64,000 bases of DNA from Bdellovibrionota bacterium (GTDB lineage Bacteria; Bdellovibrionota_C; UBA2361; JAAYZI01): contig JBMNIF010000002.1 in NCBI GenBank assembly GCA_050950765.1, positions 608,001-672,000 of the forward strand, written 5' to 3'. This document shows positions 1 through 64,000 of the stretch, piece after piece. The notes beneath the pieces were generated by a model that saw only the letters and a program-made list of their open reading frames with translations, did no database searches and was not told the origin of the DNA. The position numbers were made by a program, and so were the translations under genes. Position 1 is the first letter of the stretch, and every line of letters begins with the position of its first letter.

Positions 1-48
1 GGCGATGAGTCTTACATCGGAATAGTCATGCCGGTGCGTTTATCATAA
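1..48 (+). CDS. dnaN: DNA polymerase III beta clamp, 3' end only (partial)
   Basis: Frame 1 reads GDESYIGIVMPVRLS*, matching the DnaN C-terminal Y-x-x-x-x-M-P-x-R-L motif; lies directly upstream of recF. Confidence 0.85.
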   Translation, partial: GDESYIGIVMPVRLS

Positions 49-120
49 AAAATTCAGCGAATAGCAGCGCTTGAAATGTAATAATCAATGTGTTGATGTT
101 ATAAGGTGTGATGGCTGCAA

Positions 121-1227
121 GTGTATGTTGAAAAATTAAAATTATATAACTTTAGAAATTTTGAGGATTTTTCAGCAACATTTTCCAATAATGTCAACTT
201 TATTATCGGTGATAATGCTCAAGGTAAGACTAATCTAATAGAAGCAATTAACGTTATTAGTACAACTAAATCATTTAGGACATCTCAAATTAAAGATCTG
301 ATAACGTGGAATAAACACGAGATGTCTGTTTTTTTAACATTGCACGGCAATCTAGTTGACCAAGATCTCTGTTTTTCAGTGAGTAAAAAAGGTAGACAAG
401 CTTATGTAAACGGCGAAAAATGTGCAGCAACTGATTTTATTTCACGACTTTGCTGCGTGGCTTTTTCACCAACAGATTTAACTTTAATAAAAGGCTCTCC
501 TGAAGAACGGCGTAAGTTTATTGATAGGCATATCGTTGATATCTGGGGTTATTTAATAAAAGATATGCTTGAATATAATCGTGCTCTTAAAAGTAAAAAT
601 GCAATTTTAAAAACTCCACATCCAACACCCGCTATGATCTCAGTTTGGAATGAGATTATGGCGCGTACGGCGGTTAATATTATCAATGCTAGACGTACTT
701 TTTTATTACGTTTGGAAAAAAATGCTAATCTTGTACACGCTCTCTTTGGTGCAAATGATGGTAGATTATCATTAAGATTAAAAACAAATTTTGGAAGTGA
801 TGATAAGGAAGTAACACAAGAAGAAATTTTAAAAAAATTAAATGATAACATCAGTAGAGAACTTGCCTTACAAACAAGTTTAATAGGTCCGCACCGCGAT
901 GATGTTATTATTAAACTTAACGAACACGATGCTAAAGCTTTTGCTTCGCAAGGGCAGACCCGTAGTGTAGTGCTTTCTTTAAAACTAGGGGTGATTGCAC
1001 TCCTTGAAAGTGAAAGAAAAGACCCACCGGTGCTACTACTTGATGATGTTGATTCAGAGCTTGATGAAAAAAGGCGTGAAGCTTTTTTTGATTTTATCTT
1101 ATCAAGTCCGAGACAGGTTTTTATTACAGGAACAGATGCCGAAATAGTAAAAAGATGTCGTAATGCACAGTGTCAAACGATGTATTTTAAAAACGGTAAG
1201 TTGATTACCGACTCTTGTCTTAAGTGA
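121..1227 (+). CDS. recF: DNA replication/repair protein RecF
   Basis: Walker A GDNAQGKTN, GPHRDD, ASQGQ and LLLDDVDSELD motifs; 368 aa. Confidence 0.97.
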   Translation: MYVEKLKLYNFRNFEDFSATFSNNVNFIIGDNAQGKTNLIEAINVISTTKSFRTSQIKDLITWNKHEMSVFLTLHGNLVDQDLCFSVSKKGRQAYVNGEKCAATDFISRLCCVAFSPTDLTLIKGSPEERRKFIDRHIVDIWGYLIKDMLEYNRALKSKNAILKTPHPTPAMISVWNEIMARTAVNIINARRTFLLRLEKNANLVHALFGANDGRLSLRLKTNFGSDDKEVTQEEILKKLNDNISRELALQTSLIGPHRDDVIIKLNEHDAKAFASQGQTRSVVLSLKLGVIALLESERKDPPVLLLDDVDSELDEKRREAFFDFILSSPRQVFITGTDAEIVKRCRNAQCQTMYFKNGKLITDSCLK

Positions 1228-1298
1228 GTAAAGATAGAAGTGTTGATTTTAGGGTAAGAAAAAAATTTTATTTTAACAGCACAAAACAAAACTTCTTA

Positions 1299-2039
1299 TT
1301 ACTCTTGTTTAGAAGTTACTCGTGCTAAGTGATTAAATACGGAAAGTAAGATCCCAAGCTCTCTTTCATCAGGCTGCATGCGTCGAATTAAATTACTCAA
1401 AATACGTTTTACGGCAGGAGAAGAGCTTTTGTGATAAAAACCAGAATTATTTAAAAGTTCGTCTATAAAATTATCTAAATATTTTAGCCCTTCTGCTGTG
1501 GCGGGTTTCTGACCTTTTACAACGACGTGACGTTCAGTGCTAAGTGTGCTTCTGTAAATTTCAAAAAGTGCTAATAAAACACCTTGTGCAAGGTTATAAG
1601 AGGGGTTCTCTTTAGAAGCTGGTATTTTAACTAAAGCACGACAACGGGTAAGGTGTTCGTTACGTAACCCCGTTCTTTCATTGCCAAAAAGAAGCGCAAT
1701 GCGTGAACCTTCAGGTATAACTTTAAAAGTCTCACTCCACGCCGTTAGAAAAAACTGCTCTCTCCTATTTCTACTCTCTCTAGCAGAAAAACCGATAACA
1801 TCTGTCATCTCTTGTAATGCTTGATCTAATGTTTGATAGATTTTGGTATCATTTAAAAGATGAGCTGCCCAACAGGCACTCCAAGCTGCTTTTTCAGGAT
1901 CATAATTTAGAGGCGACACTAAGTGTAGGTGCTTAAAGCCGCAATTTAACATGGCACGCGCTACACAACCGATATTAATACTATCTTCTGGTTCAACTAA
2001 AACAATATGAAAAAAATCTTGAACAGCAACTGCTGACAT
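1299..2039 (-). CDS. TrmJ/LasT-type SPOUT RNA methyltransferase
   Basis: IVLVEP..NIG..ARAM.N.G, LLFGNERTGL and PSYNLAQ motifs. Confidence 0.9.
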   Translation of the reverse strand: MSAVAVQDFFHIVLVEPEDSINIGCVARAMLNCGFKHLHLVSPLNYDPEKAAWSACWAAHLLNDTKIYQTLDQALQEMTDVIGFSARESRNRREQFFLTAWSETFKVIPEGSRIALLFGNERTGLRNEHLTRCRALVKIPASKENPSYNLAQGVLLALFEIYRSTLSTERHVVVKGQKPATAEGLKYLDNFIDELLNNSGFYHKSSSPAVKRILSNLIRRMQPDERELGILLSVFNHLARVTSKQE

Positions 2040-2048
2040 TTTAAAACT

Positions 2049-2459
2049 TTACATCTTTGTTATCTGTTGTAGCGCATTAACGTATAATAACCGTTTTTTT
2101 GCTGCAAAGATCTTTGAATCATCAAAGGAGCCTTTTGCAATAATAGATTCCAGCTCTTTTTTTTCAATAATAAAATCTATGTCACAGGTATCAGGTAAGT
2201 CAGCAAGATCTGCTACAACAGTTAAGCAATTATCGTCAAAAGCACAAACTCCTTCAGAAACAGCAACTCCGGAGATTTTATTTGATGGGTGTAAAGCATA
2301 CTCTAAAACCCCCGTACCTAGCACGCCGATATAACGGGTGTGTTGTGGTAAAATACCGATCTGCCCTTCTTTTGAAGGTAATGTGACACCACTGCTGAAT
2401 TTTTCGAGCAACAGACCATTTGGTGTAAATATCTTTATTAGAAAGTTGTCTGTCGACAT
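2049..2459 (-). CDS. atpC: ATP synthase F1 epsilon subunit
   Basis: IFTPNG, LPSKEGQIGILPQH motif; last gene of the atp operon. Confidence 0.9.
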   Translation of the reverse strand: MSTDNFLIKIFTPNGLLLEKFSSGVTLPSKEGQIGILPQHTRYIGVLGTGVLEYALHPSNKISGVAVSEGVCAFDDNCLTVVADLADLPDTCDIDFIIEKKELESIIAKGSFDDSKIFAAKKRLLYVNALQQITKM

Positions 2460-2577
2460 ATCTTTACCCTTTGTTGCAATGAGCAGGAATAAAAGCGTTA
2501 TTTAATATTTCTAGTTAAAAGTATCTTAGAGGTGGAGGCTTGTTTTTAAAGAACCCCACACCTCCTTTTACAGAGCA

Positions 2578-4038
<1,461 letters not shown>

Positions 4039-4056
4039 TTATAAAAAACTCCCGTG

Positions 4057-4935
4057 CTATTTCTTTACAGAAGACCCGCCAATAATATCTAAGATATCAT
4101 TAGTGATACTGCTCTGACGTAGCTTGTTATGTGTAATCACTAGCGAATCAATAAGCTCTCCAGCGTTATGAGTTGCAGAATCCATCGCTGTCATACGACT
4201 ACCCTGCTCACTAGCTTTCGCTTCTAAGCACACTAATAATAATTTAGCTTGTGCATACCTCGGCATCAAAGTAGCAACAACCTCTTCTGCAGATGGCTCG
4301 TAAAGAATTTTATTGTTAGCTCGATCGGATATGTTATGAAAATCAGTAGAGAACGGTAAGAGCTTTTCTATCGAAGGAGTGACAGACATAGCTGATTGAA
4401 AGCGGGTGAATAAAACTGTTACTTCATCAATCTCTTGATTGATGAAAGCACTTTCTGCACTGTCATATATTTCGGAAAGAGGCCACTCTTCAACATTATC
4501 AGAGAGGTCTTCATAGTCTGAAATATAATTATACCCTTTACGTTTGCAATATTCAGCAGGTTTTGTACCGATTACTACGATCTCAATTTCAACACCTTTT
4601 TGATACCGTGTTAAAGCTTTATCAAGCAAGCGATTTAAATTGGAATTGTAAGCACCGCACAAACCACGCCTTCCACCTATTACGATTAAACGCACACGAC
4701 GGATCTCTTGACGTGCTTTCATAATAGGGTGCGGGAGCGTAGCTGCTTCCTGTGTTCGTTCCACGATAATACGTTGCAGTAGTGATTCAAGAGCAGTTGC
4801 GTATTCACGCGTTTGCAACAAAGCATCTTGAACTTTACGCAACTTTGCAGCTGACACTAGTTTCATGGCGTAAGTAATCTTTTCAGTATTCTTTACCGAT
4901 CTTATTCTACGTTTTATCTCTTTCAATCCTGCCAT
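4057..4935 (-). CDS. atpG: ATP synthase F1 gamma subunit
   Basis: KITYAMKLVSAAKL, RGLCGAYN and SEQGSRMTAMDSAT motifs. Confidence 0.98.
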   Translation of the reverse strand: MAGLKEIKRRIRSVKNTEKITYAMKLVSAAKLRKVQDALLQTREYATALESLLQRIIVERTQEAATLPHPIMKARQEIRRVRLIVIGGRRGLCGAYNSNLNRLLDKALTRYQKGVEIEIVVIGTKPAEYCKRKGYNYISDYEDLSDNVEEWPLSEIYDSAESAFINQEIDEVTVLFTRFQSAMSVTPSIEKLLPFSTDFHNISDRANNKILYEPSAEEVVATLMPRYAQAKLLLVCLEAKASEQGSRMTAMDSATHNAGELIDSLVITHNKLRQSSITNDILDIIGGSSVKK

Positions 4936-4980
4936 ATCTTCTCGCTTTAGGTATTAACTTTACTTTAATATCCTCCGATA

Positions 4981-6558
4981 TTAGGCGACTGCAGATTCTG
5001 CATCATCTGAAAGATCGCTATACTGTGTCTCAACACCTTCTACCTGAAGCCCTTGAGAAAACTCCGCTGCAAAGTCTTTAATAGCAGCAAGGAGGGTGTT
5101 TTCCATATCGTTATCCATCTCACCTGTTTCGTGTAGCTTCTCTAAAAGTTCAGTATGAGTTTCCGTTAAGTGAGCGTGTAGAGCAGCTTCAAAAGGAAGA
5201 ACTTCATTAACAGGTAAGGTATCAGTAGCACCACTATTTACAGCCAAAATAGAAACGATCTGTAATTCAACTGGCATCGGTTGATATTGTCCCTGTTTTA
5301 AAATTTCAACCAAGCGTTCGCCGCGAGCAAGTTGAGCTTGTGTGGCAGCGTCTAGATCAGAACCGAACTGTGCGAAAGCCTGCATTTCACGATACTGCGC
5401 TAAGCTGATACGTAATGTTCCAGCTATCTTTTTCATAGCTTTAACTTGTGCTGCACCACCTACACGAGAAACGGAAAGTCCGACGTTAACAGCAGGACGT
5501 ATACCGGAATAGAAGAGGTCTGATTCAAGATAGATCTGCCCATCAGTGATGGAGATAACATTCGTCGGAATATATGCAGAAACATCACCTTCTTGTGTTT
5601 CAATAATAGGCAGAGCCGTTAAAGACCCACCACCGTTTTTACTATCGAGTTTAGCAGCACGCTCCAATAATCTGGAATGCAGATAGAAGACGTCACCAGG
5701 ATACGCTTCACGACCTGGTGGGCGGCGTAGTAGTAACGACATTGAACGGTAAGCTTGAGCATGTTTTGAAAGATCATCAAATACGATCAGAGCGTGACCG
5801 CCAGATTCCATAAAGTATTCACCGACAGAGCATCCTGTAAAAGCTGCTAAGTAATTTAACGGTGCTGCCTCAGATGCCGTAGCTGCTACCACTATGGTAT
5901 GCTTCATCGCATCGTGCTCCTTTAATTTTTCAATTACTTGAGCCACAGAAGAACGTTTCTGAGCGATAGCAACATAAATACAGATCACACCGGTATCTTT
6001 TTGATTTATAATTGTATCAATAGCTACCGCTGTTTTTCCTGTTTTACGGTCTCCGATAATTAACTCACGTTGTCCACGTCCAATTGGAGTCATGGCATCA
6101 ATAGCTTTTAAACCCGTTTGCAAAGGTTCATGCACAGACTGTCTTCTAACAATACCTGGGGCTTTAATATCCAGCCTTCTTGTTTCTTGTGTATGAATAG
6201 GACCTAAGCCATCAACTGGATTGCCAAGTGCATCAATAACACGACCTATTAAAGCTTTACCCACAGGAACATCAGCGATACGTCCTGTTCTCTTAACGGA
6301 ATCTCCCTCTTTAACTTTTGCGGTATTGCCCATAACAACAGCACCGACGTTATCTTCTTCTAGGTTCAGAGCGATCCCTTTAACGCCACTTGAAAACTCC
6401 ACTAATTCACCAGCAGCGACGTTACGTAAACCGTGCACACGTGCCACTCCGTCACCTATATAAATTACAGAGCCTGTTTCGCTCATATCGGTAATAGCAG
6501 AAAACTTACCGATTTTTTCTTTTAATAACCTACTAATCTCTTCAGCTTTATTTGTCAT
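4981..6558 (-). CDS. atpA: ATP synthase F1 alpha subunit
   Basis: [17 protein letters not shown] and [23 protein letters not shown] motifs. Confidence 0.99.
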
Positions 6559-6690
6559 AATTTAAACCCTTAATGTCGTATTACATAATGTCATATCAAA
6601 ACTTTGTTTCGGACAAAGTGTACAACATACCAAAAACAAAATTCAGAGTATCGTTTTTTACATGAGACTTTACTCTTTAAACTCCTTAAT

Positions 6691-7236
6691 TTATGCCAAT
6701 AAATCGTGTTTAATCCTCTCCAAAGCACCACTAAGTGAATTATCAATTACAGTGTCACCTATCTTAACAACTAAACCGCCGATCAGGTCTTGATCTACTT
6801 GCCATGTAATTTCAAGCTCTGTTGATAAAGCGTGTTCCATAGCGAGCTTTAATTCAGCACGCTCTTCTTCAAGAAGGGGAAAAGCTGAGGTTACACTTAT
6901 AGCTAAAATTCCTTGTGACTTCTGAAGTAGTGCCGTGTAATGCGCTACGATATTTTTTAGCCCTGCAAGACGTCTGTTTGCAGCGATCTCCATGATGAAG
7001 TCCATCATGACCTGATCTCCAGGACAAAACTGCTGCATGGTGTCACAAAGAAGTTTGTTGCGTTCCCATTCTGGGAAAAGAGGGTTTTCAACTAATTGCC
7101 GCATCTCTGGAACGTTATCTAAAATCTTAAGCCAACTTTTTAAAACATCCCTACGCCACTCCCGATCTGGAGCAGCGCTCAATTCAAAAAGCGCTTCGGC
7201 ATATTTACGTTCTACTTTTTCTGATCTACGTGACAT
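6691..7236 (-). CDS. atpH: ATP synthase F1 delta subunit
   Basis: RKYAEALF and DLIGGLVVKIGDTVIDNS; start moved to the ATG at 7236 (MSRRS) to avoid overlapping atpF. Confidence 0.9.
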   Translation of the reverse strand: MSRRSEKVERKYAEALFELSAAPDREWRRDVLKSWLKILDNVPEMRQLVENPLFPEWERNKLLCDTMQQFCPGDQVMMDFIMEIAANRRLAGLKNIVAHYTALLQKSQGILAISVTSAFPLLEEERAELKLAMEHALSTELEITWQVDQDLIGGLVVKIGDTVIDNSLSGALERIKHDLLA

Positions 7237-7240
7237 AAAT

Positions 7241-7834
7241 TTAATTCCCAAAACTTTTAGCAGAGTGTTCAGCTTTCCAAAGGCGTAACATATCAACTGT
7301 TGCAAAACGTCTGACCTTATCACTTGCGTAAGAGTTGTCTAACTTTAAACGATTTGCTGTTTGCTTGATAATGTTTTCTACCAATTCATTTTTAACACCT
7401 TTTTCTGAAGTGGCGCGCTCCAATTCAGCGTGATTTTTCGCTTGATTGATAAGAGCATTAGCTTTGTTTTGTGCTGCCTGTAAAAGCCTAGCACTTTCTA
7501 CTTCTGTTTCCTGTTTAATTTTCTCAATAACATCTGCGATGGCTTGATCTAAATTATCAATATTTGTACGAGCAAGCATTAAACGTTCTTCTGCATTTAA
7601 AAGAGCTGTGTTGGCATCCGCAATCCCTTTTTCTACGGAATCGCCACGCGTTTTCCAAGAAGTTTTTATCGGATTTCCTGCAAAGAAATTAATAAAAAGT
7701 ATAATTGCGATAAAAATAAGGAGATCGATACTTTGCCAGATCAGGAGATAATACGGAGAGTGTTCTGCCTCTGAAGCAAAAGCTGAAAGGGGTATAAGCA
7801 AAATTAAAATAAGTGCTATTCTGAGATGTTTCAT
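7241..7834 (-). CDS. atpF: ATP synthase Fo b subunit
   Basis: N-terminal hydrophobic segments followed by a coiled coil; positioned before atpH. Confidence 0.8.
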   Translation of the reverse strand: MKHLRIALILILLIPLSAFASEAEHSPYYLLIWQSIDLLIFIAIILFINFFAGNPIKTSWKTRGDSVEKGIADANTALLNAEERLMLARTNIDNLDQAIADVIEKIKQETEVESARLLQAAQNKANALINQAKNHAELERATSEKGVKNELVENIIKQTANRLKLDNSYASDKVRRFATVDMLRLWKAEHSAKSFGN

Positions 7835-8421
7835 CTAATGACCTCTTCAAGCGGTTCTTTCGATTGTAAAGTGTAAAGTAGAGCATCTGTTAGCTCTGCG
7901 TTGGTATGGGTTAGTTGTTGCTTTAACATGGCAGCATCATTTTTAATCTGATTACGTGCTGTAACTAAATTCTGTTCGGCACTAACTTGAGCTTGATTGA
8001 CAAGCTCTAAAGCTTGTTCTTCAACACGTGCTAACTCCTGCATCTTTTCTTTAACTGCTTCAATCTTGGTAGTAGTGATTGAGTTTTGAAATTCTTTTTC
8101 TAAAGCTAACGCTTCTGATTGTAACTTTTCTGATTTTTCAGTAACGCCAATAGTTACCGCTTCACGTTCTTCAAGTAGACTCATAAAAGGATCAAATAGG
8201 ATCTCCTTCATCTCTAACCAGAAGACGATGAAGAGTGCAGACCCGCAAGGAATCAACATAAGTTCCAGAGGAGTTAATTGAAAAATATCCTCTGCGAATT
8301 TTAAAAACTGCTCTGTATTGATGTAGACAATATAAACAGCATAAGCTGCCAGCGCCAGTAAGATCACGCCCACTACGGAATCTGCGAGACCGCTCTTCTT
8401 GCTATTAACATTATGACTCAT
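7831..8421 (-). CDS. ATP synthase Fo b' subunit
   Basis: TM segments, ILFDPFMSLLEERE, then a coiled coil; 4-nt overlap with atpF. Confidence 0.8.
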   Translation of the reverse strand: MSHNVNSKKSGLADSVVGVILLALAAYAVYIVYINTEQFLKFAEDIFQLTPLELMLIPCGSALFIVFWLEMKEILFDPFMSLLEEREAVTIGVTEKSEKLQSEALALEKEFQNSITTTKIEAVKEKMQELARVEEQALELVNQAQVSAEQNLVTARNQIKNDAAMLKQQLTHTNAELTDALLYTLQSKEPLEEVIR

Positions 8422-8447
8422 AACAAAATGTTACTCATGCAAGCCAT

Positions 8448-8903
8448 TCAACACTTCTCTTTTGAACTTCCCTGTGTTGTTGAATGCTCCATGTAGCAAC
8501 CCCCTTGAAAAACTACACCTTCATCCATACTTAAAAGCGGTGTTCTGATGTTTCCTATAACCTGTGCGGGATGTTTAAGTGATAAACGTTTTGTTACTTC
8601 AATATCACCTTTTACATACCCCATAACGGTAACATCTTGCCCCGTTATTTTTGCTTTTAGGGTTGCTGATTTTCCGACAATTAATACACCTTCTGATACA
8701 ACCTCACCGTCGATATCACCATCAACCTCTGCGACACCCTCGAAGTATATCTGTCCGACCGCTTTAGAGCCCTTTCCAAAAACAGAATTGGAAGAAGTTG
8801 CTCCCGATTGAGTCTTTACGAAATCACGCATCTTTGATGTTTCATTTGTTGCGGGAGATGTCTCGGCATCACCTTTAAACTCTTTGAATTTACCAAAAGA
8901 CAT
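8448..8903 (-). CDS. Bactofilin (polymer-forming cytoskeletal protein)
   Basis: Beta-helix repeats VDGDIDGEV..LIVGKSA..VTVMGYVKGDI..VIGNI..GVVFQGGC; lies between parB and the atp genes. Confidence 0.9.
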   Translation of the reverse strand: MSFGKFKEFKGDAETSPATNETSKMRDFVKTQSGATSSNSVFGKGSKAVGQIYFEGVAEVDGDIDGEVVSEGVLIVGKSATLKAKITGQDVTVMGYVKGDIEVTKRLSLKHPAQVIGNIRTPLLSMDEGVVFQGGCYMEHSTTQGSSKEKC

Positions 8904-9277
8904 GATTCGTATATTCCAAAAACAGATACAACAATCTCAAGACAGCAATAGAGATTATGCAATACTTTTTGCACTGCCAAAACTAACGTTTATACATGAC
9001 CTCTGTCAAACATGATTTTCAATATCTAGTCATATTAGAACTGCTTTATAAAGTTTTTGGTGCTGGAAAAAAGGAGGGGGATAGGTACGAGGTTTTATTA
9101 AGTGGGTGGCTTTCTGATTTTTTACCTCTTTAGTCTAAGTGGCAGAGCTTTTTTGTGACTAGTTTTTTACCTTTTTGGTTTAAGCGGTAGAGCGTTATTT
9201 GAGAGCGATTTTTCACCTAATGTTACGGTTCTGAATTAAAGTACAGGTCGTTTTTTACTAATACTGAAATTTGGCGT

Positions 9278-9536
9278 TTTTTCTGATTATAAGAAGGTAG
9301 ATAGGTTAATTTTAAACTTTATGGGCAACTCTTTTTCCTAGCTTTTTTGCCAACCTTACAGAAACGGCTTAATGTTAAGCTTTATAATTGATGTTTTTTC
9401 CTAGCTTTTTCTGATTGAGAGAAGATAGCTCAACTTTAAACTTTATGGATAACACTTTTTTCCTAGTTCTTTCTGATTGTAAGAAGGTAGCTTAACTTTA
9501 AACTTTATGGACGACACTTTATTTCCCTAGCTTTTT
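9278..9536. repeat. Degenerate tandem repeat, ~62-64 bp unit, ~4 copies
   Basis: CCTAG anchors at 9337, 9400, 9462 and 9526; unit resembles TTTTCCTAGCTTTTTCTGATTNTAAGAAGGTAGCTTAACTTTAAACTTTATGG. Confidence 0.85.
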
Positions 9537-9635
9537 GCGCCCTGCCCTACCCCCCACCGTTTTTTACGAGGGTAAGAAAAAATAACGTAGGGATAAGGTA
9601 AAATCAGCCGCTGATTAGTTATCCAAGTATAAAAA

Positions 9636-9806
9636 CTAAGCCGCTACTTCAATTGTAATATCGTTACAGGTAAAAAGATCTAGTTGCTATCCCAACTACA
9701 ACACCGTTACAGGTAAAAGACCCTAGCTGTTATCCCAATTACAACACCGTTACAGGTAAAAGACTTAGCTACTACTTCAGCTACAACACCGTTACAGGTA
9801 AAAAGG
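9636..9806. repeat. Tandem repeat, 42-43 bp unit, 4 copies, abutting the parB stop
   Basis: CGTTACAGGTAAAA at 9662, 9705, 9748 and 9790. Confidence 0.9.
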
Positions 9807-9807
9807 G

Positions 9808-10782
9808 TTAGTCTAAACATAAAAGATCTACTAGTCGCTCCAACTCCTCCTCTGAAAAGTAAGAGATTTCGATCTTCCCCTTCCCTGTTTTATGGTGTGA
9901 GATCATAACTTTTGTACCGAGGGCTTTTCTTAAGCGGTCTGTGATCTCGGGGAAGCTAGATTGTTTTATCTTTTTATGAGAATCGCGCCTATCCTTACCG
10001 AGAACGATAACACGAGAGACGATCTCTTCCAGTTTTCTAACGGAGAGGTTCTCTTCAACAACTTTTTTAGCGAGGTTTCTCTGAACGGAGGGTTCTTTTA
10101 CCGCTAAAATGGCCTTAGCGTGTCCAAGTGTTAGCTTGTCATCAGTGATAAGTTGGATAACTTCATCAGGAAGTTTTAAGATACGCATCATATTTGTAAT
10201 GCTTGAACGATCTTTTCCAACACGATCGGCGATCTCTTGTTGCGTTAAACTATATCTATCTGCTAAGTGCTGATAAGCACGAGCTTCTTCAACAGGATTC
10301 AGATCGTCTCTCTGAACATTTTCAATGATAGAGAGTTCGTAGCTCTCTTCATCCGATAAATCTTTAATAATTACAGGTAGTTGCTTAAGACCAGCCCTAT
10401 CTGCTGCCCGCCAGCGTCTCTCTCCCGCCACTATCTGATACTTACCATCTGCTAGCGGACGAACTATAATCGGCTGCAAAACTCCGTGTCTGGTGATGGA
10501 AGCCGCCAACTCTGCTAACTCTGATTCTTTAAAATCTTGTCTCGGTTGCGCGGCATTGTTTTCAACCTTACTGATATCAACGAAAGTTAATCCTTCCGGT
10601 AACGGTTTCTTTTCAGGTGTTAGGTCTTCGTCGTTTAAAGCGACTGAATCTGAAAAGGTGCTTTCTAATTGTGGTGTATATACAGCAGTAGAGCCTGCTA
10701 TCGTTACAGCCGGTGTTGAAATAAGAGAGCTTAAGCCCCTACCCAAAGCTTTGCGAACTGGTTTCTTTTTTGTCTTGTCCAT
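9808..10782 (-). CDS. parB: Chromosome partitioning protein ParB
   Basis: ALGRGLSSLI, QPRQDF, IVAGERRWRA, ENVQRDDLNPVEEA and an HTH. Confidence 0.98.
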   Translation of the reverse strand: MDKTKKKPVRKALGRGLSSLISTPAVTIAGSTAVYTPQLESTFSDSVALNDEDLTPEKKPLPEGLTFVDISKVENNAAQPRQDFKESELAELAASITRHGVLQPIIVRPLADGKYQIVAGERRWRAADRAGLKQLPVIIKDLSDEESYELSIIENVQRDDLNPVEEARAYQHLADRYSLTQQEIADRVGKDRSSITNMMRILKLPDEVIQLITDDKLTLGHAKAILAVKEPSVQRNLAKKVVEENLSVRKLEEIVSRVIVLGKDRRDSHKKIKQSSFPEITDRLRKALGTKVMISHHKTGKGKIEISYFSEEELERLVDLLCLD

Positions 10783-10828
10783 GCCGTATTCTCCTTTAAA
10801 TTCAATAAGATCAATCCTCTTGAGGAAG

Positions 10829-11629
10829 TTATTCGTTAGCTGCTTCTTGCTTTATGTTGGTAATGTTAAAGCAACGTTGATCCAACTCTTCTGCAATGCT
10901 GCGATACGCCTTTGCGCCTGGTGAGTTCGGTGAATAGAGAGAGATGGGGAGCCCGTGGCTCGGGCACTCGGCTAGACGAATGTTGCGTGGCACCCTCTCT
11001 TTAAACATCAGGTCTTTAAAATAAGAAAACGCCTCTTCTTCAACCTGCGCTGAAAGGTTCGTTCTGATATCATACATAGTCAGAAAGACCCCAAGTAGAT
11101 TTAAGTGCGGATTGAATGTTTGTCTAACAAATTCAATAGTTTCCAAGAGTGCAGAGAGACCTTCTAAGGCATAGTATTCGGCTTGTAACGGAATAATAAT
11201 ATGCCCAGCAGCGCCCATCGCATTTAAAGTTAAAAGTCCTGAAGAGGGGGGACAGTCTATAATAATATAGTCAAAATGCTCACGCAAAAGCCGTGTTTGG
11301 GTGCGTAAAATCAATTCACGTCCAGGTGTTTTCCCCAACTCTATCTCAATAGCTACTAAATCTTTTGAAGCGGGCGCTATCGAAAGGTTTTCAATAGCGG
11401 TCTTCTTGATAATGTCGTTAAGGGAGATCTTATCAAAAAACATATCATAGATATCGGATCCCTCTTCGTTAATAGAGATTCCGAGACCGCTGGTAGCACT
11501 ACCTTGAGGGTCAAAGTCTACTAAAAGAACCTTTTTCCCAAGTATGGCTAATTCTGCAGAAAGATTGACGGCGCTGGTCGTTTTTCCAACACCACCCTTT
11601 TGATTTGAAATTGCAATAATATGAGTCAT
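10829..11629 (-). CDS. parA: Chromosome partitioning ATPase ParA/Soj
   Basis: NQKGGVGKTT, DFDPQG, IDCPP and QAEYYALEGL motifs. Confidence 0.98.
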   Translation of the reverse strand: MTHIIAISNQKGGVGKTTSAVNLSAELAILGKKVLLVDFDPQGSATSGLGISINEEGSDIYDMFFDKISLNDIIKKTAIENLSIAPASKDLVAIEIELGKTPGRELILRTQTRLLREHFDYIIIDCPPSSGLLTLNAMGAAGHIIIPLQAEYYALEGLSALLETIEFVRQTFNPHLNLLGVFLTMYDIRTNLSAQVEEEAFSYFKDLMFKERVPRNIRLAECPSHGLPISLYSPNSPGAKAYRSIAEELDQRCFNITNIKQEAANE

Positions 11630-11706
11630 AACGCCCCTCCCCTATGGAATGAATAAACAAATAACACACGTCGCCGCCGTTTCTCAATCTAAATCAAGAA
11701 AATAAA

Positions 11707-12132
11707 TGTTCCACGTGGAACATTTTCTTTAAAAGTGGTGAAAATTAAGAAAAACACCGAGCCGTGTTCCTTTTCTCATCTTGTAAGGGGCGTTTTGCAA
11801 AACAAGCTCTTCTCTCTGCGCGGTTTGTTTTTATTTGGCGCACATCAAAAAAACGCCCTCAGGGCGTTTTTTTAAGGATGGAAGATTGCGGGAGTAAAAT
11901 GTTCCACGTGGAACATTGGAAGGGGTTTTGTTTTTTAGATGGTACTGAGGGCGTTTTTTGCTTTTTGTTCCACGTGGAACAAAAAGACGGGTGAGGGTAG
12001 ATCGGTGAGTTTTGGTTTTTACCATTAATGTTCCACGTGGAACATTAATCTGTGAGTGGTGATTTAGTAGGTGAGGGCGTTTTTTTAGAAAAGCTCTTAG
12101 TTGGTGAGTGGTAAAATGTTCCACGTGGAACA
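11707..12132. promoter_or_regulatory. Cluster of five parS centromere sites
   Basis: Perfect TGTTCCACGTGGAACA at 11707-11722, 11900-11915, 11966-11981, 12029-12044 and 12117-12132, directly upstream of parA. Confidence 0.97.
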
Positions 12133-12304
12133 AAGGGGAGTGGAGACCTGCTGTAAAGCACCTAACCCCCGAGTTTTTCTATCTTTTTAACCTCCGTAGA
12201 AACCTAGCCGATTCGTTTTGTAGTTTTAGCCCGCTCTGTTGTCCTTGCAGGGTGAAGATTTTTGACCTCCGTCCAGATCTAGCTGGTTCCTTCCTTATAG
12301 TAGG

Positions 12305-13421
12305 CTAGGTTTCACTTCTTCTATTTTCGCTACTTAATAGATATTCTTCAATAAAAGCATCAAGGTCTCCGTCTAAAACCGCTTCTACTGAAGAGGTTTC
12401 GTAATTAGTGCGTAGGTCTTTTACCATTTTATAGGGGTGTAAGACGTAGCTTCTAATCTGATTGCCGAATTCAATCTTCTTTCTCTCTCCTTTTAGATCC
12501 GCCATCTTCTCTTCACGTTCCTGTTCTTGAAGTTCATAAAGCTTTGCCTTTAAGACCTTCATGGCAAAATCTTTATTCTTATGTTGAGAGCGTTCATTTT
12601 GACAGGAAGCTACTATTCCCGTTGGAAGGTGCGTTATCCTTACAGCAGACTCTGTCTTATTAACGTGTTGACCACCCGCACCTGAAGAACGGTAGGTATC
12701 TATCCTTAGATCCTTTTCATCTATCTCTAATTCTATGTCATCATCGATATCAGGAGTTACCGAAATAGAGGCAAAAGATGTGTGACGACGGGCATTTGAG
12801 TCAAAAGGGGAGATGCGCACCAAGCGGTGCACGCCCTGTTCTGATCTTAAAAAACCGTATGCAAAATCTCCTTTAATGTAGAGGCTGGCGTTTTTGATGC
12901 CCGCTTCCTCACCCGCTCTAAAATCGAGCTCTTCTACGGAAAACCCCTTCCGTTCTGCCCAACGAAGATACATGCGGTAAAGCATTAATGCCCAGTCCTG
13001 CGCTTCAGTCCCGCCGGAGCCACCGTTAACTTCGAGGATGGCGGCTTGAGGATCGTTCGGATTGTTCATCTTGCTTAAAAACTCTTGTCTTTTCAGCTTG
13101 TTAGCAAGGTCGCTAACTATTGAAACAGCTTCATTGAAAAAATCATCATCATTATCTTCTTCATATAAACTAAAAGCTGTGTGCGCTTCTTCCTGTAAAG
13201 AGAGGAGCTCATTAAAGGAGTTTATGCCGTTTTGATAACGAGAACGTTCCTTTAAGATAGCCTTAGCTTGATCGGCATCATTCCAGAAGTTTGGGTCTTG
13301 AGATTGCTCTTCCAGTTCATCTAATCTCTTCTGTTTATTGGGGATGTCAAAGAAACCCCCGTAAAGCTTCTATCTTTTCATCTAAGGAGGTTAATTGATT
13401 TCTAACTTCTGAAGGTTCCAT
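12305..13421 (-). CDS. prfB: Peptide chain release factor 2 with programmed +1 frameshift
   Basis: ATG at 13421 gives MEPSEVRNQLTSLDEKIEALRGFL, then CTT TGA C at 13352-13346 preceded by SD-like GGGGG; the +1 frame continues into the ORF containing the SPF and GGQ motifs. Confidence 0.96.
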
Positions 13422-13477
13422 AACAATTGCCTTATAATAATATAGTATAAAAAGTAAGATCCCTTATAAGGGAGTCT

Positions 13478-14434
13478 TGCCTAAGATATCGATGATTGCA
13501 ACGATATATCTTACTGCCGTTTAAAATATAACCCGTTAAAATATAATTAAGTATAGTAAGTTAGTTATAACATATTGAAATGTCTAATGGGTATCACACG
13601 CTTCCCAAGATACCAATGATTGTGATGATATTTTTGATTGTAATGACAGGCGCAGATCGTTTTTGCGTTCCCCAAGATACCGATGATTGTGATGATACTT
13701 TTACTAACACACTTCCCAAGATACCAATGATTGTGATGATAGGTGTAGACAGGTGCAGGTTATTTTTACGCTTCCCAAGATACCAATGATTGTGATGATA
13801 TTTTTACTTAAGTCCTTGTTATTATTAAAAATATAGTTAAGTATAGTAAGTTAGTTACAACATACTGAAATGTCTAATGGGTATCGCACACTTCCCAAGA
13901 TACCGATAATCGTGATGATACTTTTTACTAATACGCTTCCCAAGATGCCAATGATCACAATGACTTCTTTATTAACACATTCCCCAAGATGCCGATGATT
14001 GCGATGATACTTTTACTAATACGCTTCCCAAGATACCGATGATTGCGATTATTTTTTTACTAACACGCTTTCCAAGATGCTGATGATTGTGATGATATTT
14101 TTACTTAAGTCCTTGTTATTATTAAAAATATAATTAAATATAGTAAGCTAGTTATAACGTACTGAAACGCTTAATAGGTATCACACGCTTCCCAAGATAC
14201 CGATGATTGCGATGATTGTGAGGCAGGGGAGATCGTTTTTATTTTTCCCAAGATACCAATGATTGTGATGATACTTTTACTAATACGCTTCCCAAGATAC
14301 CAATGATCACGATGACTTCTTTATTAACACATTCCCCAAGATACCGATGATAGTGATGACTTCTTTATTAACACATTCCCCAAGATACCAATGATTGCGA
14401 TGATTTTTTTCTTAACCCCCTGTTGTTATTAAAG
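13478..14434. repeat. Hierarchical repeat array: 14 copies (plus 1 degenerate) of a ~30-bp core, basic period 44 bp
   Basis: Core CTTCCCAAGATACC(A/G)ATGATTG(T/C)GATGA; anchors at 13605, 13672, 13716, 13775, 13895, 13940, 13984, 14028, 14072, 14192, 14248, 14292, 14336 and 14380; a recurring ~90-bp AT-rich linker defines ~290-bp super-units. Confidence 0.95.
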
Positions 14435-14519
14435 TGTGTAGTTGTAAAATAATCTGTATCGAGACACCTTAGTTTAATATTAAACTATTTATTTATGAAG
14501 ATATTTTAACGGAAATGAG

Positions 14520-15608
14520 ATGGTCATAAAGCGAATTTTTACTACATTTATTTTTACACTACTACTTTGCACGATATGTAGTGTTCAACTTTTTGCTGAA
14601 GAGCAACCTGCTAAGGTGAGTTATAGTGTGGTGCATAAGTTTGATCCAGATATACCGCCTCAAGGTATCGCCTTTTTTAATGATAAAACTTTACTTGTAG
14701 CGATCTCTCAACACTTTGGCGCTAACAATCGTGTAGGAAAGATCGGTATCGGAAGTTATGATAGCACTCCTTTTCCAAATAAGGAGTGGGGCAGGGCACC
14801 TAAAAGTGCAGGTGGGATCGGATTGTTTAACGTTGCACAGGTGCATATAGTCGATAATATTGCGTGGATCCTTGATCAGGCGGAAAAAGAGGGCGAGCCT
14901 GCTAAAATTTTAGGTTGGGATATCGTAAAGAATCGTTTTTATAGAGTTTTTTATATCTATCCTCCCGTACTGACACCAAAATCTCTTTTACACGATTTTG
15001 TTGTTGATAATTCAAAAAATGTAATTTTTATTACTGATGAGAGTGCAGCTCTTATCGTTCTTAATACTACGACAGGTCACTCCCGACGTGTTTTAGATCA
15101 GGACCGTTCAACTATTTCTCAAGATATTCCGCTAATTATAAACGGTAAAAGTGTGAAGCTAAACGGGAAGCCTTTCTTCGCAGGCGCTGCTCCACTTGCG
15201 CTTGATTTAAAAAAAGAGTGGCTTTACTTCGGAGCTTTTTCCGGACACGACCTATACCGCATTAAGGTTTCAGACCTTATTAACACGGATCTTTCAGGAA
15301 AAGACCTCTCTGCAAGGGTTGCTCATTTTGCAAAACGTCCTATTACGGGCAGCATTGTTTTTACTAAAAAAGGTAACATTGTTTTATCTGACGTAGCTGC
15401 AAGTGGCATCGGGATGATTTCAAAGGATAAGGTCTATAAAGTTTTGTTTAAAGATAACAAGAAGTTACAGTGGATAGAGGGGCTTTTAGAAAAAGATGAT
15501 GGCTTTATTTACGGTGTTTCCACTCAAAGGCAAGGTGCGCCTTCTTTTAATGATGGTGTTAATCGCTCAACTCCACCGTTTTTAATGATTAAATTTAAAG
15601 AAGAATAG
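14520..15608 (+). CDS. Secreted major royal jelly protein/yellow-family beta-propeller
   Basis: Signal peptide; WILD, HDFVVD, FITD, ALIVLNTTTGHSRRVL and WLYFG...LYRI patterns. Confidence 0.7.
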   Translation: MVIKRIFTTFIFTLLLCTICSVQLFAEEQPAKVSYSVVHKFDPDIPPQGIAFFNDKTLLVAISQHFGANNRVGKIGIGSYDSTPFPNKEWGRAPKSAGGIGLFNVAQVHIVDNIAWILDQAEKEGEPAKILGWDIVKNRFYRVFYIYPPVLTPKSLLHDFVVDNSKNVIFITDESAALIVLNTTTGHSRRVLDQDRSTISQDIPLIINGKSVKLNGKPFFAGAAPLALDLKKEWLYFGAFSGHDLYRIKVSDLINTDLSGKDLSARVAHFAKRPITGSIVFTKKGNIVLSDVAASGIGMISKDKVYKVLFKDNKKLQWIEGLLEKDDGFIYGVSTQRQGAPSFNDGVNRSTPPFLMIKFKEE

Positions 15609-15677
15609 GATTTCTATCGATAAGTACCACTTGTAGAGCGGGACTTAATTTTTAGCGGTTTAAAGTAGCGACCTAAA

Positions 15678-15945
15678 GATAGGGAGGAAAAGGGTTTTTT
15701 GCCTGTAACCACTCTTTGTAGCTGTAATGGGTAGTAAGTTATGACATATACTTTAAATTTCAGGGAGGAAAAGGGTTTTTATTTATAACTTTTTCTTTGT
15801 AGCTGTAATGGGTAGTAAGTTATGACATGAACTTGGAATTTCAGGGAGAAAAAAGGTTTTTGTCTGTAACCTTCTCTTTGTAGTTTTAAGGGGTAGTAAG
15901 TTATGACATATACTTTAAATTTCAGGGAGAAAAAAGGTTTTTGTC
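15678..15945. repeat. Tandem repeat, 81-bp unit, ~3.3 copies
   Basis: AGGGAG anchors at 15681, 15762, 15843 and 15924; GGGTAGTAAGTTATGACAT present in each full unit. Confidence 0.9.
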
Positions 15946-16046
15946 GATGATGGCTACTCTTTATAAAGCGTATCTGTGGTAAAATATACTGTCTTAAATG
16001 ATTAGGTTGGGGTAAGTTACTAATTGTTTTTATTGATGATTTTGTT

Positions 16047-17369
16047 ATGTCGCCTCCAGAGATCTTAATTGGGCTTATTATTTTAGGTGGTGGAATTTTT
16101 GCTTTCTTTGCTTATCGCAAATGGGTGAATGATGCCATCTCAAACAGGAGAGCGCGGGAGCAGGAGTATTTTGATAGAATTGCGGAGCAGGCTAGTGCCA
16201 TTCAAAAAAATGCTTCAATTAAACGTAGTAGTGGCGACTTTGAAGATAAGTTTAGTAGTGCGGGTTTTTCTACTTCGGCACCATACGGTGCGCCGTATGG
16301 TGATAGTTCAGAGCCTAAAGGTGCCTTTCAAGAGGGCGTTCCGTTTTCAGAGGAGCGCACTCCTCTCACAGGTGTGATTGAAGATGCACAGTTTTCTCCT
16401 TTAACAACACAAGCCATCTCATCACAAGTTGTAGCAGCGCAGGCGGGAGAAGGGATTTTCTCTGGAATTCGTACCTTACCGTGTGCTTGGGTGACTAATG
16501 CGCCTGAAAATTGGCCGGATGTTGATTTCTCAATGGCTAATCGATCCCTTCGTTGTGTTAATTCCTCTTTTTATAATGCGAAGTTGCTTGATACCTTTAT
16601 ATGTGCTGGTTGTGTAGAAGGTGAGTCTATCCTGACGTTACAGACAAAACTTACTAATTTAGGGGTTTTGGAGATCCCGTTACAAGTTTTTACGGATGGC
16701 GTTTTTAGATCTGTTTTTATCTACCCTGAGGCAGACCTTGAAGATGCCGCTCATTTTAGTGGTGTAAGAGATCTCTTTAAGGAGTTAGGAGAAGTTGAGC
16801 CAGTTTTTTATGCAGGAAAAGTTTTGCCGCCCTCACCTCCCGCTTCGGTTTGTCGTCCTTTAAAGCCACAAGATCTAAGTGTTTATAGGGGAGTTGTGCC
16901 AGCCGGAGATTACGGTATTTGGTGGGATACTTCTCAACAAGATGATAGCGCTATAAATATTTTGCGCGAAACATATACGTTAATGGATCGCATTGAAAGT
17001 TATATTGCCGGACTTCTTGTGTCAGAACTAGGACTTAGTGCCAATCAGGGATCTCGACGGATAGCGTTACCTGAAAAAAATTTTCAAGTTCCGCTTCTTG
17101 CATATCACGGAGCTATCGTTCTGATGACCCTTTCAGCAGCAAAAGGGATTAGGTTTCATTTTAATATGGCGCATACTACACCATTTTATCGAGATTGTTT
17201 TTTAGCTGCCTTTAGAGATTTCATTAAGTTATATCGTAACCAGATTGAAAGAGATAAGGCTCCGCTAGACCATGCTACAAGTAATTCACCTCTAGCGTGG
17301 TGGAGTAGTATGGAAGAGGCCTACCGTGAAGATTCTAAAAATATGGTGATAGGTAAGATATCTCTTTAA
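16047..17369 (+). CDS. Hypothetical membrane-anchored protein
   Basis: 440-aa ORF with one N-terminal TM helix; no family recognised. Confidence 0.75.
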   Translation: MSPPEILIGLIILGGGIFAFFAYRKWVNDAISNRRAREQEYFDRIAEQASAIQKNASIKRSSGDFEDKFSSAGFSTSAPYGAPYGDSSEPKGAFQEGVPFSEERTPLTGVIEDAQFSPLTTQAISSQVVAAQAGEGIFSGIRTLPCAWVTNAPENWPDVDFSMANRSLRCVNSSFYNAKLLDTFICAGCVEGESILTLQTKLTNLGVLEIPLQVFTDGVFRSVFIYPEADLEDAAHFSGVRDLFKELGEVEPVFYAGKVLPPSPPASVCRPLKPQDLSVYRGVVPAGDYGIWWDTSQQDDSAINILRETYTLMDRIESYIAGLLVSELGLSANQGSRRIALPEKNFQVPLLAYHGAIVLMTLSAAKGIRFHFNMAHTTPFYRDCFLAAFRDFIKLYRNQIERDKAPLDHATSNSPLAWWSSMEEAYREDSKNMVIGKISL

Positions 17370-17546
17370 AAACCGCATTTCTTACATATATTTAATATGC
17401 CCGACCTAGCTTTATCAGAAGCAAAGGTACCTCTTCTTACGATTTATTTGCGGATGAGCGTCCGATCGTATATCGGCGGTTCCTTTAAACTTTATGTTTT
17501 AAGGCATCCGTTTTTTACTTTAACTCCCTAACGGGAGTTCCCCTTA
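17265..17546 (+). repeat. 282-bp direct repeat, copy 1 (3' end of upstream gene plus cassette leader)
   Basis: Matches 19853-20134 with 3 substitutions by manual comparison. Confidence 0.95.
17411..17532 (+). ncRNA. Putative structured 5' leader element, cassette 1
   Basis: Conserved in all three units; GCGGATG/CATCCGT stem encloses two hairpins and is followed by T6. Confidence 0.55.
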
Positions 17547-17576
17547 ATTAAGATATATAGAAAGGTGGGCAGGAAA

Positions 17577-17963
17577 ATGCCCCAAGGAGAGAGCGGAAAA
17601 CGATCTGTTATCTTTTGCGCCGAAACTGGCAAAGAGTTGACCCCAGCGCAGTTGCAGATGTGGTATGCACTTACCTTGAAAGCAACTGAAGATTATTGTG
17701 GTGAGGTCATTACCCCTTTTAAAAGGAAAAAGAACGAGCTCGGCGAAACTGAGATTAATTTTGATACTCACATCCTTACCTTCAAGTGGCCCAAAGGGTA
17801 CCCGCCCTCGTCGCTCTATTGGGAGACTGGTGTGGGTGGTCGTTTGACTGTTTTCCTTACCGCCACTAATGATAAGGAGAACCGTTACTGGGAGCTCCGT
17901 TTCTTTGAAGAAACGGAGCGCGAAAGAGAGCTAAAAAACTTCCTCGCAAGTCTTGTCCAATGA
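17577..17963 (+). CDS. Cassette protein 1 (128 aa, unknown family, distant paralogue of cassette proteins 2 and 3)
   Basis: ATG at 17577 after a purine-rich RBS; occupies the same position between conserved flanks as the other two ORFs; the TGA stop is part of the conserved 3' element. Confidence 0.8.
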   Translation: MPQGESGKRSVIFCAETGKELTPAQLQMWYALTLKATEDYCGEVITPFKRKKNELGETEINFDTHILTFKWPKGYPPSSLYWETGVGGRLTVFLTATNDKENRYWELRFFEETERERELKNFLASLVQ

Positions 17964-18161
17964 CTCAAGCTCTGCAAGGTGCCTAAGATCTAAATGAAAG
18001 GGGAGGGGGCGTTCGCCAAAAGTAAAAACGGCTGCTACGGTTGCTTCGGAAGGTTCTTTCGATACTTATCGCGACGCTCACTCTCCTATTCTTAATAGAT
18101 CGATCTAGTATCTTTATCTCGGTGTTTTTATAAAACTAAGAGGGTATTACGTTTAAAAAAT
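17961..18161 (+). ncRNA. Putative structured 3' element, cassette 1
   Basis: ~200 nt conserved in all three units; long G-U-rich closing stem 17999-18012/18074-18087 around three hairpins. Confidence 0.55.
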
Positions 18162-18262
18162 ATCGCTTTAGATTAGCCGCCTACTAAAGTACGGTGCTTT
18201 TACGAGTCATCTTTTTTTCAAACTTGTTTCTCAATTTTTCATAATAATTGCTACGATCCGAT

Positions 18263-18384
18263 TTTATCAGAAGCAAAAGTATCTCTTCTTACGACTTATT
18301 TGCGGATGAGCGTCCGATCGTATATCGGCGGTTCCTTTAAACTTTATGTTTTAAGGCATCCGTTTTTTACTTTAACTCCCTAAC
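18263..18384 (+). ncRNA. Putative structured 5' leader element, cassette 2
   Basis: Near-identical to 17411-17532. Confidence 0.55.
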
Positions 18385-18417
18385 TTCCTTTGTAAGGATA
18401 GAATTTAGGAGCTTGAC

Positions 18418-18780
18418 ATGAGCCTCAAGGCTGGAACCATCCAATTGGATGGCGGCGACCGTGCGAAATCTCTCTGTCAAAACTTTATCAGCAGAGGCGG
18501 GGGGGATTGCAAACAACACACGAGGTCTGACAAAGGAGATGAATTTCATTTCGACGATCGTAAAGTTTGTTACCCCACCGATCGTTGGCCCAGAAAAGTA
18601 GAGTACACGGGCGCAGTGGTTAGTTGGATGATCGAGGAAGATGTTTTGACAATCTTCGTTTTTGTCATCACGGATACCGAAGACATCCCTACTACTGTCA
18701 ACGAAGAAAATTGTCACTGCACGGCGACGTTCAACGATCCAGAAGTCGTGAAAAAGTTCTTGGCAGAGTTTTGCAACTGA
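18418..18780 (+). CDS. Cassette protein 2 (120 aa, unknown family)
   Basis: AGGAG RBS before the ATG; shares Y-x-G-A-x-V-x-W...LT and DPEV..K.L.EFCN with cassette protein 3. Confidence 0.85.
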   Translation: MSLKAGTIQLDGGDRAKSLCQNFISRGGGDCKQHTRSDKGDEFHFDDRKVCYPTDRWPRKVEYTGAVVSWMIEEDVLTIFVFVITDTEDIPTTVNEENCHCTATFNDPEVVKKFLAEFCN

Positions 18781-19083
18781 CTCAAGCTCTGCAAGGTGCT
18801 TAAGGTTCGAATGAAAGGGGAGGGGGCGTACGCCAAAAGTAAAAAACGGCTGCTACGGTTGTTTCGGAAGGTTCTTTCGATACTTATCGCGACGCTCACT
18901 CTCCTATTCTTAATAGATCGATCTAGTATCTTTATTTTGGTGTTTTTATAAAACTAAGAGGGTATTACGTTTAAAAAATCACCTCTTTTTATTAAACTAA
19001 GTTATTAAATAGTTTAAATGCAAGCTTTAAAAAGAGTTTAAAAAGAGAGACTAAACGTTTTAAGAAGATAAAAATAATCGTAA
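18778..19083 (+). repeat. 3' element of cassette 2 (structured part plus AT-rich tail shared with cassette 3)
   Basis: Near-identical to 20581-20886; the first ~200 nt also match 17961-18161. Confidence 0.93.
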
Positions 19084-19093
19084 AAAAGATTAA

Positions 19094-19658
19094 CTAAAAA
19101 GCGCCACCCCCCAACTTTGATCCACCGTTGGATCTGCCGCCATTAAAGGTTCTATTTGAAAAGCTTGAGCTTTGAGTGGGAGTAGTCTCTTTTTGAGTCT
19201 GTTGTTGCGGAGTCCAAGTGTTTTGTAAACGGATCTTTATCTTTGGTGCAGAAGCGTCATATCTGTGATTATTAGTGCGGTCAGCTATCTTCACTCCTTG
19301 ATGCGGATTATAGCCCATGCCACGACTAAGGACATCGATCTTACCGGTACTACTATAACCGTCATTATGTGCGCCATATCTATTAGCTATCTCGTCTTTG
19401 TAAGCGACACTATTTTTTTGACTGTATTTTTCATATAGAGAGGCAGCGTCACCATCATTTACAGTTGAGCCTACACTGTTAAAGTTTGAAGAGTAAGTTT
19501 GATAACACTTTTGTTGATACTCGTCAGCTTCGCGCTGGAACCGTTCTTTCTCTGCTTTTTGAGCTTTCTCTCTTTTTTATCTGTTGAGCCTTTACCTTTC
19601 TTTGAGCTCTTTCAGCATCATAAGTAGCTTGTATTTTTTCCCAAAATTCATCACCCAT
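19094..19658 (-). pseudogene. Frameshifted hypothetical gene (~187 codons if repaired)
   Basis: AAAGGT RBS and ATG at 19658 give MGDEFWEKIQATYDAERAQRKVKAQQIKK; the frame breaks in the A6-(GA)n tract near 19565-19580; the alternative frame (EKAQKAEKERFQREADEYQQKCY...) stays open to the stop at 19094. Confidence 0.65.
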
Positions 19659-19852
19659 AGAATAACCTTTTTAAAAAAGCTCCCCTTCTCTAGTTGACTA
19701 TTAATATAATCGAAGAGATCTCACGATCTGATTCAAGTTAAAATATAAAAAGCTCTCCTGTAAATTTATCCATTAACTGCTAGGGAGTTGGAAAGAGCGC
19801 TAAGCTTGGAGCTAGAAAGAAAAAAGTATATCCTTTAGCTAGAACCTTTTCA

Positions 19853-20134
19853 CTAGACCATGCTACAAGCAATTCACCTCTAGCGTGGTGGAGTAGTATG
19901 GAAGAGGCCTACCGTGAAGATTCTAAAAATATGGTGATAGGTAAGATATCTCTTTAAAAACCGCATTTCTTACATATATTTAATATGCCCGACCTAGCTT
20001 TATCAGAAGCAAAGGTACCTCTTCTTACGATTTATTTGCGGATGAGCGTCCGATCGTATATCGGCGGTTCTTTTAGACTTTATGTTTTAAGGCATCCGTT
20101 TTTTACTTTAACTCCCTAACGGGAGTTCCCCTTA
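19853..20134 (+). repeat. 282-bp direct repeat, copy 2 (includes the 5' leader of cassette 3 at 19999-20120)
   Basis: Matches 17265-17546 at offset 2588. Confidence 0.95.
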
Positions 20135-20163
20135 TAAGGATAGAATTTAGGAGGGCAGATATT

Positions 20164-20583
20164 ATGTCTGCTAATAAATCTGGAGCTAGTGGCGGAAACA
20201 CACCCAGCTACAACCCTGGAGAGATAGAAACCGGTATGATCCATTTCTTTCCGAAGGAACGAGATCGGATGCTTGACATACTCTTCGGCGAAAAAGCGTA
20301 TCTTAACGACTTGCGCGGAAAGAAAGCTGATAAAAACGGTTACTCCGTGTACGCCTCTGTTCGTTGTCCCTTGCGCGAAGAAATGGACTTATACGAAGGC
20401 GCAATGGTTTTTTGGAAGCGTGAGAAGAGTCGTTTGACAGAAATATCCATTTACATCATCAGAGAGGGTGATGATGGAAACACCTTGCAGAACGTTATCG
20501 ATGGTCGAATCGGTGATGATATCACGGTGATAGTCAAGGATCCAGAAGTCGGGGAAAAGCTCTTGGAAGAGTTTTGCAACTGA
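20164..20583 (+). CDS. Cassette protein 3 (139 aa, unknown family)
   Basis: AGGAGG RBS before the ATG; homologous to cassette protein 2. Confidence 0.85.
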   Translation: MSANKSGASGGNTPSYNPGEIETGMIHFFPKERDRMLDILFGEKAYLNDLRGKKADKNGYSVYASVRCPLREEMDLYEGAMVFWKREKSRLTEISIYIIREGDDGNTLQNVIDGRIGDDITVIVKDPEVGEKLLEEFCN

Positions 20584-20886
20584 CTCAAGCTCTGCAAGGT
20601 GCCTAAGGTCTAAATGAAAGGGGAGGGGGCGTATGCCAAAAGTAAAAAACGGCTGCTACGGTTGTTGCGGAAGGTTCTTTCGATACTTATCGCGACGCTC
20701 ACTCTCCTATTCTTAATAGATCGATCTAGTATCTTTATCTCGGTGTTTTTATAAAACTAAGAGGGTATTACGTTTTTAAAAATCCCCTCTTTTATTAAAC
20801 CAAGTTATTAAATAGTTTAAATGCAAAGTTTAAAAAGAGTTTAAAAAGAGAGACTAAACGTTTTAAGAAGATAAAAATAATCGTAA
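20581..20886 (+). repeat. 3' element of cassette 3
   Basis: Near-identical to 18778-19083. Confidence 0.93.
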
Positions 20887-20975
20887 GTAAAAAAGAAGAG
20901 AACTTTTCTATTGCCACTCACTTAAAAGCGCTTAACTAACATACGTAAAAGTAAAAAAAATTAGGTTAAAAGTAC

Positions 20976-21034
20976 AAAAAAACGGACTAAATCTTCCTAC
21001 TCTCTTTCTGAAGGGTGTTTTAGTCCGTTTTTTT
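20976..21034. terminator. Bidirectional terminator-like inverted repeat downstream of ilvE
   Basis: AAAAAAACGGACTAAA ... TTTAGTCCGTTTTTTT. Confidence 0.7.
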
Positions 21035-21085
21035 AGAGATATTTAAGTAAAAATATTTAATAAGACGTAGTAATTAATTTTTACA

Positions 21086-21988
21086 TCAATTTACGTACGC
21101 TAACCACTTCTGGTATTTCGGATTTTTACCGGAAGTTATTTCAGAGAAGCCCTCTTTAAACTTCGTTGTAATGGGACCGATCTTACCAGCACCTAAGATA
21201 TGATCATCAATAGATCGTATCGGTGTAATTTCAGCTGCCGTTCCGGAATAGAAAGCTTCGTCTGCCTTAAAGGCATCTTCTGGCAGAATCTCCCTCTCTT
21301 CAACAGCAATGCCCCAGTCGTTAGCTAACTGAATAACGGTGTCACGAGTAATGCCAGCTAAGATATTGCCTAATTTAGGGGTAAGAAGTTTGCCGTCTTT
21401 AACAATAAAAACATTCTCACCAGGACCTTCTGCTAAGAAGCCGTGCTCATCAAGAAGTAACCCTTCATGATATTTCGTTCCTTGCAACTCTTTTGCTGCT
21501 AACATACCGTTTACGTAGTGTCCTGCCACTTTAGCATCAGCTACTACCGCACGTGGGCTAAGTTTAATAAGGGATACGATCTTCACATCAACCATATCGT
21601 GCGGAAGATAAGCACCCCACGGCCAACACGAGATAGAGACATCAACAGGTGCACCTTGCGGGAAGACAGACATCACACCATAACCGTAATGCACCAACGG
21701 TCTGATATAACAAGCCTCGATATCGTTCTTTTTGAGCAGCTCTTTAGTCGCCGTCATGACCTCTTCTTTAGTATACGGAATTTTAAAGCCGAGTGCGTCG
21801 GCAGAGTAAAAGAGGCGGTCAATATGCTCCTTCAGTCGAAAGATAGCCCCACCATTAGGAGTTTTATAAGCACGAATGCCTTCAAAAACTGCGCTACCAT
21901 AATGAAGAGAATGCGAAACGATATGAATCTTTGCATCTTCCCATAAAACGAATTGCCCATTTAACCAGATATATTTTGTAGTTTCCAT
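21086..21988 (-). CDS. ilvE: Branched-chain amino acid aminotransferase
   Basis: HSLHYGSAVFEGIRAY, AKVAGHY, EGPGEN, LAGITR and GTAAEITP motifs. Confidence 0.96.
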   Translation of the reverse strand: METTKYIWLNGQFVLWEDAKIHIVSHSLHYGSAVFEGIRAYKTPNGGAIFRLKEHIDRLFYSADALGFKIPYTKEEVMTATKELLKKNDIEACYIRPLVHYGYGVMSVFPQGAPVDVSISCWPWGAYLPHDMVDVKIVSLIKLSPRAVVADAKVAGHYVNGMLAAKELQGTKYHEGLLLDEHGFLAEGPGENVFIVKDGKLLTPKLGNILAGITRDTVIQLANDWGIAVEEREILPEDAFKADEAFYSGTAAEITPIRSIDDHILGAGKIGPITTKFKEGFSEITSGKNPKYQKWLAYVN

Positions 21989-22277
21989 AACCTGAATTTA
22001 TCCTTATAAAAAAACAGCTGCAAGATAATTTTGCATAAGTAATCTTTTTTAACTTTTATATTTTTATACTAACTTATTATCTATACCGTAACCGTACATT
22101 AAGGAAAATCTCTTAGGCATCATCTGCACAGAAAAAGAGGGCGAAAATTGCAGATAATTATCTAAAATAATTTATATTTTTTACCTTTAAAAAAAATTAC
22201 ATTGTTTGCGGAAAATGAAGATTTTAGCTATACTGCAACAGTTTTGAGGTTCAACTTTTCCATGCTTAACCGTCTGA

Positions 22278-24821
<2,544 letters not shown>

Positions 24822-24832
24822 CTTCGAATTAT

Positions 24833-24950
24833 AGAGATCCGTGTGTAATGTAAAAAAGTTGCCAGAAAATTTAAAAAGGATCCATGCGCGAGGCAAAAAA
24901 ACGTTGCTACAAGACTTAAAAAGGATCTGTGTATAAGGTAAAAAATGTTA
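24833..24950. repeat. Degenerate tandem repeat, ~43-45 bp, ~3 copies, after gyrB
   Basis: GATC(C/T) anchors at 24836, 24879 and 24924, each followed by AAAAA-x-GTT. Confidence 0.6.
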
Positions 24951-25131
24951 AAAGAGGGGTTCTTTCTAACCATTTTTAATATTTTTATAGTTATATTAAA
25001 TAGTTGTAAATTAAGCGCTTAGCGCTCCCCGTTCTTAAGACCTTTGTGAATAAAAAAGCTCCAAAAGCTAAAGCAAATAGGAGATCGGGCGATAATCTTT
25101 ATATCAGTCATGTGGCATCCTTTAGCGAGTG

Positions 25132-25168
25132 AGGGTGATTGAGAGAACTTCTCAGTCGCCCTTTTTTT
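25132..25168 (+). terminator. Rho-independent terminator
   Basis: AGGGTGATTGAGAG-AAC-TTCTCAGTCGCCCT followed by a T-tract; G-U pairs define the + strand. Confidence 0.8.
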
Positions 25169-25362
25169 ATATAAACAGATATTGATTTTAATTTAGTTAA
25201 AGAAGCTTTTTATGTAGGCGCTTAGCGTCGCACACGTTTTCAACAACTTTAATACTTTTATAAAAATAACGTTTTTTAAAAGATCTTGATTTACACTTGA
25301 GAGGATTATTTTTAGAGTGCAGGTGATAAGTTTTATACGATCTGCACTACTATTATAACATT

Positions 25363-26244
25363 ATGAAAGAGTTCTTTTTTTGCCTTCTCCTCTCTTTATT
25401 ACCCGCAATATCTCTTGCAGAAGTTTCCACAATGAAAACCTTTGACTGTCAACAGATTATAAAAGAACCGTTTAAAGGGGGCGGATCTAGTCGTTGGAAC
25501 TACTGCGAGGGTGAGGCTAAAGGGGTTGTGGTGTTGGTGCACGGTTTAAACGTTAGTGTTACAGCTATGCAGGATCTGGCGTGCGCTATAAACGAGTTGG
25601 GGTATCATGTGCTCAGCCCTGTTTTAGCAGAAAGTGGTTCTGCGGAGAGTTGGATTGAAAGTGTCAAGAGGTCGTATTGTGCGGCAAAACTTAAGTTTCC
25701 TGACCTGCCAATTAATGGTGTTGGACACTCCGCAGGGGGAGCTTCTATCCTTGCTTTTATGGCTAAATATCAGAACCGTTATTTTGATGCAGTTGTTTTA
25801 CTGGCACCGGCGCTAAGCATCACGCGTGCTAGTTGGGTGGTGCGCCCCTTGACACCGTTACGTTATTTAGGTCTCTCCTTACCGAGTTTTTCACCGAAAA
25901 AACATAAGCGTAGCTCCTTTACTCCATTAGGAGCTTATAATGCACTCTTTGATCTGGCGAGTTCTCTGCAAGATCTTAAAAAAGGAAGTGCAGCCACCCT
26001 AGAAGGTTTTGCGAGCGCTCGAGGGGTTGTTTTAATCAGCCCTGCTGATGGCTTGGTGCGTTATAACGGTGTAAAAAGGTGGCTAAAGGAGCAAAATTTA
26101 AAGTGGCGTTTAGTTACTTTAAGACCGCAGCACACTAACGGCTTAATTGCAGATCACCTTCTTTTTGATAAAGAGACGATGGGTAAAAGTTGGGAAAAGA
26201 TGTTAAAAATCATGCAAGAAACTCTAACTTATTATAAAAGCTAA
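25363..26244 (+). CDS. Secreted alpha/beta hydrolase
   Basis: Signal peptide, VVLVHGL, nucleophile elbow GHSAGG, VLLAPA. Confidence 0.85.
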   Translation: MKEFFFCLLLSLLPAISLAEVSTMKTFDCQQIIKEPFKGGGSSRWNYCEGEAKGVVVLVHGLNVSVTAMQDLACAINELGYHVLSPVLAESGSAESWIESVKRSYCAAKLKFPDLPINGVGHSAGGASILAFMAKYQNRYFDAVVLLAPALSITRASWVVRPLTPLRYLGLSLPSFSPKKHKRSSFTPLGAYNALFDLASSLQDLKKGSAATLEGFASARGVVLISPADGLVRYNGVKRWLKEQNLKWRLVTLRPQHTNGLIADHLLFDKETMGKSWEKMLKIMQETLTYYKS

Positions 26245-26338
26245 AAAATAAGCGATTCCAACAGTTGCACCGCTTTCTTGCCTAGTTTATCTTCTAAGTT
26301 ACAAAAATCATACCCGATTTAAAATATAGGCTACGTTT

Positions 26339-29071
26339 ATGTTTAAAAAAATTCTTGAAAGTACCATTGGTACTGCAAATAGTCGTCGCATTAAATCGTT
26401 TCGCTCAACTGTTGCTCGTATCAATGCCTTAGAACCGAACTATAAAAAACTTTCTGATGATGAATTGAAGGGGCAGACCGTTCTTTTTAAGGAGAGGATT
26501 GCACAAGGAGAAACACTTGATTCTATCTTACCTGAAGCGTTTGCAGTGGTGCGTGAAGCAGCGGTTAGAACGTTGGGATTACGTCCTTTTGATGTGCAAC
26601 TGATCGGAGGTTTGGTTTTGCATCGCGGTATGATCGCCGAGATGAAAACAGGTGAAGGAAAAACACTTGTAGCCACCTTACCAGCTTACCTTAACTCTTT
26701 AACAGGAGAAGGTGTGCATATCGTAACGGTTAATGATTATTTAGCGCGGCGTGACTCCGAATGGATGGGGCAGGTTTATAACTTTTTAAATACCTCTGTT
26801 GGTGTGGTTTATTCCGGAATGCCGGAACAGGCTAAAAAAGAAGCGTATAAAAGTGATATCACTTACGGACAGAACAACGAGTTCGGTTTCGATTATCTCC
26901 GAGATAATATGAAGTACTCGCCTGAAAGTTTGATGCAGCGCGGTCATGCTTACGCTATTGTGGACGAGGTTGATTCTATCTTAATTGATGAAGCAAGAAC
27001 GCCGTTGATTATATCAGGTCCAGCAGAAGATTCCTCAGAGTTGTATTATACGGTAGATAAAATGGTGCCGTTTTTACAAGAGGGCGCTGATTATGAGATT
27101 GAATTACGTACAAAACAACCGACTTTAACAGAGGGCGGTATAGCGCATGCTGAAAAACTGTTAAAGGTTGATAACCTTTACGATCCGAAAAATATCGAAC
27201 TTATTCACCATATCAATCAAGCTTTAAAAGCGCATAAAGCGATGGAGCGTGATGTTGATTACGTTGTAAAAGATGGTCAAATTATTATCGTGGATGATTT
27301 CACGGGGCGTTTGATGCCAGGTCGACGTTGGTCTGATGGTTTGCATCAAGCTATTGAAGCAAAAGAAAAATTACATATTGAGGAAGAGACTCAAACGCTT
27401 GCTACAATTACCTTTCAAAACCTCTTTAGGATGTATAAAAAACTTTCTGGTATGACGGGTACTGCTGTAACGGAAGCTGCTGAGTTTAAGGAAATTTATA
27501 AACTTGATGTTGTAGTGATCCCGACTAATCGACCGATGATTAGAGATGATCAATCTGATGTAGTCTTTCGTACCAGAAGGGAAAAGTATCAAGCTTTAGC
27601 AGAGGACGTTATAAAAGTTGCTAAAACGGGGCAGCCTATCTTAGTTGGAACTATCAGTATTGAGCAGAGTGAAACGATCTCAAATTACCTTCGTCAAAAA
27701 GGAATTCCCCACAATGTCCTAAACGCTAAACAACATGAGAGGGAGGCTGAGATCGTAGCACAAGCGGGACGTTTAAACGCTATTACCATTGCAACCAATA
27801 TGGCAGGACGTGGTACTGATATTATGTTGGGAGGTAATCCGAAGGGATTAGCTATCGTTGCTGCTGGAACTAAGGATGTAACAGACCCTGCTTATATCGA
27901 AGCTTATGAGAAATACGCTGAAGTTTGTAAGTTGGAAAAAGAGCGCGTTATTGCAGCAGGTGGTTTGTTTATCATGGGCACGGAGCGTCACGAATCAAGG
28001 CGCATCGATAATCAGTTAAGGGGACGTTCTGGAAGACAAGGCGATCCAGGCGTTTCACGTTTCTATGTCTCTCTTGAAGACGATCTGATGAAGCGCTTCG
28101 GAGGAGATAAGATTAAAGATATGATGAAGCGTTTAGGTTGGGATGAGGGGATTGATATCGGTGGTAAGATGATCAGCAAATCCATCGAAAATGCCCAGAA
28201 AAAAGTGGAACGCTTCCATTTCGAAAATAGAAAACACGTCACGGAGTACGATGATGTTTTAAATAAACAACGTCAAGTCGTCTACAATATGCGTAACAGA
28301 GTGCTCTTCCGTGACAAGATTGAAGATGAAGTTTTAACCATGATTGACGACCTCTTGGAAACAAATATCAATGCTGTTTGTGAAGTGCATCAACGTCCGC
28401 AAAATTGGGATATTGAAAAACTAAAAGAGACCTTTCAATTTCTCTTTAATGGACCAACCGATCTTGATAGTACAAATCCAGATCCGCAGGAGATCTTTAA
28501 TCAATTAAGAAAAGAAGCACGTCTACTTTATGATGTTATTAAAGAGAAGCATCAGAAAGTTTTAGATTCGTTACAAGAAACCTACACACAAGACGGAGAA
28601 AAATCATTTTTAATGACACAAGGTGGTTTAAAGGAATACGATTTTCAATTCACAACCTTTTTGCAAGACACCATCCTTGAGCGTTTAGATCATTACTGGA
28701 ATATGCACTTACAGGGCATGGATAATGTCAGAGATACTATCGGGCTAAGGGGGTATGCACAGCAAAATCCGTTGTATGAGTATCAGAAAGAGGGGTTTCT
28801 GTTATTTTCTCAGATGATGGACGGTATGAGGCAAGCCATTATCAGACGCATTTTTTATTCTGAAGCGGCGTTAGAAAATCTCAAAAATAGTTTCGAAGCA
28901 GAGCGTGCACGTAGAGAGGCTGTGGCGGAACAGATGAACTTATCGCAAGAGACAGAAGAAGATTCAAGCGGTGTGATGGAGTTTCATGATACTGCTGTTG
29001 GAGATCCAGCAGCGCAACGTCTTAGACTTGAAGCACAACGTAAGGCGAGAAGAAAGATGAGGAAGAAGTGA
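26339..29071 (+). CDS. secA: Preprotein translocase subunit SecA
   Basis: AEMKTGEGKT, VDEVDSILIDEARTPLIISG, ATNMAGRGTD and DNQLRGRSGRQGDPG motifs. Confidence 0.99.
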   Translation: MFKKILESTIGTANSRRIKSFRSTVARINALEPNYKKLSDDELKGQTVLFKERIAQGETLDSILPEAFAVVREAAVRTLGLRPFDVQLIGGLVLHRGMIAEMKTGEGKTLVATLPAYLNSLTGEGVHIVTVNDYLARRDSEWMGQVYNFLNTSVGVVYSGMPEQAKKEAYKSDITYGQNNEFGFDYLRDNMKYSPESLMQRGHAYAIVDEVDSILIDEARTPLIISGPAEDSSELYYTVDKMVPFLQEGADYEIELRTKQPTLTEGGIAHAEKLLKVDNLYDPKNIELIHHINQALKAHKAMERDVDYVVKDGQIIIVDDFTGRLMPGRRWSDGLHQAIEAKEKLHIEEETQTLATITFQNLFRMYKKLSGMTGTAVTEAAEFKEIYKLDVVVIPTNRPMIRDDQSDVVFRTRREKYQALAEDVIKVAKTGQPILVGTISIEQSETISNYLRQKGIPHNVLNAKQHEREAEIVAQAGRLNAITIATNMAGRGTDIMLGGNPKGLAIVAAGTKDVTDPAYIEAYEKYAEVCKLEKERVIAAGGLFIMGTERHESRRIDNQLRGRSGRQGDPGVSRFYVSLEDDLMKRFGGDKIKDMMKRLGWDEGIDIGGKMISKSIENAQKKVERFHFENRKHVTEYDDVLNKQRQVVYNMRNRVLFRDKIEDEVLTMIDDLLETNINAVCEVHQRPQNWDIEKLKETFQFLFNGPTDLDSTNPDPQEIFNQLRKEARLLYDVIKEKHQKVLDSLQETYTQDGEKSFLMTQGGLKEYDFQFTTFLQDTILERLDHYWNMHLQGMDNVRDTIGLRGYAQQNPLYEYQKEGFLLFSQMMDGMRQAIIRRIFYSEAALENLKNSFEAERARREAVAEQMNLSQETEEDSSGVMEFHDTAVGDPAAQRLRLEAQRKARRKMRKK

Positions 29072-29121
29072 TTTTTTTTGGTCGGATTAAAAGCCTCAAT
29101 TAAAGATAGGGAGAAGTAAAA

Positions 29122-30852
29122 ATGAAAGTTGCTGCATTACTGGGAGAGTGTTTTAAGGAAGTTTCCGCTGATTTTCAGATTAAAAGTCATGAGTTTATGG
29201 TGCGTGGTGCATATCTGAAACAGCTCAGTAACGGCATCTACTCTCTGTATCTTCCAGCTAAAAGAATCGTTAATAAGATTGAAAATATTATCCGTGAAGA
29301 GATGGATAAGATCGATGGTCAGGAGGTGCTTTTTCCCGTAGTGATGCCCGCTTCTCTTTGGCAGGAATCAGGAAGGTATTTCAGCATCGGAAGTGAGATG
29401 GCGCGTTTTAAAGACCGTTCTGGAAACGAGATGGTGCTCGGCATGACGCATGAGGAGGCGGCTGTGCATTTAGCAAAAGGTGCGGCACAATCTTATGCTA
29501 ATTACCCTTTTATGATCTATCAGATTCAGACTAAGTTTCGTGATGAGCCCCGTTCTAGAGGTGGGCTAATTAGGGTGCGTGAGTTTACGATGAAAGATGC
29601 CTATTCTTTTCATACTTCGCAGGAAGATCTCTGCGCATATTATGATCGTTGTCATAAAGCTTATGAAAAGATCTTTGCACGCGTTGGTGTGCCTGAGGTG
29701 GTCTCCGTTAAATCTGATTCGGGTATGATGGGTGGAAAAGTTGCGCATGAGTTTATGCTTTTGACTGAGATCGGAGAAGATTCGATTGTCTTGTGTGATG
29801 CCTGTAACTACCGTTCCAACATGGAAGTAGCAGAGTGTATTATTCAAAATGAGGCGACACCTGAAAAGCCGTTGGAAAAAGTGCATACCCCAGATCTGAA
29901 AACGATAGATGATCTCTGTAAGTTTTTTAAAATTACCCCTCAAGATACGTGTAAAGCAGTGGTGTATCAGAAAAACCTAACAGATGAGTGTGTGGTGATT
30001 TTTCTTAGGGGTGATCTGGATGTAAATGAAACGAAGCTGCGTAACTTTCTCGGTGAAGAGATTCATGCAGCGCAGCACCTTACCCCTGAAAGTTGCGATC
30101 TGACACTTGGTTTTATCGGTGCCGTTAATTTAAATACAAAAGCAACCGTGCTCTATGATCAATCTCTTAAAGGAGCAACAAACCTAGTGTGCGGTGCTAA
30201 TGAAGAGGACTACCATTATAGCGGTTTTTCAGTAGCGCGTGACCTTAAAGGTGAGAATGTGCAGTTTCACGATTTTGCTAAAACATTTACAGGTGCAACC
30301 TGCCCCGTTTGCGGCAAGAAGAGTATTAAGATTAAACGTGGCATTGAAGTCGGTAATATCTTTCAACTCGGTACTAAATATACTGAATCGATGGAGATGA
30401 AGTATGTTGATAAAGACGGTAATTTGCATTATCCGATTATGGGTTGTTACGGGATCGGAGTGGGGCGTTTAATGGCATCTGTCTGTGAGGTGCGGCACGA
30501 TGATTTTGGACCGATCTGGCCGATCTCCATTGCGCCGTGGCAAGTTCAGATCTGCGCCTTGCGTATTAACGATGAAGAGGTACGACACGCTGCTGATAAA
30601 CTTTATCAGGAGCTACTTGAAAAAGGTGTTGAGGTTTTATTTGATGACCGTAATGTTACAGCCGGTGTGATGTTTTCAGAAGCCGATCTGTTAGGGGTGC
30701 CGCTAAGGGTGGTTGTTAGCCCTAAAACTTGCGCTAAAGGGTGCGTGGAGTTTTTGGCGCGTGATAAATCGTTTTCTGAATTTTTACCGTATGCAGAGGC
30801 AGTAGATAAGATCCGTCAAACTATCTCTACTACCTTAGAGAAGTATCTGTAA
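29122..30852 (+). CDS. proS: Proline--tRNA ligase
   Basis: THEEAA, KFRDEPRSRGGLIRVREFTMKDAYSFH and MGCYGIGVGR; contains the editing insertion. Confidence 0.98.
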   Translation: MKVAALLGECFKEVSADFQIKSHEFMVRGAYLKQLSNGIYSLYLPAKRIVNKIENIIREEMDKIDGQEVLFPVVMPASLWQESGRYFSIGSEMARFKDRSGNEMVLGMTHEEAAVHLAKGAAQSYANYPFMIYQIQTKFRDEPRSRGGLIRVREFTMKDAYSFHTSQEDLCAYYDRCHKAYEKIFARVGVPEVVSVKSDSGMMGGKVAHEFMLLTEIGEDSIVLCDACNYRSNMEVAECIIQNEATPEKPLEKVHTPDLKTIDDLCKFFKITPQDTCKAVVYQKNLTDECVVIFLRGDLDVNETKLRNFLGEEIHAAQHLTPESCDLTLGFIGAVNLNTKATVLYDQSLKGATNLVCGANEEDYHYSGFSVARDLKGENVQFHDFAKTFTGATCPVCGKKSIKIKRGIEVGNIFQLGTKYTESMEMKYVDKDGNLHYPIMGCYGIGVGRLMASVCEVRHDDFGPIWPISIAPWQVQICALRINDEEVRHAADKLYQELLEKGVEVLFDDRNVTAGVMFSEADLLGVPLRVVVSPKTCAKGCVEFLARDKSFSEFLPYAEAVDKIRQTISTTLEKYL

Positions 30853-30856
30853 TACA

Positions 30857-32011
30857 ATGTTCTCTCTTTATCTGCATATTCCGTACTGCTTAAAAAAATG
30901 TCGTTATTGTAATTTTAATAGTGTAGCGCAGTGTGTTGTACCAGAGGAGGAGTATTGTGCAGCGCTTCTGGCAGAGCTGAAAGCACATGCAGAAACTCCT
31001 TTATGGAGAGGACGTGCAATACGTACGATCTATTTCGGTGGTGGCACACCCTCTATCTTTTCCGGTGCGGCTATTTATCACTTAATGCAGGAGGTTGCCA
31101 AAGTTTTTGATACTTCAAAAGTTGAAGAGATAACGTTGGAAGCAAATCCAGCAACTTTGACTACGGAAAAATTGCAATACTATAAAGCTTTCAATTTAAA
31201 TAGACTCAGTCTCGGGGTGCAAAGTTTAAATCAGGAAACATTAGCAACTTTAGGTAGGGTGCATACCGTTTCAGAAACGTTAGAAGCGCTAGCGTTGTGT
31301 AAAGAAAACGGCATTGATAATCTTTCGTTGGATCTGATTTATGGTGTTCCAAGACAGAGTGTTCCTGATCTTAAAAGAGATATAGCAGCTTTAACAACGC
31401 TCCAACCTAAACATATTTCCGCTTATTGCTTATCGATTGAAGAGGGCACTCCACTCTTTGGAATGGTTAAAAGTGGAGAATTAAAACCTCTTCAGGAAGA
31501 AATAGTTGCAGAGATGATGGTGTCTGTGATGACAGATCTTGAGGAAAAAGGGTATCAACACTACGAGATCAGTAATTTTGCCGTGCAAGGCTATCACTCT
31601 AAACATAATAGCGCTTACTGGGATGGTAGTGATTACCTCGGACTTGGTGCAGGGGCGCATTCTTTTAATGCAGCTGTAAAGCCTTTCGGGAGAAGATGGT
31701 CAAACCTCTCTTCACCTGAAAGGTATCTGGCAGCAGCGCACGACCTCACAAAAGTACAAGACTTTTCAGAAACTTTAACGGAACGAGACGCTCTAAATGA
31801 ATTTTTTATGTTGGGGCTACGACGTAAGGTAGGCTTTTCCGTAACTACCTTTGAGGAGCGTTTTAAACGCTCTTTTTCTACTCTTTATGGTGCTACAACT
31901 GAAGCGCTCTTTTTAAAAGGCTTACTTGAAAAAAAAGATAACAACATAAAACTTACAAAAGAGGGAGTTCTTCTAGCTGATGAAGTGATCGAATCTTTTA
32001 TCCGAACCTAA
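30857..32011 (+). CDS. hemW: Radical SAM heme chaperone HemW (HemN-like)
   Basis: LYLHIPYCLKKCRYCNF, YFGGGTPS, YEISNF and HNSAYW motifs. Confidence 0.9.
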   Translation: MFSLYLHIPYCLKKCRYCNFNSVAQCVVPEEEYCAALLAELKAHAETPLWRGRAIRTIYFGGGTPSIFSGAAIYHLMQEVAKVFDTSKVEEITLEANPATLTTEKLQYYKAFNLNRLSLGVQSLNQETLATLGRVHTVSETLEALALCKENGIDNLSLDLIYGVPRQSVPDLKRDIAALTTLQPKHISAYCLSIEEGTPLFGMVKSGELKPLQEEIVAEMMVSVMTDLEEKGYQHYEISNFAVQGYHSKHNSAYWDGSDYLGLGAGAHSFNAAVKPFGRRWSNLSSPERYLAAAHDLTKVQDFSETLTERDALNEFFMLGLRRKVGFSVTTFEERFKRSFSTLYGATTEALFLKGLLEKKDNNIKLTKEGVLLADEVIESFIRT

Positions 32012-32057
32012 CGAATCATCTGCATTAAAAACAGATAATAGAGACGATTCGTTAGGT
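32006..32057. terminator. Inverted repeat between convergent hemW and the M42 peptidase gene
   Basis: ACCTAACGAATC ... GATTCGTTAGGT. Confidence 0.55.
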
Positions 32058-32068
32058 ATTTACAGTTA

Positions 32069-33136
32069 TTAAACAGGTTTAAAGCTGGTGCTTGGCTTAA
32101 TGCTTTTAACAAAAGCCGCCACTAATTTTGCAGCGTTCTCCATATCTTTTAAGCTACAAACTTCAACTTGTGTGTGCATATAGCGGTTTGGTATCTGAAC
32201 ACTACCCGCTGCTACACCACTCCGTGAAATCTGCAATGCTGCTGAATCGTTGCAAATAATCCTACCCGTCGGTGTTAATTGATATGGGCACTTAGCGTTT
32301 TCAGCAGCTTGAACCAACATCTTATCAACGATAGGATTTGAAGTTGGACCACATCCGAAAGCAGGTCCAGCACCTAATTTGCACTCTGCCATTTTTTTAT
32401 CTCCGATACCAGGATTATCTGTGGCAAACGTTACATCAACTGCGATTCCCACTTCAGGATCTATACCGAAAGCTGAAGTGCGAGCTCCACGCAAGCCGAC
32501 CTCCTCTTGGACGGTGCTGACAGCATAAAGTGCTACGTTAAGCTTTGATTTTGCACATAAACGTAGAGCCTCCATCACCACAAAGACTCCAGATTTATCA
32601 TCTAGCCCAGGGCTACAAATTAAGCCGTTGCACAATTCTGTAACACCGAGCTTGACGGTGCCATGGTCTCCGAGTGTGACGTATTTTTCAGCATCTTTTC
32701 TATTTTTTGCACCGATATCAACCCATAGATCTTCAAAAGTAATTTTACCTTGTCCACGCTCTTCCTGCTTCTGTAAGTGAATCGGTTTGCGTCCGATCAC
32801 ACCTGCGATCTCGCCCTTCTTTTCTGTATAGATTGTAACTTGCGAGCCAGGAAGAACAACCGGATCGTAGCCACCTAACTGTTCAATATAAAGATAGCCA
32901 TCGTCAGAGATAAACTTAACCAAGAAACCTAACTGATCGCAGTGTCCTGCTAACATCACTTTACGCTCAGCTTTAGTATTGATTCCGACTATCAGATTGC
33001 CGTGTAAATCAGTTTCAATGATATCGGCATACGGCTCCATCCGATTTTTTATAACTTTTTGAACTTTCTGTTCAAAACCTGTTGGTGAGGGTGTTGTTAA
33101 AAGGTCATATAAAAATTGTTTCGATGTCTGTTCCAT
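32069..33136 (-). CDS. M42 family metallopeptidase
   Basis: AGHCDQLG, GLDDKSG, TVQEEVGLRGA, AVDVT and RYMHT motifs. Confidence 0.93.
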   Translation of the reverse strand: MEQTSKQFLYDLLTTPSPTGFEQKVQKVIKNRMEPYADIIETDLHGNLIVGINTKAERKVMLAGHCDQLGFLVKFISDDGYLYIEQLGGYDPVVLPGSQVTIYTEKKGEIAGVIGRKPIHLQKQEERGQGKITFEDLWVDIGAKNRKDAEKYVTLGDHGTVKLGVTELCNGLICSPGLDDKSGVFVVMEALRLCAKSKLNVALYAVSTVQEEVGLRGARTSAFGIDPEVGIAVDVTFATDNPGIGDKKMAECKLGAGPAFGCGPTSNPIVDKMLVQAAENAKCPYQLTPTGRIICNDSAALQISRSGVAAGSVQIPNRYMHTQVEVCSLKDMENAAKLVAAFVKSIKPSTSFKPV

Positions 33137-33418
33137 AAAAGATCCATTAAATAAAAGACGTAACGTTATTTTTTATACCTTTAGAAGTAGAGCAACTTCG
33201 TTAGTAAAAATTACTTAAAGTAAAAAACATTACTATCATATAAGAGAGACCTTACAGCAGATCGGAATGTCAAACAATGTAATTTTTTCTACACCTAGCT
33301 TTACTTTTTCTAAAGTGAATCAAAGTTAAGATAAGCAGTAGGTTAAAATGCTAAACAATGTAATTTTTCCTATCCCCAATTCTCTTTTTTGAAGTTAATT
33401 AAAGATTTTAAGATAAAA

Positions 33419-34189
33419 CTATTGAAAATCTCTCTTTGAGAAGAAGAGTGTTGATAAAATAAGTGCAGCACCACAATATCCTACACTATAAAGTATTCCG
33501 AAGAGTAGTAGGTCTGAATCATAAGCGAGGTTGTAAACAACCCTTTCTGAAACATCAAGGAGATTCAGATGTGGTAAGATCTCATAAACAATTTTAAGAG
33601 GGATATTTAGTAGAGTTTCTTCATAACCTTTTAAAAATTGTAAGAAATATTGAGACGATCTACCCGCTAAGAAAAATGCAAAGCTAAAAAAGCCACTTAA
33701 AAACGGCGTGATGACAATTGAAGAAAAGAAGATGGTGCAAGCGCAGACAATAATACTTTGTAAAAAAATAAAAAAAGCTGCATAAAAGAGCATCCAATCA
33801 AAGCTTCCTTCAAGGAAATAGCAGAATAGAAATAAAACTAAAGTTAAGAGCAGAATCAAAACAGAGACTGTTGTGCCTAGCCCTAAAAATTTTCCGCATA
33901 AAAAAGCTGCTCTACTTAACGGTTTTGAAAGGATATTGTGGATAGTTTTAAGGGATAACTCTTTTGCAAGTAAAAGAGAGCCTGCAATAACGGCATACAT
34001 AGCAGAGAAAAAAGAGATGGTGAAGAGTCCGAAATCTTTAACAACTTTTACTTTCTCTCCTATGGTTACACTCCCGAAAAGTGCAGAGGCTACAACTACA
34101 AAAAATGCAAAAAAAAGTGTGGAGTACAACACTTTACTCCGTACAGATTCTTTAAATGTAAGACAGGCAATGGCGATAATCTTTCTCAT
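33419..34189 (-). CDS. ABC-2 type permease (PilI-like)
   Basis: LTFKESVRSKVLY, TIHNILSKPLSR..FLCGKFLG and C-terminal FSKRDF; multiple TM segments. Confidence 0.85.
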   Translation of the reverse strand: MRKIIAIACLTFKESVRSKVLYSTLFFAFFVVVASALFGSVTIGEKVKVVKDFGLFTISFFSAMYAVIAGSLLLAKELSLKTIHNILSKPLSRAAFLCGKFLGLGTTVSVLILLLTLVLFLFCYFLEGSFDWMLFYAAFFIFLQSIIVCACTIFFSSIVITPFLSGFFSFAFFLAGRSSQYFLQFLKGYEETLLNIPLKIVYEILPHLNLLDVSERVVYNLAYDSDLLLFGILYSVGYCGAALILSTLFFSKRDFQ

Positions 34190-34192
34190 TTT

Positions 34193-35128
34193 TTATTCCT
34201 CTACCTCTTCCCTAACTAACTTTAAAAATAACTCTTGTAATCCACCATTTGTTATCTGATAGGATTCTATCCGCACCCCTAAAACTAAAGCTTGTGCTAA
34301 AGCACTTTTGGCGTTTTTTTCATCATCAAAGATTAGTGTTTGGAGATCTCCATGCACTTTAAGGGCAGGATGAAAAGTTTCTACAATCTTTGAGGTGTTA
34401 TCATCCGTAGCCACAGTTAGCTCAAATTTATTATCTAGAACCTGCCCTAATTCTTTAAGGCTATATGTGCCTTTTAGAGAGCCATCTTTTAAAATTGCGA
34501 CATCATCACACAGCTGCTCAACATCGTTTAAGATATGAGAAGAGATAAAAATTGTAGTGCCGTTAGCTTTTAAGTTTCGTAATAACTCTATAAAGTCATT
34601 ACGTCCAAGTGGGTCTAGCCCTGAAAACGGTTCGTCTAGAATGAGTAGGCGTGGCTTGTGCATAATAGCTTGTGCTAGCGCTATCCGTTGTAGCTGTCCT
34701 TTTGAAAGGTTTTTTAAGGGAGTTTTTTCAGATTTTGTAAAATTTACTGCGGATAATGCTTCTCGAATGGTAGATTTTACTTGAGAAGAGGTGATATCGC
34801 TTAAGATAGCGAGCGTTTCTAATAGTTCTTTAACAGTAAGATAATCATAAAAATAGGGGAGCTCCGCTAAGTATCCGACTGCTTTTCTACTCTCTTTTTT
34901 CTTTGTGTTAATACCGAAGATCTCGATCTCTCCTGTACTAGCTTTGATTAGATCTAAGATGCACTTAATCGTTGTAGTCTTTCCGGCTCCATTGTGTCCG
35001 ATAAATCCGAAAGCACAACCTTGCGGCACCTCTAATGTTAGATTAGAGAGCGCTGCACTTGCTTTATAGGTCCACGGATTTCTATAAAAATAGGTGAGGT
35101 TTTTAATATTGATAGCAGGGGTATCCAT
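34193..35128 (-). CDS. ABC transporter ATP-binding protein (PilH-like)
   Basis: GHNGAGKTT, LSKGQLQR, LILDEPFSGLDP and ISSH motifs. Confidence 0.92.
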   Translation of the reverse strand: MDTPAINIKNLTYFYRNPWTYKASAALSNLTLEVPQGCAFGFIGHNGAGKTTTIKCILDLIKASTGEIEIFGINTKKKESRKAVGYLAELPYFYDYLTVKELLETLAILSDITSSQVKSTIREALSAVNFTKSEKTPLKNLSKGQLQRIALAQAIMHKPRLLILDEPFSGLDPLGRNDFIELLRNLKANGTTIFISSHILNDVEQLCDDVAILKDGSLKGTYSLKELGQVLDNKFELTVATDDNTSKIVETFHPALKVHGDLQTLIFDDEKNAKSALAQALVLGVRIESYQITNGGLQELFLKLVREEVEE

Positions 35129-35130
35129 AC

Positions 35131-35799
35131 TTACTCCATTTTGATTTTTTTATAATGTTCCAGTAGTGCCGCTTTCTCTTGCGGATTTTTAGCTTGAGAT
35201 ATGGCGTGTTCTAAGAAACGTAACGCCTCGGAGCGATCTCCTACAAGCTCTTTTGCCGCTAGTTCTGACATAAAGTTCGGAGCATCTTTAAGCCTTGCAC
35301 CGTAGCGAAAATCGGCTGAAGCGAGTTCAGCATCTTTAAAAAAGAAAGAATGATAGATGCCACGCAGATAGTAATACCTCCACACTCGAGGGTTGTTGGC
35401 GATAGCTTTATTAAGGAGGTGCAAAGCTAGTCCAGGTTTCTCTGCTTCCCAAGCTAACATTAGAGCACAAAAATCGTAAGCATAAGTAGCATCTTCATTT
35501 AGATTAGTTACCAGATTGCACATCTGATTTAACCAAGTGTACTCCCTATCACTTTTAAAATGCTTTCCGAAATAATTAACTGTTTTAAACCAGATGATGT
35601 GAGAAAGTACCTTCTGATAACCAAAACTTAGAAGTTTTAAGGCTTTTCCGTTAGGAAGATATAACACCTCTTGAGTAGATATGATCTGTTTATTCCTTTC
35701 AGCGTTGGCGAGGAGAGATAATCTTTTCTCCGCACTTCCTGCAAGAGCTGTAAGTAAACAAAAGAGTATTAAGATGATAAAGGTGCGCATCCTTCGCAA
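35131..35799 (-). CDS. TPR-like accessory protein of the ABC module (PilG-like)
   Basis: Signal/TM segment, LLSFGY...IIWFKTVNYFG, TPR-like helices; co-oriented with the ABC genes. Confidence 0.6.
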   Translation of the reverse strand: MRRMRTFIILILFCLLTALAGSAEKRLSLLANAERNKQIISTQEVLYLPNGKALKLLSFGYQKVLSHIIWFKTVNYFGKHFKSDREYTWLNQMCNLVTNLNEDATYAYDFCALMLAWEAEKPGLALHLLNKAIANNPRVWRYYYLRGIYHSFFFKDAELASADFRYGARLKDAPNFMSELAAKELVGDRSEALRFLEHAISQAKNPQEKAALLEHYKKIKME

Positions 35800-35938
35800 T
35801 ATAAAGGAGTATTAAAGAAGCGACAAGCTCCTCTTTCTATAAGATAGTGTGCTTTTATAAACCCTTCCTGATAGAGAAACCTTTGCTGGCAATCTTTTGT
35901 TATAACTCCTTTCTGATTGATGAAGCGTTGCATGTTTT

Positions 35939-37744
35939 TTAATTACAGACCTTTCCTGATCTGGGAAGTTTTGCCAGTAAGTTTTCACTTTTATTTGCGA
36001 TACGCCGTGTTTTAGCAAGTGTACGTCGAGCAAAGGTTGTCTGCTTCGGAGCTTTCTTTATGATCCTATAACAACCATTGTTTATAGTATTAATCATCTT
36101 TCGTAAGATAGTACGGCTTTTTACAACGGCTTTCTTATGAGAAAGTTTGCGACATTGTGCTTTTCTCGGGCAGTTATAGACCTGCTCCGGAATTTCAGCA
36201 GTAGCACTTAAAAATGTTTGAAAATCATTAGAGAGATTAAAGTTTAATCTATCTAGATCTATTTTAAGACTTCTTAGTCTTCGTGAAGTGCTCGCTGAAA
36301 ATTTTTGAGCAAGGTTTTCTCCGATAAGATTAATTTGTGTACCGTACCTGATAAGTTGTTTGACATTTAGCTTTGTAGCAACACACCTCGAATAGCTGGG
36401 ATCCGCTTCTACAAGCACATCAATCTCTTGAAGAGGTGCTGTTGCTAAAGTTGAATATGTAGCAGGTGTAAACTTATAGCCGATACGCTCGAACGTTACG
36501 TTGCAGGTCGTTCCCATCTGAATATCGCTAAAGAGGAACTCTCCATTTTCATTGGTCGTGACTTTATGTGTGTCGTTTAATTTTACAACAATACCTGCTA
36601 CGCCAGAGTAGTTTACATCTCTAATATGCCCTAAAAGGGTAGTAGTTGTTATAGCAGGTGGAGCTGCGGTTGGTTGAGGTGGAGGAGTTGGAGTTGGTGT
36701 GGGATCAGGAGGAAAGGTAGCTCTAAGGGTATTCCATTGTAAAAGCCCAAGATGATGTTCTTTATAAGTAGCGTACATGGAATAGTCTATATCCATTTTG
36801 AGTCTATATGTACCTTCTGGTCTTTTTTGTGAGACGCCCCAGCTGTTTAAGATCTCCCAGTAGTGCTTACTTGGATCGCTATCCAAGTCGTTATATCCAA
36901 CAACTAAAACGGCGTGTCCTCCCCCTTCTGAAGAGTTCCAAGCGTATCCGTTGTAGGGGGTCATATCAAAAAGGGTATCTAATGGAGCAGTGACCCAGAA
37001 GTCAAAAAATTCATTCCAGAAGGTGCTATTTTGAAGGTAAAATCCGAGCAGTACGGAGCGACCTGCATTAAGCTCTGCTTTAATATTTGAAATGGCTAAT
37101 TCTTTCGAGATATTTAATGTCTCTATGGAGGATGTGCTTAAAGAATCAATCTGAACATATGGAGTTTCTGTAATATCAGATGCAGCTCTAGCAGAACACA
37201 ATCCATAAAGAGTGGGGCAAGCAACACCGCCAAGTTGATCAACGTAATCAGCACCGTTGTTACTCCACGGAATCGCAATTGAGCCTGAGGTGTTATTAAA
37301 TCTAATATAGTCATCAAACGAAGCACCTTGGCAGGCAAAAAAACCACTTCTTCCGCCATCGTTATAATTTGAATTAACATATTGTATGGATAACTGATTA
37401 TCTATTCCGTAACGTTTTTTATGAGCTATCTCTAAGGCTCCTGTAACTGCCCAAACCCAACAATTGCCGCAATCGGCTTGATTTCTTTTTTCACCGAGAT
37501 AGGGCATATCCCCTAAAAGGGAGATAGAGGCAGGTGGTAAGATATTATTTTCTGATAGGGAAAAAGATCTTAAAAATCTACTCTGTTTTTTCTGCATCTG
37601 CAGCAACTCTTCACCCGTTAGATGTATGATAGGGTGGTGATTACTTTGAGAGATCGCCTCTCCCGTCCATAACAATATGACGGAAAAAAGTGCTGCTATT
37701 AAAGGAAAAAAGTGTCTTATTTTTATGTGTTTGAATATCTCCAT
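35939..37744 (-). CDS. Secreted C1 (papain-like) cysteine peptidase with P/T linker and basic C-terminal domain
   Basis: NQADCGNCW, GGHAVLVVGY and WEILNSWG catalytic motifs; PDPTPTPTPPPQPT linker; start uncertain (37744 or 37783). Confidence 0.88.
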   Translation of the reverse strand: MEIFKHIKIRHFFPLIAALFSVILLWTGEAISQSNHHPIIHLTGEELLQMQKKQSRFLRSFSLSENNILPPASISLLGDMPYLGEKRNQADCGNCWVWAVTGALEIAHKKRYGIDNQLSIQYVNSNYNDGGRSGFFACQGASFDDYIRFNNTSGSIAIPWSNNGADYVDQLGGVACPTLYGLCSARAASDITETPYVQIDSLSTSSIETLNISKELAISNIKAELNAGRSVLLGFYLQNSTFWNEFFDFWVTAPLDTLFDMTPYNGYAWNSSEGGGHAVLVVGYNDLDSDPSKHYWEILNSWGVSQKRPEGTYRLKMDIDYSMYATYKEHHLGLLQWNTLRATFPPDPTPTPTPPPQPTAAPPAITTTTLLGHIRDVNYSGVAGIVVKLNDTHKVTTNENGEFLFSDIQMGTTCNVTFERIGYKFTPATYSTLATAPLQEIDVLVEADPSYSRCVATKLNVKQLIRYGTQINLIGENLAQKFSASTSRRLRSLKIDLDRLNFNLSNDFQTFLSATAEIPEQVYNCPRKAQCRKLSHKKAVVKSRTILRKMINTINNGCYRIIKKAPKQTTFARRTLAKTRRIANKSENLLAKLPRSGKVCN

Positions 37745-38145
37745 GCCGCTTATAATCGACCTTTTAAGTATCTTACTTAACACTCTTCGGCAATATTTTT
37801 TATTAGCCTTTAATTTTTTTAGGAATATTTTTAGGGATCTATCTCCTCAAGTAAGAGCTTTTCTTAATTTAAAATAAGTAACGTCATCTTTTAGAATGAC
37901 TTTATTTAAAAGTAAACCTCCCTCCTTAGAATACCTTACAAAAAGGGAGGGGTAAAAAGTTTATTTTTTTGAAGTTTTTAGAACTTTTTCCGTTAAATCA
38001 CTATACTAGAGAGGTCTCATCACGTGAGGCTTGTTCCGATTAGAAGTTCTTTCGTTAAAACTTATCGCTATGCTAGAGAGGAAAAAAAATTTTTGCTATC
38101 AATCTAAGATCTATTTCTAATAAAGCACCTATTTATTTATAACAC

Positions 38146-40023
38146 CTACTTTTCTAAAGTGTTTGTATTATACCGTTTAAGGTGTATAGCAAGTATTGAA
38201 ACCGCTCCTGTTGTCATGCCAGGAATTCTTAAAGCGTGTCCGAGTGAACGTGGACGAACTTTTTTTAGCTTTTCAATAAATTCGCACCGTAAACCGTTAA
38301 CCGTTTCATAAGGGAAATCTTCTGGAATTAGTGCATCTTCAGAACGGCGTAATTGTAAGATATCTTCCTCCTGTCTTTTTAAATACCCTTCAAACTTAAA
38401 CTCCGTTTCCAGTCTAAAGATAGTATTTTTGTCTAATTGAATCATCTCTTCTTTAGGGAGAAGATCTATTAGATCTGTAAGTTTCAGTTCCGGTCTTTTT
38501 ACAAGCTCTGCTACGGAAAGAGTTTCCTTTAAAGGTGCACTTTGTAACTGTTTTAGCATCAAGTCTGTTGTAGGTGTTGCTTTAATTTTAGTGGTTCTAA
38601 AAAAATCACGTCCTGCTGTGTATTCTTCGGATAATTTTTCAAAAACCTCTCTCTGATCATCTTTTAAAAGTCCATAATGGATACCTTTCGGGCATAGCCT
38701 AGCAATGGTGTTGTCTTCCCTTAAAAGAAGTCGATATTCGGCACGCGAGGTGAACATACGATAAGGTTCATCAACACCTTTTAGTGTTAAGTCATCTATC
38801 ATCACACCGAGATAAGCTTCCGAGCGGTCGATAATTAACGGTTCTTTTTTTAATATAGCTAGCGCTGCATTTGCTCCAGCGTATAGCCCCTGTGCAGCAG
38901 CTTCTTCATAGCCTGAAGTGCCGTTGACCTGCCCTGCTAGAAAGAAACGCTCCAAATACTTTGATTCTAAAGTTGCTTTTAAGTGAGTCGGATCTAAGTA
39001 ATCGTATTCAACGGCATAGCCGTAACGGAGAATTTCAGCGTGCTCCAGCCCCTTAATCTCATGGATAAAGGCATCCTGCACATCAGCAGGTAAGCTGGTT
39101 GATATCCCGTTCGGATATATAACATCAGAATCGTAACCTTCAGGCTCAAGAAAGATGTGATGTTCCGTGCGATCTGCAAAACGATAAACTTTATCTTCAA
39201 TAGATGGACAATAGCGGGGACCGCCGGAGAGGATCTGACCGTTAAAAAGGGGGCTGCGTAGGCGATTGTTTCTAATTATCTCGTGAACTTTTTCATTTGT
39301 AGCGGAGATCCAGCACGAAACTTGTGGTCGAGAGATCTGATCTGTCATCATTGAAAAAAATGGTGCAGGGGTTTCGCCTTGTTGCTCTTTAAGAAGAGTG
39401 TAGTCGATAGAGCTTTTACGTAAACGTGCCGGAGTGCCTGTCTTTAACCTTCCAAGTGGCAGCCCAAGATTATGTAAGTATGCACTTAATTTTTCGGCGG
39501 AAGTGTCTCCAAAACGTCCCCCGCTAGTCTGTTTCTCTCCTGTGTGCATTAGTCCTGCTAAAAAGGTTCCGGCTGTAAGCACGACACCTTTGGCATGAAT
39601 CGTTGTGCCATCAGCTAAGACAACACCACAAACACGATTACCTTCTATTAGTAATTGAATAACTTCAGATTCGATAATGCTTAGATTGTGTTCTTGTTGT
39701 AGAAGATCAAGTAGTGCTGTCTTGTAAAGATCTCTATCTGCTTGAGCGCGCGAAGCTCTAACAGCAGGACCTTTACTGGCGTTTAAAGTTCTAAATTGAA
39801 TTCCGCCCCTATCGATAGCACGTCCCATCAAGCCACCGAGTGCATCGATCTCTTTTACAAGGTGCCCCTTACCAAGCCCTCCGATAGAGGGGTTGCATGA
39901 TAGTTCTCCGATATCTGAAAGGCGCATTGTAACCAAAACAGTTTCCACGTTAAGACGTGCGGCGGCAGCAGCAGCTTCAACTCCGGCGTGCCCTCCTCCT
40001 ATCACCAATACTCCCGTATTCAT
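38146..40023 (-). CDS. mnmG: tRNA uridine-5-carboxymethylaminomethyl synthesis enzyme MnmG (GidA)
   Basis: [46 protein letters not shown] and [14 protein letters not shown] motifs. Confidence 0.98.
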
Positions 40024-40208
40024 AATTTTATCCTAATAAAACAGCTAGATAGGGTAGCAATATGCTTAAAAAATATCCACTCGCTGCGGCGCACCGTTTC
40101 TATTCTATAAAACATCTAAAAATCACGGAGCGTTATCTCTATTCTTCTGATGAATGCTAACCGTTTATGCCCCTAATATATTAATAGTGAAGGGATAACT
40201 GTTTTAAG

Positions 40209-41882
40209 ATGACTGCTAAAAAAGACATATCTATTGAATCAACTTTGCCTAGACTATCGGTCGATCACCTCTGGGAGGAAGCGCAAAAACTGATCAAGAT
40301 CGGTTGTCTAAAAGAGACACAAAGCCTTTTAGAGAAAGTCATCTCTTTTTCGCACTATTCTCACCAAGAAGCGTTACGTACCATCGCCAATATCTACAAT
40401 TCTAAAGAAGATTCGGTTGAAAGATTAACTGCTCTGTGGAGGTCTGCCACCCTCTTTGCTATGGCTGATGATAGGGAAGAGGATCTCTTTAAACATCTTT
40501 TGAAAGCTCTGAAATATTCGACATCTTCGCAAGATGAACTTTTTATCGCTATTTCTTTATACGCTAAGAGTAAAGGTTTAAATGCTCTTGAAAAAGAGGA
40601 GGTTGCAGAAGATGCAGCAGAGCCAAAGATTCTCGTTGTCGCAACTCAGAAACAGAGTCCTAAGCGGTGTGCTTTACTGAAGTCAATGGCGCGAGATCAC
40701 GGACAAAAAGAGGGAGCGCTTTCTTTCTCTTTTTTAAAAGATGCTTTTAGTGACGAAGAACAAGAAATTCCACAAACAGTTTATGATTATCTGAAAGGTT
40801 TTAAATGTCTTGTTACACGTCAACCTCGTGGACTCTCTCTCTGTGAAAACGTGGCATATTTTAAAGGTGAACTTTTAAAATATGCTCCAAAGATAGTTAT
40901 TTTTATAGATCCTTTTGAAAGCGGATTGCTTACACTCCTCTCTGTATTGCAACACACCTATTTTCAAGTCGCCGTATCAAAAACGTTTTATTCATATCCG
41001 TTAAGCCTTGATCTGGTGTTTGCGCCTGAAAACATCAATCCGATCAATAGAACTCCTCTCGTTAGTTTTTCAACGGAAGAGATCGATCAGACCTTTTTTA
41101 CTACCGTCTTGGAGAGGTTCTCTCACTTTAAAGAAGGGTCTTCTACTAAGATAGAGAAGGGTGCTGAAGAAAAAGAGGATAAAGAAACAGACGTTATTTC
41201 TGAGGAGAAAGAAGCTCTCACCTCTGAACCTTCAGAACAAGGTAATAAAAAAGCAGAGTCGATCTTGAGTGTAGCAGAGCGCTTATATCAAGATAAAAAT
41301 AAGAAAGACAATCCGAAGAAACCGAAAGATTTCTTAGCTACTCAAGTTATGCAGCAGACGAGTGCGCATATTTTACACCGTCCTGATCATCCGTTATTTG
41401 TCTTAAAAAAAGAGAGAGCACTAAAAAAAGCTTCAAGAGGTGCGGAAAAAAATAGAGAAGAGGCCTCTTCTGAACTCCCCACGCCTGCTTTTGTTCCGAG
41501 CATGACGAAGGAGGAGAACGCTAACTTCTGGGCAAAATATATTACTACTGGAGATAGTGTGCCTAAGAGCGATCAAGGTTCTTACGATCTTGAAGATTCA
41601 AAGATTTCTTTTGATCCCTCCTCTGCCAATGAGGTGATTGATGCCGCTATTCATATTTTGCAACAAGGCGATGCCGAGCGCGCTTTAAAGTTAATCTCTT
41701 CCATCCAGCCAACACTTGGTGCCATAAAAGATCTCTCTTACGTAAAAGCGCTTTGTTATGTAGCACTTAATAAGTTGCTAAAAGCTTTAAATTCCGTACA
41801 GATGGAGCTTTCCCACTTTCCCGATAATGAACAAGCCAAGACCTTGTTGACAGATATTGAACAGGTGTTAAAGAATAGATAG
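40209..41882 (+). CDS. Hypothetical protein with C-terminal TPR-like repeats
   Basis: 557-aa ORF with a charged linker and TPR-like helices ending in ELSHFPDNEQAKTLL. Confidence 0.7.
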   Translation: MTAKKDISIESTLPRLSVDHLWEEAQKLIKIGCLKETQSLLEKVISFSHYSHQEALRTIANIYNSKEDSVERLTALWRSATLFAMADDREEDLFKHLLKALKYSTSSQDELFIAISLYAKSKGLNALEKEEVAEDAAEPKILVVATQKQSPKRCALLKSMARDHGQKEGALSFSFLKDAFSDEEQEIPQTVYDYLKGFKCLVTRQPRGLSLCENVAYFKGELLKYAPKIVIFIDPFESGLLTLLSVLQHTYFQVAVSKTFYSYPLSLDLVFAPENINPINRTPLVSFSTEEIDQTFFTTVLERFSHFKEGSSTKIEKGAEEKEDKETDVISEEKEALTSEPSEQGNKKAESILSVAERLYQDKNKKDNPKKPKDFLATQVMQQTSAHILHRPDHPLFVLKKERALKKASRGAEKNREEASSELPTPAFVPSMTKEENANFWAKYITTGDSVPKSDQGSYDLEDSKISFDPSSANEVIDAAIHILQQGDAERALKLISSIQPTLGAIKDLSYVKALCYVALNKLLKALNSVQMELSHFPDNEQAKTLLTDIEQVLKNR

Positions 41883-41951
41883 CCTTTTTAATTGTCTAAT
41901 CTCTTCGTTACTGATTTTAAATCTTTTAGGTAAAATTTCTTTGTGGTCGCT

Positions 41952-42125
41952 ATGAGTATTATTGAATCAACTATTGCGTTTTTGTGCGGGGTCTTGGGGC
42001 TTGCTCTTATTATATTTATTGTGAAGATCTTGTTTAATGCACTTCCGTTAAAAAGAACAAAAGGAGGGAGCCCTTATTTTCGCAAAGAGAAGAAAGAGAG
42101 TATTAAGATCACAGTTATTCATTAA
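41952..42125 (+). CDS. Small single-TM hypothetical protein
   Basis: ATG, one hydrophobic helix and a basic tail; co-oriented between its neighbours. Confidence 0.5.
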   Translation: MSIIESTIAFLCGVLGLALIIFIVKILFNALPLKRTKGGSPYFRKEKKESIKITVIH

Positions 42126-42162
42126 GCATAACGGTGCGCCTCCATTTTTAATAATAGATCTG

Positions 42163-42867
42163 ATGAATTCTTTTAGTGGTAAGATTAAATTTGAAGTGCT
42201 TTTTGAAGATGATGATCTCTTTGTGCTTAATAAACAGGCGGCGATCCATTCCGTTATGTTAACTGACTCTGATCTTGATGATTCCGTTGCAAAATATCTA
42301 AACGATACCTTTCCATTTTTACGAGAAGTTTCAGATAAGGTTGAAGATGGTGCTCTGGTGCACCGTCTTGATTTTGATACCTCCGGCTGTCTTTTAGGTG
42401 CAAAGAAGAGGAGCGTTTGGCTATCTCTTTTTGAAGCGTTAAAAAATGGTGAAATCCATAAAACCTATTTAGCTTTAGTGGAGGGAAGGCTAATCACCCC
42501 GAGACACCTTGAAACCTTTATCGGTGCTAAGGGTAGACACTCTAAAAAGGTGCAAGTTGTGCGCGATAAGAGGTTTGATAGAACCCTTCCAGCGGTTTCA
42601 GATTTTTTCCCTCTTAAATTTTATAAAGAGAGTGATACCTCTCTAGTGCTGGCTAAAGCACCTACGGCGAGGCGGCATCAGATTCGGGCGCATCTGTCAT
42701 ACATTGGCTTTCCCCTTATAGGGGATATTCTGTATGGATCAAAAAGGAAGTTTGAGTTTTCTGATAAGAGAAGCTTTTTCCTGCACGCTAAGAGTTTAAA
42801 ATTTAAACATCCTGTAACAGGGGAAGGGGTTATAGTTGAAGCACCTCATAAAGAGTTTGAAGTGTAA
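42163..42867 (+). CDS. RluA family pseudouridine synthase
   Basis: VHRLDFDTSG, HQIRAHL and PLIGDILYG motifs. Confidence 0.93.
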   Translation: MNSFSGKIKFEVLFEDDDLFVLNKQAAIHSVMLTDSDLDDSVAKYLNDTFPFLREVSDKVEDGALVHRLDFDTSGCLLGAKKRSVWLSLFEALKNGEIHKTYLALVEGRLITPRHLETFIGAKGRHSKKVQVVRDKRFDRTLPAVSDFFPLKFYKESDTSLVLAKAPTARRHQIRAHLSYIGFPLIGDILYGSKRKFEFSDKRSFFLHAKSLKFKHPVTGEGVIVEAPHKEFEV

Positions 42868-42914
42868 AAAGTGGAGATGTTTTTTTGTTGGTTATGAGTT
42901 ATGTTTAGCGCCCT

Positions 42915-43052
42915 AAAAACCTCTAATACCTACTGAGGCTATACTTAACGCATGAAAAAAACCTCTGCTACCCATTAGAGTTATACCTAGCACATGAAAA
43001 AACCTCTACTACCTACTGAGGCTATACTTAGTGCATGAAAAAAACCCTCTGC
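42915..43052. repeat. Tandem repeat, 41-43 bp, ~3.3 copies
   Basis: CCTCT anchors at 42920, 42962, 43003 and 43046. Confidence 0.85.
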
Positions 43053-43079
43053 CACAATATTGTTGAGTGTGGCAGAGGG
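43045..43079 (-). terminator. Terminator-like hairpin
   Basis: CCCTCTGCCACA ... TGTGGCAGAGGG; the adjacent A-tract gives a U-tract on the - strand. Confidence 0.7.
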
Positions 43080-43132
43080 AAAAAGGAATAAAAATAAAAA
43101 TGAAAGATTAAACGGTAATTTAATAAAATAAA

Positions 43133-44455
43133 TTACAAAAGAAAACTATCGTCGTCATCATCGTTATTTGAAATTGTAGGAGGATGTTTTTCAAAATACG
43201 TTGCAGCGAAGATAACGAGCACTCCGGTAGTGCCGAGGATAATCCACGGGAAGATAGAGCTTTCAGTGATTGCAAATTTCAGCTGGGAGAGAATGCCGAT
43301 AATGAAGAAGATAAGGCTGATAACCTCTAAAAACTTATCTTTTATAATATAGCCGTAACAAAATGTTGATAAAGCTATAACCATTAAAAGAGCTGCATGG
43401 TAGCTATCTACATATATCTGTATAGCTGATATTAGAAGTGCAAAGCAGGCGGCAGCTAAATAATACCCTTTTTTATTATGGAAAGAGAGTTTTCCAGCGA
43501 TGATTAATATTACAGAGACTGGCAGGAAGGTTATATCAGGTCTATACGCTTCTTCGATATTAAATGAATCTACCATATCTTTTCCGATAAGAAGCCACCC
43601 TGCGATGGCGCTACACGTTGCAAAAAATTGTAAGACGTTCGCACTGTGTGAATTGTTTTCTTTCTCTGAATAGGATGCTGCAAATAAGGCTAAAGCTAGT
43701 AATATAAAGGTTATTCCGATAACGATAGTCGATCTGTCATAAATGCAATATGTTCTAGCGATTAACAAAACAGCGGGAATGTAGAGCATAAGTCTAACAA
43801 GTCTACCTTCGAGAGACTTTACTTCTGACAAGATAGAGATCCGCTTAAAATCAAAAAATAAGACAGTGCAGAATAAAATAAAAGCTAAAGGTATTATAAC
43901 AGCGGCGCTCCGAAACGGAATTAAGAGAGTGCAGTTTGCAATAAAATATACCTTAGTTAAAAACAGAGCCTTTGAAGAGAAAAGTTTAGAAAGTGATATG
44001 TGGGCGAGGGGTGTTAAAACAAGAAGTCCCACAAGGGTTATTAAAATAGCTGATATGGCTGAATGTGCTTGCCACGTGAAAGCATTGATATATTTATCTG
44101 CTTGTAGGTGACCGAACTGTGAAAAAAGGAAACCTCCTAGTTGTGCAAAATGTACAGGAGCAAGGGCTGCTACAAGGAGATAAAGTGTTTTAGCGCCTTT
44201 CAGATCGTGTTTGCCGCAGATGTACCCGCAAAAAGTTAGGATGGCAGTGAAGCCGAGAAAAGAAAGGTACATCTGAATGTGAGAGTAGTTAGACCAGTCT
44301 TTTACCATAAAAATTATGGTAGAGATGATTATGATACAAGAACCGACCAGACGTAATATTCTAGGCAAGGTGTTTCGAGATGGGGTTTGTTCCGTATTAG
44401 GGGTTGAAGTACCTTCTGAATTATCATCTATTTTATGAAACGTTTTATAGTCCAT
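43133..44455 (-). CDS. Polytopic membrane protein, unknown function
   Basis: Many TM helices; ATG at 44455 with a GAAGGAG RBS. Confidence 0.8.
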   Translation of the reverse strand: MDYKTFHKIDDNSEGTSTPNTEQTPSRNTLPRILRLVGSCIIIISTIIFMVKDWSNYSHIQMYLSFLGFTAILTFCGYICGKHDLKGAKTLYLLVAALAPVHFAQLGGFLFSQFGHLQADKYINAFTWQAHSAISAILITLVGLLVLTPLAHISLSKLFSSKALFLTKVYFIANCTLLIPFRSAAVIIPLAFILFCTVLFFDFKRISILSEVKSLEGRLVRLMLYIPAVLLIARTYCIYDRSTIVIGITFILLALALFAASYSEKENNSHSANVLQFFATCSAIAGWLLIGKDMVDSFNIEEAYRPDITFLPVSVILIIAGKLSFHNKKGYYLAAACFALLISAIQIYVDSYHAALLMVIALSTFCYGYIIKDKFLEVISLIFFIIGILSQLKFAITESSIFPWIILGTTGVLVIFAATYFEKHPPTISNNDDDDDSFLL

Positions 44456-44825
44456 AATCTCTCCTTCACAATACATGTTACATTATCTCCGATGTCCTTA
44501 TCATATAAACCTTCAGATACGTATAGCTAAAAACATCTTAGGGGTGTTTTTTTTTGTATCTGCCTTTAAAAAATCCTTTTTTTACCTCCCTTAAATTCTG
44601 TAAATTATGGTTACGAGAGCGTCCCCTTTATATCCACAGAATTAAGCTCTATCTTCTTTTATAATAATGTAGGGGCTACGGGCTTTTCCACTTTATAAAC
44701 AGTACGTTGTATTTTTTACTCGTATATTTGGCACCTCTTTTTATAAAATAACTATAAATATAGGGGGGATATCTTATAAAAATTAGGCTTTGCGTTTTAC
44801 TTAAATATTTAGTACATTGTACGGT

Positions 44826-45611
44826 ATGCAGGACTCCAGACTTGATAGATATGATATTTTTGTAGCAGCTGCTATTATCGGTGCAGAGGTAGGGCACGCT
44901 GCTAACGGTTTTAGACACCGTGATGTTCTATTTATGATAGGGCTTTTTACGAATTGGGTTGAAACAACGATCGATGGCTCTCTCCTTGAAGTTCAAAACT
45001 CTCAAATTGCGCGTTATCTGAATACACTCATTACTGAAGGGGCTGCTAAAAAAATTAACAAGAAAGGGTATCCTAGATATAAATTAACAAGGACGGGGTT
45101 AGTTGAATTAATTACACGAGTGGTGCGACGTTCTTTTGTTTATCAACCGAGATGGTTCTTCTTTGCTTATTACTTTATAAAAAGCTATAGCGACCGAGTC
45201 CTTAAGATGATTGAAGGTGAGGGAAGGCAGTTGCCGACCGCCTTAAGGTTAGAGTGTGAAGAGCTCTTTGATACAAAAGCTTTAGTTAATAGAGAGATCG
45301 CCAGTGTAAAGAGAGAGCTAGCAACGTTAAAGGTTAGAATTGATGATTCTTTTTTTGCTGCAAAATTAGCTGAAGAGTTTATTCAAGCTAAACGACCTTT
45401 GAAAGACCTCGTTTCTGAGATCACACGACACGCTCCATACGATCTAGATAGTCAGAAACCACTTTCCGAACTAATAGCGGAGATACCAGCAGACTTACGT
45501 GAATGGGAGCTATCAGAAGGAAATGAAAGAAGAGCAAAATATATCTTCCAGCCGACGGAAGCCATGCTAAAAACCTACTTAACACAACTTGAAAATTTAA
45601 AAGTTAGTTGA
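44826..45611 (+). CDS. Hypothetical protein (possible winged-helix region)
   Basis: ~261-aa ORF; QIARYLNTLITEG...PRYKLTRTG resembles a wHTH wing, followed by a coiled coil. Confidence 0.65.
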   Translation: MQDSRLDRYDIFVAAAIIGAEVGHAANGFRHRDVLFMIGLFTNWVETTIDGSLLEVQNSQIARYLNTLITEGAAKKINKKGYPRYKLTRTGLVELITRVVRRSFVYQPRWFFFAYYFIKSYSDRVLKMIEGEGRQLPTALRLECEELFDTKALVNREIASVKRELATLKVRIDDSFFAAKLAEEFIQAKRPLKDLVSEITRHAPYDLDSQKPLSELIAEIPADLREWELSEGNERRAKYIFQPTEAMLKTYLTQLENLKVS

Positions 45612-45701
45612 GTAAAGGACAAAAGGTAAAAGCCTCTTCCCTTCCTCCTCTTTATGGGTAATTTATTATTTTTTAGCTTTAAAAGATTAGGGGCTAAAAA
45701 A

Positions 45702-46295
45702 TTATTTTACTAGAGCAAAAGAGGTTGCAGAATTTTTCTCTCTGTAAGCATCGATCTTCTCCTCTTTTGAAAAGATATAATCAATGTCATCCAGTCCACT
45801 TAGAAGACAGTGCTTTCTAAAAGGATCGTAATCAAAGTGATGCTTAGTGCCATCTGGAAGAGTTACTCTTTGAGATTCTAGATCAACAGTCACGGTGTAC
45901 TCCTCTTCCTCTGCGCCGTCTAAGATCGTATCGACCACACACTCGGGAAGTGTTATTAGAAGCAAGCCGTTTTTTCCAGCATTCCCTGAAAAGATATCAG
46001 CAAAAGATTTTGCTATTACTACACGAATGCCCCAATCTGTTAATGCCCACACAGCGTGCTCTCTTGAAGATCCACAACCGAAATTGAGATCGGAAACAAG
46101 GATCTGGGCACCGTCATAACGTGCTTGGTTGAAGGAAAAAGCGGGGTCGTTTTCTTTTAAACGTTGGAAGAGCCTAACTCCGTGACCGCTACGTTCAACT
46201 GTTGTCATATAAGAGGCAGGATATAACATATCGGTATCAACGTCCTTAATACGGACAGGAACAACTTTGCTTGTGATGGTAGTAAACTTTTCCAT
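45702..46295 (-). CDS. leuD: 3-isopropylmalate dehydratase small subunit
   Basis: DVDTD, NFGCGSSREHAVWAL and SFADIF motifs. Confidence 0.97.
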   Translation of the reverse strand: MEKFTTITSKVVPVRIKDVDTDMLYPASYMTTVERSGHGVRLFQRLKENDPAFSFNQARYDGAQILVSDLNFGCGSSREHAVWALTDWGIRVVIAKSFADIFSGNAGKNGLLLITLPECVVDTILDGAEEEEYTVTVDLESQRVTLPDGTKHHFDYDPFRKHCLLSGLDDIDYIFSKEEKIDAYREKNSATSFALVK

Positions 46296-46387
46296 AAAAT
46301 GACCTTAAAATACTGTGTTCTGATAAACTCTCAATTAACATAAAACACCGCAACGGTATAAAAACATTTAACGGCGCTTTACTTTGA

Positions 46388-47770
46388 TTAAGCAGTAATA
46401 CAACCTGCTAAGGCACTCTTTGCCACTGTGGCAGGGGAGGCTAGATGCGTTCTACTTCCTGCTCCCTGCCTCCCCCTAAAGTTTCTATTAGAGGAGCTGA
46501 TGGAACGTTTTCCAGCAGGCACTCTATCGTCATTCATCCCTAAGCAGAGTGAACAACCAGGCATCCTAAAATCAGCACCAGCTTCACGGAAGATCTGATC
46601 TAAACCTTCAGCGATAGCTTGATCTCTAACCTTTTCAGATCCAGGAACAACGTAAAAAGTTACATTCGGATGTACTTTTTTACCTTTTACGATCTGAGCT
46701 GCGATCCGTAAATCTTCAATTCTGCCGTTGGTACACGAGCCCACAAAAGCCCAATCAATGGCAACTCCTGCTAGAGATTGTCCGTGTTGTAAACCGATAT
46801 ATTCAAGCGCCTGTTCTGCCGCTAGCCTTTCACTTTGTGGAAGCTCTTCTACCGTTGGGATGTTTCCTGAGATCGGGATGGCTTGCCCAGGGCTTGTGCC
46901 CCAAGTAATCATCGGGGTGAGGTTATCAACATCAACGATCACTTCGCTATTATAACTACATCCGTTATCACTCTTAAATGTTTCCCAGTATTCAACAGCA
47001 CGCTCAAAATCTTGAGCTTGTGGTGCAAACGGAAGCCCTTTTAAATATTCATACGTCGTGGCATCAGGAGCGATTAGACCTGCTCTGGCACCACACTCAA
47101 TACTCATGTTGCAGATAGTCATACGTTCGTCCATGCGTAACTTACGAATGGCTTCTCCACAATACTCTATAACGTAACCTGTACCTCCTGCCGCACCGAT
47201 CTGTGCGATAAGTTGCAAAATAGCATCTTTGGCGTAAACGCCCTCTTTAAAAGATCCTTTAAATTCAACTTTCATAGTTTTCGGAGGTTGTTGTAAGAGA
47301 CAACCCGTTGCTAATACATTAGCCACTTCGGAGGTTCCGATACCGAAAGAGAGCGCACCAAAAGCACCGTGTGTCGAGGTGTGAGAGTCTCCGCAAACGA
47401 TAGTCATTCCAGGTTGAGTTACTCCAAACTCCGGAGCTACAACATGAATGACCCCTTGATTGTTGCCGTAATCACATAAGAAGATGCCGAAATCGTGACA
47501 ATTTTGACGCATCGTTTCTACCTGCTTACGTGCAGTTTCGTCATAGATCTCTTCACGGTTCTGCCGTGTCGGTACGCTGTGATCGAGGGTGCCTAAGATG
47601 CGGCGTGTATCAAAAGGCTTTAGCTTCTTTTCACGTAAGATCTCAAAAGCTTGCGGTGAAGTAACTTCGTGCATCAGTAGAAAATCAATAGCAAGCACAA
47701 CAGGGTGTCCCTCCTGCTGTGTTACGACATGAGCATCCCAAAGCTTTTCAATAATATTGCGTGATTTCAT
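46388..47770 (-). CDS. leuC: 3-isopropylmalate dehydratase large subunit
   Basis: HEVTSPQAF, CGDSHTSTHGA, GSCTNGRIEDLR and GCSLCLGMN motifs. Confidence 0.98.
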   Translation of the reverse strand: MKSRNIIEKLWDAHVVTQQEGHPVVLAIDFLLMHEVTSPQAFEILREKKLKPFDTRRILGTLDHSVPTRQNREEIYDETARKQVETMRQNCHDFGIFLCDYGNNQGVIHVVAPEFGVTQPGMTIVCGDSHTSTHGAFGALSFGIGTSEVANVLATGCLLQQPPKTMKVEFKGSFKEGVYAKDAILQLIAQIGAAGGTGYVIEYCGEAIRKLRMDERMTICNMSIECGARAGLIAPDATTYEYLKGLPFAPQAQDFERAVEYWETFKSDNGCSYNSEVIVDVDNLTPMITWGTSPGQAIPISGNIPTVEELPQSERLAAEQALEYIGLQHGQSLAGVAIDWAFVGSCTNGRIEDLRIAAQIVKGKKVHPNVTFYVVPGSEKVRDQAIAEGLDQIFREAGADFRMPGCSLCLGMNDDRVPAGKRSISSSNRNFRGRQGAGSRTHLASPATVAKSALAGCITA

Positions 47771-47861
47771 CTTTTATCTTCTCCGATTTATTTCAGTAAC
47801 GGTTTTAACTTTCATATTCAGCGGTGTTGTAAACTTAAATATGACGTAGTTTGTACTACTA

Positions 47862-49448
47862 CTATCTTCTGAAGTTCATCTCTATATAAGCATGATTTAC
47901 AACATTTATTAAAGCCTTCATAGCTGATATCTCAATATCTTGATCTTCTCCCTGTGCCTGAAAACGTCGTCCATCTGCTATAAGAACGATCGTTGAAAGG
48001 CTTAAAGCGTGGATACTGGTGCCGACGGATTCGCTACTGTAAGAATCGATGGTGGTGTTCGGAAATTTTCTATCTATAAGGTGTTTTAGAACAGCTAAAG
48101 CTGAACTTTTCCCCTCCATAGATTCCTTAATCGTACCTGATTCATCAAAGAACTTTCCCGTTAGACAGATCTCAGATCTATTTTGTGTTTTTGAATAATC
48201 AAAGCTTGAAATATGGATGGGAGCGCGATACTTGAAATAAGCTTTCATTAACTCATTATCAGTGACTCCTTTGCGTCGTTCTTGATAGGTGTCCTTTATA
48301 AACTGTGCTATCTCGGATTTTTCAGAGTCGCTGCAAAGATAACCGTTATTTTCAATAATCGATTTAGCGTGATTGCCTCCGCTAAGTGGTCCGAAGATTA
48401 AACTAATCTCCTGCCCGATCTCATGCGGATCGTAAGGTTGATAAGCCAAAGGATTTTTTAAAACGGCATTGGTATGACCCCCTGAGGAGTGCTTGGCAGC
48501 GTTGTCTCCGCAGATCGGCCAATGCGCTTGACGTGGAAGCATATTTCTTGAGACGAAATCGGAGATCCCTTTAATGTGTTCCGTTTTTACAGTGGTAAAA
48601 AACGGATTGTCTTTATCAAAACAACCTCCGAAGTGTTTTATGATCATAATACACTGTTCAAGTGCAGCGTTTCCAGCACGCTCTCCGATACCATTAAAGC
48701 ACCCTTCAATCTGTCTAGCAGGGCCGTGAAAAACAGCGTTCAGAGTGTTGTCTACGGCTAAGCCGTAATCGTTATGACAGTGTGTTGACCAAGTGATCTC
48801 CTTGTCGGGAAACTCGGAACGGATAATCTGCGCATGACGGATCATTTTTTCTACGAAATACTCCTCTCCCTGTGCGCGATAGGCACCACCTATTGTATCA
48901 GGACAATTTATTACAGTAGCACCAGCAGAAACAGCAGCTCTAATCGAGTCTGTCACAAAATCAAAGTTATCCCCCATCCTTGAATACCCTTCAGGGCTGT
49001 ATTCTACCTCAAGTCCGGCTGCGACTGCTTGTTTGCAAAACTTTGCAAGGTCATCAAGTAGAGCCTCTTTATTGATACCGTGCCCCCCTAAAGATGCCGC
49101 CATCAACTCCGGATCTACCGGCAGATAGATGTGCATACGCCCCTTTTTTACTGCTGCTGCTTTTTCGAGTGATCGGATAGTTGTCTCAACTTGATGCTCC
49201 CGCATCTGGCAAAGTGCAGCTACGATCGGAGAGTCTTCTTCATGACATATCTCATCAACTACTGCTGTAACTATCTTATAATCCAAACTACTCGCTGATG
49301 GAAAACCTGCTTCAATAACATCTATGCCGCAGTTGGCGGCGACACGAGCGTATTGGAGGTTGTGTTCAAAATCCATTCCGGCTCCAGGGCACTGTTGTCC
49401 ATCACGCAACGTCGTATCAAAGATAATAACCCGTCTACTTTCGTCCAT
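47862..49448 (-). CDS. leuA: 2-isopropylmalate synthase
   Basis: FDTTLRDGQQ, HCHNDYGLA and GIGERAGNAALE; ATG start at 49448; first gene of leuA-C-D. Confidence 0.92.
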   Translation of the reverse strand: MDESRRVIIFDTTLRDGQQCPGAGMDFEHNLQYARVAANCGIDVIEAGFPSASSLDYKIVTAVVDEICHEEDSPIVAALCQMREHQVETTIRSLEKAAAVKKGRMHIYLPVDPELMAASLGGHGINKEALLDDLAKFCKQAVAAGLEVEYSPEGYSRMGDNFDFVTDSIRAAVSAGATVINCPDTIGGAYRAQGEEYFVEKMIRHAQIIRSEFPDKEITWSTHCHNDYGLAVDNTLNAVFHGPARQIEGCFNGIGERAGNAALEQCIMIIKHFGGCFDKDNPFFTTVKTEHIKGISDFVSRNMLPRQAHWPICGDNAAKHSSGGHTNAVLKNPLAYQPYDPHEIGQEISLIFGPLSGGNHAKSIIENNGYLCSDSEKSEIAQFIKDTYQERRKGVTDNELMKAYFKYRAPIHISSFDYSKTQNRSEICLTGKFFDESGTIKESMEGKSSALAVLKHLIDRKFPNTTIDSYSSESVGTSIHALSLSTIVLIADGRRFQAQGEDQDIEISAMKALINVVNHAYIEMNFRR

Positions 49449-49489
49449 CTGATGTCTTGCCTCCAAAATATATAGTTAAAAATGAACAC

Positions 49490-49516
49490 AAAAAAACCTG
49501 CTCAAGAGGCAGGTTT
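49490..49516 (-). terminator. Attenuator terminator of the leu operon
   Basis: The - strand reads AAACCTGC-CTCTTGA-GCAGGTTTTTTT between the leader peptide and leuA. Confidence 0.85.
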
Positions 49517-49548
49517 ATAAAAGATAAAAACGGTTTTTACGCACCACC

Positions 49549-49626
49549 TCAGTTTAGATAAGCCCCCTTACCTAAAAGTAATAAGGACAACAAGGAGAGT
49601 ACGATTGCGATAAGGATGGTGCTCAT
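49549..49626 (-). CDS. Leu operon leader peptide (25 aa)
   Basis: MSTILIAIVLSLLSLLLLGKGAYLN*, with 9 Leu including a run of 4, upstream of a terminator and leuA; TTGACA at 49662-49657. Confidence 0.85.
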   Translation of the reverse strand: MSTILIAIVLSLLSLLLLGKGAYLN

Positions 49627-50038
49627 AAGATTTAGATAATATCCGTAGAGGCAAGGTGTCAAGTCATTTTTAACCAAAACTCCCCCTCCTTACGTATGTT
49701 AAGAGGTAGTCTCTTCCATTAATAAGACGTAACTCCTTTCTTTTATCTCGATATTTTATTGCCTAATTAAGGGGGATTTTTGTTTTTCTTTTTATACCTA
49801 AATACGTATATCAAGACAGCAAAAAAGTTACCCCCTTTTATCGTTAATTTTTAAAAGATTTCTATCGGTTATAACAATATTGCTACTTTATAGTTACGTA
49901 AATTACAGAAAAGTTTAGGTTTTAAAATTCTCCTCCCTTTTTGACAACAAAGAACCTCAACCGTCCGATTTAATCACCATGTTTAAAAAAATATGGAGAT
50001 AAAGTTTTTAAAGTTTTTTTAAAAAAGGATGTACGATT

Positions 50039-51613
50039 ATGCAAAAAGATTTCTTTTCAAAAGCACAAATTTGCCCCGCACCACTTCATTCGGAGGGAGG
50101 GGATGATCTGGTAGCGGCTAAACGGCTTAGCAACTGCTCCACCCCTGAAGCGCGCGCTTTGGTAGCTTATCAAACCGCTAACCATTTAAAAATATTACCA
50201 CTAGCTATCTTAGATCTAAACGGTGCTACAAAAACGTTTACTGCGGCAGCAGCGCCTGTAATTGATGATTTTGAGCGGCTTAAGATGTTGAAGTTCTGCA
50301 CTAATATGCAGATTCGACTGATCCCCGTTGCAGCTACGATCTTAAAAGAAGCTATTTTTAAAGCTTATTTCGGTGATGATTCCACCTTAAGGGTGTGCGC
50401 CGAACAGGCGCAGGCTGCTGTAAAGGAGGAGCCGCACAGTGATTCTTTTGAAGTTGGAGAGCACGGTGAAGCTGCAACGTTTCTATCAGGGTTAATAGAG
50501 TACGGGGTCTCACATCAAGCTTCAGATATCCATTTTATCCCGACACAGGATGGTGCTCTTTTACGTCTTAGGATTGACGGCGAGTTAAGGGAGAATTGCC
50601 AAGCGGTTAATACGAAGAAGCTACATCAGCAACTCGTTTCGAGAATAAAGGTTTTAGCCAAATTACCTCTGGGCAAAACGTTTTCGCCACTTGATGGAGC
50701 CTTTAAGATAGAGATCGCTGAAAAGCGTATCTCAATACGGGTTAGTATTATGCCGACGATTCACGGAGAAAAAGCTGTTTTGCGTATTTTAGGACAGAGC
50801 AAGGTCGTGCGGCTGGAGCAACTTAATCTGAATGCGCGGATTCGCATAGCTCTGGAAGAGGCTGCACTAACGGGAGAGGGAGCTATTATCTTTTCGGGTC
50901 CGACAGGGAGCGGCAAAACGAGCTCTGCCTATGGTGTGTTGGCTTTGCTGCGTGATAAGGCTAAAAACATTATTACGATAGAAGACCCCGTTGAGATCAT
51001 GATGGATGGTATCTCGCAAACCTCTGTTTCTGAGATCTTGGGGCTAGGTTTTTCGGCAGGCTTAATCTCTGCTTTAAGGCAAGATCCGGATGTGGTGTTG
51101 CTTGGAGAGATTCGTGAAGCGGAAGTGGCGCAACTCGCTTTAAATATGGCGTTAACGGGGCATCTCTTACTATCTACCATTCACGCTCGAAGTGTACTTG
51201 ACATTCCGTTACGGTTATCGAACTTCGGAGTTGATAATGCTTTATTAGCGCAGAGCTTGACGTTACTCGTTTCACAACGGCTTTTACCGAGATTGTGTAA
51301 TCAGTGTAAAGTGCTGGATCTGACAGCATCAAATCACTACGGATTTGATGTTTATCAAGGGACGGGGTGTGCAGCTTGTGATTATTCTGGTTATGCTGGA
51401 CGTATTGTGGCAGTAGAGGCGCTTTCTATTGATGATGATATTCGAAGTGCTTTAGCAAATGGATTTGTAAGTGCTAAAGATTTAAAAAAAGTAACAACCT
51501 CACAAAATTATTTCCCGATGGCAGAAGACCTCCTTGCACTCTTGAAAGAAGGTAGCATTTCAGAAAAATCTTATCAGGAAAGAGCTGGACGGGTGCTGCA
51601 ATTTAAAAGGTAG
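50039..51613 (+). CDS. GspE/PilB family secretion/pilus ATPase
   Basis: ASDIH, GPTGSGKT, ITIEDPVE, LRQDPDVVLLGEIR, TGHLLLSTIH and a CxxC...CxxC zinc motif. Confidence 0.93.
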   Translation: MQKDFFSKAQICPAPLHSEGGDDLVAAKRLSNCSTPEARALVAYQTANHLKILPLAILDLNGATKTFTAAAAPVIDDFERLKMLKFCTNMQIRLIPVAATILKEAIFKAYFGDDSTLRVCAEQAQAAVKEEPHSDSFEVGEHGEAATFLSGLIEYGVSHQASDIHFIPTQDGALLRLRIDGELRENCQAVNTKKLHQQLVSRIKVLAKLPLGKTFSPLDGAFKIEIAEKRISIRVSIMPTIHGEKAVLRILGQSKVVRLEQLNLNARIRIALEEAALTGEGAIIFSGPTGSGKTSSAYGVLALLRDKAKNIITIEDPVEIMMDGISQTSVSEILGLGFSAGLISALRQDPDVVLLGEIREAEVAQLALNMALTGHLLLSTIHARSVLDIPLRLSNFGVDNALLAQSLTLLVSQRLLPRLCNQCKVLDLTASNHYGFDVYQGTGCAACDYSGYAGRIVAVEALSIDDDIRSALANGFVSAKDLKKVTTSQNYFPMAEDLLALLKEGSISEKSYQERAGRVLQFKR

Positions 51614-51724
51614 GAGAGGGATATAATTAAAATGCCGCTTTTTTATGATAAGTAGTAAAGGAAAAAGGAGTTTTCTAGAATTTTTTAATTTATAGCGGGG
51701 TTGTTAAAAATCTGTCTAGTAAAG

Positions 51725-51760
51725 GAAAAAAAAGGAGCCTTTAAAAGACTCCTTTTTTTC
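51725..51760. terminator. Bidirectional terminator between convergent genes
   Basis: A8-GGAG ... CTCC-T7. Confidence 0.7.
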
Positions 51761-51867
51761 TCACAAATTTCTTTTCACAAATTCTTCTACGTAATATGTA
51801 ATTCATAAAGTTCAATTTTACCCGTTTTAATATCTTAAAGACGCGGGTAAGGGCGATCTCCCCGTAG

Positions 51868-52002
51868 TTATGCCACAACAATTACGTTTTCTTTTTGTGC
51901 TAATTTTTTTAAATTACGAGCTGTACGTTTTAGCCGTTTTACTGCCATTTTCTGACGCTTTTTATTGCGCTTACACTTTGTTACTTTTGCTAGAGAAGCC
52001 AT
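51868..52002 (-). CDS. Small highly basic protein (44 aa), absent from the ORF track
   Basis: GGAGG RBS then ATG; MASLAKVTKCKRNKKRQKMAVKRLKRTARNLKKLAQKENVIVVA*. Confidence 0.75.
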   Translation of the reverse strand: MASLAKVTKCKRNKKRQKMAVKRLKRTARNLKKLAQKENVIVVA

Positions 52003-52194
52003 CTTTAATACCTCCGTTAGTCACTCACCTATAAATATATGAGCATTCCCTTCGTTGAAGAGCACGATATGCTACAAAAAGATTTTATAGCGGTCAACCT
52101 TCACCTATGTAAGTTTAAATACCTTAAAGTAAACAAGCGCAAGTCTTTGCTTTTATGGAGGATATTTTAAAGCGTTTTATTTTAAGCTACTGTG

Positions 52195-52968
52195 CTAGTT
52201 ACTTACTTGCCGTCTCTCTAAGGCCTGTTTTATCAGGTCGAGGTCTGCTGGAGTATTTACTCCTAAAAACTCCGTAGGGTCTTCGTGGAGTGAAGCAGCT
52301 ACGGTTTGTCCTTCTCTAGCCGCACGGTCTACTATATCTGTTAGGTAGTACTCCCCTTGAGCATTATCGTTTGTCAGCCCTGTTAAAGCGGGGGCTAAGA
52401 AGGCGGAGTCAACGGCATAGATACCCGTGTTTGCTTCCGTTAACTCTTTTTCCGTGTCGTTACAATCTTTAAACTCGACGATCTTTAAAACATATCCATC
52501 TTTATCTCGAACGATGCGACCGTAGGCGTTCTCTGCTGTGACACGCATCGAAATGAGTGAAACGGTGGCTTTACTGTCACTGTGAGTTTTAAGTAATGCT
52601 TTTAAACTTTGCGGGCGAATTAACGGAATATCACCACATAAAATTAGAACTGTTCCTGTAAAGTCTTGTAAAAAAGGTAGGGCAGACTTAGCAGCATCTC
52701 CCGTTCCACGCATCTCTTGCTGGACGGCAAAAGATATATTGTTTGAATATCTGCCTAACTTTACTCCTTGAGTGACAACCTCTTTTACTAACTCTCCTTT
52801 GTGTCCGATCACAACAACTGTTTTTTGGGGATGAAGGGAGTCAGCACAACTTAAAACGTGTTCAATTAAAGTCATGTCTCCAACTTTAGAGAGCACCTTC
52901 GGAGTAGCGCTCCCCATCCGTTTACCTAATCCTGCTGCTAAAATAATGATAGCTAAAGAGTCGTCCAT
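52195..52968 (-). CDS. GlmU-like N-acetylglucosamine-1-phosphate uridylyltransferase domain only
   Basis: ILAAGLGKRM..PKVL, GTGDA, GDIPL, YGRIVR, EANTG, NAQGEYYLTD and GVNT; ends before the acetyltransferase domain. Confidence 0.88.
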   Translation of the reverse strand: MDDSLAIIILAAGLGKRMGSATPKVLSKVGDMTLIEHVLSCADSLHPQKTVVVIGHKGELVKEVVTQGVKLGRYSNNISFAVQQEMRGTGDAAKSALPFLQDFTGTVLILCGDIPLIRPQSLKALLKTHSDSKATVSLISMRVTAENAYGRIVRDKDGYVLKIVEFKDCNDTEKELTEANTGIYAVDSAFLAPALTGLTNDNAQGEYYLTDIVDRAAREGQTVAASLHEDPTEFLGVNTPADLDLIKQALERRQVSN

Positions 52969-53361
52969 AATTGCCAAAAATAAAAAAACAAAAATAATAT
53001 CGCCACCTAAGATCTACTTATATTAAAAGCGGTGTAAGATATTTTTAAGGAGTGTAATTTGTAAAGGTTTAACTATCAAGCAGCTACGAAAAATACACAC
53101 CCTCACCCCATCTAAAATCTTGTAGCGTATTTTAACTATTAAACCGTGAGAAGGGTAGAACTCTCTGTTTTGTTTAAAGGTAAAAAAGAGGGGGATGTGT
53201 AGTGGTTTTTACTATTTTTTCTAAAAAAAGCGCTGAGATCTAAAACTTATTGTAAAGATTCCGATAGCAGTTCAGGGGAAACGCTTTACCTGATATCTGC
53301 CGGATCGGTTAAAAGGTTCTCTAGTAAGTTTAGGGGCGACATTTTATCTGATATTTGTAAT

Positions 53362-53985
53362 ATGCAACTTGGACAAAATAAAAATAATAATAAGAAAAAA
53401 GATCTGCACGAGCGCGCTTTTGAAAAGGTAGATCCTGCTAAGGAGTTAAAAAAGCTGATGCAGTTATTGGATGAATTAAAGATCCAATATGAGCAGTATT
53501 TTCTCGGAATAGTTTCTTTTCCCCCTGATAAATTACATCGCGAAGTGCGGATGCAGATTAGACATGTTAGGAAAGCACCGTTTAAAAAACCGCATCACCG
53601 TTATCGTTTGAGAATGTTGGAGTATCATTACAACACCTACAACGATTATTGGCAGCGGGTCTTGCGTAAAAAAGAGAACGGCACCTATGAAAAAGATATC
53701 TTTAAAGCAAATTTAAAAGAAAGGATTAAGAACGAAGAAAAAGAGGCTTTAACTAAAAAGGGCAAAGCTTCAAAAGCGATGATGAATCTTTTTCAGAGCT
53801 ATAAGCAGGCTTTAGAGAAGGAAACTGGCAAGAAATATAATATAGATTTCGATGCTTTTCAGAAAACATTAGTTGCGCGCGCTCGTGCGCAACAAAATGC
53901 TAGTAAGAAAGAGGGAAAGCTATCGTTTAAAGTCGTTGTAAAAGATGGAAGGGTGCTAGTTAAGGCAACTTTAAAGGATAGTTGA
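53362..53985 (+). CDS. Conserved hypothetical protein (resembles MXAN_5187 C-terminal-domain proteins)
   Basis: YEQYFLG...P, YW.R.LR..ENG and C-terminal FKVVVKDGRVLVKA; family call is from memory only. Confidence 0.55.
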   Translation: MQLGQNKNNNKKKDLHERAFEKVDPAKELKKLMQLLDELKIQYEQYFLGIVSFPPDKLHREVRMQIRHVRKAPFKKPHHRYRLRMLEYHYNTYNDYWQRVLRKKENGTYEKDIFKANLKERIKNEEKEALTKKGKASKAMMNLFQSYKQALEKETGKKYNIDFDAFQKTLVARARAQQNASKKEGKLSFKVVVKDGRVLVKATLKDS

Positions 53986-54280
53986 TAATGTAAAGCGTGC
54001 TCCTGATACCCTCCCTACAATAAAAGGTTTAGAGTCACCTCTTCAAAAAGGGGGGGAGCACCGAAAGATCCTTAATCTTAGAATTATTTAACTCCTCTCT
54101 ATTCTAATAATCTAATAAGAAAAAATTTCCTATCGAAAAATCGTGCCCAAGTGGCGGTGTTTTATACAAAGATTATATTAAGTAAGATAAAAATCGGTAC
54201 GTAAGGAGCTTGTCTATCTTAAGTTCATAATTTAGATTGAAGCAGCTTTTTTTAAAGATAATTTTTTTGGATTTTCTCTT

Positions 54281-55531
54281 ATGAATAAGATTAAAACAGG
54301 TGGTGCTATCGTTGAAATGGATGGCGATGAGATGGCGGGTGTTGTTTGGCGCATGATAAAAGAACGTCTTATCTCGCCTTACCTTGATGTGCCTATTAAG
54401 TATTTCGATCTCTCCATTCAAAATAGAGATGCTACTGATGATGCTGTTACCGTAGAAGCAGCTCATGCTGTGCTTCAAAACAGAGTTGGTGTTAAGTGCG
54501 CCACCATCACACCGGACTTAGCACGTGTAAAAGAGTTTAGTTTAAAAAAGATGTGGAAATCGCCGAACGGTACCATCAGAAATATTATCGGTGGTACTGT
54601 TTTTAGAGAGCCGATAGTTTGTAAAAACATACCCCGTTTAGTTCCGCATTGGACAAAACCGATCGTGATCGCTAGACACGCCTTTGGAGATCAGTACCGC
54701 GCAACGGGGATGGAGATAACGAGGCCAGGACAAGTTGCCTTACAATTTACCCCTGATGACGGTACAGAGGCGCAAAAAAAAGAGGTCTTTAACTTTACCT
54801 CTAGTGGTGTCGTATTAGGGATGTATAACACTGATGCGTCGATTACTGAGTTCGCCATAAGTTGCTTTAATTACGCTTTACAACGTAGATACAACCTCTA
54901 TTTTTCAACAAAAAATACGATATTGCAGATCTATGACGGACGCTTCAAGGATATCTTCCAAGCGCTCTACGAAGAACGGTTTAAAAAACTTTTTGAGGAA
55001 AACGGCTTACGGTATGAGCACCGCCTGATCGATGATATGGTTGCTTTCGCTTTAAAAAGCGATGGTGGCTACCTCTGGGCGTGTAAAAATTACGATGGTG
55101 ATGTGCAATCAGATTCTGTGGCGCAGGGATTCGGTTCTCTAGGGCTGATGACATCTGTGTTATTAAACGGTGATGGTAGTGTTATGGAAGCAGAAGCTGC
55201 GCACGGAACAGTTACACGTCATTATAGATTACATCAAAAAGGGCTTGAAACCTCAACTAACCCGATCGCCTCAATCTATGCTTGGAGTAGAGGTTTAAAG
55301 AAACGGGGTGAGATAGATGAGAATAATCGTCTTGTGCAATTTGCCGAAGCTTTGGAGAAAAGCTGCATTGAAACGGTTGAAGCAGGGCTTATGACAAAAG
55401 ACTTAGCGTTGTGCTTACACGGTCCTGAGGTGAAACGTGAACAGTATCTCTCAACCGAAGAGTTTTTATCAGCGATAGCTGATAAACTCGCTATGCAAAA
55501 AATCGATGGTTTATTTCTAAAGGATCTATAA
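54281..55531 (+). CDS. icd: NADP-dependent isocitrate dehydrogenase (eukaryote-like homodimeric type)
   Basis: [33 protein letters not shown] and [10 protein letters not shown] motifs. Confidence 0.97.
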
Positions 55532-56511
55532 TGGCATTTCCAACTACTCGTCTACGTCGTTTACGCCGTTCAGCAGAGCTGCGTGATTTAGTTCGTGAAA
55601 CAAACTTTGATGTTAAAGACTTAATAGCTCCGCTCTTTGTGGTGTGTGGTGAAAATAAAAAAGAAGAGATCTCTTCACTACCTAAGCAGTATCACTTCAG
55701 TGTCGACACCTTGTTGGAGGAGGTCTCCCGCTTAAAAAAATTAGGAGTAACGGCGTGTTTACTCTTCGGCGTGCCGGAGTATAAAGATGAAACAGGGAGT
55801 GCAGCTTGTAAAGATGATGGTGTAGTGCAGTGTGCGGTACGAGCTATTAAAAAGCACCTTCCGCAGATGTTGGTTATCACGGACCTCTGTTTTTGTGAGT
55901 ACACCTCTCACGGGCATTGTGGAATTTTGTGTGGTACAGAGTTGGATAACGATCGAACCCTTGAGATTATCGCTGCGCAGGCGTTATCACACGCTAGAGC
56001 AGGTGCTGATATTATAGCACCCAGTGGGATGATTGATGGTGCGGTGCAGTGCATTAGAAAAGCGCTTGATGGGGCGGGGTTTCAGAGTGTGGCGATTATG
56101 TCTTATGCCGCTAAATTCAGCTCCTCTTTTTATGGCCCCTTTAGAGAGGCCGCACAAAGTGCCCCATCTTTTGGGGATAGAAAAGGGTATCAGATGGATC
56201 CCGCTAATGTCTTGGAAGCTCTTAGGGAGGTTGAGTTAGATATTTTAGAAGGGGCGGATATCGTAATGGTAAAGCCTGCTTTGTCGTATTTAGATGTTTT
56301 GTATCGAGTAAAGGAACGGTTTCAAGTTCCGACAGCAGCGTATCAAGTAAGTGGTGAGTACGCCATGATTAAAGCTGCTGCAGCAAGGGGCTGGATTGAT
56401 GAAATGAAGATCGTACAAGAAACCCTTCTCTCAATTAAACGTGCTGGTGCCGATATGATCATAACCTATTTTGCAGGAGAGGTAGCTGAAGAGTTAGCGG
56501 TATTATCTTAG
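55531..56511 (+). CDS. hemB: Porphobilinogen synthase
   Basis: RLRRLR, DLCFCEYTSHGHCG, YGPFREA, MVKPA and AYQVSGEY; TAATG coupling to icd. Confidence 0.98.
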   Translation: MAFPTTRLRRLRRSAELRDLVRETNFDVKDLIAPLFVVCGENKKEEISSLPKQYHFSVDTLLEEVSRLKKLGVTACLLFGVPEYKDETGSAACKDDGVVQCAVRAIKKHLPQMLVITDLCFCEYTSHGHCGILCGTELDNDRTLEIIAAQALSHARAGADIIAPSGMIDGAVQCIRKALDGAGFQSVAIMSYAAKFSSSFYGPFREAAQSAPSFGDRKGYQMDPANVLEALREVELDILEGADIVMVKPALSYLDVLYRVKERFQVPTAAYQVSGEYAMIKAAAARGWIDEMKIVQETLLSIKRAGADMIITYFAGEVAEELAVLS

Positions 56512-56757
56512 GTTGTAAGATACGGCTAGGAGAAGAAAATCGGTTTAATGTATTGCGAGGGTATGAATAAAAAAATAGAGAGGAAAAAAGGTTATAAGGT
56601 ACAGCTAGGAGAAGAGAATCGGTTTAATGTATTGCGAAGGTAAGGATAAAAAATAGAGAGAAAAAAAAGGTTATAAGGTACAGCTAGGAGAAGAGAATCG
56701 GTTTAGTACATCGTAATGGTATGGATAAAAAAATCGAGGGGGAAAAAAGGTTATAAG
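56510..56757. repeat. Tandem repeat, 79-bp unit, 3 copies, filling the gap between convergent genes
   Basis: GCTAGGAGAAG at 56525, 56604 and 56683. Confidence 0.9.
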
Positions 56758-57473
56758 ATGCGAGCGGGGGTGCCGACCGCTGTTTTTCCAGCGGGAACGT
56801 CTTCTCTAACGAGAGAGTGTGCACCGATAATAGCGCCGTCTCCAATAGTAACGCCGTCTAGGATTGTAGCGCGTGTGCCGATCCAAACGTTTTTACCGAT
56901 AGTGACTCCACCTTTAAGATCCATCTCTTGTGCGATAAGTGGTTTTTCACTATCACCCGTTTTGTGATTACCAGGTCCGATATAGACATAAGCGGCAATT
57001 AGGGTGCTTTCTCCGATCTCTATCTTTGATTGTGTTGCAATGCGACAATTTGTGCCGATATTTACCCCGTTTGAAACGGTAATTTTTGAATTTTTGGCAA
57101 CTATGGCGGAGCTACGTCCGAGGCTAACATAATCACCAAAGGTGATAGCGGCATCTTTTCCACGTGCATCTAGAACTGCATAATCATCAATCATACATTT
57201 AGTACCGAGAGAAATTTTGGAGGTGCCTCTAAGAACTAGACCTCTTCCAAAAGGTGTTCCGTGTCCACACGTTGAAAAAAGTTTGGGGTATGTTAAAGCA
57301 CGTGCAGCAAGCCCCAGAGCACCGCATAAGTTAGAGCATAAAAGTTGTGTCAATTCATAATAGGCAAAGTAAAAAAAAGAGCTATCTCCTACGGCTAACT
57401 CTTTATAGCGCGCCAAGGGGGAGCTTTTATCATCAGTTAAGTATGCTTGTTGCGGTGTGATAGCAGGCTTCAT
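56751..57473 (-). CDS. Hexapeptide-repeat (LbH) acyltransferase
   Basis: VTIGKNVWIG...ILDGVTIGDGAIIGAHSLV..DVP....GTPAR. Confidence 0.9.
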   Translation of the reverse strand: MKPAITPQQAYLTDDKSSPLARYKELAVGDSSFFYFAYYELTQLLCSNLCGALGLAARALTYPKLFSTCGHGTPFGRGLVLRGTSKISLGTKCMIDDYAVLDARGKDAAITFGDYVSLGRSSAIVAKNSKITVSNGVNIGTNCRIATQSKIEIGESTLIAAYVYIGPGNHKTGDSEKPLIAQEMDLKGGVTIGKNVWIGTRATILDGVTIGDGAIIGAHSLVREDVPAGKTAVGTPARIL

Positions 57474-57523
57474 AAAAATATATCTATATAATTGAGAGCT
57501 TCATTACAAGGAATAAAAAAATA

Positions 57524-57554
57524 AAAAGCAGACATCTAAAAGATGTCTGCTTTT
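57524..57554 (-). terminator. Terminator hairpin after the SPFH gene
   Basis: AAAAGCAGACATCT-AAA-AGATGTCTGCTTTT. Confidence 0.75.
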
Positions 57555-57574
57555 CGTTTAAAAACGGTGCGATT

Positions 57575-58504
57575 TTATTGTTTTACGCACTGTTTTTTCT
57601 GTAATAACCCTTTTGCCATCGTAATCATGGAGCCAACATCTGCTACATCAGCTGAAAGGACCATAGTGTTGCTATTTTGAGCAAGTTTACCAAATTCTCC
57701 GATATACTGTTCAGCGATACGTAGGTTCATAGCATCTGTGCCACCATCAAGATTTAGTGATTCTGCTACTCTTGCAATACCCTCCGCTGTGGCGTTGGCA
57801 ACGGCGAGAATAGCAGCGGCTTGTCCTTCTGCTTCGTTAATCTGTTGCATCTTTTTAGCCTCACTTTCTTTAACTATGCGTTGCTTTGCACCTTCAGCAC
57901 GATTTATTTCAGAATCTCTCAACCCTTCTGATTCAAGAATAACAGCTCTTTTTTCACGCTCGGCACGCATCTGTTTTTCCATCGCAGCCAAAACATCAGC
58001 TGGTGGTGTGATATCTTTTATCTCATAACGGAGCACCTTTACCCCCCACGGCATAGCAGCTTTATCAGTTTCTGTAACTACGGCATGATTAACGGCAGCG
58101 CGCTCTTCAAAAGTTCTATCAAGTTCGATCTTGCCGATCTCGCTCCTTAATGTTGTTTGTGCCAATTGAGTTATAGCGTAAGCGTAGTTCGAGATACCGT
58201 AAGAGGCTTTAGCAGCATCAAGGACTTGAAGATAGATCACACCGTCTATTTCAACTTGTACATTGTCACGCGTGATACAGATCTGACGTGGAATATCAAA
58301 GGCGTGCTCTTTAAGAGAGTGCTTATAAGCAACAACGTCAAAGAACGGGAATAGGAAGTGAAAACCAGCATTTAATGTTTTACTGTATTTTCCGAGACGT
58401 TGCACAACGTAAGCTTCCTGTTGCGGAACAACAACAGCTATTTTAATAGCGATAATAACTACAAGAAGCACGAGGACTATGGTTAAGATGGCAGCTATGT
58501 TCAT
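57575..58504 (-). CDS. SPFH/stomatin-like protein (QmcA/paraslipin type)
   Basis: TM segment, VVQRLGKY, ITRDNV, LAQTTLRSEIG and MEKQMRAEREKRA motifs. Confidence 0.95.
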   Translation of the reverse strand: MNIAAILTIVLVLLVVIIAIKIAVVVPQQEAYVVQRLGKYSKTLNAGFHFLFPFFDVVAYKHSLKEHAFDIPRQICITRDNVQVEIDGVIYLQVLDAAKASYGISNYAYAITQLAQTTLRSEIGKIELDRTFEERAAVNHAVVTETDKAAMPWGVKVLRYEIKDITPPADVLAAMEKQMRAEREKRAVILESEGLRDSEINRAEGAKQRIVKESEAKKMQQINEAEGQAAAILAVANATAEGIARVAESLNLDGGTDAMNLRIAEQYIGEFGKLAQNSNTMVLSADVADVGSMITMAKGLLQKKQCVKQ

Positions 58505-58581
58505 AAGACACCTCTTTAATTTTACTTTTCGTTAAACTTTACATCACGACGTTTTTTACAAAAAAACTAATAAAAAAACTA

Positions 58582-59016
58582 TTATCTTACTATTAAGAGG
58601 ATGCCATCCTTAGCGCTAACTGAATGCACACTCCCTTTTTGTAAAACTTCCTTAGATTCATTTTTTACAGACCAAACAGTGCCCCTTGTTTCAGCCTGTC
58701 CAATCTCTCCTACGGGGATATCTTCTGTAATTTTAATGTTGTCACCTATTAAATCTTCCGGCATCTCTTCTGCTGAAGTATGGAGTTTGTTTAAAACTTT
58801 TTTTCGTAAAAAGCACATCAGAACGATTGTGAAAACAGCAAAAGATGCCCACTGCATCCAAGGCTCTAGAGGTGTCATCAATAAATCAAAGAAGCTAACG
58901 AGTGTTCCAACAAGAAGCGCTGCCAGACCGAGAAAGAAAAGGTAAAAATCCGTTGCGATTAATGCCTCAGCGATTAGTAATACAAGACCAACAAATATCC
59001 ACATCCACCAGAGCAT
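58582..59016 (-). CDS. NfeD family protein (YbbJ-like)
   Basis: N-terminal TM helices plus a C-terminal OB fold (RGTVWS); adjacent to the SPFH gene. Confidence 0.9.
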   Translation of the reverse strand: MLWWMWIFVGLVLLIAEALIATDFYLFFLGLAALLVGTLVSFFDLLMTPLEPWMQWASFAVFTIVLMCFLRKKVLNKLHTSAEEMPEDLIGDNIKITEDIPVGEIGQAETRGTVWSVKNESKEVLQKGSVHSVSAKDGILLIVR

Positions 59017-59169
59017 AGCTATTCCTTTGTATCTTTAAATAATGTTTTTCTAAATACTAAGAACCTCCCTATCTGATCACTAAGATCAATATCCTAGCAG
59101 ATGCTTAAAAAAGCTCCAAGTGAAAATAAGAGCACTTCAAGCGTTAAAAAGTATTTTTAAGTAGCGGCG

Positions 59170-60156
59170 TTATTTTGTAAAATTGGTGCCAAAGGGGTGT
59201 GAAGAGTCTTTTAAAAGGAGGTCAAGTAAGAGGTTGTGCCGCACCCTGCCATCAATAACGGAAACTGCGCCAATGCCGTATTCTAAGGCATCTAAAACCC
59301 CTTCAAGTTTCGGTAAGATCTGTTCGCTCAGCTCTCCGCTCTTTAACATACTGGAAACTTGTGCGGGGGTGAGGTTTGAGCAGAGCTTACAGGAAGCGTC
59401 TAAGATCCCTTCTGCTTCCGTCAGGTATATCAATCTCTCCGCATTGATTTTTGCACCTAAGGTAGCTGCGGCATCATCAGCGTTACAGTTGTAAATTTTA
59501 TGATCACCTCCTAATGAAGAGCTTCCAACAACGGGAATCCCCCCTGCATTTAATACTTCAATAATCGCTTCAATCTTAGCATCCGTTACCTTTCCTACAT
59601 ATTGCAGGTCTGCCTTAGATCCATCAGGTAAAAAAACTTCTCGGGCTTTGCACCTAAAGACATCACTTCCCCTAAAGGATTGCGCTATTACAGTAGTGTT
59701 AATGTTTTTAGCGAGTGTTGTGATAGCGTTAGCAATTTCGTTACTCACTTCCAGTAAAACTTGATCAACAAGTTTGGCAGTGTGCTCATCTGTTACCCTA
59801 TAACCTGCAATCTTTACAGGGTTTGAAACTCCTGTCTTGCGGTTTATGGCCTTACCGCCTCCGTTAACTATAACGGGAAAAAGCCCTGCCATCTTTAAAA
59901 GTAGCACATCGATAGCTAAAGATCGTACGGCGAGAGGGGTGTCTGTTAAGCTACCCCCCATCTTTATCACAATACGTTGTCCTGCATACTTTTGAAGCTT
60001 ACACATAATAAGCATAAAATTATCTATCGCCAGTTGCGCAGAGTGGAGTTGTGGAGAGTTGGCATCTCCTAACTCATTTATTCCCTTAAATATCTCGGAA
60101 AAAATAAGCTCCATCTCGTGTTGCTTCAAAAATAAATGGCACTGAAAATCTGTCAT
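59170..60156 (-). CDS. argB: Acetylglutamate kinase-like protein with N-terminal extension
   Basis: IVIKMGGS, VNGGGK.I, GYRVTD, NCNAD, LIYLT and PKL motifs; ATG at 60156 with an AGAGGAG RBS. Confidence 0.85.
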   Translation of the reverse strand: MTDFQCHLFLKQHEMELIFSEIFKGINELGDANSPQLHSAQLAIDNFMLIMCKLQKYAGQRIVIKMGGSLTDTPLAVRSLAIDVLLLKMAGLFPVIVNGGGKAINRKTGVSNPVKIAGYRVTDEHTAKLVDQVLLEVSNEIANAITTLAKNINTTVIAQSFRGSDVFRCKAREVFLPDGSKADLQYVGKVTDAKIEAIIEVLNAGGIPVVGSSSLGGDHKIYNCNADDAAATLGAKINAERLIYLTEAEGILDASCKLCSNLTPAQVSSMLKSGELSEQILPKLEGVLDALEYGIGAVSVIDGRVRHNLLLDLLLKDSSHPFGTNFTK

Positions 60157-60272
60157 CTTCAAGCTCCTCTTTTTTATACTTTTCAAAATAGTATCATCTC
60201 GGTAAGTTAGTGTGCAGTGCGCAATAAACGCTTTTTACATTATAAAAATAAACAGATTATTGGAACAAACCT

Positions 60273-60974
60273 ATGAATACAAGATTTCTTTTACCTCTTC
60301 TTCTCTTATTATCTTTAAGTGCCTGCTCTACCACATTACCCGATTATTCGGTATCTTTTCGTAATGCCGAAACAATACGAAGTTCCGGCGATCACCTTGT
60401 TCCTATAAAGCTTCAACCGTTCGCCGATACAACAACGTGGGCTGAAAAGGTGAAGTGCTCCGAGAACTTTATTATAAAACTTCCGACAGAGACGTTAGGC
60501 GATTACCTCTATGATGCTATAAAGCAAGAGCTTGTTTTAGCTAAGTTGTATGATGAAACATCAGATCGCACCTTAAGCGCTACTATCGTTAGAGCTGATT
60601 TTGAAACGGATGTTCCGATACGTTTTCCCCTCTCTACAATAAACGGCGGCTGGTGGAACTTTAGTGCGATCTTTACTACGACACAGGGGAGGAGTTTTCA
60701 AGTTTCCGATCGAGATGCCTTTAGAGTGCGTGGAAAGGCTGATATCTCAACGCAAGATGATCTATGCCAAGCGGCATTAGACGCATTTGTGCCCGCACTG
60801 CAGAAGTTCCTTAATGCCGTTTATAACGATCCGGAGTTTCTGTTGTTAATCGGTGCGCCCGTTAAGATTGTGGAGAGTAAGCCGAAAGAGGTAGTCCCCA
60901 CTAAAAAACCTTCTTCCATAAAAGGGAAAAAAACAGATACGGAGAAGATGTTGGATGAGATCTTAAATCGCTAA
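60273..60974 (+). CDS. Putative lipoprotein
   Basis: Signal peptide with LSAC lipobox. Confidence 0.8.
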   Translation: MNTRFLLPLLLLLSLSACSTTLPDYSVSFRNAETIRSSGDHLVPIKLQPFADTTTWAEKVKCSENFIIKLPTETLGDYLYDAIKQELVLAKLYDETSDRTLSATIVRADFETDVPIRFPLSTINGGWWNFSAIFTTTQGRSFQVSDRDAFRVRGKADISTQDDLCQAALDAFVPALQKFLNAVYNDPEFLLLIGAPVKIVESKPKEVVPTKKPSSIKGKKTDTEKMLDEILNR

Positions 60975-61010
60975 GTTTAATCTAAACCTCTTTTAAAAAA
61001 GTTGCTTCGG

Positions 61011-61045
61011 AAAAAAGGCGTTCCGGCAGGGGGAGCGCCTTTTTT
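61011..61045 (+). terminator. Terminator hairpin
   Basis: AAAAAAGGCGTTCC ... GGAGCGCCTTTTTT. Confidence 0.75.
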
Positions 61046-61293
61046 AAGATTAATCACCCTCCTTCGTTCTTAATGCTTTACTTTTTTTGGGGAAAAGTGA
61101 TCTCTTTACGCCCTGCTAAGGTGTTGATAACAAAGGGAAAACCTTAATTAGCTGCAACATATTCCAACTAAATACAAAAAAATCCCCTCCTGAGGCAACG
61201 AGGGCTCTTAGCCGTCCGATAATGAGGGTATCTTTTCGCCTTTCTATGGTGAGATTCATTTAAAGGGAGAAGATATCAACTTTAATTTATTTT

Positions 61294-61563
61294 ATGGAGA
61301 TTAAAACTATGTTGGAAGTTCTAAATAATTCCAGTAGAGGCAACTTCTCTGCACTTGCAGAGTGTGCCAAAGATGCTGCAAATAAATTATCTAGTGCAGA
61401 AGCTAATTATATCAACGCTGTAAAAAGCGGAAATCAAGGAGAGATTGCGAAAGCTGATGGTGCTTATAAAGAGCGACAACTTGCTTTTGAGTCTATTTCT
61501 CAGATGATAAAAAATAAATTTGAAACGATGATGCGTCTTATACGCAATTTAGCTCTGAATTAG
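61294..61563 (+). CDS. Small helical protein resembling T3SS needle (SctF) subunits
   Basis: 89 aa with its own downstream terminator; C-terminus SISQMIKNKFETMMRLIRNL. Confidence 0.5.
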   Translation: MEIKTMLEVLNNSSRGNFSALAECAKDAANKLSSAEANYINAVKSGNQGEIAKADGAYKERQLAFESISQMIKNKFETMMRLIRNLALN

Positions 61564-61602
61564 GGTCTGTTAGGGTTTTATATTTTTTTTCGTCTATTAC
61601 GC

Positions 61603-61654
61603 AGTTTATGCTTTCTCTGAATCTTTTATAGATCAGAAAAGCATAAACTTTTTT
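61603..61654 (+). terminator. Terminator hairpin after the 89-aa gene
   Basis: AGTTTATGCTTT..CTGA ... TCAGAAAAGCATAAACT followed by a T-tract. Confidence 0.75.
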
Positions 61655-61659
61655 CCTCA

Positions 61660-61820
61660 CCGTATCTTTTTTACATAGAAGTTATAGGCTTCCTCTTTCT
61701 AGTTATAGACCTCCTACATATATAACCCTCTTTTTTCTCACTTATATCTTTTTACATAGAAGTTATGGGCTTTCTTTTTTGAATTATAGACCTTTACATA
61801 TATAACTCTCTTTTTTCTCC
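61660..61820. repeat. Tandem repeat, 82-bp unit, 2 copies
   Basis: TATCTTTTTTACATAGAAGTTAT at 61663 and 61745. Confidence 0.85.
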
Positions 61821-61918
61821 TTTCTACTCTTGCTCAAATTCAAAATTTCATTTAGCTCTATCTTATTGTATGTGCTATAAATTCTGTTCTCAGACCTCTT
61901 ATAGCAAAAGGAGAACTT

Positions 61919-62686
61919 ATGGAGATTATTATCAAACCTAAACCTGAAGAGGTTTGTAAATATGTGGCTCAAATTATATCTGAAACTATTAGAAAAAAGC
62001 CTGATGCTGTTTTAGCGTTAGCAGCAGGTTCAACCTTACTCGGTACATATAGGGAGTTGATAAGGCTCCATAGAGAGGATGGTTTGGATTTTTCCAAAGT
62101 TACTATCTTTGGAGTTGATGAGTATGTCGGTTTACCGAAAGAGCATCCGTGTAGTTATCACGCCATTATGCGCACCAGTTTTTATGACCATGTTAATTTA
62201 CGACCGAAAAATATTCACATCCCTGATGGAATGATAGAAAATATTGAGCAGCAATCAAAAGAGTACGAAGAAAAGATTAAAGAGTGCGGCGGTCTCGATA
62301 TCTGCGCTTTAGGTGTTAGTGAGGATGGACATATCGGCTTTAATGAGCCCTCCTCATCACTTGCTTCTAGAACTAGAATAAAGATGTTAACTGAAAAAAC
62401 GCGGTATGAACGTTCTAGATATTTTCCGGATGGTGATGTTCCGCGACACGTTATTACTATGGGAGTGGGAACTATTCTTGATAGTAAGCAAGTTATTATT
62501 GCAGCTTTTGGTACTCAAAAAGCTGCGGTTATCTCTAAGGTTGTAGAGGGACCGATCACTGCTATGGTTCCGGCGACGGCTCTGCAAAATCATCAATTCG
62601 TAAAAGTTGTTATTGATGAAGATGCTGCTAGATTATTACATATGAAAGATTATTATCGCTGGGCTTTTGAACAGAAGATAGAATAG
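61919..62686 (+). CDS. nagB: Glucosamine-6-phosphate deaminase
   Basis: DEYVGL, DGHIGFNEP.SSL.SRTR, ITMGVGTI and EGPITAMVPATALQ motifs. Confidence 0.96.
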   Translation: MEIIIKPKPEEVCKYVAQIISETIRKKPDAVLALAAGSTLLGTYRELIRLHREDGLDFSKVTIFGVDEYVGLPKEHPCSYHAIMRTSFYDHVNLRPKNIHIPDGMIENIEQQSKEYEEKIKECGGLDICALGVSEDGHIGFNEPSSSLASRTRIKMLTEKTRYERSRYFPDGDVPRHVITMGVGTILDSKQVIIAAFGTQKAAVISKVVEGPITAMVPATALQNHQFVKVVIDEDAARLLHMKDYYRWAFEQKIE

Positions 62687-62746
62687 AAGCGACTCTATCT
62701 TTATAAATTTTGACCTGTTTTTTTTAGAATTTTATTAGAGCTGCTT

Positions 62747-63196
62747 ATGAGCTTTATTCCTGATGATCTCTATCAGAAGATCCTTGAAAATGTGCCTATC
62801 GCCTGTGTTGATATCGCCATTGTAGCGAATGGTGCGGTGCTATTGGTGCAACGTAAAGATGCTCCGGCACGTGGTGAGTGGTGGGTCCCAGGGGGACGAG
62901 TCTTAAAAGGGGAGATGTTGCGAGAAACTGCTTTAAGAAAAGCAAAAGAAGAGGTCGGCATTCAGTGTCATATCGGTCCGATTGTACATACTGCAGAAAC
63001 CATCTTTCCTGATGGTCCCTACGGTGTTGCTGTACACAGTGTTAATACCTGCTTTTTATTATACCCACACGCTAACGAAACTTTACCCGCTTTAGATGAT
63101 CACCACAGTGATTTTAAATGGGTTAGTACCGTTCCTTCCGATCTGCATGAATATGTAAAAAAGTGTTTAGTAGGTGCAGGCTTGCAGGATACTTAA
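62747..63196 (+). CDS. NUDIX hydrolase (GDP-mannose mannosyl hydrolase-like)
   Basis: PIACVDI, PARGEWWVPGGRVLKGE...ALRKAKEEVG and HHSDFKW. Confidence 0.85.
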   Translation: MSFIPDDLYQKILENVPIACVDIAIVANGAVLLVQRKDAPARGEWWVPGGRVLKGEMLRETALRKAKEEVGIQCHIGPIVHTAETIFPDGPYGVAVHSVNTCFLLYPHANETLPALDDHHSDFKWVSTVPSDLHEYVKKCLVGAGLQDT

Positions 63197-63247
63197 GAAG
63201 TACCGATTTTAAACATCTTTTTCTAAAGGCTCTCTTTTTAATATTTT

Positions 63248-63416
63248 TCTAAGAGTTCGGAGATTTTTTTTGTAAAGGGAGATCTGCTTTTATTTGGAGA
63301 GGAAAAAGAGTAATAACAGAACATCTGTGTTTAAGAGAGTTCGGAGGTTTTTGTAAAAGGACAGATGTTTTTATTCTAAGAGGAAAAAAATTAGCGGCAG
63401 AGCATCTGTGTTTGAG
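63248..63416. repeat. Degenerate tandem repeat, ~81-84 bp, 2 copies, overlapping the rsmE 3' end
   Basis: AGAGTTCGGAG at 63252/63336; CATCTGTGTTT at 63322/63403. Confidence 0.75.
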
Positions 63417-64000
63417 CGATGGCGGAGACACAGGCTGTATCAACTCTTAAAATACGATCTCCTAGTGAGATAACGGAGAAGCCGAGCTCTTGAAATTTAT
63501 GCACTTCGTGGAGATTCCAACCTGCTTCTGGACCTAATGCGATAAAAACACTTCTTTTTGTTGAAATTTTTGGTAAGTCCGAAAGTTTTTGTGGATTTTT
63601 AAAGTGGGTGTCCGCTATTAGAGTAAGTGGGGGTGTATTGTCTCTCTCTTTAAAAAGCTCCAAACGTTTCGGTAAGAGATCTTCAATAAAAGGTTGAAAA
63701 CGGTGATGGATAAAAACTTCAGGTGTTACCGATGTGCCGGATTGCTCCATCCCTAAGAGCAGGTCTTCTTTTAAACTTTCCGGATCTAAACGTTTTGAAG
63801 AGAGGTAGCTTTTTATAACGTTTTCGGTGCGGATCAGGTGTAACGCTCTAATGCCGAACGTGGCGGTAAGTTGCAGCACTTTTCTTACTGTTTGCGGACG
63901 TGGCACAGCTACGATCAATTCAAAAGGCACCACAGGCAGTTGCGGTGCAAAGTCGCGTAAGGTTAGTAAGATCTGGTCTGGTGTAATACTTGTAACAGTC
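63391..64000 (-). CDS. rsmE: 16S rRNA m3U1498 methyltransferase RsmE-like (5' end outside the window)
   Basis: GMEQS, ALGPEAGW and SLGDRILRVDTA; frame is open to the window edge. Confidence 0.88.
   Translation of the reverse strand, partial: TVTSITPDQILLTLRDFAPQLPVVPFELIVAVPRPQTVRKVLQLTATFGIRALHLIRTENVIKSYLSSKRLDPESLKEDLLLGMEQSGTSVTPEVFIHHRFQPFIEDLLPKRLELFKERDNTPPLTLIADTHFKNPQKLSDLPKISTKRSVFIALGPEAGWNLHEVHKFQELGFSVISLGDRILRVDTACVSAIAQTQMLCR

Follow-up and report, generated by a model that had tools for sequence, protein, structure and literature searches.

Three small genes of an uncultured wastewater bacterium, each set inside a near-identical non-coding frame, form an array that is restricted to one locus, holds a single mosaic protein family and turns over between strains. 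The locus looks like a local arms-race site at which gene versions are swapped by ordinary recombination, rather than like a new mobile element. We consider it probable that it is a lineage-restricted array of hypervariable paralogues in which each unit would be its own transcription unit, the flanks would be homogenised and act as homology arms, and the ORFs would diversify, possibly as inhibitor-like or immunity-like binders.

Results

The locus was analysed within a stretch of 64,000 nt (the window), which sits on a 1.25-Mb contig of a 2.64-Mb genome that is 94% complete. Three units, A, B and C, each consist of a small ORF inside the shared frame, and the features of the region are as follows (window positions and strand).

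17265..20886: array (locus at C2:625265-628890)
16047-17369, +: 440-aa gene upstream of unit A
17265..17410, +: 3' end of the 440-aa gene and promoter-like site (promoter scan), duplicated at 19853-19998 in a 99% repeat
17365-17370 (-35) and 17387-17392 (-10), +: unit A promoter-like site (promoter scan)
17411..17576, +: unit A 5' leader, conserved core 17411-17532, then a variable stretch with Shine-Dalgarno-like AAGGTGG
17577..17963, +: ORF1, 128 aa, orphan without significant similarity to ORF2 or ORF3
17961..18160, +: unit A 3' element, predicted long imperfect hairpin
18217..18245, +: unit B promoter-like site (promoter scan and sequence reading)
18263..18417, +: unit B 5' leader, core 18263-18384, AGGAG Shine-Dalgarno
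18418..18780, +: ORF2, 120 aa, family member, 36% identity to ORF3 over 78 aa
18778..19083, +: unit B 3' element, predicted long hairpin, terminator-like hairpin ~18957-18987 with U tract, AT-rich extension common to C
19094..19660, -: low-complexity gene between units B and C, frameshifted at an A-run, a neighbour outside the repeat
19853..19998, +: copied gene end, last 34 codons of the 440-aa gene plus unit C promoter-like site 19953-19980
19999..20163, +: unit C 5' leader, core 19999-20120
20164..20583, +: ORF3, 139 aa, predicted disordered N-terminus (residues 1-19), then predicted alpha/beta fold
20581..20886, +: unit C 3' element, predicted long hairpin, terminator-like hairpin ~20759-20791 with U tract, AT-rich extension

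This layout and its coordinates had been proposed in an earlier note, and a repeat search bore out all positions: the 5' copies (17411-17532, 18263-18384 and 19999-20120) were 98% identical to the reference copy, and the 3' elements repeated in register from 17902, 18720 and 20523. In pairwise comparisons the 5' cores were identical at 117-120 of 122 nt (96-98%) and the 3' cores at 187-189 positions over 196-197 nt (95-96%), whereas the ORF DNA reached 59-60% identity, with codon-shuffled controls at 56-57% (z 2.2, 2.2 and 4.5). The description of near-identical flanks around barely alignable ORFs is thus accurate. Point mutation alone cannot give flanks (95-98% identical) that change 10-fold more slowly than ORFs of near-random identity, which leaves homogenisation of the flanks or exchange of the ORFs as the explanation.

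Conservation had also been said to switch on sharply at the stop codon. A 22-nt junction string is indeed invariant in all three copies, but the homology between B and C starts earlier, with 85% identity already across the final 61 nt of the ORF, and continues for ~303 nt, up to 19083 and 20886. Upstream, A and C have 146 more nt in common (99.3%, blastn), a stretch that takes in the final 34 codons of the 440-aa gene and belongs to a 282-nt repeat in which 17265-17546 matches 19853-20134 at 99%; the copied gene end is without function at its place upstream of unit C. The unit C leader is a mosaic, A-like to about 20134 and B-like across the Shine-Dalgarno region (20129-20153), and the unit B leader lacks 6 nt (GGGAGT) that are present in A and C. 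Such ragged pairwise ends, with 146 nt common to A and C upstream, ~110 nt common to B and C downstream together with 61 nt inside the ORF, and a mosaic leader, are the footprint expected of homologous exchange.

Two upstream contexts that are unrelated each place a promoter-like site 17-18 nt ahead of the conserved core, the site of unit B having a sequence unrelated to those of A and C; the promoter scan returned 9 sites, compared with 7.3 +/- 2.9 in shuffles. A 25-codon upstream ORF (17455-17532) occupies the unit A leader, and its stop falls where the homology between all three units ends. At the other end, the unit A 3' element stops inside the loop of the terminator-like hairpin retained in B and C; both of these hairpins are present in minimum free energy folds only and were not listed by the same scan that gave the promoter-like sites. 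Within the 3' element, B (18811-18951) and C (20614-20754) have an open 46-codon frame that is frameshifted in A, and contigs of run X8 have 1-nt deletions at 17995 and 18841. A type I toxin-antitoxin system with a conserved small hydrophobic peptide gene was rejected on these grounds.

The flanks had further been called structured, which was supported to a modest degree for the 3' element, whose + strand folds somewhat better than shuffles (z -2.18), and less so for the 5' element (z -1.36). These features bear on the possibility of cis-regulatory RNA flanks, in which a leader of the riboswitch-like or translational type is paired with a functional 3' UTR or small RNA. Purifying selection alone would keep such flanks, around ORFs that are old, fast-evolving paralogues, and the flanks would have no role in recombination. 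The conserved core does start about at the predicted transcript start, and in the 3' hairpin G-U-compatible changes preserve the pairing at 5 of the 12 paired columns that vary (28, 30, 32, 54 and 159). Nevertheless, we regard this explanation as unlikely: purifying selection cannot account for 99% identity in a copied gene fragment or for the 110-nt AT-rich extension common to B and C, the 5' fold score is modest, Rfam returned no family match at E <= 1, and variants are common to paralogous copies and strains, as at 20018, where a C>T change in strains gives the B-type base.

The ORFs are real genes, as indicated by Shine-Dalgarno sequences at proper spacing, open frames in diverged relatives and a confident AlphaFold2 model of ORF3 (alpha/beta domain, pLDDT 82.2, pTM 0.75). 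The predicted ORF3 fold had no clear structural match, and the family proteins lack a signal peptide. When 1.84 billion representatives were searched with a profile, five proteins reached E <= 0.001, namely ORF3, ORF2, P0005 and two long repeat proteins that match a short beta-strand motif only, while word-based searches of 5.8 billion clusters returned the query itself and, for ORF3, P0002. ORF2, ORF3 and these only database relatives (P0002, and P0005 with its cluster members P0008 and P0009) make up a single mosaic orphan family. Overall identity between P0002 and ORF3 is 76%; the two are near-identical at both ends, while the middle segment of P0002 is that of P0005, and the P0005 C-terminus resembles that of ORF1. 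P0009 continues into the conserved 3' junction in another frame, ending in ...LTQALQGA, the tail of an out-of-frame window ORF (18624-18803), which means that relatives carry the same 3' element behind a different ORF. The cargo thus does not consist of unrelated genes, as ORF2, ORF3 and all database relatives share one family with mosaic segments. ORF1 is at most a candidate member of it: BLASTP found no match to the family, hhalign gave a probability of 0.2, and the single-sequence structure model was poor (pLDDT 48.7).

Searches with Pfam, NCBIfam, PHROGs and PADLOC gave nothing significant and no partner, toxin or phage link; Pfam and NCBIfam searches of 7 family members at E <= 1 yielded 3 chance-level rows and 0 immunity families. 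The sole hint of immunity came from Imm52 and TsiV, low-share labels among the language-model neighbours of ORF1 with scores of 0.84 and 0.80, under the reliability bar.

In line with the earlier note, which called the ORFs GC-richer than their neighbours, their GC content is 45.7-47.4%, whereas 1000 long ORFs from the genome average 41.1%. Their GC3 of 0.50-0.54 (genome mean 0.347) was reached by only 0.17-0.67% of 20000 length-matched windows. Simple conversion does not explain this high GC3, because the flanks are AT-rich. Repeated import of ORFs from GC-richer foreign donors into an existing expression frame, that is, horizontal capture, would fit such a composition; we consider it distinctly unlikely, as neither the profile search nor the word-based searches contained a donor and close relatives have the same flanks or the same mosaic pieces.

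Strains were compared through short Logan contigs that break at repeats, so that slots were assigned from joints and loose ends, and two variants within one run may come from two strains. Seven runs from 6 studies contain 83-94% of the sampled words. In run X3, 17 of 18 aligned contigs were at least 99% alike, with no listed differences. We regard an assembly artefact, in the form of collapsed or chimeric repeats or spurious ORFs, as extremely unlikely. The repeats do exceed short-read words and the contigs of 4/4 runs break at them, but against an artefact stand the seven runs, the X3 contigs, the position on a 1.25-Mb contig and the confident ORF3 model.

Contigs of runs X8, X10 and X17 depart from the window by ~0.5-3% in the neighbouring genes (21/1295, 11/829 and 13/644 positions in X8; 12/471 and 5/614 in X10; 11/519, 2/247 and 3/546 in X17), and the low-complexity gene at 19094..19660 has indels in other strains. 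Positions 17656-17839 of ORF1, in contrast, had no cover in the contigs of these three runs, which place a different ORF in the first slot, the slot order being that given by contig joints. ORF2 of X8 has 40 substitutions and 7 gap letters in 430 nt (~9% diverged). Downstream of leader C, X10 and X17 depart from the window at 20182 into a P0008-like coding start and rejoin it at 17941, and mosaic, P0002-like ORF3 alleles break away at 20320 (X17) and 20365 (X10). The family changes ~5 times faster than neighbouring genes between strains, and closely related strains appear, from these contigs, to carry different versions and numbers of the small genes. The cross-strain check proposed earlier accordingly found cargo that differs between close strains, and not the same three ORFs at ordinary divergence, which makes the locus truly unusual. 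A fixed non-coding frame with changing cargo, as the earlier note had envisaged, is hence seen both between copies and between strains.

Further units around the genome, which that note would predict, were absent: neither blastn nor nhmmer --max found the flanks elsewhere in the 2.64-Mb genome, nor were they found in 60 relatives. Occurrence at this locus only had been named beforehand as an outcome that speaks against the idea. The statement that the window holds no machinery stood for tyrosine recombinases, with 0 of 3 matches inside it, and for reverse transcriptase it extends to the genome; of the 44 window ORFs of at least 150 aa, 20 were covered by Pfam. The matches to PF00589 (Phage_integrase) lie at C2:471421, C2:1062602 and C3:312627, the nearest 153 kb from the locus. 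PF00078 (reverse transcriptase) had 0 matches in the genome (94% complete), with a control positive in 3/14 genomes. A diversity-generating retroelement was discarded on this result and because the ORF differences include indels and all base types. The repeat search found no inverted pairs of at least 25 nt.

Site-specific cassettes of the integron or rAID-1 type, with the flanks as recombination sites and a recombinase encoded elsewhere, would be in line with the cargo differences between strains and with repetitive intergenic sequences around small ORFs of skewed GC, as reported for rAID-1 (10.1101/471110). They are nonetheless very unlikely here, given that no recombinase lies in the window and the 3 Phage_integrase matches are at least 153 kb away, the flanks are missing from the rest of the genome, boundaries are ragged with breakpoints inside ORFs, the cargo is one family, and an opposite-strand gene and a copied gene end stand between units B and C. 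One-locus flanks, ragged ends and breakpoints inside ORFs point instead to homologous recombination and gene conversion, and by the same evidence the earlier inference of an RNA-mediated mobile unit or of cassette mobilisation was not upheld.

Discussion

The recombining array that we infer, including its transcription starts and ends and the selection acting on it, would work as follows. Each unit would start with a promoter-like site and a leader of ~155-166 nt that carries a Shine-Dalgarno sequence. It would encode a cytoplasmic alpha/beta protein of 120-139 aa and end in a 3' untranslated region of ~200-300 nt, for which a long hairpin is predicted and, in B and C, a terminator-like hairpin as well. 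Gene conversion and unequal crossover between units may hold the non-coding frames near-identical, and the frames would double as homology arms through which ordinary homologous recombination replaces whole ORFs or segments, between units and between strains. The coding parts would be old, strongly diverged alleles of one family, kept apart by diversifying or frequency-dependent selection.

As to function, we can offer only the tentative suggestion that the product is a binder neutralising a variable partner, for example an immunity-like or inhibitor-like protein. A more speculative and rather doubtful idea is that of a recombinase-free chromosomal cassette library, in which the UTR pair would combine expression signals with portable arms and the population would reshuffle versions of a small alpha/beta protein against a variable enemy molecule, with a further contribution to diversity perhaps coming from a GC-biased or locally mutagenic process that the frames delimit. 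The enemy could be a toxin or else a protein of a phage or of the prey; the host is uncultured and possibly predatory.

If the recombining array is real, it would be a clean bacterial case in which regulatory sequences also provide the recombination arms of a single hypervariable gene family. Its three copies, all at one locus, do not amount to a genome-wide system, and it opens no long-standing question; a family without detectable relatives or a clear structural neighbour is nevertheless a place to seek an arms-race interface in this uncultured wastewater bacterium. No description of a dedicated tandem array of this kind in a bacterial chromosome was found in the literature searched, although the principle, as far as the accounts cited below go, is known for phage ORFans and Neisseria islands.

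Integrons have an IntI-type tyrosine recombinase with attI and Pc beside the array, and attC, an imperfect inverted repeat, is the sole spacer between promoterless cassettes. Here, no tyrosine recombinase stands beside the array (the nearest PF00589 match being 153 kb off), and the spacers are composite, made of the 3' element, unique DNA or an opposite-strand gene, a promoter-like site and the leader. In families of the pilE/pilS and vls/msp2 type, conserved blocks flank hypervariable segments and segmental conversion produces mosaic alleles, but the conserved blocks are coding, and one expression site is accompanied by silent, promoterless partial copies. The present locus resembles them in its conserved blocks around a hypervariable, mosaic part; it differs in that each of the 3 copies is a full ORF preceded by a Shine-Dalgarno sequence and a promoter-like site, none of them a silent-type partial copy, and in that the whole ORF is variable and the proteins have no signal peptide.

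The rAID-1 orphan-immunity arrays of Bacteroidales are described as small genes with repetitive intergenic sequences, skewed GC and a structure suggesting active gene gain, headed by a XerD-family recombinase and counting up to 31 genes (Ross et al., 10.1101/471110). Repetitive intergenic sequences and skewed GC occur here too, but the array has three genes, no XerD-family recombinase at its head (nearest PF00589 match 153 kb off) and no ORF matching a known immunity family. In the hyperplastic regions of T4-type phages, according to Arbiol et al. (2010, PMC2839356), near-identical composite promoter/terminator motifs, the promoter-early stem-loops (PeSLs, about 50 per phage genome), flank small ORFans, and recombination between PeSLs is considered the cause when these ORFans are inserted, deleted or replaced between close relatives. 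Our array resembles them in its near-identical flanks around small ORFans and in the probable exchange of genes between close relatives; unlike PeSLs, it lies amid housekeeping genes in a bacterial chromosome and has only three copies, all at one locus, with cargo of one family and much longer conserved parts (a 122-166-nt leader and a 200-300-nt trailer), and compared with the PeSL motif pair its promoters and B/C terminator hairpins are predicted only, the promoter of unit B lying outside the conserved part. Finally, the minimal mobile elements of Neisseria place alternative genes, bordered by conserved flanks, at one syntenic site in different strains (Saunders and Snyder 2002, cited in PMC1797815), with exchange described as proceeding by homologous recombination alone, without dedicated machinery (PMC1797815). 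The different ORFs behind the same leader in X8, X10 and X17, in slots assigned from contig joints and among neighbours 0.5-3% apart, resemble this arrangement; yet the arms of minimal mobile elements, as described there, are neighbouring genes and their alternatives unrelated, whereas here tandem non-coding frames enclose the members of one diverged family.

Three units with conserved flanks and divergent reading frames

A repeat search recovered the three units A, B and C where an earlier note on this DNA had placed them. Their 5' elements occupy 17411-17532, 18263-18384 and 19999-20120 and match the reference copy at 98% identity each, and their 3' elements lie in register. An additional repeat of 282 nt was found in which 17265-17546 and 19853-20134 are 99% identical. 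In pairwise global alignments of the three units, 117-120 of the 122 positions of the 5' cores and 187-189 of the 196-197 positions of the 3' cores were common. The DNA of the enclosed reading frames (ORF1, ORF2 and ORF3 of units A, B and C) showed 59-60% pairwise identity versus 56-57% in codon-shuffled versions (z 2.2 for A-B, 2.2 for A-C and 4.5 for B-C), and the B-C signal resided entirely in the C-terminal part (z 7.3 vs -1.5 elsewhere). The string at the stop-codon junction that the note had described as common to all units is indeed invariant in A, B and C. Its observation that the ORFs are GC-richer was borne out as well and is more marked at third codon positions, with a GC3 of 0.51, 0.54 and 0.50 for ORF1, ORF2 and ORF3 vs 0.347 +/- 0.044 for 1000 long ORFs of the same genome; such values were reached by 0.17-0.67% of 20000 windows of 130 codons. 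GC-biased conversion, foreign origin or a local mutational bias are possible causes; the databases searched yielded no donor lineage.

Predicted expression signals and structured 3' elements

Promoter-like hexamer pairs were predicted upstream of each unit by a promoter scan that overall was not enriched (9 sites vs 7.3 +/- 2.9 in shuffles):

17365-17392, predicted promoter-like hexamer pair, unit A
18217-18245, predicted promoter-like hexamer pair, unit B
19953-19980, predicted promoter-like hexamer pair, unit C

The surroundings of the unit B promoter are unrelated in sequence to those of A and C, and as read from the sequence the conserved core starts 17-18 nt past the predicted -10 box in both promoter contexts. 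This constant spacing fits a core that would begin near the transcript start. After the core comes a short stretch that varies between units and includes a good Shine-Dalgarno sequence, which is AAGGTGG, AGGAG or AGGAGG. This variable part of the leader is itself a mosaic, with one part common to A and C and 25 nt around the Shine-Dalgarno sequence common to B and C.

The 3' element begins at the stop codon and is predicted to fold into a long imperfect hairpin (MFE -55.6 kcal/mol, z -2.18), equalled by 6 of 200 shuffles; the opposite strand reached z -1.33. The hairpin has 12 paired columns that vary, and five of them remain paired through G-U-compatible changes, in three near-identical copies that are too few for a covariation test. 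In units B and C the hairpin is followed by a predicted stem and U tract. The homology of unit A stops within the loop of the stem that precedes this U tract in B and C, and since it ends inside a terminator-like stem loop, transcription of unit A may read through into B. Across 15000-22000, Rfam gave no matches at E <= 1.

The flanks contain two small frames. A membrane-like frame of 46 codons in the 3' element was at first considered and then rejected as a gene: it is open in B and C, frameshifted in A, and carries 1-nt deletions in contigs of X8, a public sequencing run from a close relative. The leader contains the second small frame:

17455-17532, 25-codon open frame in the leader, unit A
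18307-18384, 25-codon open frame in the leader, unit B
20043-20120, 25-codon open frame in the leader, unit C

Its stop coincides exactly with the end of the three-way homology, and copy C differs from copy A at two positions, one synonymous and one changing K to R. The frame is without a Shine-Dalgarno sequence, and in X8 a 1-nt deletion (20099) falls inside it.

Two of the reading frames belong to a mosaic protein family

ORF2 and ORF3 align with E 1e-9 and are 36% identical across 78 residues. Among 5.8 billion protein clusters, word-based searches returned only the queries themselves and P0002, a relative of ORF3 with 76% identity. At E <= 0.001, an exhaustive search with the family profile through 1.84 billion representatives returned five proteins: ORF3, ORF2, the 146-aa P0005 (E 4e-21) and the long repeat proteins P0006 and P0007. 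The cluster of P0005 has two further members, P0008 and P0009. In P0006 and P0007, which come from unrelated sources, a strand-turn-strand motif of ~40 residues in the family profile is matched in 7 and 4 repeats, probably reflecting a common beta-sandwich motif and not homology. P0002 equals ORF3 across its N-terminal 16 and C-terminal 70 residues, and its middle segment is that of P0005. ORF1 showed no significant similarity to the other members in sequence searches (hhalign probability 0.2); in a single comparison the C-terminus of P0005 weakly resembled its own (E 0.075). On these sequence comparisons, the cargo is one mosaic family comprising ORF2, ORF3 and their database relatives, and not a set of unrelated genes. 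P0009 continues beyond the usual end, in another frame, across the conserved 3' junction, and its tail (...LTQALQGA) is that of an out-of-frame ORF of the window (18624-18803). Because this tail reads through the junction, another organism has the 3' element behind a different ORF.

Pfam, NCBIfam, PHROGs and PADLOC gave nothing significant for the family. A language-model search placed ORF1 nearest to unnamed clusters (score 0.90) and, lower down, near clusters with 16% Imm52 and 38% TsiV members (scores 0.84 and 0.80), which by the tool's own figures is only a lead. The AlphaFold2 model of ORF3, built from a 7-sequence alignment, was confident (pLDDT 82.2, pTM 0.75) and has the order strand-helix-four strands-helix-strand-helix, with residues 1-19 disordered. 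Foldseek found no match to this model at E <= 0.001 in the PDB and none in BFVD, the best of 48161 chains compared by VIA-align was a designed protein (Z 5.0), a profile search of PDB sequences reached at best E 0.051, and an Atlas search gave no usable match. The single-sequence model of ORF1 (pLDDT 48.7) was too poor for a fold comparison with ORF3. A disordered N-terminus, the absence of a signal peptide, a small alpha/beta domain and rapid change would suit a protein of the cytoplasm that binds a variable partner. An immunity-like or inhibitor-like function is a guess, and a rather doubtful one.

The array is confined to one locus

No further units were detected in the genome by blastn with word size 9, by tblastn or by nhmmer --max, whose best other match had E 0.24, so that flanks and ORF family are confined to one locus in a genome of 2.64 Mb on 5 contigs. 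Nor did units appear in related genomes: none of 60 others matched at the DNA level, and the family profile had no match among 90 others from the order. These relatives are distant, with a single one from the same family. Exact patterns were likewise without matches, both for the 22-nt 3' junction in metagenome contigs and for 24 nt of the 5' core in genome contigs, and a protein-pattern scan of metagenome contigs matched 185 stretches of which none was confirmed; these collections may omit the genome itself and its near relatives.

The genome showed no match to reverse transcriptase (RVT_1), and its three tyrosine recombinase matches all lie at least 153 kb from the locus. The T6SS sheath (PF05943) and RHS repeats (PF05593) had no matches in the genome; TLC had none either, and its control likewise matched nowhere. 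ComEC is present, which says little since it is widespread. The locus lies among housekeeping genes (atp operon, parAB, bactofilin, prfB, gyrB, secA, proS). Among 602 relatives of the 816-aa GyrB encoded here (22371-24821) in 185,579 species genomes, the best 80 reach only 48-62% identity and come from many phyla, which indicates a deep-branching and poorly sampled lineage. Since the best match of the ilvE-like protein in 4 relatives is only 58% identical, no synteny comparison with them was possible.

The 440-aa protein encoded upstream of unit A (16047-17369) has an N-terminal membrane helix and belongs to no Pfam family, and none of 90 further genomes from the order matched it. The space that separates its gene from the MRJP-like one contains, at 15681-15942, a non-coding 81-nt unit repeated in tandem at least three times with 82-84% identity. 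The release-factor ORF at 12305-13069 (-) fits the PCRF profile only from position 95, as would be expected of a prfB gene whose N-terminal part is encoded in a second frame through programmed frameshifting. One further gene lies between units B and C:

19094-19660 (-), gene of low complexity whose two frames meet at an A-run

Contigs of three public sequencing runs show 3 (X8), 27-48 (X10) and 38 (X17) gap letters here, and the split may reflect a homopolymer error, phase variation or decay to a pseudogene.

Strains differ in their reading frames

Part of this stretch occurs in 24 public runs, none of them listed as RNA, of which 7 (from 6 studies) contain 83-94% of the sampled words and many others 16-29%. 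Assembled contigs of four runs were aligned to 16000-21500 at 80% likeness, and uncovered parts in X10 and X17 were counted as missing only if a contig bridges them or continues unlike the window. X3 represents the same strain, with 17 of 18 aligned contigs at least 99% alike and no differences listed; X8, X10 and X17 are close relatives. Their neighbouring genes differ from the window at 21/1295, 11/829 and 13/644 positions (X8), 12/471 and 5/614 (X10), and 11/519, 2/247 and 3/546 (X17), and the 440-aa gene shows ordinary divergence between strains.

Inside ORF1, the bin 17656-17839 is uncovered in X8, X10 and X17. An X8 contig joins the leader (to 17520) to 18432 and then spans ORF2 plus 81 nt at the start of the 3' element behind it; over these 430 nt it has 40 substitutions and 7 gap letters, ~5x the divergence of the neighbours. 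Contigs of X10 and X17 that start in leader C become unlike the window from 20182, where the loose end codes for a P0008-type start, and contigs coding for a P0005-type C-terminus rejoin the window at 17941, at the end of ORF1, and then enter a 3' element. In X17 this element continues into the B-type extension (joint from 17987 to 18808, contig to 19036). A P0002-type allele is 11% diverged across 20145-20320 in an X17 contig that is then unlike the window, and 5% diverged across 20365-20622 in an X10 contig with unlike sequence before it. Leader depth in both runs is ~2x the single-copy level. In our reading, X10 and X17 have two units, with a P0008-like ORF in slot 1 in place of ORF1 and ORF2 and a mosaic ORF3 allele in slot 2; the slot order is inferred, as Logan contigs break at repeats, and two variants in one run may represent two strains.

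Proposed recombination at the locus and comparison with known systems

Flanks that change 10x more slowly than the ORFs are impossible by point mutation alone, so that either the flanks have been homogenised or the ORFs exchanged, and both would need recombination with ends near the ORF borders. Several observations argue for homologous and not site-specific exchange. Homology between the units has ragged ends that differ from pair to pair, unit C carries with it a copied, functionless fragment of the 440-aa gene, and its leader is a mosaic; copies and strains also have variants in common (at 20018, C>T gives the B-type base), and allele breakpoints fall inside ORFs. We consider it fairly probable, judging from sequence, that the locus is an array of paralogues, each of which would be expressed independently. 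The untranslated frames would evolve in concert and serve as homology arms, and the coding parts would be old alleles of one family, held apart by selection. The fixed frame with changing cargo proposed in the earlier note is supported; its new mobile or RNA-mediated system is not.

The locus lacks the defining features tested for integrons, DGRs, type I toxin-antitoxin pairs and silent-cassette antigenic variation. The literature searched did not describe this arrangement for a bacterial chromosome or for Bdellovibrionota, which is no proof of its absence. We class the locus as a recombination-driven hypervariable locus of a known kind that carries a protein family without detectable relatives. 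With rAID-1 immunity arrays it has repetitive intergenic DNA and skewed GC in common, but it is without their recombinase and without homology to known immunity proteins (10.1101/471110). The systems that it works most like are the PeSL regulatory cassettes of T4-type phages (PMC2839356) and the minimal mobile elements of Neisseria (PMC1797815).
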